From Enoplolaimus lenunculus (taxonomy: Eukaryota): DNA of 64,000 nucleotides. The stretch lies in the NCBI GenBank assembly GCA_030248215.1, contig JASANG010001329.1, forward strand, positions 434,001-498,000. Direction: 5' to 3'. Positions 1-64,000 of this stretch are shown here, in pieces; position 1 is the first letter of the stretch; each line of letters starts with the position of its first letter. The notes beneath the pieces were generated by a model, which saw only the letters and a program-made list of their open reading frames with translations, did no database searches and had not been told where the DNA came from. Position numbers and translations under genes: made by a program.

Positions 1-14
1 TCGCTTTCTTTTAG

Positions 15-2641
15 GACGGAACATGTAATTTAGAGACGCACCGTGCGTTTTCTCATGACGTAACTCGTACCGGAACGCCTCCAATCCGATCAGATGCGAT
101 AACTAAATTTGACGAAGTTGATACGTAAGCATTGTTATTTAGTTGTGTGCAGTGGAGTAGCAGCCTGGTGGGGGGCTTGGCTTCAGGCCATTCCATTTAG
201 GTGTCAGAAAATTTTGCATGACATATAATAGAAATTTTGGCCAATGTTACTTTAAGGGGCGTAACAGTAGATTAATCGTATTCCAAGCCTAAGCCTAAGC
301 CTAAGCGTTGCAAAAATGTGTTCCTAAACCTAGCCTAAGCCTAAACCTAAGCCTGAGCAGAAAAATGTAATCTAGAATCTAAACCTACCCTTTTATAGAC
401 CCGCCAGAAACCTGGACGCCATTTAAAGTAACATGGGCCGAAATTTTTATGAAAAATACTAAATTCCATACATTACAAATTAGATGCCTACCTTACAAAT
501 TATTAAAATTGCGTTTGGCTTCTCGCTTGCAGCGCTCGCAAGGTTTGTTCCAATATTTTATATCGCGCATCAGCGTATGTGACCCCGTACATTTTAAAAT
601 CAGCTGTTGCGCTCATATCTGTAACAAAACACAATTTTTAATTGGCTACGCTAATTTTTAATTGGCTACGCTAGCAGAATTCAAATCCGGACCAGTAGCC
701 TAGAAAAGAGGATAGTTGCAGAGGGCTCAGCCCAGCCTCCTTGGAAAATTTTTAGCCCCTAAAGCAATTTCAACCTTGCTTTTTAATTCTTTAAAAACCC
801 TTGTTAGCAAGGTGAGTTGGCTACATGCCTGTAGATATTCGTGCCGTTAGCTGAGCTTTATGACAATTAACAACAAAACTCCTGTTCTTGATTTGGTTTT
901 TAACCAAAATCAAAATATTTTACTACAAGGCCCAGCAAATGTTGGTTTTGACGGACGGACTGAACGTGAATGGTAATAATAGAACAAACAAGCTAAAATA
1001 CATACAAAGTGGAACGAAAACAATACGCAAAACGAATAATATAAACTCTGTACTGAAATGACTTTTATTCACAAAATAAAAAAATATGGTAACGAACGAG
1101 CAAATCATCAATACTGATATTTAATGTTTGAGAAATTTGCAAGGTAGAGTTAAAAAAGTACTGTAGTGACCCGAAGTAGAGGGGGTAATAAAAGGGGATC
1201 CCCATTTTGAGTCCCAATCTATAGAAGTCCGTATCCCTAATAAAAGTCCGTAAGCGGATAGAGTCTCTAAACCCTAAATAGAGTCCATAAATGTCAATTA
1301 TCCCTAATTGTAGCGCATGAATGATTCAATGACCAAATAATTTGAGTTTGTTAAAGCTTACTTAAATTTTGAAAGTACATTTCTAAGTATAACCTTGCAT
1401 TATCGCTCAAGCTATTGTCACAAGACAAATAAACGTTTAATTCAACGGACAGTTGCAGTACCGGATATATTTCAGTAATGAAGGGTGGCGAAGCGTGGGT
1501 TATAAATAAATAACAGTCCGTAACCGAATAACAGGGGTACACTCTGGACAGGCCAAATAAATATCAGCCCCCTCTCTTATTCGGGTCACTCCAGTGCATA
1601 CATACATACATACATACATACATACATGCATACATAATAATTTGAGTTTGTTAAAGCTTACTTAAATTTTGAAAGTACATTTCTAAGTATAACCTTGCAT
1701 TATCGCTCAAGCTATTGTCACAAGACAAATAAACGTTTAATTCAACGGACAGTTGCAGTACCGGATATATTTCAGTAATGAAGGGTGGCGGAGCGTGGGT
1801 TATAACTAAATAACAGTCCGTAACCGAATAACAGGGGTACACTCTGGACAGGCCAAATAAATATCAGCCCCCTCTCTTATTCGGGTCACTCCAGTACATA
1901 CATACATATATATATGGCGGAGCGTGGGTGATAAATAAATAACAGTCCGTAACCGAATAACAGGGGGTACACTGTGGACAGGCCAAATAAATATCAGCCC
2001 CCTCTCTTATTCTGGTCACTCCAGTACATACATACATATATATATGGCGGAGCGTGGGTGATAAATAAATAACAGTCCGTAACCGAATAACAGGGGGTAC
2101 ACTGTGGACAGGCCAAATAAATATCAGCCCCCTCTCTTATTCGGGTCACTCCAGTACATACATACATATATATATGGCGGAGCGTGGGTGATAAATAAAT
2201 AACAGTCCGTAACCGAATAACAGGGGGTACACTCTGGACAGGCAAAATAAATATCAGCCCCCTCTCTTATTCGGGTCACTCCAGTACATACATAGGTTCC
2301 CTCTCATAAATTGGAGTCGAAAACTACTGGCTACAGAAAATATCAGTAGCATCTGAATCCGGCGTTTGTTTGTTTGCAAAAAGTTTTAAACAAAGCTGTA
2401 TACTCTCTTGAAATGAATGATCTGGTTGCGCCCTTGGTTTCGAACGAACGATTTGTTGCGATTTAATTTTAGCTACACTGCGTTATACTGTTACAAACCG
2501 GCAAATCCGGATGAACTTGAACTTGACGAAGGCGATATTGTGATGGTTGTTGAAAAATGTGACGACGGTTGGTACATTGGAACATCATTGAGAACGGGCA
2601 AATTTGGCACATTTCCAGGAAATTATGTCAAACTGCTATAA
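15..2641 (+). CDS. sorb-1: 3' end of SORBS/CAP/vinexin-family SH3 adaptor; exons 15-124 and 2473-2641 (5' part lies outside the window)
   Basis: The last exon encodes YTALYCYKPANPDELELDEGDIVMVVEKCDDGWYIGTSLRTGKFGTFPGNYV, the typical C-terminal SH3 of SORBS proteins. Exon 15-124 (ttttag acceptor, gtaagc donor) is open and ends in phase 2 (AC), matching the acceptor at 2473 (C TAC ACT). Confidence 0.85.
239..439. mobile_element. Merlin-like MITE carrying degenerate telomeric (GCCTAA/TTAGGC)n repeats; type copy of a family with about 20 copies in the window
   Basis: Termini GGCCAATGTTAC...GTAACATGGGCC, perfect 8-bp TSD GAAATTTT (231-238 and 440-447), internal AAGCCTAAGCCTAAGCCTAAGC. Confidence 0.75.
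1161..2290. repeat. TA-flanked MITE (CTGTAGTGACCCGAA... family) with tandemly amplified right end: 2 x 300-bp units, then 3 x 130-bp units
   Basis: Near-identical 300-bp duplication (starts about 1337 and 1637) and 130-bp period (1911, 2041, 2171); each unit ends in CTTATTCGGGTCACTCCAG plus a (CATA)n/(TA)n tract. Confidence 0.85.
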
Positions 2642-3648
2642 TTATGCGCGTGTATTTGGCGAAACCATGCCAAATTTTGGATACAAAATGTCAATATACT
2701 TGCCGAAGTCTTATTGCGTCACTGTTGCGTGAATTAGTGGCTGAATCGAGGAAGTTGATAAATGTTTGTAATCGAGAATATGAAAAACAATTTCGTTACA
2801 TACCTAAGAATATTGTAAGCAATGTTACGATCAGAAAACAGTATTAAGAAAAATCAGATAAAACTAACCGAATCTGCCGCTGTGATTTGAGAGCGAAAAT
2901 TTTTGACTAAAAGAACTTGCAACTGCAAGTTTTATCACAACACCCATGAATAAAGCTTGCAGCTGTAACTTTCACCTGCAAGTTCGCGCTGCAAAAATGT
3001 TGTACATGCAAGTTGCAACTACCAGTTTTAGGAGCAAAAGTTGCACTTGCAAGTAGAATTTGGGAGTTCTTGCTGCAAAAACTGGTACGCGTAAAAAGAT
3101 CTATTCTAAGCTACTTTCTCTGATCGCGACTGAAGTCTAATTTCACTGACAGGGTGATTTGTCAAATTTTATGTCCACATAAAATACCCTGTAGTCATTC
3201 CGCAATCGACACAATACGACAGTGTTCAGCCTAAGATTGTACCATTCTAATTTAAGTATGCCATGGTATAAAATTGAGCCTTCAAAACCTATAATCTGTT
3301 TATTAAAAGTTGAAACGCTCCACATGCGTATTTTGGGCACTGTTCCAGCCGATTTTATATACGTATATTCTTCATCAGTTAAAATCGAATATATACAGTG
3401 AAGATTGTTTACATTTTGTTTGTGTATTGCTCTATGAAACATTTGATTTGGACATACCCTTTTAGTTTAGATTGTGCGTAGTCTGAATTTAACAACAGGT
3501 AGAGTTGCAAATGTTGCAACCGCATTGTCTAGTGGGATAAAATGAAAATATTAGAATTGATCCAATTTTTACCTCAAAACAGCGTACATCGGCGAGTTCA
3601 TATTATAAGATTTACCAGCAAACTGTTATTTATCTGTCTGCTTATTTT

Positions 3649-3822
3649 GGGTCATTTCCGTTATCCCCCAACACGCGGGACCTTAAAAACTCGAATTCAT
3701 TCAAAAATTCAAATTTAGGCATGGAATGATCAGGGGAGGTCATGAGAAGCTCAAATATGTAAAAACTTTTCAACCAACCATTTTTGGGCAAACGCGGGCT
3801 GGGGGAATAACGGAAATGACCC
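3649..3822. mobile_element. Merlin-like MITE (second family)
   Basis: TIR GGGTCATTTCCGTTAT / ATAACGGAAATGACCC with a perfect 8-bp TSD CTTATTTT (3641-3648, 3823-3830). Confidence 0.75.
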
Positions 3823-4097
3823 CTTATTTTTTGCTGTTATTGTAGAGCTAGTCATATTTATACTTTCACATTTTATTAATAAATATATTAATAAGTTTAA
3901 GGAAAAGCATAGATTATTCACATGGTGTCGGCACAGACCCGTAGCCAGGTTACCTTGCTAGGGGAGTGCTAAAACATTTTAGAAGGGGTATATAGGGGTT
4001 TTCGTTGAGTTACACGCAAAGTTGAAAACTTAATAGCGGGGCCAAAATTTTTCCATGGATCGCTGAGCACCCTGGGTCATCAGTGTCGACAGGCATG

Positions 4098-4240
4098 GCC
4101 CATGTAATGATCAGGGGCGGAACGTTTTTCTATGGGACTGCAATAGAGTAAGCTTAAGCTGTAGATTAATTGTTTTGCTTGGCTTAGGCTTAGGCTTAGA
4201 AATATGCTTATAATACTGTGCGCCCCTGTTTTACATTGGC
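4098..4240. mobile_element. TTAGGC-bearing MITE copy
   Basis: GGCCCATGT...ACATTGGCC termini, internal GGCTTAGGCTTAGGCTTAG, degenerate TSD ACAGGCAT/ACAGCTAT. Confidence 0.65.
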
Positions 4241-4567
4241 CACAGCTATTAATTTTCATCAAAAAGACTAACAGCCGTTAATTTTAACAAAGTTCACTAG
4301 TTTCACGCTTTAAAGCTACAACGTATTAATCGCTCTTTTAAACATGCTTATCTAGTAAATTAGACCATACACTAAATTTACTTATGATTTATAACCAATA
4401 CCTCAAAATCACGTTTATTCTGGCAAAATAATATGCGATAAAAATCCAGGAATCCTCTTAGGGCGCGACCATCCCGAAGAATTAAATCCGTCTTATAGTG
4501 TAGATTTATATATTTAGACCTAATCTTTTACGTTTTTATTGGAGCCCTTCCTAGTTATCAGCCTATG

Positions 4568-4754
4568 GGCCCATGTTAGTTTAAGGGGTGTCCAGGTTTC
4601 TGGTGGGTCTACAAAAGAGTAGGTTTAGATTTTAGATTACATTTTTTTGGCTTAGGCTTTAGGCTTAGGAACTAATTTTTGCAACGCTTAGCCTTAGGCT
4701 TAGGCTTAAGAATACGCTTAATCTACTGTTACGCCCCTTAAAGTAACATTGGCC
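4568..4754. mobile_element. TTAGGC-bearing MITE copy, inverted relative to 239-439
   Basis: Close reverse complement of 239-439 including both termini. Confidence 0.75.
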
Positions 4755-4772
4755 AGCTTAAAGGCGTGCAGT

Positions 4773-6221
4773 TTACACCATTGACAATTGTGCAGAAAAT
4801 CTGGTTGGTCGAACATTGACGCGAAAATATAGTATTTCAAGCACAAGAACGCCGCCTCCAATTGTGATCAGACCAGCATGCAGACGTATCGATGTGAGCA
4901 AACGATAAATATCAATAATGTGAAACCTAGAAGAATCCTGAGCGGAAATTTTGGCTGCATTCAGCAAAGATAATCGTTTCCGTCGAATCACGTATTTATC
5001 GTAACCTAAAATTGAATGGCTTAATGCATTAAAACAACTGTCGATAGAAAATAGCTTTTCCAGAGTATTAACGGTAGTGAGTGGTAGATTTCTCGAGCAA
5101 TGATACGCACGAAACTTGGTTATACGTGGCGATAACAGTAATGTCGATAACGATGCAGATCCAACGCGTGTATGCAACAAAATTGACGTAGAAATGAAAT
5201 CAAGCAGCAGTAAAGGTGTCCTACGGCGCGCTGTGTGACCAACATGTGTTTGCACAGGGCTACGATTGTAGACGTCAAATAAAATACGAATTGCTGTACT
5301 CATTATATCATTGTCAGAACGAATTACAGTAACTGATTCATCCGGTCTGGCTGTTTCGATAAAAGCGCGGTCCCTGTGAAGTAAGCGATGGATCCAATCA
5401 GGAATTACAAGCTCACAAACGTTTCGACGCAAACATTTGTGAACGTCGTCAATGTTGTTAACGACACTTTTCATCGACAAAGGTTGTGAAATATACGCGG
5501 CGATAAGGTTGCTTCCAATACCAAGCACGAACAGAGCCCAGTATCCTTTCAACGCTCGAAATTTGCGCCGGTCGTTTAACGCTGGTGACAAACTATGTGG
5601 TAGATGACCGTTCGCGACTTTGCTGATGCGTCTAATAAGACGCTTTTCAACTTTATCACCAATCGCGAGCAATCCAGTTATCGCTGCGAACAAAACAATT
5701 GAAGTAGGTTTGAAAAGATGCAGAAAAAGTGTTGAACCTACATGTTTACGTACGGATTTCACTGACACAATAAAGAAATCGGACATATATCCGCATAGCC
5801 GAAACACTTTGCGGCTCATAACCGATGTTGATTCAGCTTTTCGTGCGATGCAGTCGCATTGTGGTTGTTGCGACAAGTCTCCAGTGTTTGCCAAATATTG
5901 AATCAAGCTTGACTCGTAACCAGCCAGTGGAATTGGCTTAACAGTCACGTTCAGTGTCGTGTGATATAGCAGTGATAGAAATGCTTCTATTTCGATGCCT
6001 CGGTGGGCGCAGTCAAAAGGAACGCCACGGGTAATAGTTTTCCTCCAGTGACGTACTGAAAAGTCTGAGTGTGGTGCAGTGAAACACGGTGTTGCATACG
6101 GTTGAATCTCGTTCATGCATATGGTTAGTGAGTTTGGTGACATTGATGTTGAAGTATCAACCGAAGTTGTCATTGTTTGCGTTTTGAAGTTGGAGCCGTG
6201 GTTGCATTCAGAGAAAAACAC
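4773..6221 (-). CDS. Divergent ionotropic receptor (IR/iGluR-like) membrane protein, intronless; true N-terminus uncertain
   Basis: 482-codon ORF with iGluR/IR-ordered motifs: S1 start (LTICMNEIQPY; GIEIEAFLSLLYHTTLNVTV), M1 (LFKPTSIVLFAAITGLLAIG), M3 (RALKGYWALFVLGIGSNLIAAYISQP, cf. R....W..F.LII.SSYTANLAAFLT.P), S2 start (VNNIDDV) and M4 (AGLITIGGGVLVLEILYFR). The first ATG is at 6173. Confidence 0.65.
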   Translation of the reverse strand: MFFSECNHGSNFKTQTMTTSVDTSTSMSPNSLTICMNEIQPYATPCFTAPHSDFSVRHWRKTITRGVPFDCAHRGIEIEAFLSLLYHTTLNVTVKPIPLAGYESSLIQYLANTGDLSQQPQCDCIARKAESTSVMSRKVFRLCGYMSDFFIVSVKSVRKHVGSTLFLHLFKPTSIVLFAAITGLLAIGDKVEKRLIRRISKVANGHLPHSLSPALNDRRKFRALKGYWALFVLGIGSNLIAAYISQPLSMKSVVNNIDDVHKCLRRNVCELVIPDWIHRLLHRDRAFIETARPDESVTVIRSDNDIMSTAIRILFDVYNRSPVQTHVGHTARRRTPLLLLDFISTSILLHTRVGSASLSTLLLSPRITKFRAYHCSRNLPLTTVNTLEKLFSIDSCFNALSHSILGYDKYVIRRKRLSLLNAAKISAQDSSRFHIIDIYRLLTSIRLHAGLITIGGGVLVLEILYFRVNVRPTRFSAQLSMV

Positions 6222-7958
6222 CCGTTATAGCCTTCCAGGAAAGTTATTTGGTTTACTTGACGAAGTTTTGAAACTGCAGATATTATACACAATTGCTTAT
6301 ATAGGAAACATAAAAATACTTTTAAGTTTGTATTTGAGATACAACTATCGTGTAAGAATATGTTGTCAGATATTTGTTCCAAAAATAAATCGTGTGAGTA
6401 GGCCTCTTTTGTATCAATTTTTATATGTGCAGTCGTGTGCTTCAGTTTAGCCGGCCTTAGTAGTTAATCAATTTTACCGTCAAGTCCAAGGGACACTTGT
6501 ACAAACTGAACGGCCCATGTTTACTTTTTGGGCCTTCCCATTTTCAGGGGGCACTGCAGTAGAACAGGCTTACATTTTTGACCGTTTAGGCTTAAACCTA
6601 GCATTTATGCTCAAACACCAGTTACAGCCCTAAACGTTACATTGGTCAATTCAACAAGCAAGAAACGGATCCGTAATTATTTATCCATAACATTTTTAGT
6701 GTTAGGTCTAAATGTATTATAATATATCAAACGCTGCATAAACACAATCCCTTTTGATCCGCAACGAGACTTTAAAGTGTTTCGACGATGAACCAGGTCA
6801 CAAAACGAAGTATAAAGACTGTGTTGTGCAGTACAACTAAGTATAAAAATGAACGGTTCTGAACGTTTGACAAAATTAGGTACCAATGTATATAGTAGGG
6901 CTATAACAGTAGTATAAGCAGATTCCTAAGTCTAAACCTAAACAGAAACGTAAAAATGAGCTTAAGCCTAAGCTTAAGCTTAGCCTAAGCAAAAAATAAT
7001 CTAAAGCTTAACCTAATTCTATTGCAGTAGCATAGAAAAACGGTCCGCCCCAGATTTCTAACACAGGCTGACAAAACGCTCGTTCAATATTTGACAGTGT
7101 TTTCAGCATTGCGTTCAAAACGGAAAAACCAGATTTGTTGTAATTTTAATATAATCTCTGAATGTAAACAAAACTAGTCCGCCTGCTTTGCGCAATGCGC
7201 AAAGTAAATAGCGAAAACACAAAAATTTCCACGCAAATTTTCTCTTCATAGAACGAAGAACAATTAATCACGTGTATTTCCTAAAGAATCTTTTGTAAAC
7301 AATGTAATGCTAGAAATTTGCCCAAAATACGTATGTGGGGTGTTCCAGCTTTAATACATAGATAAGAAAAAGTCTACGTATAATCGAGATGAAAATAGTC
7401 CTTTACTTATTTATAGCACAAGCTTGAGGCGTATTTTCGTAAAATAAATTATTTGCTGGCTGGCAAACTTCATATCTTTATTTTTAGCTTTTAGCAAACA
7501 TAGAACAAAACCATATCAAAATTGCAGTATACACGTCAACGATAGATAATTGGATCGAGTTATCTTGTACTATTGTAAGCTCAGAGAGAAAAAATACGCG
7601 AAACTTGAGACAACTGCAGTTGGCCGTGTGAATCCAATGAAATCTAACGCCAAATTAGATTTGCGTCAAAAATAAGAACGGTATAGAAAGTTATCTTATT
7701 CGTGTAAACTTTTAATTCTAGAGAACACAACAATATTTTGTTTAGTGTTAGTATCAAGCCATATACACGTGCAATTTTTTGCTGCGAGCAGTCGGTAAAG
7801 ATTTTTTACCCGCACTGCGCTTTACCGCAGAATTTCATTAGCTTAGACTTTTAAACTCAGGTCGAAGCTTAGGCATAAGCTTAAGCTTGAGCTTATGCTT
7901 CGGTTTAGGCTTACGTTTCGGCGCAGGTTTAGGCTTTTAAGAACAAGTGCATTCCTGG

Positions 7959-8265
7959 TCTCGAAACTGTCTGAAGTTACCGAACAACCCAGCAAAAACA
8001 CTAGCTCGAAACTGTCCGAGTGTGAATCCAACCAGCGAAAACATAGACTCGAAACTGTCTTTCCCGATCAACCCAGCAAAACCATAAGCTCAAAACTGTC
8101 CCAGCCAACACAGTGAAACGTAGGCTCGAAGTTGTCTCAGCCGTTTCGACCGACCCAGCGCAAACATATGCTTGAAGCTGTTTCGGCTATTCGGACAAAT
8201 CCAGCGAAAACATAGACTTAAACTTTTCTCGGTTGTCCCGACCGACTCAGTGAAAACAAAGTCCC
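7959..8265. repeat. Degenerate minisatellite: about 7 units of a ~28-bp core with variable-length linkers
   Basis: Recurring CCAGC(G/A)AAAACATAG(A/G)CTCGAAACTGTC-like core with unit lengths of roughly 36-47 bp. Confidence 0.7.
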
Positions 8266-11200
8266 GAACGTGCGACAGAGCCGCCAAACGCATGGACTCA
8301 AATGTGTCATGAGTGTCTTGACGCATAAGAACGGGAAATAATGAAACGACACTTTTCAATTGATGAAAGTGACCAGCTTGGCCAAACCGTACATCCTTTC
8401 CGGGCATGGTAGCAATCGCTGATTTACGCTTCAACAGACGCATTGAATAACAACTGAAAATCTAATACTATATCGGCACAAGGTATGCATTACACTGAAT
8501 AGCAATGCACCTGTTTGGTATAAAACACTACACAACTGTCGGGTACTTGCTAAAACAGTCGTTTTTTAATTGGTCGATTTTTCCAACTTTCACAATTGAC
8601 CGAACGTTATTGCTTGTTCAGAAACAACCGGTGGAAGGAAAGGCTTAAGATTGAATCACTAGTCGAAAGTAGTTTTTGCTGCAGTTGTATTCTAGACAGC
8701 TCTTATGCACAAGCGGATCCACAGGAGGGCGGGGGGTGCACATTTCTCCAATGAAAAATTTTTTGTGATAAAATGGTATTAAGGCCCCTACCTTACAAAT
8801 TTTTCCTTCAGAAAACGCTTTGTAAAATAATAAGGACTCTAGTTTTCCCATTAGAAAATTTTTTGGTGATAAAATGATGTAGGCTCTACCTTCCAATTTT
8901 TCCAACTCGCAAAAATTTCTGGTGATAAAATGATAAGGTTTCTACCTTACAATTTTTGCGTTTTATAACATTTGCCACACCGCATACCAGCAGAAATCCT
9001 GGATCCGCCGCTGTTCTTGCGGCAAAATAAAGCGCTTCAGATGATTTGGTTTCCGTTGTCTTTTAGAAAACTATAGTGAAATCATTCCCGGGAGTAAATA
9101 TATCTATTTTTTAATGTCATCGGATTAAATCATCTCAAATCGTGATATAAGGAGGATTAAGAATCTTTACAACGTAGAAAAAATTCCCTACGGCACATTT
9201 ACACAGGGAGCAAAAATTCTAGAGAAGTTTAGATGCTGTACACATAGTACAGTATACCACAAGCTAACGTCCGGTTGATTAAAGCCTACTTAGTTGACTT
9301 TTAAAGTTGGTTGACAAAAAACTGTAATTGGAACATTAACTCCAGATAATTTCATCATACAAGTTGATGTTTTAAAAAATTGCTAAAAGATCAAAGAGTA
9401 TTTGAAGGTTCAGGCGACGGTTGTTAACGCAGCGTAGTGTAAATAAATTTAACTAACCCATGTATCGCGATCAATGATGACAGGTCAAAATTTCGCGTTA
9501 GCCATTAATACTAAATATTCAAGTTGTTTTGTTAACAATAAACATAAATTCATTGTTCTTAAGCCTAAGCCAAAAATTAAGTTTATCCAAAAATTAGTCT
9601 AAAGTTTAAGCTAACTCTATTGCATTCCCGTGGAAAAACGGTGCGCCAGTGATCTTTAAATGCGCGACTATCCTGAACGACGTTCATTACATAGTTTTCT
9701 CAGTGTAAAATATATTTAAACATTAACAATTGAAAATTTTAAGCAATGTTTTTAATGCATTATTGGAAGCAACCTTTGAGCGCAAATATTTCACAATAGT
9801 CGATTTTAGGCAACGAAGCATATGAATAATGATGAAACTTAAAGTTAAAATTTCTTTATTTTATGAGAAGTTTCAGAACTGTGTCACAATTTTGCAGTCT
9901 ACCGTGCCACATAATTCTTTGGCATATATCTCCCTAAATTTTTAATTTTTCGGTTATTTTGTGGTCCGTATTCTGTATTATAGCTTGTTGATTTGAACAG
10001 TGTTATATCTTTCACAGCAGTAAGTAGCATTTTGCATTTGTTTTGCACGCACGAATGCAGTACCGTTTCCTGTTCAGCAAGTTGTCGGTAGGAGTTCGTA
10101 AACGTACAGTCTAACAAACCGAAGCCTCTGCTGATCCTTATCATTATATTATCCACATATCATGGTTTACTTCAGACACGCTTATAAGGGGTGTATACAA
10201 AAAGGAAATATGACTGAAATACTCTGAAATATCCATACAGCTAAAAAAATAGAAACTGTTTACATGTGTCAGACTTTTCCTATCATTACTGGCAAGAAAT
10301 TGTTTAGGTGTAGGTTGCACAACTTTTTTCTATGAACTTATATGTCCTTCCAAATCTTAGCTACACCTCTGAAACGCTTTTACATCATATATATACGCAG
10401 TAGGCGTTGCAAACATTTTATAAAAATCAAATATATAGACTTAATCAAATATCGCCGTGTTGAATAACGATCACAATGGGATTCTTGTGCGTCTTTTATA
10501 AAAATATATGAAAAATCCTTTTGACCGCCGCTAAATCAGATATCCACAAACCTTCAAGAGTTAATTTTGCCCTTTAGAAGCGAAAATGAAAGTAGACCGC
10601 AATATAGTAGCGATGACGATAATGCCTTTTTGAAAATATATTATTTTCGGGTTTGATTCGAGAATTATAGTAATTTGGCATTCTCATCAGTATACTTGAA
10701 TTGAAACAGTTGGTGCATTTGTCTCAAATTATTGACCTGATATTTTGGTTTACAATTTTAAAATTATATGTATTTAAAAGCATGGCACATGTTGTAATTT
10801 AGATTTTGCCATCTCTATATAAGAAAACAATGATTGATTCCGTTATTATTATTGATTTTTAAATTTTAGACTCATTTGTGAAACAGTTCAAATATTCTTT
10901 AATCTGATATCCTGTATATTTTAAAAGTGCCATACATGCCTGGCCGCCGTAACCGTTGCATAAGCATATTTATTAAGCAAGATCGAAGCAGTTCTCCCCG
11001 TTAATACTTTAATGTATATATCTACTCTAACTTCTTGAAATGAAATACTTGATGCGCTCTTAGCTGAAGTTAGAGGGCGGGAGGGGCGCCGTATGCCTCG
11101 TCATTTGGTTGGACATTTCGAGGAAAGTGACTTTCGCCGCCAAGTTCATTCGCGCGGACACTATATATCCCGACAGTAACATTTGCAGCAAATGTTGCAA

Positions 11201-14124
11201 TATGTTTGGTCTGAGAATTGAAAAGCCATTCTAAAACTGGACTAAAATTCGGTGCGCTATTTTTTTTACATTTGGCGTTTATAGGCTGATACAATCTACG
11301 CATAAGTCCTGCAACCCACTCTGGAGTCTACGTAGAGCCCCCGCCTCGTTCTTAAGCGTAAGCCTAACCCTTATAAGGTAAGAATAAGCCAAAGCCAAAA
11401 ATAGTTTAAAGCTTAAGCTCACTCTATTGCAATCCCGCAGAAAAACTTTCAGCATCTCAGCTATACACAGGATCAATTTTTATTGTCTGATGTCCTGCCT
11501 ATTTCGAAATTATGTAATTACTCGAACCCAAGAGTCAATAATGCAACTCAACAACTGTATGCAATTTGCAGAAATATTTTCGACCCAAAAAGTACCGGCA
11601 CGCGTTGTCGATTTACCACACTCGTTTATTGAGTATAGTTGGTGCTTACAACGCAAAATTTGCATATTTTTAAAATATATATAAACAAAGCAGCCCAACA
11701 TTTGAATATTTCAACATGAAAAAATGACAGAATCCTGTAATTTTACCCCCCATAAGAATTGAGTAGGTATAAAGAAACCACAACGTGTACATCCGAGGAC
11801 GTTGCTTTATACTTTATTCACTCTTACTTAGCCACAATCTCGCAAAATTCTATTATTCAAAAATTCCACCCAAAAAACGGTCCAAACCTTCCCGTAGGAA
11901 ATCTCGTAGTTAATTTTTTTAAATTCAGGTTATTTGCCTTTGAAATAAAAAACTGAGCTTCTGAATGATTAATTTGTTCCTTGACTCCAATTCACCGCGA
12001 GTTGCTGCGTTGAGCAGTAGCTTTAGCTCAAGTTGATTTCGTTGTATTGGCGTTTGGTAATTTTAGACAATGGAGTTAAGCTATTAAAACGTGTAGTGTA
12101 GCAACGCAATTTATCAATATCAATGACAGCGATTCACAATACAAATTAGATTACATATTTTAAGAAAACAAACACAAACTTTAATTTAATTTATTTTTCT
12201 GTAATATTTCTAAAGAACTGACTTGATAATTGGGAAGTTTACTGAAACCTGGAAATATTTTTCGCTGATACTTGAATGATGCCAATGATACATATAGGTA
12301 CTTTTGATATCTTCGTTAAAATAACAGTTAATTATCATGAAATCCGATCCGACCATAAAATTTTAATCGCTATTGACTTACAACGCATGACTCCTATAAA
12401 GATCAAAAACAGAACGTTTTTCTACATGACTGCAAAAGCGTAAGCTTTGAACTAATTTTTTGCTTTCTTGCACTTAGGCTCATGCTTATGCTTAGGCTTT
12501 AGGCTTCGGGTTAAGCTTATTCTTAACCTTAGGCTTAAGTTTAGTCTTTAACTTAGGAATATGTTTATACTACTGTTTTACGGCCCTGTTCAATTATACA
12601 TTAGCCAATTTTGCGACCATAAAATTTTAATCGTTTTTGAGCTACGCCGCATTAATACTTTTTGCGATTATTGAAGAGAAAGCACATTTTGTAATTATTG
12701 ATCATGTTTATGATATCATCAGGTAGGTTTGATTTGCCTAAAATAGATGATTCTGCTGCGTATAACTTTAATCTTTTAATCCATCGATAAAACTGTGAAT
12801 TATGTTTGCAATTAGTTACACAATCTAACAACACTAACACAACAATTACAGTCGCTTATTCTTGTGTATATATCTGGTTTTTATATAAATAACGGTAGAG
12901 ATCTAGTTTCATTCAACCCGACATTCAGATCCCGGACACTCGAGTGAAAGGCGGATCCTATCATCACTCAGCTAAAAAAGATTTACGCTTGAGCCTGTGG
13001 AAACTATCACGTCTTATGACCTGGATAAGAGGGGGTAATAAGAGAGGCTTCCCGATTTTGAATCCAAATCGATAGGAGTCGGTTTCCTTAATTATAGTTC
13101 GTTAGTGAATAGAGTCGTTAAGTAATGATTAGAGTCCATAAAAGAGTACAAAACAGAAGAACGGCCTAGACTGCTCAATGTGTAACATACACTCAGACAA
13201 CTCCAATAAACTTTCTTAATAAAATCCAAAACAGTTTAAAGGACTTAGAAGTCAACAGAAATGCTTCGTAGTGCCAAACAGGTCGATTTTGCCCAAAAGA
13301 AAGAATATAAACAGTGTCCAGTCCAACTAACATTAGGGAAATTGTAGTAAATCCATGAGCACCTTCTGGAAGACAAACTAAATATCAGTCGCCCGACCTA
13401 AAATTCAACACCTCAAACCTATTGCGAAAACATGAGGTCTGTGAGTTTCAAATTTATTTTTAGAAATCACAACTTTACTCTCATTAGGTTCATGATGACT
13501 GTTTATGACAAGTTTTGTGATTTCGTGGGCGAAACAAATTTAAAGTTTTCCTTACTAAACTCACTGCAGACAGCTTTGTAGCTTTTCATTTTAGATACCT
13601 ACTAATAGTCTTGGCAGTACTGAGACGTCACGAATTATAGGTCTAGATTTCGCACTTAACGTTTTCTCCCACATTTAATTTTAAGGCTTAGGCTTGGGTA
13701 GAGGCTTTCGTTTAGGCTACACATAAGTATGAGCTGAGCCTAGCTTGTGTGCGAAAAGTATACAAATACTACGTATAGTGATGCGGATTGTGTCAAATCG
13801 TTCACATATAAAAATCAATCGAAAGAAACTTCGCGAGCGAATCCAGCGCGAAACCAATTTATTTGGACCATTTAAAATTTTGATGCACAATTCATTACTG
13901 TATTGACCCGAATAAGAGGGGGGTAATAAGATGGAGGGGTCCCCATTTTGAGTTCGAATCAATAGCTTAAAACTATCTAACAACTGACATCAAGAATATT
14001 GATGTGAGAAAGCGTTGATAAACTATTGGAAATGAGAAAACCTGACAGGGACTGTAAAAGCCAACTAAACACACTATTTTTGATAATTTTATTATACTAA
14101 CTGCAGCTAATAATTACGAGAATC

Positions 14125-16100
14125 ATGGTGATAGGTGTCGTGTGTTTTGCAACGATTACGCTGACAACGCTGGTGTGCTTTGACCGTCCTGCAATGGGGC
14201 TATCAGGACTGGACACGAGAAATTTTCAAGTCGGATTTGGCAAACGAGCACCGTTGTTGGATCCGATATGGACCGAACGTAATTATAAGCTGCCTTCAGT
14301 AAGTTTTATAAATTTCTATTGTATTAAAACAATATGTTTCTATAATAGAACAAGAACTTGCCATACAGGTTCTTGTATCACGATTCATCTCCTTTTTGAA
14401 AATTGTGCAGTATAGTTTTGAGAAACATAAAACATTGATTGTCTTTTTGGCCAATGCTACATTTAGGGCTGTAACATTGGATTAATCACATTCCTAAGCC
14501 CAAGCCTATGAAGCCACAGCATGGAAAAAGTGTAAAACTAAGCGTAAGCGTAAGTAAAAATATTGTCTAAGGCTTTAACCTAATCTTTTGCAATCCCATT
14601 AAGAAACGACACATCCCCAAAAGTATCATGGCCGTTTTTCTTATGCGTTATGCTTAACATATAGTGCCAAAATTCGAGCTGCCCATGCATAGAACAGAGC
14701 CGGATCGCTTTCCGGCGGGGCTGTAATAGAGTCAGATTAAGCTTTATACTAACTTTTTGGCTTAGGCTTAGGCTCAGGCTTAGGCTTATTGTAGTGACCC
14801 GAATAGAGGAGGGACTGATAATAACTTGGCCTCTCCAGAATGTACACCCGTATTATTCCGCTACGGACTGTTATTTATTTTTAACCCACGCTTCGTTACC
14901 CTTCGTTACTGATATATAATGTACTACAAGTATCTGTTGAATTAAACGTTTATTTGTCTTGTATCAGTAGCTTGAGCGGCAGTGAAAAGTTACACTTAGG
15001 AATGTACCTTCAAAATTTAAGTACGCTTTAAAGTTTCGAACTCAATTTATTTGGTCCTGGAGTCATTTATGGACTATAATTTGAGATAATTGACATTTAT
15101 GGACTCTAATTAAAGTTTAGGGACTCTATCGGCTTACGGACCCTTACTAGAGATACGGACTCCTATTGATCGGAACTCAAAATGGGAACCCCCTCTTTTA
15201 TTCGGGTCGCTACAGTAAGCTTAGGTTTTAGGCTTAGGCTTAGGAATGTGCTTATACTACTGCTCCGGCCCTGTTCTATACATTGGCCATTCGAGCTAAC
15301 ACGTTAGGTGTACCAAGAGTGCATGATACAAGAGTATGCAGCTCTTGGGGCTCCGCATAGTACAAAATGTGCCACCGGGCGTTGCGTGTTTGGCCAACAC
15401 CCCCTTTGTTTAGAGGGGGTCGTTGTTACATGCAAAACCCTAAATCAAACTATAAGCGGGCCATTTTTGTTGGGGGTACACCAAAACGCAACGCGTACCG
15501 GGTATATTCGTTTCTATACAGAATGTACCCAGTTGCATATATACCCTTGTTAAAGTATGCATCATCCACTCTTGGGGGTACAAAGCGGCTTTCAAAATGT
15601 AGAAAGATTGTAAAATGTCAGTGTACGTACAACCTAGCACGTTGCGTATGCTTGTTGAACGATGGATTTAAGATTAAGTCTACTCAAATTTTAATAGTAT
15701 GGTAGTTTACCACGTGTAAACTGTTGGGCAAACCTAAACGTATACGGTTCACATTGGACGATGAGATTTAACTTTCTGCCACTGTACAGAACAGCGCCGA
15801 TTGTATAACGATATATCTAAGAATAGCTCTAAACCTAATAGTAAAAAGAAAGTTTAAAGCTTGAGCTTACCCTATTAGAATCCTGCAGAACAACATTGCG
15901 GAATTGATCTTTAGGTACATAGGACAATACTTCTATTGTATTTTTAGCACCTCGACTATCTTTTATCGCCGCCAGCAAAACGAATGCGCAGCCTGTCGCT
16001 AGGATTCGGCAAACGAATGAGATCTTTAAATTTGGGATTTGGCCGAAAACGTGCCGCAATTCCAGAATATGACGAATTTCAGTATTCTAACGAAATGTAG
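14125..16100 (+). CDS. nlp-6: GFamide neuropeptide precursor, NLP-6-like (allatostatin-A/buccalin-related group); join(14125..14298,15948..16100), 108 aa
   Basis: Hydrophobic signal peptide. Phase-0 intron (TCA|gtaagt ... tttttag|CAC). Predicted peptides ...GLDTRNFQVGF-G-KR, KR-MRSLSLGF-G-KR and MRSLNLGF-G-RKR; the last resembles C. elegans NLP-6 AAMRSFNMGFamide. Confidence 0.85.
14680..15288. mobile_element. TTAGGC-bearing Merlin-like MITE with a nested TA-flanked MITE at 14789-15215
   Basis: Outer 8-bp TSD ATTCGAGC (14672-14679, 15289-15296). The inner element TTGTAGTGACCCGAATA...TATTCGGGTCGCTACAG is flanked by TA and splits the TTAGGC array. Confidence 0.8.
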
Positions 16101-16796
16101 CGAAAAATATTTCATAACAACTTTGCCAGTGTTACTTTATTGAATTGAAAGCGCGAATGATTAACTGTTGATGCATATAAAAATGTGTTTTTGTTGCAAA
16201 AACGACGCAAAATGGTCAGAACTGCATTTGTTGCAATATACTACTTTAGCAAGGTTCCAACGAAATTCCGGTTCCTGCTGAAATTGTCAAAATATTTGTT
16301 CCCATTCGGATTTCGGCTCAGAGCATGAAAGATTGGTTTCGGTTAAATATTGTTCAAAGTTGGAACCCTGCTGTATACCTAAATTCTATGCGTGAACAGG
16401 TTAATATAACGAACAATGACATCACACACAGTGACCAGTTTATAAAAGCTGCTACTCTGTATGTATCTGTAGGCTAAAATAAATGCAATTTTAGTGTGAT
16501 TTTTGGTTCAAAGTTTTTTGAGACTGTAGTTTGAATTTTAAATATATTTGAAACAGAAAAATAACCATACTGGAGGCGGATTTTTGCTACGAAATTTAGA
16601 ACTTAATTGAAAGGTACTCATTTGCAGAAACACAACTATTATTCCTACCAATCACAAAATGACCTACACACATCAATATTTGTGTCATATTTGATACAGG
16701 TCATAAAAACCGTAACTAATAGTCTACACCTGACAATCCATAGGACAAAACGCATAAATGTATCGAAATATGACATGTACTGCGTTACGAAAACAT

Positions 16797-17168
16797 GCCC
16801 CAATGTAAATGTGACAGGGCCGTAACAGTAGAATAAGCATATTCGTGAGCCTAAACGTAAGCCGAAGCCTAAGCGAAAGAATAAGCCTATAGCAAAACCT
16901 AAACCTAAGCAAGAATCTTTAACGCTTACCCTTACTCTATTGCAGTCTCGCGAAAAAAGGTCGAAACCTGATCTTCACGTGGGCCCAGAAATATCAACAA
17001 TATTACGAGGCCCATGTAAAGATCAAGGGCGGAACTTTTTTCTGTGGGACCAGAATAGAGTAAGCTTAAGCCTTAGACTAATTTTTTTGCTTGGCTTTAG
17101 GCTTAGGCTTACGTTTAGGCTTAGGAATATGCTTATAATACAGTTCCGCCCCTGTTCTTTACATTGGC
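16797..17168. mobile_element. Two adjacent, oppositely oriented TTAGGC-bearing MITE copies (about 16797-16985 and 17009-17168)
   Basis: Family termini and GCCTAA / TTAGGC arrays in opposite orientations. Confidence 0.65.
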
Positions 17169-18153
17169 GATATGACGATGTATCCGTTAATTTAGCCACA
17201 AAGCCGTTCAAATGAAAATATTAACCTGATCTTATTTTTCTACACCTTTCGGAACGCTGTGATCCAAAACTTTTCAAAAATTCAATATTCGTTTATTTAA
17301 CTACAAATGCAAGACATGTTCAAATGGCCATAAACTGTGCAGCTATTTTCAAGCACGATTCCTTGAAGTTTTGGTGCGTCAGTTGAGTTACGAATTTCGT
17401 TACATTTTAAATAACAGCATTGTTTGAATGCTTGACACCCATTCAGTCGTTTTGATTTCACTAATTCACCGTCATTAGTGTACGCTAGTTTCGATTTCGG
17501 TATGTAGTAATCACGATAGCATTGATCTGTTTTGTCCTAGAACAATTTCGAACATCACACGTGTACCTCCGTATTTTTGACTTAGATTCCACAGGCGTCG
17601 AATGCCGTAATCTAAATTTCAGATGGTTAGATACAGGTATTTCCATCAAATATTCGAAACAAACCTACCAATTCTAATTTCTAAAGCCATTTTTGTCGTA
17701 ACGCACATTATTTATGAGTGTGGACGGACGCGTTAACCTTGGGGTAACGCAGCGCTAGAAATGTGGCGTTTTAGAGGAGAAAATTGAAATTTTTAAAGTA
17801 AAATGTTCGTGGAAAATTTAAGACATGACTAAAATGGCGGTTCGCTTCTGAATCGACCGCTTCTGTCGCTAATTTATGATTACTACCTTTCTTCATATTT
17901 CGCGCCCCACCCACGCCCACTTCCTCGTTTTTGAAATCCTGGATCCATGTTAAAACAAACACAATGTTATACAGTGTTTGTTGGACTCTCACGCAAATTA
18001 ATGTGTGCAACTAATTATAACGTGTTATCTTCGTTTATGGAAATTTACCTTTGACTAGCGTTATCCCATACCCTAACGCTTGACACAGAGCAGTTTGTAA
18101 CAACCGTTAAGCAGGAGTTAACAAGGTTACGGTAGGGTTAACGCGTAACAGCT

Positions 18154-20561
18154 TTAAAATTTATCACGCGTTAACCCTGCCTTATGACACATTTTGTGGC
18201 AAGATTTCACTAGACTAATAATGGTTACTAGTTTGCCGGTATTTCGATTGCCACATGAACACTTTTTGAGTGAACTTGTATATCCAAGCCGGTTGCAATG
18301 TGCTGAAGTGACCATTCCTGGTTTCGCTTCGCAATATTGTTGACAACATTCTTCAAATGCTTGGCATTTTGTAGTCGAACTTGCTCGAAGCCTGCGCACG
18401 TTGCTATCACATATTGCAGATAAATCCACCTGAATATCCAGCTAAACAATAAATATTAAGTGATACAGTTTCTTCCAATTATCTCGTTATATATCAGGGT
18501 GCGACCGGATATCCGGCTCCGACAAAAAGACATCCGTTTCAGGTATTTTAAATTACCAGATATTTTTCAAAATTTCAAAAATTTTAAACCTTCATTTGTT
18601 AGGCCGACTACAGTGGAACTGATTAACTCGTGTACACATTTTTCTGTCATGCAGGTGATGTAAATGTTTGCATGTGCCCGTTTACGAGTAATATCTATGC
18701 AAGTTTCTGTTAATACACACGTGATTTGCAATTCTTTCCAACAAAAAGTTTCAAAAAGCATTAGAATTCTTGCAATTGGCAACCCTGTTAAGCTGCTCAG
18801 ACAGCAATTGTGGCGCCATCTATAGAATCAAAGGCGTGCGAGACACGGTGGCTAAGAACCAGGTTGTAGCCATTTTTTTAAGTTCAAGACGGTACGACTG
18901 CATTAGAAACTTCGGACTCTAAGATGTATAAGGTTATTCTGGAGCCTGCATAAATGCGCGTTTTATTCTCTATTGTACTATTTTTGGACGAGGTATATCC
19001 CTGTTAATATTCCTCTCTTGTATACGCACCTAGCTGAAAGGCTGTAGTCTTCTAGAAAACAATTTCGTTGTCTAGTTTTGAGGGCATAAGAATCGTTCTC
19101 TAAGATTAATTTCAATACAAAAAACAATAAATAAACCAACCTGAACTGGTTCATGATTATTCCATCCGTTTCGGCAAACACAATTCTTTCGCGCATCACG
19201 ATAAGATGAACCTCCGTAACAAACCATTGAGTGAGGTACACTGTCAGTGTGCCGGCACATTTGGTCACAACAGATATAGAACGCGTAGCATTTACGTTCA
19301 TCAGCAATTGGCAGTTCGGAAACTTGTGAATCGCAAACTTTTTTGAAGCACGTCTAAAATGGAACGTTAAGTTTTAAATCCGGTGTATTTTACCGCCTGG
19401 TACGAAACACAACGTCAAAAACACGTCTAAAGGTGGTGTAAAATGGTGTTAACATCCACATTTTAGCTTAGGCCTAATTTTAAACTAGGATTCGTACATG
19501 GAGGCTCCCGGAGTCGAGGCATTTACCGTCACCATTCGACCCTAGATTGACGCTCGATACCCAGGGGCCAGAAAACCTCACACAGAGAGAAAAACTTTGC
19601 ACCCATGTGAATTTAATCAAAGACACCAGGTACAATTATTAATCAACCCCTACTAAGCAGCGGGCAATCGGATGGGAAAATACCGGAACCGAAGCTATGG
19701 GTTCATAAATTTTGCGGGAGCCGGATGTGACGACAAAACCAAGTAGCGTAAAGCACCTTTAATTGGCAAAGTTTTAATATTCACTTAAAAGCTGGTATCC
19801 GAACATGGTTTTAGTCTGTTTTTGGAGAATTTTTGACAATTTAACCCCAAAAATTGCCCAAAGTTCACTATATATAACAAACTCACTGCATAGAAATATA
19901 TAAATATTTCGCGTTCGAAGTTGCCGGAAACTCCGGCAAAAAATTTTAGCGAAGCCAATCGAAGCCAGGTCCAATTGCATCCGTAGCAGAAATCAGATTT
20001 TCAGGTGTACTCTGCTACTAATTATGTTTTTACCATACTGCCACCACTGATACCTACCGATAAATATTTTTCATCTGCTTGCACTGCTGAGCATTCGCAC
20101 TTCATACGGCTGCTTGGTTTGCTTAAATCTGCTCCCGCCGCAGAATCTGTAAGTTGTTCTGATTTGTCTTCACTGACACACATCATGCGTCGTAGTTGCT
20201 GTCCAGTGCGATGGCACAGTTGTTCACAACACGCGTTAAACGCGTTACATTTCTGTGTATCAGTTAATTGCGATGTGCCACTTCGAGATTGGAACATTTG
20301 TCGAACACCGTCTGAATGAATATTATTGCTTCTGTTATTATTATTATTATTATTATTATTGTTGTTGTTGTTGTTGTTGTTGTTGTCATTGTTATATTTG
20401 TTGTAATTGTGACTGCTGCTCTGAGAAAGAATGCTTCCAACCTGTGAAACTGCATAAGAACACACTTCGGTCGGCGAAAGCTGCTGTACTCGTTGTTGAA
20501 CTGTCGCAATTGAGCATAATAAAATAACAAGAAATGATGCAAACGGGCTGGAATTGGTCAT
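18154..20561 (-). CDS. Secreted cysteine-rich protein with three tandem 8-Cys domains; complement(join(18154..18441,19141..19353,20034..20561)), about 342 aa
   Basis: Signal peptide (FASFLVILLCSIA). Two phase-0 GT-AG introns keep the frame open. Each exon carries C...KCxAFxxCCxQxC-x11-C...CxC. Exon 1 has a poly-Asn tract encoded by (AAC)n(AAT)n. Confidence 0.8.
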
Positions 20562-21903
20562 ATTTCGTTTTAGAGGCTGTTCAAATTCAGGCGAGTATAT
20601 TTTTTGTTAGCCTGTTTGGATAACATAAATTGTTAATTCGGCTCCTTTCGTGAGTGATATTATGTTTGTGTTGTTGTTCGCTTTAACTTATATGGTGGCA
20701 CATAGCGGGCACAGTTGGTAAGATCGGCTTGTCAATTAAGATTAGAAGTATACGTGCGATTTATGAATGATAAAATGTTTAGCAACCAAGATGCAAAGTT
20801 GTTAAAAATCAATTTGACAGAATCAATATAAATAAGTTTAATTTTATGTCTATATACTTAAATAACTTGAAATTAAATTCAGGTTGATGATCTCTCATCA
20901 AATGTTATAGCACAATAGATATATAATATATATAACATAGGCCAATCTGCTATTCAGGACAATTAATAATTGGCATGGGTTAATCTGCTATTTTATGCAT
21001 AAGCAGTGCGGCCTGGAATAAACAACAATGAAGTTATGGACCAACCGGATTGATTATTTGGACATCGAACTGAGAAGCTGTTTAGGTTTCCTTGAGAACA
21101 GTATAAACAAGCTTTATTTTTAAATCTGCTTCTATTCAATTTAAATTAGTCTAAGACATTTATCAGTGCAAATTAATTAATATTTTGTTGTCAACTGGTA
21201 AGGCCGAGACCTATTGTTAGTGTCCTGACGCTCAAGAGGTAGTAAATAGCAGAGAAAGAATAGATACAATACATGACGTATATCTCTCCTAATAGCATCT
21301 GCATCTGTTCTAACTTTCCACAAAATTTACAAAAACTGATCCGTCTTTCGACACCGCACAATGATGTGGGTATGTAAAACCCACAAACACTTAAACAAAT
21401 ATTTTAATTTATAAGCTTCTAAACGTCCGCTTGTAATAGTCCTTTCGTGTTTTTGATGTAACGCTTTTAAACCAGCTCCATAAAAACTTGTCAGCTCAAA
21501 AACTTGTAGTTGCTCTTTTCGAGTGCAGTTTACGGCGAGCTTAAAGCCAATTGACATTTTTTCAAGAGTGTGGCGTTAAAATTTTTCACTTTTTAATACT
21601 GATGTTTATTATGTAAATATATGCTGACCGTCGATATATGACTGAGTGTATGTAAACTCATTAAGTTTTTACATCTTACAAGTTGTCATATTTTTGTCCG
21701 GATTATTCATTGATTGAATTTACCTGGCACTTTTAATACCAATTTTCTTTTACTGAATATATTTCCGCAGCAAAACACGCCATATAAGCTTGAATATTGC
21801 TCATTAACAATTGTGCTGCGACCATCTTTCGAGCAGACACGCCTAGCGTACAAAACAGCAATTCTTAAAATTAAGGGCAGCGCTATACATTTGACGACGA
21901 CTG

Positions 21904-22050
21904 GCACCGTCCTTCACCCGTACGGCGCCGATTGTCACCGTGCGACAAGGTGCGGTATCATGCGCGAATTACTCACGTACCATTCCGCATGTTGACGGAC
22001 GGCGCCGTACGGGTGAAGGACGGCGCCGTACGGGTGAAGGACGGCGCTGT
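21904..22050. repeat. Small GC-rich foldback element with 21-bp subrepeats
   Basis: CCGTCCTTCACCCGTACGGCGCCG is inverted against tandem GGACGGCGCCGTACGGGTGAA copies about 70 bp downstream. Confidence 0.65.
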
Positions 22051-22599
22051 ACAAGTATGGTGCAACCCTTACTCGGAAGTTTATTATATTTATATTACGA
22101 TGAAGGCCCATGTACTTTGATGGACGAACCATTTTTCCGATGCATAATAGAGTGAGCTTAAGCTTTACACTAACTTTTTTTGGTTCAGGCTTAGGCTTAG
22201 GCATTGAAGTAGGTTTATACTACTGTTACGCCCCTCAAAGTAGCATTGGTTACGACGGAGATTATACACAATGTTGCAACGTTTCACCTGTGAGCAAGTT
22301 TTTACTGATGGTTTTACCGGTGGGATGAACGTGATAATGCTGTTGATGGTAATTGTAACCATTTTGCTTGGCTTGGGCTTAGGCTTAGGCTTAGGAATAT
22401 GCTCATTCTTACGCTTAAACTTAGGAATATGCTAATAATACTGTTCCGCCCTTGTTTTTTACATTGGCCATAATATAACTTATAGTTGAAACATTTTAAG
22501 GCTGGATATAGAATGATCAGGACATGTCATAGGGAGCCAAAATGTATATGTTAACCCTTTCTACACATGAATATTTCCAATTTCATATGAGATGTATTT

Positions 22600-22668
22600 T
22601 CAAGGTAAGATTCGAACCCCAGTCACACGGGTGGGAGGCGTTTACGATGACCACTGAGCTATAGGAGC
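22600..22668 (-). mobile_element. tRNA-derived SINE head or tRNA pseudogene
   Basis: The minus strand has an A box (TAGCTCAGTGG) and a B box (GGTTCGAATC) at tRNA-like spacing, but acceptor and T stems do not pair well. Confidence 0.5.
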
Positions 22669-23480
22669 TTGACGCTCGAGCCCGAGCAGACTCTCACGTC
22701 TTGTGGAGATTTTGCACTGCGCGCATATGTTATAAATGTCAAACACTGCCACAGTGTGTGTGTATTGCTCGTACATTATTGTATTCAGTTGCTCATAGTA
22801 TACTCTATGAGTGAAAGGGTTAAAATTTTCACAATCCGATTATTTTCGGATAAATGCCAGCTGAAGAAAGCTTGGCCATAGAATTGTATCCAAACAATAT
22901 CAACATACCGCATACATGGGACCTAAATATGCTGCATTTATAGCTCTGTGTTATCATCTTTTGTGAACGTATACGTTGCTTCAAAGCATGGTATGCATAG
23001 AAGGAATTAGTATAATATTCAGCTGAACCTTAATTAGCAAATTGAAATTTTGAGTAAGTACCTAATTTCGCCTCACCACCGGCTCTTTGTTGAACTCTGG
23101 CTCCGGTATTTTTGCTTCAGTTGCATCATGCAATGCAAATTAGCGACCGCTGGCAATATTTAGACTTTCGTTAACCATTCACCTGGTGATGCCATGTTTG
23201 GTGACTTGTTTACGCTGTTAATTCCTGTCTAGTAAAATGGTTTAGCTAGTTATCAATTTTGTGTTTGTTTTTAAGATAGTCAATATAAAAAGCATTCCAA
23301 ACGCCATAATGACAAAACAAATAATGGTTATTAACCAGATAATATAGGTCAAAATTTACTCAGTTATTACTATTTTTTATTTCGTCTTTTTGGGTCCGAA
23401 GGGAGAACACTTTCGCACATTAGAAAATTCGTTAAAATTTACAAAAATTGAGCATAAAACGATCACGGAAGGTAGTCCAA

Positions 23481-23598
23481 AATACAAATGTGCACAATAT
23501 TTAAAAAGGACCATTCGGACTTATTAACACAGCACGTTTTACAATACAAATGTGCACAATATTTAAAAAGGACCATTCGGACTTATTAACACAGCACG
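23481..23598. repeat. Direct duplication of 56 bp (62-bp period)
   Basis: AATACAAATG...ACAGCACG is identical at 23481-23536 and 23543-23598. Confidence 0.9.
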
Positions 23599-24832
23599 GT
23601 TTATTTATTAGGGTGTACTAGAGGTTAAAAATACCAGAACCTGAGGTCAGCAACACTATCGGAGCCGCAAGTGACGTAAAACTATGTAGCATTGCCACAA
23701 ATCCGGACTTTAGAATATTTTTATGACATGCCGACAATTTTTGTCCTCAAAATTGTACGAAAACTTTTATCCAAACGCACCGAGCGACGAAACTTCCGGC
23801 AAAATTTCTACAAGAGCTTGAGCCAGATTTCGATTTTCTGACGAAGGCGGAGCTGGAGGTACAGCTCCGATTGTACCCTGTTTATTTGCAGATACTAAAT
23901 CAATTAATGGTCGCACTATAGAGCTTTTCATACAATTAAATTCCACATTGATTGAACAGTATACATTGACTAATTTTGCCCTGGACGCCCCTCTAAAAGT
24001 AACATTGGCCGACGACTGTTTAGCCTAATTGTCCTCTAAAAACCTTAAAACTTGACTTAACACTTTTATTTGGTTGACGAAATAATTTTGTATGTTTGTT
24101 TATTGCGTAACATTCACGGTGAAACAGGAATTCCTGTTCCGGTATGGCAATCCTGTATTTTTCACTATCCGGTTCCGGTAAGAAATCCGGTATTTTTTCG
24201 CCGGAATTTTCCGGTATTGAAAATTTAACAAAAATTGGCATATTATATACATATTCTAACTTAATATATATTTATCTGAAATTCTCCGAGCGTGTATTGC
24301 CAAAATTTTCAATTTGTGCCACACTCCATAATTTATCATAGGTATGTTTCTCTATACCTACTGCATTTGTTTCAGGATTTTGTCATTCTAAATGGTGTGT
24401 TTGCAGCATTAAAAGCGATAAGATAGAGCTTAAAAATGAATTTTTCGGTAACAAATATTTTGTTTTCCGGTTCCGGCATTTTTTAACTTTCCGGTTCGTT
24501 ATTTTATAATTCTGGTTGCACCCTGGTAACATTGTATATTAAGTGTTAAAAATTATAACTGTTCTATTATTCGTTCGTTAAAGCTTCACTGTTAGATTAT
24601 TCCTTGCCTACGCTAAGACTTAAGAAAGTGTTCATACTAAACGTTATGCCATGAATACTTAGATGGGCGCACAGTTTTTCCGCATTAATGTAATTAAGCA
24701 AGCTTAAGCTTTAGACTAAATTCTTAGTCGGCTAAACTTCGGAATGCGTTTATAGCAAAGTATCATATTTCAAAGCAACATTGCCCTGCGATTATGTGAG
24801 AATTATACTCAGTTTAGAATTAGCATCTTTTA

Positions 24833-26800
24833 CTAATTGATTAATATCGTGAACTTTTTAAGTAAGAAATGCGTTACAAAAGCCAACAATACAGTTTGTT
24901 CTTTTATAAATATTGCGAAAAGTGTTGACATGAACATAAATATTGCAAAACGTGGTGCTACTATTTGTTCTATAATGAACAAATATTCCAATAATTGGTC
25001 AAGTGATAACTTGTCACAGACAAATTTGGCCCTTAGCATAGGCTTAGTGTGGCAAAAACTAACTCCTCTTTCATCATTTCTTTTCAATCTTTCCCGTTTT
25101 TCAATTTTCGTTTTATTGAATTTTTTTTTCAATTGTTTCAACAATTTTCCACACTTGATATGTTTATTTATGCTGTTAACGCGTTGTTTCATAGGCTTAT
25201 TTTTTGACATCAACGGAATAAATCTTTGAATGTCACCGGCAACATTTCTATCGCACCTGACTAGCCAGCTTTTGAACCTCACTGTCAATATCAGCTTGTA
25301 GTTCCGGAACCACCCCGTAATTAGCGGGTTTATTAAGCGCACGTGGAGGAATAGAATTCCATTTCTAAATTACTGTCCAAAATTTACCATTAAAATTCGC
25401 AGAAAAATCAGTCAATTGTTAAAACATTCGTTTTCGTAGTGAATTCGTCATTTTAATCGCATTCGGACAAATTGCAGTAGTGCACAGCAGAATCACTGTC
25501 AACAAACACTCCACCTTTTTTCGAATAAAGTTCATACATAAATATACGACGAACTGGTTCGAAAAAAAACTGTCCAGACGCTACCAAAACTTCAACTGAC
25601 ACTGCTAAACGGGACGTATATTCAGCGTATTTTAGATTTCGCGGAACTACAATAGTGGTAGCGTAAGCTTAAGACTAGTTTTTTGCTTAAGTGTGAAAGT
25701 AAGTGTTAAACCAAAGCCTACGCGAAAAATATGTAAAATCTAATGTTACTCAATTCAAGTGCTGTGAGAACTTTGTGACACAGGCTCAGGCAAAATTTGC
25801 CGAGCTCACCCTGCGGTGATTTTCTCCGCCGAGTGCGTCATGCCTTTCAATAATAACCGAACTACTCATGAAAAATACATAGAATAAGTTTATTTTTCAT
25901 ACAAACAACCCTAAAAACACCGCATTTGTTTTCTTCGATCGGTTCAACTATAAATGTCTTACAGAATCTCAAATTTGACCTCTCCAGAGGGTAGGCACCC
26001 CCTTGTTATTCGATTACGGACAGTTATTTATTTTAAACCCACGCTCCGCCAAGCTTCGTTGCTGATATATATCCGACACTGCAACTATCCGTTGAATTAA
26101 AAGTATATTTGTCTTGTGTCAATAGTTTGAGCAATAAAGCAAGGTTATACTTAGGAATGCACTTTCAAATTTTAAGTACGCTTTAAAGTAAATTATTTGG
26201 TCCTGGAGCCATTTATGCGCTACAATTGAGGATAATTGATATTTATGAACTCTGCATGCGGTTTAGGGACTCTATCCGCTTACGGATTCTTATTAGGGAT
26301 ACGGACTCCTATTGATTGAGACTCAAAATGCGGATCCCTTCTTATTCGGATCACTGCAGTACTTGAGAGCACTAAAATTCTTACGGGAACATGCAAAGAT
26401 GAATATTTAAACACAACAGTATTATACTGTGAAGCCATCAATCTAGAAGACAACGTCCGAATTGGAGGAGGCGGTCCCCAATACCCACTGTGCACTTCCT
26501 TTCTTAAATTGCAAATATAAAGTGCAAAAATTCGATAAAAGCAGGTAGACAATCGTTGATACGCTTATAGTTTATATGTACACTGCGCTTTCGATATTGA
26601 ATATGATTTTGTATAAAATACAAGAATGCAAACTGTATATGATTTTCTAAAATACAAGAATGCAAACACAAGATTCAAAACTCAAAAATATGGGAACAAA
26701 AAATAAATATTTGCGCAAGTTTGTCATCCAATCAACCACAGATCGTGAGCAAGAAGTTGAGTTCTGCGCGGTGCATCTCATAATTTATATACCGTTAAAT
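24833..26800 (-). pseudogene. Probable decayed Cys-loop ligand-gated ion channel (M1-M4 region)
   Basis: The open 3' exon 24833-25364 begins NGILFLHVRLINP (cf. post-M3 VLN.H.R.P), then has a Lys-rich loop and an M4-like EYLFIIEQIVAPRFAIFMFMSTLFAIF. Upstream 26375-26800 holds M1/M2/M3-like segments (KYLFFVPIFLSF; RLSTCFYRIFALYI; WLHSIILLCLNIHLCMF) in shifting frames with stops. The donor CC|gtaag matches the acceptor phase. Confidence 0.35.
25975..26360. mobile_element. TA-flanked CTGTAGTGACCCG-family MITE, left end missing
   Basis: Nearly identical to 53060-53425; ends CTTATTCGGATCACTGCAG|TA. Confidence 0.8.
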
Positions 26801-28853
26801 TAAATCTAAAGATTGTTTAAATTAAAGACATAGATTCCGATGTCAATAATTGAAAACAGAATCTGACATTCGTTAGTTGAAATATTTGCACTATTATTTT
26901 TCGGGTTTTAAGCACTTTTATCAGGGATTCCTGAAAACTATAACAAAGCTTATCACTTTGATTTCTACCAACTACGTATATCGACAAGGCAAGTAATATG
27001 GGAAAAAAAGAAACATGTATTTATTTAAGAATACAGAATATTTCAAAAATAAACGAAATGGCTATCATACCATTGGAATGACAAACTGCGTTTAAGTGAA
27101 AATTAAAAGAGACCCATGTATAGAACAGGACCGGAACAATATAGTTTAAGTTATACTTATCCCGGGGCAAGGACTTTAACCACGGCCGGGAATACGCATA
27201 TGGTAACTATTTAGCGGGAAATTTATTTATTGTGTAGTGTGTACAGCAAATAGTGGGAAATTAAAAAAATAAGATGTGCAGTAGTTTCTTGTGATTTGCA
27301 TATTTTGTAACGAAAAATGAGCGTGATAGGATTGTTTTTCATGCCAGTCAATTAAGAGTCGCATATAAAAACTGGCGCACGTTAGGCCTAAACAAATAAC
27401 GTCCTGGCCATGGGCCCCGGTTCCTACCCCGGAACCGGGGCCAGGCCTTGGGGCATCTCTAGTATAAGCATATTCCAATGCCTACGCGCAAGGATGAGCC
27501 TATACCTAAGCATAAGTAAAAAGATTAGTCCAAAACTTTAGCTTACTCTACTACAGTCCAGCAGGAAACATTCCGGGCCTGTTTTAAACATGGGCCATTA
27601 AAGAAGTATACAAAATACCCATGTTACCTATAGGAGCCTTACTGCTAAGCTAAGAAAATAGGTCTAGTTCTGAGCCTTCCAGTGTCTAAGTTTTTAGTCT
27701 CTCGGTCTTCAATGGACAGGCCCCTATAATTAATACGGGTGAACAATACAATAGTCCCAATATTTTTATTCGACGATTCAACATTCACGCACATTGTTCT
27801 CACGAGAGGAGCTACGCCTGCAATAAAACCTTTTAGTACTGACACTGTGTATCAATGTACAATATACACAACATGAAACTGAATTTCTATTCATAAATAT
27901 AGACGTATGCCTGTTTTCAAACAGTACAACACTTCATCTTCATCTTATAACAACAAAAACAATAAATTTCGCTCATAACAGCAGTCGAGACAAAATAGAC
28001 AACTCTTAAATTATATCGACTGAACAAAAAAAAATAAAAAAAATAAGTAAGTATTTCGGTGGGTATGGAGATTCATAAAGGAGTAAAATATTTTCTTATC
28101 ATCAAATTCTTTTCTTATTATCAAAGCATTTTTCACCTGTCGGGGCATAAATGACCGTAGACGAGGGTGACAGTGAAATACACTGAAGTTTCGTACTCAC
28201 CGGAGTTCTCAGCAGAATTGGAAAGGAAAAAAATTTAAATAATCAGCAATTGCAAATTTTAAATGTAAAAAGTTTGTTGGAACCAAATTCAGAAGTTTTC
28301 CTTACAACGAGCACCGATTCCGAATCAATGTGACTATGCTGAAAACGATCCAGGATCTTTACTTTGAAAAATTTCTTTACATACATAAAGGTAATGTTTA
28401 ACATATTAAAACGCCAGCCGTTGGACGTGCAGGCTGAAAACGAATCCAATACAGTTCCGAAACCGCAAATGCTAAATGGTTCAATCAGGCCAAACTCCAT
28501 CAAACAGTTGTTGCTGAGTTTTGATGGATTCATCTTTTTAAAATCCGAATCGGAACCTTCAATTTTTGTCAAATTTGAAACCGAATGCAAACTTTTGTTG
28601 CATGCAGAATATAATCAATTGTAGATCTTTGAAGAAGCCATATCAAGTTTTGATGATTGCTATTGATAAGATAAGCATCTTTATATATGTTTTGGTATAA
28701 GATGTTTTAAAGTAGCCACAGTTTTCATAATCATTTGAGTATTTGAGACGGCTGTTTATGTAAAACAAAAACCGAACTTTTGTTGCCGCCCCGTATTACA
28801 TTACACTAAACAGTTTTTATCGACACACTTATTACAAATATAGTACATGCATA

Positions 28854-35542
<6,689 letters not shown>

Positions 35543-36923
35543 GTGGTCTTAGGTTCCTGTCAAAATTTCAAAATCATTTCAGCTGTATTATGTGTACAAA
35601 ATCTAGCCGTTTCATGCATAATTTCTACACCACTGCAATGCAAGTCGTGTCGTTTGTTGTTGGGTTTTCCTTGTAGTAAAGGAGCGCAGCTGTCTCGCAC
35701 CAGAGTAAAGCATGTGGCTGACTCCACTACAACACATACTGCTAGCACAAAACTATTTGCATTATTGTAATGTTCGTATATTTGTATTATTTACACCAGG
35801 TTTAACGTCCCACATGATTCTAATTTCTGAGGTCGCTGCAGTGATTCCCAATAAATTCTAAAAATTAGACTTTCTCCAACACTGCGGTTCCCTTCCTATA
35901 TAAAGAATTAGGGGCAGAGTTTGCTCCTCCACTCTCCAGCAATGTAGGAGCCAGCCAGTGTTCAACACAACACGTAGCCCTTATGACTGTTCTGTATTGT
36001 CTTCGGCTACGCACACATTATTAAGCTCGTTGTTTGTATAGGACACAAGAAATATAGTGTACTGAATCAAACAAAACAAGCACCCTAAAATGTTTTGCAC
36101 TGCGCACAAAGTTAAACTTGACAGTACAGTATGTACCTTGCGGAAATGAATCGCAAAAAATATATAGGTACGTAGCGCTAATATGTACAGAAAAAAATCA
36201 AATAGCGCTGAATACGCACTAACTGCGTATATGCAGCTGCATACAAATATATACATAAAGCAGCCATCTTGAATGATTATAAAAACTGCGGCTGCTTAAT
36301 AGCAACTGACGCGACGTATATAAAAATGCTTCTTATCTTAGCAATAACAAACATACATAGTACAAAGATCATTTATTTCCAAGTTATGACCATCTGGCTT
36401 ACTCTTTACTTCATATAATAGGTGCCCTGCAACACACTAGACGCTGTCTCAAGTTTTAACCGCAAAACTATAATATTGCACTGTCCTCCATTTCACACAA
36501 AATTACTGCAAATGAATTTAAACCCACACATTTTATCAATGGCAGATCTAAAAAATAATGAAAAGAGGGCCGCTCGAAATAAAAATCTTGCCAATGCAGA
36601 GAGCGAAATGCCAAACACCATTTTACTGCTAAAACTTAATAAAAATCTAAGAGACACTAACAATATGTACAATGCTGGATACATGATCTGTAGCTAGACA
36701 GTAATCTGATGTCGACTAGTATATACTGGATTGTACGTACGTAAATAATACATAAAAAAATAACTAATCATTTGATCAGTTTCTAACGCGTTAAATAATT
36801 TGTGTATCTCTAAAAAACTACCTTTATTCCAAATCAAATTGCATTTTGAGGCCAAACTTACAATTTTAGAACACGGTTTGTTCCTAAGCCTAGCATGTTA
36901 TGCACCATGCTAAGTTTGGGATC

Positions 36924-36927
<4 letters not shown>

Positions 36928-37020
<93 letters not shown>
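36928..37020. repeat. (AT)n microsatellite, about 90 bp
   Basis: Directly visible; abuts a hAT-like MITE at 37021. Confidence 0.97.
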
Positions 37021-37336
37021 CAGAGTGCAACCAGAATTACAATTTACCGGAACCGAATAGTGAAAAATGCATTTCACCAAAAATTTCAATTTAATCTTAT
37101 TTTTTGCTCAATTATTTGTGAAATGACCTTAGTCGAACATAGGTATTTATTTTATTTGTTGTATTTTAGATTTTTATCATCGACTGAAGTGAAATCCACC
37201 ATCAATGGCTTATATTCGGAAAGAAAATTAAAATGAATATTTCGGTGGCACGCATTTTTCACTTACCGTTCTTAATCCGCTAAAATTTTCAAATTCCGGT
37301 TCCGATTTGGTAAATTGTAATGCCGGTTGCACTCTG
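37021..37336. mobile_element. hAT-like MITE (CAGGGTGCAACCGG family)
   Basis: CAGAGTGCAACC...GGTTGCACTCTG termini; internal sequence nearly identical to 43330-43490. Confidence 0.75.
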
Positions 37337-38739
37337 CTGTAGACATTATGTATATATCCGATAAGATTAAAAAGGATTTCAGAACTGGAGCCCGATGTCG
37401 ATTTTCTACCAAATACATACACAACAAGTTGTTAAGATTGTTAAATATCCATACCTGATGGTTTGGTACTGCCATATTCCAAGACCATATAACACCAGCT
37501 GCATAAGGTAACGTTTATGCACAAAATCTCTAATTGTATATATACAAGAATACAACCTTAAAAATATACGTATATACTGATACTATTAGTTAATGTAAAA
37601 TAAGAGGCAGGGTTCCACGGGAATTTCTGTTCCGACCGGAATTCGTGCAAAAATAGATTCATGTTCCTGTATACGGCATTGTAGTCGAAGTTCACACCTT
37701 TTATTGTACGAGTGATGAAAACGAAAGAGAAATTGTTCACAAATTACCTTAAGGCACGTTTTCAATGGGATTATTACAAACCTACAAATTTTGCACTAAA
37801 TCATTCTGTTCCGTGTACTTTTTGACTAAAAATTTCCACGGTAACGTGACCCGGCTACGTAAACTTATCAAAAAGAAGACTCGTATCCGGGAATTTCCGG
37901 AGAAAGTACTAGGAATAATCGGACCCAGATGCAATTGCAACTCAACCAATTCTTGTTTTCAACGTATTCGTTCAATGTTGTACGAGGTCAAGGAGCGATC
38001 AGATATAAATTTGAGGTATGTATATATATACCGGAGCATGAAAGTAAATATATTCCAGAACCAATGTTAACCGCATATACATATACGTAGCATCTAAATT
38101 TGCGTACTGCAGGTAGTAGAGTTGACCCTGGAAGGAATTTTTACCGGGCTAATGAATATTAATAGCAGTTTATTGCTAGGCAAACATATTTTTGTTGAAA
38201 AATAAACGTTCAGTCAAATCAAAATTTTCTATATATTTGATGCACTGTAAAGTAAAAATGGATACAAGGGCAGGTTTTATAAAGTTTTTTCATGATCGAA
38301 ACATCAGATTCTCATTCGACTCTAAAAGACGCGTCGAGTAATGAAAATATTACATTAAACACCTGGCCCCGGTTTGTCCACGAAAAATCAAGTGTTGACC
38401 CGGCCCTGAGGCCCGGGGTCCCTGCTGGACCCACTAACATCTTTCATTGTTAGATAAATACTTATGTATATAGTATTTGGTTGCGGAAAAGTTTATAGAA
38501 GAGCGAAAAAATAACGAAAATTGCCAAATAATTTTATACAGCTATAGATTTGCAGTAAAAATAACTACAAACGAAATGACCTAGCACATTCAGTTTGTTA
38601 GCTACGCTTCTTGACTTGCCTGGAAATGCAGTCGCACTCAAATGTCAGCTATTTTAAAACGTAAAAAGTAGTTTTATGATAGCCATCCCCAACCGCAAGT
38701 ATCATGTAAGTATATACCAGTCGCAGTGGGACTAGATGT

Positions 38740-39565
38740 ATTGAGCGAAGCTCGAACACACTTATGCAATTAATCTAACATGCAAATTAGTTATTAGCTA
38801 ACTATCCATTTCAGGGTGCAACCGGACTTCCGGTTCCGGTAGGGAAATCCGGCACTTTTCATTGTCCGGTTCCGGGAAAAAATCCGGTATTTTTCACCGG
38901 AATTTTACGGTATTTTCGGATTTGAAAATTTTTTCTCATTCGAAAATTTATATTTATTGACATATTATTGTAACTTATTTTTCTAAAATTGTCTGAGCGT
39001 ACATTTCCAAAATTTTCATTTGGTGTCATATAACCAATTAAGCTAATATACAAATTATCCAATTGGCTAACTACTCATATATCGCTTCTGGCGGTCTATA
39101 CAAAAACCCTTCAGTAACTCAAATAATCACTGAATACTGAATTAAGTTAAAACGTTTTAATTTAGCCAATAAATTAAGCATAAATTAAGCTGATATGCAA
39201 AATAGCAAATAGCTAACTTTTCAATTTATCCGTTTTAGAGGTTTGTAACAAATTTTCTCGCACTCCCAAATCTCTTAGAATTGAAATTAGACTGCTTGTA
39301 ACCCCAATAATTAGCAAAAAACCCCTTAGTATTGAAATTACATTGCTTGTAACCGTAACAAGTAGTGAAATATCTTAAAAAGCCTCAATTTAGGCTTAAC
39401 CAATTATGCAAATTAGCCTGTAGCTAATCAACGGCTTACAATTTTAAAACACCAGTGCGAGGTTAATACTTTAGGATGATAGGCTTTCAATCAAAAGTTT
39501 TCTTTCGACCACCCGAGCACAAAATAGAAAACGCTTTGCCGAACTCCGAGCTTCGCTTCGTTCAA
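38740..39565 (-). mobile_element. DINE-1/Helentron-like element copy with a nested hAT-like MITE fragment (about 38812-39030)
   Basis: Reverse-complement similarity to 34204-34905; CAGGGTGCAACCGG terminus at 38812. Confidence 0.5.
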
Positions 39566-42500
39566 CCAGATACGGATGTCGGTTTTTGAAGGATATTAAA
39601 CCAAAATCGGATATCCGGTCACTCTATGAACCGGACATCCGGTTACTATATATATGCACTCAGTTGATACCATGCAAACTATAAGCGGAAATAAGAAAAG
39701 TCCATGTCAAAATCGTACCAAAAGAGAAAGCCGTGGTTTCTGCGCAATATACCAACGAACTTCAACGCTACGTAATGCCATATTAAAAACAAAAATTCTA
39801 AATGCTTTTGGACATGACCGTGGGTATTCACTGGGTCCTGACGGTGTGGGGCGTGCATCAGCCTTATCGCAATATATGGTTTCATTAAAGGCTTAAATCT
39901 CGACTTGGGATAGCCTAAACCGGCGAGCAAATCAAGTTTGCACCACCTCCGCTACGAACCCATAGCGAACGCATTTAGCCCTAAAATCTCAATTAGCCAT
40001 CGAATAAGCTAGTCGGTTGCGGCCCCAGGGTATTGTCAGCGACACGCTGGCGCTCAACCGCGGCTTCCACTTTCACATTTCATTTTGCACCCATTTTCCG
40101 CCAAATTATACAATGTTCATTTTCTGCCTTACGTATGCTTTGTAATATTTGGAGCATTGTGATAAGTTGGGTTATCTAGGTTACGACAGTTTTTAGTTCT
40201 GAGTGCTTGTAGCTGAAAATGAGGGGCGTGCTTACGAGGTTTCGATCCCATGACTCATGATCGACAGATTCTCATTCCAGCGCACTACCACTGAGACACA
40301 CCGCTTCACTATTAGCTGCTGACTTTCAGGTTTTTATGCCTTATAAGAACATCAAAATTACACTCATGTATCTTGGTTTTTCAATGTTTTACTGCTGCAG
40401 CATGCGAAGGCAATACATATGCATCAGTGTTTTAACCGATGTGCAGCATCAGTATGAGGTGTTTATTTTGCATCCATGCATTCGTATGTCAGAGGATTAT
40501 TATTCTGGTTTCAATTCGGGCATAGATCTCTAGCGATTTCATTATTATCAGGATAGGCAGTTGCAGCATAGTGCCGGGTGTGTCGAAAAAAGTATTTTAA
40601 TGCATATAAATTTAGGATTGGTACAGGGCTGCGTGTCATATTTGTAGCTTGTAAAATTTATGGTTTAAGTGTCCGAAGGCAAATTTAGCCTGGACAAGCG
40701 TTCGGCTGTATAGTCCTCTTTCAGAACCGATCGGAAACCAAATATATTCCAGTTCGGATCAGTTGAAAGTCCCCCCGTTTCGGGCCAATCTGAGCTTACA
40801 AAGCTGCACAAAATATGCCCAATTCTCAAAAAAATAACCTAGACCAATTTCCGATAATAAAATCTATGTAGCTATGTAGTTACCTTGCAGACGATAATGA
40901 AGAACCAATTAAGTTACTGTTTTTGCTAACGCTTTCATCAATAAATATTGAATAAATCTCACGGTGAAACAATATCAAAAAATACAATTTTCACACCTTG
41001 ACAGCGCTCTGAACTTTCTTAATAGATTAGTGAATACATAACAATCATGCTAATGTTTCCAACCAAAATTGCAAAACATTTCCCAATCAATTTTACCGAT
41101 CTTTACAATAGACTCGCAGGCACCTGACGCTTATTCAAGGTATACTGCCTGAGTAGTGCTACATTTTTACGATAAATTCATGCTCAACGGCATATAATTT
41201 CCAACGAGGTTTGTTGAGCTTTCCACCCATCTTCGAATCAACTCCATAACCGACATGGCAACCGTGACGTACAGTAATTTAGATTGGGAGTTTACTTTCA
41301 TCTAAACTGGTCACATTTACAATTTAAACATTGTAACAAACTGATCTCAAAAGGGAACGTATATTCTTGGCTGGAACGACTGCTGCATCAATACCGACAC
41401 CGCCCTGCGATTATAAACCTTCTAGACTTGCTCTGATTTCATCTAGTGTTTATATACGGCTAATTTTTGTGCTTATTTTAAATTAAGACACATCAACTGA
41501 TTTTGATTACGAGTGCAACAAGAAAGTGTTAGTAGGGGAGCAAAGTTTTCAATGGTGTCACAGTAGCTTTTCCTAACAAATTCTTTTAAAGCAGTAGAAG
41601 AGAATTTCGACCAGCGGGCAAACCTGTTTGTACGAGGGGTGTTGTTTCCTCGTCATAGTAGTTTTGAATATGTCGGTGCTCCCTCTATACTCCTACTTCA
41701 CGAACTGTTACATCAAGTACTTAGCTAACCAAAAGTGTTGTTCTTAAAGTGACATCATTTCATTAAATGTGACGTATGGTAGCTAGTCGAGCGCGAGTTC
41801 AAAAACATTGCGAAATCAACGTTACTTTTGCTGCATGACAGACAAATTGTTTGCTTTGTCGTTGTTCCAAACAGTCTCGGTTCAGTTGGATAGACGGGCT
41901 GCGTGGTGCAGTGGTAGAGTGTTCACTTAAGGATTTGTAGGCTGAGAGTTCGGTAATTTCACATACTTGTATGCCCTAATTTTCACCAAGGTCGCCCCTT
42001 GACCGTCCACCTTACCTTTTACTGGACACCGTGTTCATAGTGCGGCAATTTTTCATTGAGCTCATAGTATGTAAACCTTGACAATCGCCAAAAGTAAACA
42101 ATCGAAGGTAGATTTCGCTTCCGTGGATAAAAAGCTAAAACAGCAGAAAAAGTGACACATCCTTATAAGCCAATCCGCTTCACAATCAACTGCTGAATTC
42201 TTTTTATGCCTTAGAAGAACTTCAAAATTATACATATTGTAGTGACCCGAATAAGAGGCGGGGCAATAACAGGGGAGTTCTTGTTTTGAGTCCCAATCAA
42301 TAAGAGTTCGTATCTTTAATAAAGAGTCCGTAAGCACTTTTAATGCAACGGTAGTTGCGATTAGAGATGCCCCTGTGCCAGGATTTAGCCGTCCGTTTCA
42401 CCAGAGCAACGAAAAGTACATTTCACCGTGAGATTTAGTAGAAGAATGTGTTCGGCTGTTCTCTGGCGACCGGATATCCGGCTCCAGCAAAACATTGCCA

Positions 42501-42872
42501 TCCCCATTCGGTTTCGGCCCGGTGTATTCTTATCGAAATCGGAATTCCGGTTGCACCATGCAAAATATTTAGGCATTTGCATCTGTCGAAAAAATTTAGT
42601 TGTAAAATTATTCGTTTAGTATATAGGTGGTCATTTCATTTTTAATCTCTGTTTGGTTGGAATACCTAACGAGTCTCCGAAAGAGGGGCCGAGCTCCAGA
42701 TAAACGAAAAATCGAAATTCGTTTGCAGAAACGGGCCAGCACTGAAAGTTGTATATACCACTGAATCACGTTGATATATGCATTTGTCTGGTTTTATTTA
42801 GGCGAGCAAATTAATCATATAATATATTACGTAAATAAATTTTATTATAGAAACTTATAGAAACAAATTGAC

Positions 42873-45800
42873 ATGATTTCTCATTCTGAAAGCAGTCACT
42901 GGAGCAGCCTTAACCCAACGCTTCAAGTACTACCAGAAGAGCTTCAAGGTAAATTTATAATGCGTATTATGCATGGTACACTACGTTGTTGTTGTATTAG
43001 CCATCATCGTCGTCAGTGCTGTTGGGTTTCCAGGTTCAGGAATACAGCCACCATCTTTGGGTTCAGCCAGAGGTCCTCCACTTCCAGATCAGTGGGATTC
43101 GCTGGACATTGGAACAGGTGTTGTGTCGTATGAGATGCACGTCCACACAGGTTGCATGCCGCCGAGGTTTCTGTGGATATTCGACACATATACGAGTTGA
43201 GCATCTTCGAGAATCCAGATCGCAGTTGCGAGAGTGTGCATCTGGTCTCACGGGGTCAGGGTGCAACCGGAATTACAATTTACCGGAACCGGAATTTGAA
43301 AATTTTACCGGAACCGGAACCGGAAAATGAAAAATGTATTTCACCAAAAATTTCATTTTAATCTTATTTTTTGCTCTATTATTTGTGAAATAACCTTAGT
43401 CGAACATAGGTATTTATTTTATTTGTTGTATTTTAGATTTTCATCATCGACTGAAGTGAAATCCACCATCAATAGCTTATATTCGGAGTACAAGTGGCTT
43501 TCAAAAGAGATTCTTAAAAATTAGCAAAGTTAAGAAAACGGCCAAATTATAATACCGGAATTTTTAAATCCGGTAAAAATTTACCGGAACCGGAACCGGA
43601 AGGTGAAAAAATGCCGGAACCGGAACCGGAATTCCGGTTGCACCCTGCACGGGGTAGATCTTTTTCCTCCTGTGAGATTTCAGGAGGCCTTCCCCCGATT
43701 ACGGGATTGAGTGCGGCTGACCGTGCATCTTCCACTGTCGCTGAGTGAAGTTTTCTGAGGCCCATCTTGTAACCTTCTTCGCTCACTTCCCCATTCACCA
43801 GTAATCGGCTGACTTCTTCATGTGCAATGGTTCTTAGGTCTTTTCTAACAGGGAACCGTCTTATTGATGCAGCGAACGGTGGGTCGTTCTGTAGGTGGCG
43901 TAGCGGGTGCCCTTCCCGATGGCAGCTGAGCCAGAACTGCTTCGCGAGGAGGTAATCATGCTTCTCCACTTGCAGTATTTTGCATTCGTTGTGTAGATGG
44001 TGTTCCGGAGCCATTTTATGGTTACCTGTAATGCTTCTGAGTGCCACATTTTGGCTGACCTGAATCTTCCTCCAGTTGGTTTTGCTTACGAACGGTGTCC
44101 ATGCTGGTGCCGCGTAGTTGTAAACTGACTTGCCGATGGCCTTGTAAGTAACGGTGAGAATATCTTTGTTTTGACCCCTGGTGGAGCCTGCAAGGCTCTT
44201 CAGGACGTTGTTCCTTTGCGCCATTTTGCCAGCCACATTTTTGCACTTGGGTAAAATGTTACGCCTAGAACCCTTGGGTTCCTCGTTGCCGGGATTTCAT
44301 TCCCGTTGATGTAAACAGGGCATTTGGTTTTCAAATCACCGCTGAAGCTCGAAAACACAGTCATCGTTGACTTGGCTGCACTGAGGGATAGGCTGCGAGA
44401 CTCAAAATAGTCTGCTAGGCGCGGTAGGTATTCATTCAAGTTGTCAGCTGCTGCCTGAAGCGATGGGTTTTGAGACAGAACGGTGGTGTCATCTGCGTAG
44501 GTCATGAGGCTAAGCCCACTGTCAGGCGCTGGGACAGGTAGCTTGCTCATGTACAGGTTGAAGAGTTGTGGTGAAAGGACCCCCTTGGGGTACACCCATT
44601 GTGAGGTGCCTTTGCTTTGATTTGACGTTGCGAAATACCACATGACACTGGCGACCCTGTAGGTAGGCGCAGATCCAACGTTTGAAGTAGACTGACATTG
44701 TTGTTTCATGAAGGTCTTTGACGAGCATAGCTAGGTTCACCGTATCAAAGGCTTTGGCCAAGTCTAGGCCAACCAGTATAGCCCTGTGGGGCGGGTTCTT
44801 GCAATTGAATCCTCCAGCGATTCGCGTGCATATGTCGACCAGCACCGTGGTGGTTGAGTGCATTGCTCTAGATCCATGCTGGTGTTTGCCAAGGTTGATG
44901 CTGTTGTTGAGCGTTGGGAGAATTAGTTTCTCCAGAACTTTTGCGACAGGTGAGAGCAATGATACTGGACGAAATGAAGTTGATACATTGGCCGGTTTCC
45001 CTGGTTTAAGTAGGGGTACTATGGTTGCCGTTTTCCAAATGATGGGGTTGCGGCAATAGTTGATGGACATGTTGAATAATTTGGCCATGTATTGGATGGC
45101 TTGCGGGCCCAAGTGCTTTAAATGCACTGCGGTGATGCCATCCGGGCCGTAGGCCTTGGACGCTTTCATACTTTTGATCGCTGTTGCCACCGCCTTAGGG
45201 TCAAAATGTTCCATACTGCTTGGCGGTCGGTCTTTTTTCCGTTTCATGTCACGTAGCCATTGCCTGAGTTGCTTGGGTGAGTTGTTGGTTGATTTGGGGC
45301 TGAATTGCTTGCTGAACTTGTTTGCTACGTGTTGATTGTTGGATACATCCTTGCCGCTGAATTTGATTGCCATGTTGACCTGGTCCCTACTTTGACCAGC
45401 TAGGGACTTGACCGTAGACCATAGTTGTTTGATGGCTTTACCAGAGCTTAGATTGCATTTATCGAGCTTCTCCCTCCATTTTGATCTTTTATGCTCTATC
45501 ACTGCGTTATGGATCTGGGTATCGAGTTGAGCTATACCTGGGTCTTGGGGGTTGCGCCTGCGGAGCTCGTCGCGTTCCTTGCTTAGGGTAAGTGCGACTG
45601 AGGGGAAGTCAGCCTTACCAGAGGTATTCGACCACGCGGGACATGTGCAGTTGCTGCTTCATGGATGCAGGTTCTTAGGAACTTCTCCCCTGCTTCGACT
45701 GTAGTTGGGCTAGCAGCCTGCTGGATTTTTTCTTCCACCTTCCGTTGAAAAGCTGGCCAGTCAGCTTTGTTAAGGTTGAAGAAGCATTTCTTTTCTGCAT

Positions 45801-48800
45801 ACACTGGGGGTCCTTGGGTTGTGAGGCGAATGAGTATAGGTAGATGATCGGATGACAGTGTGGTTTCCGTGTACCATTCGCATGTCATTGCCCAGTCCTT
45901 ATGCACTAGTGTTATATCGGGAGAGCTGGGGCTTTGGTCTTTGGGGACCCTGGTTTGTGCTTTCGTATTCAGGACAACGTAATTTGATGAACCAAATTCA
46001 TCAGCCATTTCGGCCCCTCTGGCATTTTCCTCAGCCTGTGATTCCCACAGTTTGTGGTGTGCATTAATGTCACCACCTATGATGCCATGGCAGCTCTGCA
46101 ACGGGGGCCCAAGTGTGGCTTTGAAACCATTGGTGCAGCTTGAGCTGGGAGGTACATATATATGCAGACAACATCAAAGGTACCTTGCTTCAGCACTAGC
46201 GAGGCTCCGATCGATTCAGTGTGCTGGCTGTTTGGAATTGGGTCACTCATCTTTTTGAATGGTATTGATTCATGTATGAGTAGAGCAACTCCACCGCCGT
46301 TGTTGTTCCTGTCCTTCCTGAGCAGAGTGTACCCCGGGAAGGGTGGGTCTTTTACTTGCTCGGACAGTTTTGTTTCTTGGAGCATAACAACCTTCACATC
46401 TTTGTCGACGATGGAGCGATGTAGTTCGTCGGCTCTTCTTCTGAGACCGTTGATATTGAATTGTAACATCAGGATACCATGGTTATTATGCCCTTGCCTC
46501 GTAGGTGCCGGTTGAGATTGCGCTGTATGAGGTTGATTGTTGAGATTCATGCATACCGGGCAAACGAACTTGTTGTTATAGGCACTGATGTTCGGGAGAT
46601 TTGAGCACGACTTTTTGATGTGCACCCATTCTTTGCATTGATTGCAGAGGCAGGAGCCGCGATAACTGGATTTTTTGCATGTGGGGCAATTGTACATGGG
46701 GCCTGGATGGGGGTGAATTCCAGCCATGACTAGAAGTAGTAGGAGCAACCAGGCTGGAAGGGGATGCTCCTCACCCAAAAACCCGACTGACGATTGATGG
46801 AGGGGGGTGTAGCAGCCATTGGTCCGTCCATGGAAACCATTTCCGGAGTGTCTGTGGTACGTAGAACCTGCTGCTGTGACAGACGGTACACTACGTTACG
46901 ACGTATTGTGTGTGACCATTAGAAAAGAAATTGATTATGTGCGTTCTACTTACGTACCTAATTCCTAGTTGGAAGATACGTAGCGCAGAATGGCTATGTG
47001 AAATAGATTTCATCAGTATAGTATGCAAACCTTGACAATCGCCGAAAATAAATCACAGAATGTAGATTTCGCTTCATGGGATGTATTATTCGTTTTCCTG
47101 ATCCGTTTCCGGTAAATTTTTCAAATTCCGGCTTCCGTAAATTGCCATTCCGGTTGCACCCTGTCTGTGGCATTCAAATACGTACATATCATACATTTAC
47201 GTACCTATAATATTGTATGACATACCTATACATCATACGTAGGTACCAGGGATCCAACAGGAACTAAATTTTGCCGGAACAGGAACAGGAATTGAATTTT
47301 TATGCAGGGACCGGGAGAGGAACAGGATCCGGAATTTGAAATAATTTTCATTACCGGATTACTTTGGACTTCTTAAAAACCTGCCAAAAATGGCTTAAGC
47401 GAATTTTCAGCTATTTAATCCTCAGGCTTTGCGAAAAACAACGGAAACGGTTTATTAACAAAATGGAAGTAAATGGAAAAATACTCATGTCGAAATAACA
47501 ATTTTTTAACACAAAGTTTCCAATATTTAAGTGATTAGGCATAATTTAATACAAAACCATAAAACTTCCGGTTCCTTCATCTTTGAATACAAAAACAAGA
47601 ACAGGAATTGAGTTTTTGCAGGAATTTCTGTTCAATCCTGGTAGGTACTCTTACTGGCCTTCGTTTTTCATTACGGGAGAGCGTTTTAAACAGATACGTT
47701 ATTCAGCATTAAGGATAGTGTGTATGTTTCAAGTTTGCGGATGTGGATTTTTGGGCTTAAGTTTATGCTTACAGATCAGGGATGGGCGGTCTCGGGATTT
47801 TGTCCGGTCTCGGTCTTGCTTTTTTCAGTCTCGTTGGTTTGCAAACCGGAACCAAAGAAGTGAAAAAGCGATAAGCAATCAAAAAATTTCCCTTAGATCG
47901 CTGCTTATGCCCGGAAGTACTTGCGCATTTCGCCTACCAACACAAACAGCGGACGATTGTAGAGCACCGCTACATGTTATACAGCGATTTGAGAAACTGG
48001 ATGACCCCTCTGGTTACATAAAATCTATTTTTGAAAGGAAACCCAAAACACTTTGATTCTGTTGTGACAAAGCACAAATAGTTGCACTTTCGCGTGTAAA
48101 ATATTTTAGACGTTTAAAAAATTATGGGTCATCCGGATTTACAACGACACGCTATGTTAAGAAGGTTTTCTAGTCTATTCAGTTTGCCCGAGAGAAAAAA
48201 CAACACTATAGCTTTGAATTAGGAATTGTACCGAGGGTGTTTTCGAAAGGTGTGGCGACAGTAGTCAAGTGAAAAATAAAGTAAAAATAAGTTTTGGCGG
48301 CGATTTATTAGTTTAGAATTTAGATGTATGAAGCGGCAATTCAAAGCAGATAAAATATTCAAAAGTTTTGTTAAAAATCTTATTTTAATTTTCGGTAACT
48401 GTTAAAAATTCACCGAGACTGAGACCACAAATCTCGGTCTCGGTGTTGGTAGGTTGATTCTCGGTCTCGCTTTTTTGACCGAGACCGCTCACCACTGCCT
48501 CTAATACGGATGTTTTTCAAATGCTCATTTCCAAGCTTTCAAGTTTGTTCGCTACGAAATTACACGTTTTAATGTTCAGGCACATTAATGTGTTTGAACT
48601 TTTTATGAAAAATATGGCAACACAGCCCAATCCGCAGCTGCTGCACAGGAAGCTGCAACACTGTCGAAGGCTTCCTTGTGTAAATTTTGACATATACTTA
48701 TGTAGCAAAAGTTCAACTGTTTAAGAGCAGCTTTCGTGATAGGACGGGCGAGAGGTGGCTGTATACATATACACGATGACTCTGTCTTTTTTATATACGT

Positions 48801-51363
48801 TGCCTGGAAATCGAGGTTAAAGTCAGCGTTTTGTCTCTGTGTAAATTTTTAAAATTATGCGGAAAAACGTTCAACTACTAAACATCAGCTTTAACGGAAA
48901 GACAGGAGATGGGTGATGGGATATGTGATGTCTGGCTTCATGTCCGCATCCTGGAAACCGATTTGGGGTTAAGGTCATCTACATAATCATTTACCTGGTT
49001 GAGTAGGCTCTAAGCAACTAATTGCAAATACAACAGTTACTTTGAAAAGCGACCGTTTGGATAAATTCATTTGTAATAAACTATTTTACTTATGGTATTT
49101 TTGCAATACCCGTCGCCAGGGCAGGGTGGCACCGACTCCACGATTTGACCGAATCCGAATCCTGCATATTGCAAATTTCAGATATATCTATAATTTGTTT
49201 CAGAGTATCAACGTAATGCTAGCCGTATAACTTTTAATACGTTAATATATTTCGTCCCGACGTCAGTTCAGAGATTTCTCACCTGAAATAAAAAATATTC
49301 ATTTTTATAGCAAGGTATTTAAAAATTTTATTGCTTAAAAATGAAAAACATAGTGCCGAACTTTGTTGGATTCAGCTTTTCCACAACCGAATCCGAATCC
49401 GAACCTCAAATTTTTGCCGAATCCGAATTCCAACCTTTGTTGCCACCCTGCACCAGGGTGTAACCGGAATTACAATTTACCGGAACCGGAAAAAAAATAC
49501 ATGGCACCGAAAAATTCATTTCAATGTGGGATGTGCCGATTAATCGGCATCGGTAATAATCGGCAGTTTTCGTGAGTATCGGCACTGCAAAAAAATGTCG
49601 ATTCTTTGCCGATACTTTTTGCACATATAACAATAACAGTCAGTTGGAATGATATCAATTTCATTTCAGGGCACATATCTGGAGTCTGGTCTAGAAAACT
49701 GTTATCTCTTTTGCGTTTGTGTCGATAAAATTTATTGAAATGAACCGTTCTTATAAAATTCTAATCGTTTATAATGATGAAGGTTTAATTCATCCTATAA
49801 TGATGTAATGTAGTATACTATCTGTTTATTAAGCACGGTGTACTAAACGTGGAATCGGCAAAACTTTTGGTATCGGCACATCCCTAATTTGAATTTTCTT
49901 TTTTGTAATATTATTTGTTAAATAACCCTAGCTGGAGATAGGTATGCACTTTATCGCCTTAGATTTTTATAAGCCACGGAATATGCGTATAGTTTTATAG
50001 TTTCCGGCTGCCATTGTTAACGGAATTTCCTAAATCAGGCTGTAGTGTTGCATATGTAATATATCCTTAATATTTCTTTCTTACTCCATTAGGCTGCTCA
50101 ACAAGCCCGTATTCTTCGGCGATGTTATCGCGACAGCTATCAAACAATCCTTTGAAAACCGACCCGAAGCTGAATTCAATATGCGTGCAATCGCCTAATA
50201 TTATCACAGACGACGCTAATCCAATCATGTATGTTGCAACAAAAAAATTTAACGATCAGCCATCACTATTGGTTGTACCTGATGATGATGATGTTGTTCA
50301 AGCATCAACTGGCGCAGTTATGTCAGAGGCACATGAAATTTTGGTTGCGGATTATTGCGGTGATTACGTTAAACCCGTGGACCAAAACCATTATGAAACT
50401 GACGTGGGAGAATGTTCTGTTATTGGTCAGCCGGATAGTGGGGGCAACGAAATAGCGTCAATTTCAAAAGAATGTGCCGGAGTTCGGGATCACACGTACA
50501 ACAGCAATGCTTTGCCCCTAACATGGGTAAATCGGGAGATTTTAGTCGGGGCGCCAAGTACTGGTTCGGTGGTGCCTACAACTATTGATTGTGCGAATGT
50601 TAATAGTTATTCGTCAGGCGTTCAGTTTTCAGAATCTCGAATAGGGGTTGAACAAAACAGTACAACTGATGACATCGGCCGTTGTAATTCTCCTGAGTTC
50701 AATATATTGTCGGCGGTGTGTGCCGATGAGATTGAACAAATCAGAACAACTGTTGACGTCGGTGGTTGCAATTCTCCTAATTTCAATATATTGTCGCCGG
50801 TGTGTGCCGAAGATCGGCAAGTAGCACCTGGTGAGTCTGCGTCAAGCCCTGCTCCGTCATCGAACACGACGTACGAGTATTCCTTATGCATCGATAATAC
50901 ATCGTCAAACACAAAATGCCAAAATCACTCAAAGTATTTTAATAATTTTGTTGGTGTCAAAATTCAAAATAGCGCAACATCTAACGTCAAAGCAATGAGT
51001 TATGAGCGATGTTCTGCAAGGGAAACATCAGACCAAAACACAACGCAGTCGGGTTTAGCTCGATCGTACAACAAACAACCGCTGGCTGTGGTTGAAACTA
51101 AAGAATATCAAGATCGCCGTCAGCGAAACAATGTTGCTGTTCGCAAAAGTCGTGAACGTTCAAAGCAAAAGCATTTAGCGATGAGTGCGCGATTGCGGCA
51201 ATTGGAGCACGACAACAGAGCACTCAAGCTACGACTAGCTTATTCAGAAGAAAAATCGAAATTGTTCAAAAAACTGCTGGCGCAGATTTTAAGTAAACAC
51301 AATTCGGCGGCCAGTTTCCGTATGAAACCAGTTCAAAATCGAATTGATCGAATGAGTAGTTAA
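42873..51363 (+). CDS. cebp-1: C/EBP-family bZIP transcription factor; join(42873..42948,50093..51363), 448 aa (exon 1 less certain)
   Basis: C-terminal EYQDRRQRNNVAVRKSRERSK basic region plus leucine zipper. Pyrimidine-rich acceptor at 50092. The upstream donor CAA G|gtaaat at 42948 matches the phase-1 acceptor and gives an open frame. Specific orthology to cebp-1 is presumed. Confidence 0.85.
43013..46778 (-). pseudogene. Retrotransposon single ORF (PHD-APE-RT) broken by at least four frameshifts and one insertion
   Basis: ORF pieces 46077-46778, 45583-46101, 44522-45502, 44200-44709, 43547-44236 and 43013-43256 continue one polyprotein in different frames. Confidence 0.9.
43257..43647. 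mobile_element. hAT-like MITE inserted in the retrotransposon ORF
   Basis: TIR CAGGGTGCAACCGGAATT / AATTCCGGTTGCACCCTG and perfect 8-bp TSD CACGGGGT; removing it restores EEKDLPRETRCTLSQLRSG. Confidence 0.93.
46811..46884 (-). ncRNA. Predicted HDV-like self-cleaving ribozyme at the 5' end of the retrotransposon
   Basis: Manual fold: P1 GUCUGU/ACAGAC; P2 AGCAGCA/UG(G)CUGCU; P3 GGU/ACC; L3 UCUACGU; P4 UCCG...CGGA; J4/2 CCAA. G1 directly abuts the TSD. P1.1 is weak. Confidence 0.7.
47247..47640. mobile_element. hAT-like MITE
   Basis: CAGG...CCTG termini with a perfect 8-bp TSD GTAGGTAC; internal ACAGGA subrepeats. Confidence 0.75.
47777..48497. mobile_element. hAT-like MITE with GGTCTC subterminal repeats
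   Basis: CAGGGATGGGCGGTCTCGG...CCGAGACCGCTCACCACTG imperfect TIRs; no clear TSD. Confidence 0.55.
49526..49886. mobile_element. hAT-like MITE (GGATGTGCCGAT TIR) nested in a CAGGGTG-family MITE
   Basis: TIR GGGATGTGCCGAT / ATCGGCACATCCC, near-perfect 8-bp TSD ATTTCAAT/ATTTGAAT; second copy at 51916-52267. Confidence 0.7.
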
Positions 51364-51915
51364 ATATTAAAAGTAATAAGGTTGTCGTGGACGTAGCCAG
51401 GATTTTAGAAGCGTACATTCCTCAAAATTTTCGAAAATGGTTTGTGGTGTTACAAACTAAAACTATCTCTTCATAAAAAATCTCAAAGGAATGTTCCTTA
51501 ATACACTCCTAGCTACGCCCTTGTTTGTTAGTTTTTTAATATATTGCTTTATTGTGTCAGTTTAATGACATGGCTTGTGTAGAATTGTTTTATTTATGAT
51601 TTTTGTATTGTGATTGAAGTTATGTGCTTTGAAATTTTGTGATAGTATCTAGCAGGGTTTATTTTTTCTAGAAAAAATTGAATCGACCGGAACAACGGTT
51701 TATTCCGTTTTTCGGAAAAAGCGGAAAACGCATGATGATATGCTTACTACGTACGCACACTACACTACAGAGCTGTCATATACCTAGACAGGGGCGTATG
51801 CCAACTAATGTGGCCATACACTTCGGGATTGAGCCTGACAAAAAAAACTGCAGACGGGATTTGTAGTTTTATGGATATACGAAAAATGAAATTAATCAGA
51901 AGTTAGAATCCGAAC

Positions 51916-52267
51916 TAAGGATGTGCCGATTAATCGGCATCGGTAATAATCAGCACTTTTAGGGAGTATCGGCATCGCCACTGCAAAGAAATGGCCGATT
52001 CTTTGCCGATACTTTTTGCACATAACAGTCAGTTGGAGTGTTATCAGTTTCATTTTCTTGCATTTGTGTTTGAAAAGATTAATTGAAATTAACCGTTCTT
52101 ATGAAATTATAATCGTTTATGATGGTTAGGGTTTAAGCCTTCATATAATAACGTAATGTAGTATTCTATTTGCTTATTAAGCATGGTGTATTAAACTTGG
52201 CTTCGGCATCGGCAAAATTTTAAAATAAATCGGCATCGGCAAAAATTTTGGTATCGGCACATCCTTA
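51916..52267. mobile_element. hAT-like MITE, second copy of 49526-49886
   Basis: TAAGGATGTGCCGAT / ATCGGCACATCCTTA termini; colinear similarity to the first copy. Confidence 0.7.
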
Positions 52268-53016
52268 TTCCGAAATAAACGCTGCGTATATCTGCAATAA
52301 ATGTTGCGTCAAAGAGAAGCAGCAAAAATCTCAAATAGATATAGCAATGACTTTAAAATGAAAGTATTATATAGTAATAGGGACGCAACTGAAATTCAGG
52401 TTTGATTAGGAAGCTATTTGTAAAGCATACTTTTTAGCACCGTAGCACTGCTGTGACGAGAGGAGACAGCTCTACGTACCCTGCATCAACCTCGGAGTAG
52501 CCATCGTAACTTTAATAAAGTGTAGTTGAATTTAGAACCTCTAAACAAGTGTTCCTGGTCTTTCCTGATGTTGAGGAGAGGCATGTATCCCTCGATTTCT
52601 CCAAGCGGATCCAAAGATCGAACCAAGATGTTGTATTTAAAGGTTTAGCTCTGAAATGTCGTATGGCTTCTGGCTCGCTTCGCTCGCGAGTGCTTCCACT
52701 TTATCTTGTGCGATCCCTAGCCTTCGCGATGACAGGAGCGTGAGAAAAACCTAATTCTCCCGGTTTCCGCGGTGTTTTGTCGATGTTTTGCAAGTAATTT
52801 ACTGACTAATATTACGATAAAAAAGTTTTTTTGTTTTTCCACCCCTCTGAAAAAACCGTTTTTCTGTTGGTTTTTTTGGTTCCCAACAATGGTATCGAGT
52901 AGGCCTTGAAAACAAAGTCTAGAAAACGCTGTACTGGGTGGTCGGGCTTTTGTTCTGAAAAGTGCTGAACTAGAATTGTCCCCGGTTCAAACTTTCCCAT
53001 TCGTGATTTCACCCCT

Positions 53017-54937
53017 ACTGAGTGACCCGAATAAGAGGGGGAACTGATATTTATTTGGCCTCTCCAGAGGGTACTCCCCCTTGTTATTCGGTTACGGACT
53101 GTTATTTATTTTTAACTCACGCTCCGCCGCCCTTCGTTACTGATGTATATCCGGTACTGCAATTATCTGTTCAATTAAACGTTTATTTGTCTTGTGTCAA
53201 TAGCTTGAGCAATAAAGCAAGGTTATACTTAGGAATGCACTTTCAAATTTTAAGTACGCTTTAAAGTAAATTATTTGGTCCTGGAGCCATTTATGCGCTA
53301 CAATTGAGGATAATTGATATTTATGAACTCTGCATACGGTTTAGGGACTCTATCCGCTTACGGATTCTTATTAGGGATACGGACTCCTATTGATTGAGAC
53401 TCAAAATGCGGACCCCTTCTTATTCAAGGGGGGTTCACGTTATAACCGGGGCAGCTTGGGACACGTTTTGTCCCTATTAGACTATTGGGTAACATTTTGT
53501 CTGCTAATAGACTCTATATTATATTCAAGAAGTCGTATTTGTCTGCTATCGCCATGTGTAGGTCACCTGTCCTTCAATATCATATGATATTCTACTATTG
53601 TCAGCGAATATCATTGATATGTTTTCAAATGTCTGCACACTTGAGGTAATATACCAAAATTGTCCTGTTGAATATCATATGATACTGGAATTTGAAATTG
53701 GAATTTTTGAATTATGGCACTGTTTCTCTAATCGATTTTGAGTCGGAAATGGCTGTTAAGACGAGTATTTAGTATTTTAATCACATCTGTGCCTCTGCCG
53801 TCCGATTTTCCGTTAATCTATTTGCAACCGAAGATTACACTGTCCCATTGAATATCATATGGTATTCGCTGTAATTTTGGAATATCATATGATATTCGGA
53901 TAAATGTCCGCTAGTTTCATGTGACGTACCGACTCTTGTACACATTGTTCTTGTGAGAGCGGTGGTTTGTAAGTAAATGTCGTATGACATTCGTGTTTTT
54001 TCTGTTAACCCGATATGAGTGCTCGAATTTTAACGTTGACGTCGAATCGACATGGGACAAGCCGTGTCCCGCCTGCCCCGGTTATAACGTGAATCCCGCA
54101 TTAGGAATGTACTTTCAAAATCTAAGTACGCTTTAAAGTTTCGAACTCAAATCATTTGGTCCTGGACTCATTTATGCGCTACAATTAGGGTTAATTGACA
54201 TTTATGAACTCTAGCGCTTAGGGACTCTATCCGCTTACGGACTATTATTAGGGATACGGACTCCAATTGATTCGGACTCAAAATGGAAACCCACCTCTTA
54301 TTCGGGTCAATACAGTACCAATATATGAGTAATATGCTTATCCTGCCGACCTTTATTCGCACTAATTGTGCCGAAGTTCCTTTGTTTAGGTGCTTTCCGC
54401 ACGTCCACTACGATAACCTTAAGCTGTTGTTCCACTAAGTCACAAGCTCACACTGTAAAATCTCCGTAAAACCCCAAATAACGGTACAAAATCCCCAAGT
54501 AATCTCCGAAAACAAGCCGAAACTAGCCCCGCTAGATTCGACTAACCCCAGAACAACTCCAAATATCCCGTAATCTAGAATCTAACCTACTTAATAGACC
54601 CACCAGAAACCTGGACGCCCCTTAATGTAACATGGGCCCGTTCAATTAAACGTATATTACTCTTGCGTCAATAGCTTGAGCGATCATGCAAGGTTATACT
54701 TTAGGATTGTACTTTCGAAATTTAAGTATAATGCCTCAAAGATTCGAACTCAATTTTATTTGGTCCTGGAGTCATTACGCACTACAATTATGAATAACTG
54801 ACCTTTATGGACTCTAAATAGCATTTAGGGCACTATCCGGTTACGGACTCTTATTAGGAATAAAGACTCCAATTGATTGGGAGTCAAAATGAGACCCCTT
54901 CTTATTACCCCACACCTTCTTATTCGGGTCACTACAG
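53017..54937. mobile_element. Cluster of CTGTAGTGACCCG-family MITE copies (53017-53425, 54100-54316, 54640-54937) around a separate TIR element at 53428-54099
   Basis: Similarity to 1161-1600, 14789-15215 and 25975-26360. The middle element has a ~38-bp TIR GGTTCACGTTATAACCGGGGCAG / CTGCCCCGGTTATAACGTGAATCC. Confidence 0.7.
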
Positions 54938-55164
54938 TATCCATGTTATATAACCACCGCTCTTGCATGGTTGCATGGGATTTGTCCGTAAAGACAATAG
55001 TTTTGTCGGTAAAAATTATTTCACCACGCTCAAGGTTTTTTTACTGGTAGCCAGCTTAACCTCGAGCATTAAGAAAAATCTTAAATATGGTTTAGAACCA
55101 GTGTGTAACCAGATATCTGTTTCTAGAAAAATTGCGGATATGCTGCTATGTTCGAACTGAAATA

Positions 55165-56385
55165 AAAATTACGAAATTCATCCAAAATGTTAAAAATTTC
55201 GATGCATCCGCCATTTTTTCTTTAAAATTTTGGAAAGCCTAGTGAATATTTGCGCGCCTCAATTGTGTTGGAAGAAAAATAAAACGTTTTTGAAATTTTT
55301 ATACTCCAATATTCGTTTCCATTTAAGTTATTTTGATCACTATCCGTTTCCGTTACGCACAACTACTGGAAGTCGTTTTAAAAAGTATGGCAAAATGATC
55401 ACAAAACATTGGCTCTGTAGTGCATTCACATGAAACAAGTGTTTGATTGAAGTGATTTTATGCCATGGTTTTTGACCAACGTTCTGTTTTCAGACTTCGT
55501 CTGTGCTTCAGCAGACACGTACGTAGTCAAGTTCTTACGTGTTTAATGCTAGCGTTAGTTTATCAATTGTACTACGCTGTGAGTCGAAATACGTAGTCAA
55601 ACACTTGCGTAGTTACTGCGGTTCATTTGTCAACGGCTTGTCTCTGACCCTTGGTATAGTTCCCTTTCCTGCTCTGCGCAGCTGGGAGTTAGCCTACCAG
55701 TTCGTTACACTGTTGGTACCCTGTGCATAAGTATGCGGATACTTGCATATTTTCTGAGAATCTGCTATTTTTGCGCCCTAGCATTTACTTCACGCAATTT
55801 CTTCCAGTTATGATTTGATTTTATGAGTAACAAGTTGTGGTGTTTTGTTATGCTGACTGAAACAATAAATTTTAAGCAAAACACTGTCATTGGAGCTATG
55901 AATCCGTCAGTTTCACCGCCTCCTGTAAAATTTAGTTTCGCTTGTGATAAGCAACCGCTCTTCCATTCTTGGCTGCAGTACCGGTAAAAGCGCCCTCCAA
56001 ACCCCCAATTGGGTGGCCCCACTTTGGCAAACAATTTTTTTTTCGCTCGCTCCCAAATTAGAGTTGTGAAACATTTTATTGGGGCCTTTTCGGACCTGTT
56101 TGGAGGGCGCGACTCTCTTAACACCGGCCGTTCTTGGCTATACTGAAACGCTTTCTGTTGCAACCACATCAAACAAAGCTGTCATGTCGACCTGTTAACC
56201 TGGACTATGCCAAAAATCGACTTCTGGCTATCACAGAATTTTGTCGGTAACTTCGTCGGCGAAATTTCTCATGTTTTTAACAGTATAAATATGTCCGTAG
56301 TGTTTCACCGGTCTTTCAAAGATTTCAAAGAAAAAATGGTGGATGCATCGAAATTTTTATGATTTTGGATGAATTTCGTAATTCT
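55165..56385. mobile_element. Old foldback/TIR DNA element remnant
   Basis: About 70-bp imperfect inverted repeats (TACGAAATTCATCCAAAAT...GATGCATCC) at about 55165-55240 and 56310-56385. Confidence 0.5.
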
Positions 56386-58120
56386 TAAATCAGGTACATG
56401 CTAAGAAGTTTATTATTGTCGTGACAAATGCAGCTTCATATTATACAACTGGAACTTTGTTCAATTTTTTGTGTTTTATTATCATTGAAAAGCAAGTTAC
56501 CCAAAAATTGTTGGATTTTGAAATTTTTTTGCATTGAACTTCTGATTACCACACCTAATCATCCACTCTGAAATTTGAATTTTTGCAAAATTCGATTTTT
56601 AAGGTTCCAAGATCAGCCCTTGGGACCAAGATGTACCGGATATAAGTTTTCGTTTTCAGTAGAAATCGGTGTCTGTTTCTGTTATATAGAAATACCGGAA
56701 ATTTTGATTACTTTTATGTCAAAATTAGTTTAATTCACGTATATCTGGGTACAACAGGAGGTTTGCCTCCAGTTACGGCTCCGGTAGAATTTGCAATTTA
56801 GATAGTAAAATTTTGCATAATTTTGCAAAATTTATCTGTTTACCACCTTTTCTTTTAGTTTTGTCACAATTTTCAGGAATGAATTGCCCAAATTTCGCAG
56901 AAAATTAGCGTAAAACCAAACAACGTAACAATAATATTGTAGATATTGGCTAAAATTAACAAATTAACCACCATTTTTACTAAATAAAATTTCGCCTTAT
57001 CTCCGGCTCCGACACCGGCTCTGACATGGTTCGTTGACCTCTGGTGCCGGTATTTTTCGCCTCCGGTTGCGCCATGACGTATATATCTCGCAATTTTTCA
57101 TTATTCATTACAAATATACGATATGAAATAAAAATTACGATATTCAATTCCTAAAAGTTTTGTGCATCAGCTATACTTTCTTTAAAATGAAAGCCCGGTG
57201 AATATTTGCATGGTGCAGTTGTGTCGGCAGAAAAGTAAAACATCTTTGAACCTGGCCCATGACGATAAAAGGTCGTCAGATTGTCCCGGGACAGCAATAT
57301 ACCGAGAGTGCAAACATATGTTTACATATGCACAGCCAAATATGTATAATATATAAAAATATACATATATATGTACATAAGTATACTGAGAATGTGGTCT
57401 AGTAGGGGCAGTTTTAAGTTTTCTCGAGGTGAGAGGGTTGCAGCCCACTTATCCACCAGTTTCAAGGGACGTTGAAGCTGAATAGGCCCGCTGTCCCAAC
57501 TGTCCTACTATCCCAACGGTCCCCGCTGTCCCAACTGTCTCATTGCGCAACTCTCCCGCTGTCGCAACCGGCCCGCCATGCTAAGTCTCATGGTGTTCCA
57601 ATAATCATTCGATGCAACTTGCAGAGCTCAGCAGGGTACGATAAAATTTTCTGTAACCAGATGTTTCGTTAACAACTTGTTGTCGAATAACTGACTGGCA
57701 GGCTACCGGCGACTATGGATCAGCACCAAATTAGTTATTTGAAAATCACTCGTTAGCCAGACGGCTGATTACGGTAAATTTATACGCTATTCATCACACC
57801 TCTGCAAGCTGCGTCCAGTGGTATATAAGTTGTCCAACTTTTTGTCAATGAAAATTTTTGTGTCTGATTGGTATTTTGGGACCCTAAAAATCGCTTGTTT
57901 ATATGGGACAACGGCAAATCGGCTTGTTTGTGCTTATGCAGATTGGATGCTATGTTTTCTGGTTGCTGAGAAACGAATCAAACGCTGGAAAAAGGAAGTT
58001 TGAGGGTATTTTGAGCACAGTTCTGTGAAGATTCTATGTTTGAAAACAGGATAGTTTGGTGAATTTTTGGAATAGCAACAGCTTACATTGTTCTACTGTG
58101 CGATGTAAAGAACAATCTTA

Positions 58121-59299
58121 CTAGAATGAAAAGTGCCCCGATGTGGCCATAGAAAACGATATGTTTCGGGTAGTAAGATTTTAGTTCAATACCGCTAGTA
58201 TTACAATTTCCATGCATGCGTATGAAGTTTTAAAACTAGATTAATTTGATGCCAATCAGCGTCCTCCCGAAACACGACACAACAATACTATAGAATTAAT
58301 AAAAGTTAAATCATTGAGTTTGATTGACTGCGTAACGGAAACATATCCGCAACTTTCTCTGAAAGCGGCCAAATATACATGCGATCCACTGTTTCGAAAT
58401 ATTAAAACAAGAAATAAATACTAGAATATAAATGACGAATTATGGTTGATATAAAAATTTTGAGTACACATTCGTGACATTAGTTTCTTGCACTTAGTAA
58501 ACTGAAGTTTCGAATATATGCAGAAAAATTTTGGGTTTTAAAAAGAGTATATAAGTAGAAATTAAGCGTAAAATGCTGGTGACCTAATATTAAAAACGTG
58601 TTTGTTCGTCAATTGGCTCAATGTAAAGAACAGGAGCGGATCAGTATTATAAGCATATTCCAAATCCTAAGCCTAAGCATAAGCATTAGCATGATCATAT
58701 TCCTAAGCCTAAACCTAAGCGTAAGAATAAGCATAATCCTAAACCTAAGCCAAGCAAAAAATGAAACTAAATCTTAATCTTATTCTATTCTAGTCCCGCA
58801 GATGAACATTCCGCCCCTGATCTTTACATTGGCCGTCATTGGAATATAACGCACATTTCGTCAGCAAAGTTGCAAATATTGTTTCGCTACGTACTCACTC
58901 AAATATTTTAATGTTTTAAAAGTTTAAAATCTGGGTACCGTTTAGCCAAGTATGGAGAGGGCACTGTATGGTACAAAATTTATACAGCTCCAAAACTTGA
59001 TGCGTTATCGTTTTCTATAGCCTCGTCGGGACACTTTACTGTCTATTGTGACTTTTCTCCGAAAAAGTTGCGGATATGTTTCCGTTACGCAGTCAATCAA
59101 ACTCAATGATTTAACTTTTATTAATTCTATAGTATTGTTGTGTCGTGTTTCGGGAGGACGCTGATTGGCATCAAATTAATCTAGTTTTAAAACTTCATAC
59201 GCATGCATGGAAATTGTAATACTAGCGGTATTGAACTAAAATCTTACTACCCGAAACATATCGTTTTCTATGGCCACATCGGGGCACTTTTCATTCTAG
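58121..59299. mobile_element. Non-autonomous DNA transposon with 236-bp terminal inverted repeats and a nested TTAGGC MITE (about 58615-58834)
   Basis: 58121-58356 is the reverse complement of 59064-59299; flanked by TTA on both sides. Confidence 0.85.
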
Positions 59300-59735
59300 T
59301 TACTAAGCTTTAGGAAGAAATTTGATGTAAAATTACCTTAAGTGCGAAAATATTCAAATTTAAAGTCATATATACTCACGTTATAATTGTTTTAGAACTG
59401 TTAAGCTATATTTCCATGAAAATTAAAAACAACATTTTCACAATCACAAAAGTCGCGCTTTCCTAATTTCATTTTTATTTATTAGGTAACTCGCTCAATT
59501 TATAATGTTAATATATTTTAATTCATATAAATTGTTTGAATTCAAATAGAAAATCAATACAATTGATAAGTACTTGCTCTAGTGAAAACTGATTTTATGC
59601 TGCATAGTAGTGTAGAACCTATACATCGGTATCGGTATTGTAATCGGTATTTTGGAAGAATACTGATTCCGATACTTTCAATTTTGTATTGCACACATGA
59701 ATTGCGTTAAACATATAATTGGAATGCGCAGCATT

Positions 59736-62700
59736 TAAAAATATGGCTGCAACAAATATTTTGTGAAACATGCTGAATACGCATTTGCATCAACATGCGG
59801 ACGTGGAAAATTGCTTGAAACACACTTTTGTTCGTTTCCTCTTAATTGTACAAGAAATTCTAATAATGAAATTCCATCCCCAGTCCAAACTGCGAATCCG
59901 CAACTATAAGGTTTGCTTTGTAACTTATTCTTGTTTTCTTTTCGAAAACGAAAAACTAAGGCGGCCGGGCGTGGGCCTGAAAAATCCGGGCCGGTTCATA
60001 CCATAATGAGAGCCCGCTGTGTTCGAGCGTCACGTTTTTGAAAGAGACTGCTTGCTTTGGGAACCTTATTAAATTAATGGTGTTAATTTTGCACGTCAAA
60101 ATTTCTTCAAATATTCTACACCTAGTTTTGGACATGTCAGTGTTCAACTTGGTGCTACCAATAATACATACTTTATGGGTCCACCACTTTGAATGAAAAG
60201 CTTTGCAGCCATAAGGTTCTAGCTCGCAAATAAACAGTTTTCGACAACTTGAGGTTACGTTTACGTTTTCAAAAACGCGCCTTGGCAAACACATAAAAAA
60301 CTAGCTATGTTACTAATTTGTAATCATAAAGCTAATGTTTTTCGTAATTGTCCACTTAACATGTTTCGCATATATACGTACTAAACAATAGTATTTTCGT
60401 TAAATAAATAGCTTAACGTATATGGTTGAGAAAACTTATGTAGCACATAAAAAATTGGATTGTTACAATCTACGATTCTGTAGAACACCTTGCGACAAGA
60501 TTTGAATCCAAATACGAAGGCGAAACTTTGCGCTTCCGATTCTTATGAAAACGTTTACGTTTAATACTTCGACAATTTTTTATTTAAATATAGCGCATGA
60601 ACACCGGTTGCCATGATCTTGAATGACATACGTTTGTATATAAATACCACCAAAACAGAATAGTAGAAATAATAGACTTTTGAAAGAAACATAAGAGAGA
60701 TGTGAACACTTTTGGAAGAAACATATAATAGTGACACTACCGTGTCCCTATGATTTTAAGCGTTTATTTTTTGACACGATCCTTTTGATCGAATCAGTAG
60801 TGCTGGAGTGATTATACATTTGCGACACATTATTTAGACAAATTTCAGATTGTCATTGGAATTGTTTGGTTAAAGTGCAGTGGTGTGTGTTTGATTTTGT
60901 TTCAACCTATGCCAGGTTTTTCTTGGCAAGGCCGGATCCAGGGGGGATTGGGGGATGCATCCCCCACCGGCTACCGAGTGTATTTTTTCAGGGTTAAAAT
61001 CAAATTTACAATGAAAATTTTTGTTCCCATATCTCAAATTTTCGCAGTTGTTTAGGAGCTTCGCCCCGAAGATCAACAGAATAAATTTTCTATGTGCTTT
61101 GAAAAGTTTTAAAATGCGTCTGGCTTTTCTCTAGCTTCGCTTGCGAGTTTGGGGCTCCCACCCTGGAGTTTGGGGGGAGCCTTCATCGCTGTCTGCTCCA
61201 ACACTGCGAGCGAGTATCTTAAGTGTGGGGGAATAAAAAGTGCCAATTTGGCTACAGAGGGGCTGCTCCCTGCATCAGTCTGTCTATGGACTCTCTAGCG
61301 TATGCACAAACCTAAGCCTACACCTACACTTTAGCCTAAAGCGTAGGCTCAAGCTTAAGCCTAAACCTGAGTCTAAACCTAAACTTCTGAATACCCTATG
61401 CTTTTGGGAAATTGGGATATTACCCGGGAAATTTTAGAACTTTGGACAATTGGGATATTGCTCAGGAAATCGGGAGAGACCTGTTCTATGCATGGTCCAG
61501 TGTGTGTGACTTTCGGCTTTTTTTATATGCATAAAAATATGTTTAAACATGTACCAAAACTTAACATTTTCCACTTGTGCATCCCCCCACCAAAAATTTC
61601 TGGATTCGCCACTGCTTCTTGGTTAAAATTTTAGTAAGTGGTCAAACATATGCTAAGTTTATAAGTCCTAAAGTATACGTTTGAGCTCATTCTTTGTGTG
61701 ATCGATTTTGCAAATTATGCTCGGTCGCTTAAACCGGCAATTGTTAATTCAATGGTGTAAACCAGAAAGCTGTCGTCGCTGAAATTTGTAAAGCAATCGA
61801 AATAGGATTGCTTTGAATGCAACCACAAGTATGACAGCAAAATTTAGAGCAATTAGCATTTTACTATTAGGCGAAATGATCGTCATTTTCTTTCTGTACG
61901 TCTACTGAAATTAGAGACAGCTCAAGTTTAGTGTTAACGCTGCTGAGTGGCACGAGCTGCTGGATATGTTTGCGATAACTGCGTACAATAACGATGATTT
62001 ATGTTTCACGGATAAAATTCAAATATTTGAAAAGTGTATTGGTTGGTGATGCATTGTCACTCTGGAACCGCAGAACAAGATTTAATTGCGAAGCAGTTAT
62101 AACCGTACTGAAGCCGCGATACGGTCATGCACAAACCACACTTATTGCTCCATTTTGATGCTGCTATATATCTACCAGTAGTGTCGTATACCTCAAACTT
62201 GCAAAAACCGTATAACGAAAGTGAAACGCACATTTTTGCAGGTTAATTGCATTTAGGTCTTAACGACGAGCGGCGATAAAAACTAAATTGCATCTAAATA
62301 ACCGTACATCAGCAGTTTATTGCGCTGAGGCTATTTACTTTAAAAATGAAATCAGAGCTACAGAAAGTTAAGTGATCAATTGTTGTTCGCTACACAGCCA
62401 GCAGGGCAGAGACGATTCGACTGAAAAGGGGCAAAAACAAGTACAATAAACGTTCATAGCATCGAGAAACCTGAGCTACTTAGTCTGTTTGCCAACAGTT
62501 CCGATAAATCAATCTAGTATAGTTTTTGTGATAGCAAGTATTATTCGGATCAGTGTTTGACTTTTGTGCAGATTTTAAAAGTCGTAAGTTGAAAGTTCAT
62601 GGCGCAGGTATTATACTTGGTTCAGGAGCGGTCATTGGCAAACAAATGCCTAAACTCTCGTCCTTGCACCTATTGTCAGATCACCAAATAATAATTGGAG

Positions 62701-63180
62701 TTTTCGCGCAGCAAACAATTTTGAACGCCAAAATAATCGCAAGACCAAGTCACATTCCTTGATTTAAGCTGGCGACGAACTGAACTCAATATCGGTTGAG
62801 CCGGTGCACTCTACATTACCTTGTTTATGTGGAAACAGCGTTGTTGCAAACAGTGTTGCGAATGTGTGCGACGACTGTCCAAAACCAGTGAAAACAAGAC
62901 TACTTTTCGATACAGGATGCTCAGCGATACAAATTTATCGCACTGAATTAAAGAACGGTTGATGTTGATGGGATCCCAGATGTTATAAATGGCAGGCTTA
63001 GAATACATACAAAGCCGGTCCAAATTTTACAAAATCTTCGAAAACAACGTCTACCAACAAGATGAAACGAACTGAAGAGCTACGGAAAACGTTATGGATA
63101 AAACATTGTGCCAAATTTTGAAGAAATCTTCAGTTAATGATAGCAGAACATACCGTATGCAAACGATACTAAACTTGTTC
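59736..63180 (-). pseudogene. Possible decayed paralog of the divergent ionotropic-receptor-like gene
   Basis: Fragmented minus-strand frames. The 3' piece GFAVWTGDGISLLEFLVQLR resembles AGLITIGGGVLVLEILYFR, and SCRKLFICEL resembles KCLRRNVCEL of the 4773-6221 protein, in the same order. Confidence 0.3.
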
Positions 63181-64000
63181 ATATTGATATTTTGATTGAT
63201 TCCTATAACTTTTCGTTCTACAGGTACGGATCTAGCGCAATGACGTCATGATACCTACTGCTTTCTGCAACGTTAGTAAAAACCCGGTATTTACGCTTTT
63301 ATGTGCAAGCGGACCTATGTCCAGTGTGTAGAATTGTATTTTTGCCATATGTTGTTTAACTTGTGTATTTTATTTCACATTACACTAGTGTTTAAGTCTA
63401 GACTAAAGCATGAACATAAGTTTTGTTTTATTACAGAAAATATGCAAGGGAGATAGTAAACAAGCACCGGCTTGCTGCCCATGTATAGAATAGAACCGGA
63501 ATGTTTTTCTGCGGGGCTGTAAATAGAGCCAGGTTAAGCTTAAAACTAACTTTTTTGCTTAGGCTTAAGCTTAATAGAAATAGGCTCATCCTTACGCTTA
63601 GACTTAGACGCAGGCTTAGGCTTAGGCTTAGGAATATGCTTATTCTGCTGTTGCATGATATTTCGGGACGACAACGCAATGTCAACAAAACACAAAACCC
63701 CAATATTGCCAAAACACCACTAGTTACAAAGGCTATCAAGTTATAAGCGCGAGTAAGTATATGCGAAACTATTTTAGCGGATGTTAAAACACTAAATTTT
63801 CATCAATATAAACACTATCAGTATTCTAATACGCAAAGGACACGTTTTGCATTTTTGACACTCGATTGAATGTAGGCCTCGATTTAGACTCAGTCAAGCA
63901 ACTTCGGATTGCTTAAAGATAGATTTTCGACGCTTATTATTATCGCACGCGAGTTCAATGCGAATTTTGGTTCCAATCCGTTGAATCGAATCCTCATATT

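Follow-up and report, generated by a model that had tools for sequence, protein, structure and literature searches.

Several described HDV-like ribozymes bear closely on the locus reported here. In the elements L1Tc, NARTc and ingi the L1TcRz/Pr77 ribozyme takes up the first 74–77 nt (PMC3185411, PMC4035085); as described there, it heads an APE-type LINE with a single ORF and a 2A peptide near the ORF start, its cleavage site is the first base of the element, and it has a 3-bp P3 and a P1.1 of one pair (PMC3185411). The CPEB3 ribozyme and the head of the gharial element Vingi-2_Gav are described with seven P1 positions, a P1.1 made of a C-G pair plus U·U, and a 7-nt L3 with U20 and G25; P4 follows P1.1 directly and a C follows P4 directly (PMC9901934, PMC5786205). 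A C. briggsae ribozyme, whose numbering fits a 7-position P1, has a P1.1 of U:A plus C:U and is reported to cleave at 9.3 per min (PMC13635239; the main text of that paper mentions no retrotransposon). For the R2 5′ ribozymes a P1 of 6 or 7 bp is given as typical (PMC3774820), and fungal variants with an extra P2–P3 base or a C-G first pair are reported to be active (PMC5640933). The canonical descriptor places P1 at positions 1–7 and has a four-base J4/2 of the form C-R-R-A (PMC6326823). Vingi is absent from a 2018 compilation of LINE clades that carry ribozymes, and our literature search found no paper giving Vingi a ribozyme, although a prior listing under another element name is possible. 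RNA-only platforms for gene insertion now make use of Vingi and keep its native 5′ UTR.

The locus lies in a 64,000-nt stretch of DNA that was analysed as a whole (the window), and its predicted ribozyme likewise occupies the first 74 nt of an element. It shares with L1TcRz each of the features listed above, its own cleavage site being a predicted one; the two differ in that the window element has an animal host, a PHD-like finger, no RNase H and a six-position P1, and L1Tc belongs to a sister clade. With CPEB3 and Vingi-2_Gav it has in common the 7-nt L3, U20 and G25 at the same numbers, and the placement of P4 and of the C after it (18 of the first 29 bases are identical to CPEB3 by eye; PMC9901934), whereas its P1 has six positions and its P1.1 is U-A plus C·C. 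The C. briggsae ribozyme has the same kind of P1.1, one U:A pair and a pyrimidine mismatch (PMC13635239). By analogy, a role in 5′ processing would be shared with the R2 ribozymes, which match in P1 length but belong to an RLE-type, rDNA-specific element, have a long J1/2 and often cleave within upstream 28S (PMC3774820). The head extends predicted 5′ ribozymes to the Vingi clade. Its HDV-like subtype is a natural one in which P1 has six positions and P1.1 covaries freely, and both 7-bp descriptors and Rfam miss it. This short-P1 subtype is what is new here; no literature on short-P1 HDV ribozymes was recognised by title or the start of the abstract.

The retrotransposon and its 5′ boundary

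The element is a full-length Vingi-type non-LTR retrotransposon of 3.9 kb on the minus strand (42988–46884) with a single, broken ORF. It is bounded by a 13-bp target-site duplication, unique in the window, whose 5′ copy lies at 46885–46897 and whose 3′ copy (42975–42987; both minus strand) follows a short (AAC)n tail; the first three bases of the duplication could equally be tail, so its length is 10–13 bp. The first base inside it, at 46884, is the first base (G1) of the predicted ribozyme, which supports the first-pass annotation in placing the HDV-like fold precisely where a Vingi-type LINE begins. The main-ORF frame is open from G1 and its first in-frame AUG is at 46727; three AUGs in P4 and at the J4/2–P2 junction (46834–46884 and downstream, minus strand) are out of this frame, and non-AUG or leaky initiation of the main ORF is possible.

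Reading from the 5′ end, the element encodes a leucine-rich 2A-like peptide that ends in HPGP, without the strict motif's D and E (46698–46751), a PHD-like Cys4-His-Cys3 finger recognised by its spacing only, with no Pfam match on the window copy (46551–46688), an APE endonuclease domain in two frames (45835–46475; PF03372, PF14529), a reverse transcriptase (RT) domain also in two frames (44254–44992; PF00078) and a C-terminal Cys/His finger (43106–43156), and the ORF stops at 43013–43015 (all minus strand). The ORF is disrupted by four frame changes (near 46150, 45620, 44575 and 44250) and one insertion. A nested, unstranded MITE of 391 bp (43257–43647), which we take to be hAT-like, has 18-bp identical terminal inverted repeats and an 8-bp duplication; with it and the frame changes, the window copy is unable to make protein. 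The MITE insertion adds 399 bases and keeps the LINE frame register, and MITE-related pieces lie near 24115–24525, 37020–37340, 38812–38904 and 47085–47168.

As described for the Vingi clade, the element has one ORF, about 1000 aa long, that encodes APE and RT; the window ORF spans residues 49–1048 of a full-length relative (P0121). A Pfam search of the window element found no RNase H, the domain used as a criterion for the Ingi clade (L1Tc, ingi). Among 72 proteins found with P0121, the best 55 (at least 36% identity) list no RNase H and four of the 17 weaker ones do. Compared by eye, one RT stretch is identical to that of C. elegans Vingi-1_CE at 48 of 90 positions, ungapped (PMC11662393), and to that of Ingi-1_Pp at about 28 of 90 (PMC3708506); Vingi-2_CE of C. 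elegans also resembles the window element, the comparison with both C. elegans elements being by RT only (PMC11662393). Together the architecture and the by-eye identity favour a Vingi-type element closest to C. elegans Vingi-1. A loose 2A-like form occurs in 24 of 56 relative proteins and the strict form in none of the 56; one of the genomic loci discussed below has the strict motif (L005:377). An earlier survey (2013) detected no 2A-like sequence in Vingi (PMC3708506). Across the window's Vingi lineage, 2A-like peptides precede the PHD/APE region, most of them without the D of the strict motif.

The predicted fold, its copies and its relatives

The 74 nt proposed in the first-pass annotation were verified on the minus strand from 46884 to 46811, and all of the named helices are present; numbering below runs from G1 along this strand. 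The predicted ribozyme (46811–46884) is HDV-like and of the short-P1 subtype, with its cut predicted 5′ of G1. The 5′ strand of P1 (nt 1–6, 46879–46884) pairs at six of six positions with nt 30–35 (46850–46855), which gives a purine–pyrimidine pair, G1-C35, at the cleavage site, and the 5′ strand of P2 (nt 10–15, 46870–46875) pairs equally completely (six of six) with nt 69–74 (46811–46816); A16 (46869) may extend P2 by pairing with U67 (46818), given one bulged G. A 3-bp P3 (nt 17–19/27–29, 46856–46868) closes L3 (nt 20–26, 46859–46865), in which U20 is 46865 and G25 is 46860. In P1.1, whose 3′ strand lies at 46848–46849, U22 pairs with A36 and C21·C37 is unpaired. P4 (nt 38–41/59–62, 46823–46847) has a 4-bp base with 17 nt inside, and J4/2 (46817–46822) begins with C63 (46822) directly 3′ of P4, exactly where a catalytic C had been placed at first pass; by position, from the analogy with HDV C75 and CPEB3 C57, this would be the general acid. 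The second base of the window J4/2 is C, so it has the form C-N-A and departs from the strict C-R-R-A. At the level of pairing and order, the set P1-P2-P3-L3-P1.1-P4 follows the nested double pseudoknot of HDV.

Other copies of the element were examined through the contigs of three sequencing runs (X1, X2 and X3) from two samples of one study; X1 and X2 are one sample, which may be the window's source, and contigs drop rare variants. No second copy was found in the window, and no RNA run is listed among the runs containing the stretch. Rather than extending further 5′, a possibility raised at first pass, the element's copies branch at 46884 in the contigs of all three runs. In X1 the element record ends exactly there and three flanks attach, the window's and two others; X2 gives the same picture, with its end, branching and three flanks at this base, and X3 has two flanks, the window's and one other. 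No substitution is listed across 46811–46884 in the copies seen, so the C·C of P1.1 belongs to the family and not to the window copy alone, and the family supplies no covariation of its own; a G restoring P1.1, which the first-pass annotation proposed to look for in other copies, was not seen among them. One X3 record extends 194 letters beyond 46884 at a depth of 171 (the window flank has 13.5); it is tentatively read as another insertion site, one of the X1 flanks being compatible with its first 30 letters, a reading that does not account for its depth. Of the X3 loose ends at 46692 and 46884, one looks to us like an amplification or template-switch adapter, and X3 may be amplified DNA or cDNA-derived. 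In all three runs there are also records in which foreign sequence flanks the element at 46713 and at 46830; they appear to come from a short internal piece of it (window 46713–46830) that lies at another site and is without most of the ribozyme.

The descriptor used here (a six- or seven-position P1, 3-bp P3, U opening L3, at least one P1.1 pair, P4, C-N-purine and P2) was composed after the candidate and its relatives had been seen. On both strands of the window (128 kb) it has three matches, with the candidate at the top (score 30, against 26.5 and 25). When the surrounding 251 nt were shuffled 3000 times with dinucleotide content preserved, no shuffle reached the candidate's score and one gave a match of any score; simulated sequence of window composition contained nine matches scoring at least 30 in 19.6 Mb (0.46 per Mb), and that of element composition 11 in 22.1 Mb. 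An Rfam search of 40000–50000 returned no HDV, CPEB3 or drz family and nine weak unrelated matches at E up to 10. In pseudoknot-free folding the candidate is no more stable than its shuffles (z −0.02; four relatives have values of −1.4 to −2.6). A double pseudoknot should behave in this way, but the result lends the fold no support.

Relatives were collected by an endonuclease alignment, which retrieved 31 loci (28 from metagenomes and three from prokaryote assemblies). Five keep the 2A-like motif together with upstream DNA (L004, L005, L006, L008 and L009); the other close relatives are 5′-truncated and the remaining loci distant or fragmentary. Over the 272,940 bases of these loci the descriptor has seven matches, of which those in L004, L005, L006 and L009 score 35.5–38.5 and lie on the sense strand 176–244 nt upstream of the 2A-like motif; simulation of 41.8 Mb gave no match at this level. 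The matches in L017, L018 and L023 (minus strand, 25.5–27.5, elsewhere) were treated as chance matches. L008 fits by hand, its P4 being longer than the descriptor span and its first P1 pair mismatched. The fold is therefore at the same place in five of five relatives that retain the 5′ region (four by descriptor and one by hand), and these keep all of the helices, the kind of helix conservation that the first-pass annotation had proposed to look for in other copies. Target duplications were sought for L004, L005, L006 and L009 and none was found, so their starts are not independently fixed. Relatives were found in 0 of 169 and 0 of 6 stretches of viral contigs, and the three loci from prokaryote assemblies are distant and without the fold. 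The LINE sequences P0017, L029 and L030, filed under bacterial metagenome-assembled genomes, are probably eukaryotic contamination.

The window head and the five others were aligned by structure using coordinates; MAFFT could not align five of the heads and misregistered a pair. At helix positions the six share 25–55% identity; pairing is kept in 123 of 126 cells, and two-sided change is seen in each of the 21 columns. Since the descriptor through which four relatives were chosen itself requires pairing, most of these paired cells follow from that choice. For P1.1, 11 of 12 cells are paired, a level that six of 720 permutations reach. The second P1.1 pair, on which the descriptor makes no demand, forms in all five relatives with three pair types, P1.1 having one base pair in the window and two, with covariation, in each relative. 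U20 is kept in all six heads, G at the sixth L3 base in five (L005 has A), and a C directly after P4, then N and an A as the third J4/2 base, in six of six. The first P1 pair is G-C or G·U in four heads, C-G in L009 and a mismatch in L008, and in P3 the window differs from every relative by a swap of all three pairs. Covariance models built on L004 and on L004 plus L006 place the candidate with exact ends at E values of 2.4 and 6.3, which are not significant; the L004-only model finds L006 at E 7e-9, and both models miss L005, L008 and L009.

Six P1 positions are present in all six heads where the canonical descriptor has seven, and nine bases separate L3 from the 3′ strand of P1.1 in all six, one below the canonical number. 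A 7-position register was rejected, since the seventh pair forms in only two of the six and costs a P3 pair; the first P3 pair forms in every head. J4/2 has five bases in the five relatives and in the window four if A16-U67 forms with the bulged G, or else six; the five-base J4/2 of the relatives may compensate structurally for the six-position P1. Given R2 stems of 6 or 7 bp, a P1 of this length is unusual yet within the class. The first-pass annotation had wondered whether the short P1 and weak P1.1 mark a variant or a decayed copy, and the data speak for the variant and against decay: P1 is six positions lineage-wide, the weak P1.1 is unchanged in the other copies with no G restored, and the fast C. 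briggsae cleavage provides a natural precedent in which one U:A pair and a pyrimidine mismatch suffice as P1.1.

Role of the head and alternative readings

It is quite probable that the 74-nt head is a short-P1 HDV-like ribozyme that cuts just 5′ of G46884 and so releases the element RNA. Its start at the element boundary, the order of its helices and the uniform 5′ start of the copies are observed, as is the recurrence of the fold, with compensating changes, in five distant relatives; from analogy with HDV, CPEB3 and L1Tc, the head should form a double pseudoknot with C63 as general acid and U20·G25 at the metal site, and leave a 5′-OH product. A host transcript would read into the element, and the head would fold during transcription. 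With a metal close to U20·G25, C63 would then donate a proton to the leaving group, and cleavage would leave an element RNA that begins at G1 with a 5′-OH; target-primed reverse transcription of this RNA would yield copies that all start at the same base. This chemistry and role are modelled on HDV, CPEB3, L1Tc and R2, and an internal promoter on the same bases, like that of L1Tc, could operate alongside.

Such a promoter is also one form of a rather unlikely alternative, in which the fold is kept as a structured 5′ module that does not cut (for protein binding, as an exonuclease shield, for translation start or as an internal promoter) and the precise 5′ end is set by transcription start. The 77 nt of L1Tc serve as an internal promoter as well, with the start at the cleavage site, and the R2 fold protects 5′ ends; the absence of an in-frame AUG before 46727 and a P1 one position below the canon would also suit a module of this kind. 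Against it, the R2 P1 is itself reported as 6 or 7 bp (PMC3774820), and what the six otherwise dissimilar sequences keep (U20, the C after P4, the A at the third J4/2 base and P1.1) are features of an active site rather than of a promoter. That the helices arose by chance in a GC-richer 5′ UTR is extremely improbable: the Rfam search gave no matching family, our own covariance models gave the candidate no significant score and the descriptor is post hoc, but a fold expected 0.46 times per Mb starts exactly at the duplication boundary and recurs at the same position in five of five relatives, which largely refutes this reading.

A further reading accepts an active ribozyme in the lineage and takes the window family for a crippled descendant with few copies, its P1.1 damaged by C·C and its P2 bulged. 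The window family does have the sole P1.1 mismatch among the six heads, the lowest descriptor score and no folding signal (z −0.02), and only three full-length 5′ junctions were seen. We nevertheless consider this very improbable, because the copies seen share the same 74 nt, so that this version has transposed; the three-pair swap in the window P3 needs selection, and a U:A pair with a pyrimidine mismatch is active elsewhere (PMC13635239).

A Vingi head of this kind bears on the origin of the CPEB3 ribozyme, which has been described as absent outside mammals. Compared by eye, positions 2–74 of gharial Vingi-2_Gav match CPEB3 at 37 of 40 bases over CPEB3 2–41 and at 14 of 15 over 54–68, where the last change is compensated, and the middle part of alligator SINE2-1_AMi shares the CPEB3 P4 arms (PMC5786205, PMC9901934). 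These sequence likenesses suggest that the CPEB3 ribozyme originated from Vingi. The vertebrate Vingi branch nearly equals CPEB3, and the present lineage adds an invertebrate outgroup to the question.

Target sites, host and neighbouring features

In the 5′ copy of the target-site duplication, L3 finds its complement at bases −12 to −7. When 20 nt of flank are included, a pseudoknot-free model, of a kind that undercounts pseudoknots, gives this flank–L3 helix a probability of 0.94. The flank may therefore slow cleavage at the window locus, in the manner of L1TcRz, which is described as sensitive to upstream sequence. The seven bases that open the window duplication recur at a distance of 12–18 nt beyond G1, both in the X3 flank and in a two-record consensus of X1 and X2; three of them match the element tail, as priming predicts, and six are complementary to L3. 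The 7-base motif occurs four times in the window's 128 kb, two of these in the duplication. At two insertion sites of the family, and probably at a third, a hexamer complementary to L3 lies 7–17 nt upstream of G1. A 6-base L3 complement is also found at −17 to −12 in L005 (L005:174–179), and the flanks of four of the five relatives have none. The shared flank motif is no more than a lead towards a possible target preference. A bolder proposal, that a distinct, active short-P1 class heads an entire lineage of invertebrate Vingi elements and that L3 also reads the insertion site, strikes us as unlikely, somewhat more so than a non-cutting module; if true, pairing between L3 and the target would help target choice, or would throttle cleavage of co-transcripts as a built-in switch.

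The window is intron-rich animal DNA of about 37% GC, and nematodes and a fly are the sources of the element's named relatives. The first-pass suggestion of a probable nematode host is neither shown nor excluded by these data: the two host splice acceptors seen are not TTTCAG, this hexamer is not enriched in the window, and splice-site counts there do not favour a Caenorhabditis-like host. Elsewhere in the window, a 483-aa open frame with no Pfam match lies at 4773–6224 (minus strand), and 32436–33300 (minus strand) carries what are presumably exons of a STE20-like kinase. Closer to the element, 46999–47082 is the edge of a very high-copy short repeat, found in hundreds of contigs per run, and an intronless C/EBP-like bZIP gene occupies 50071–51363 on the plus strand.
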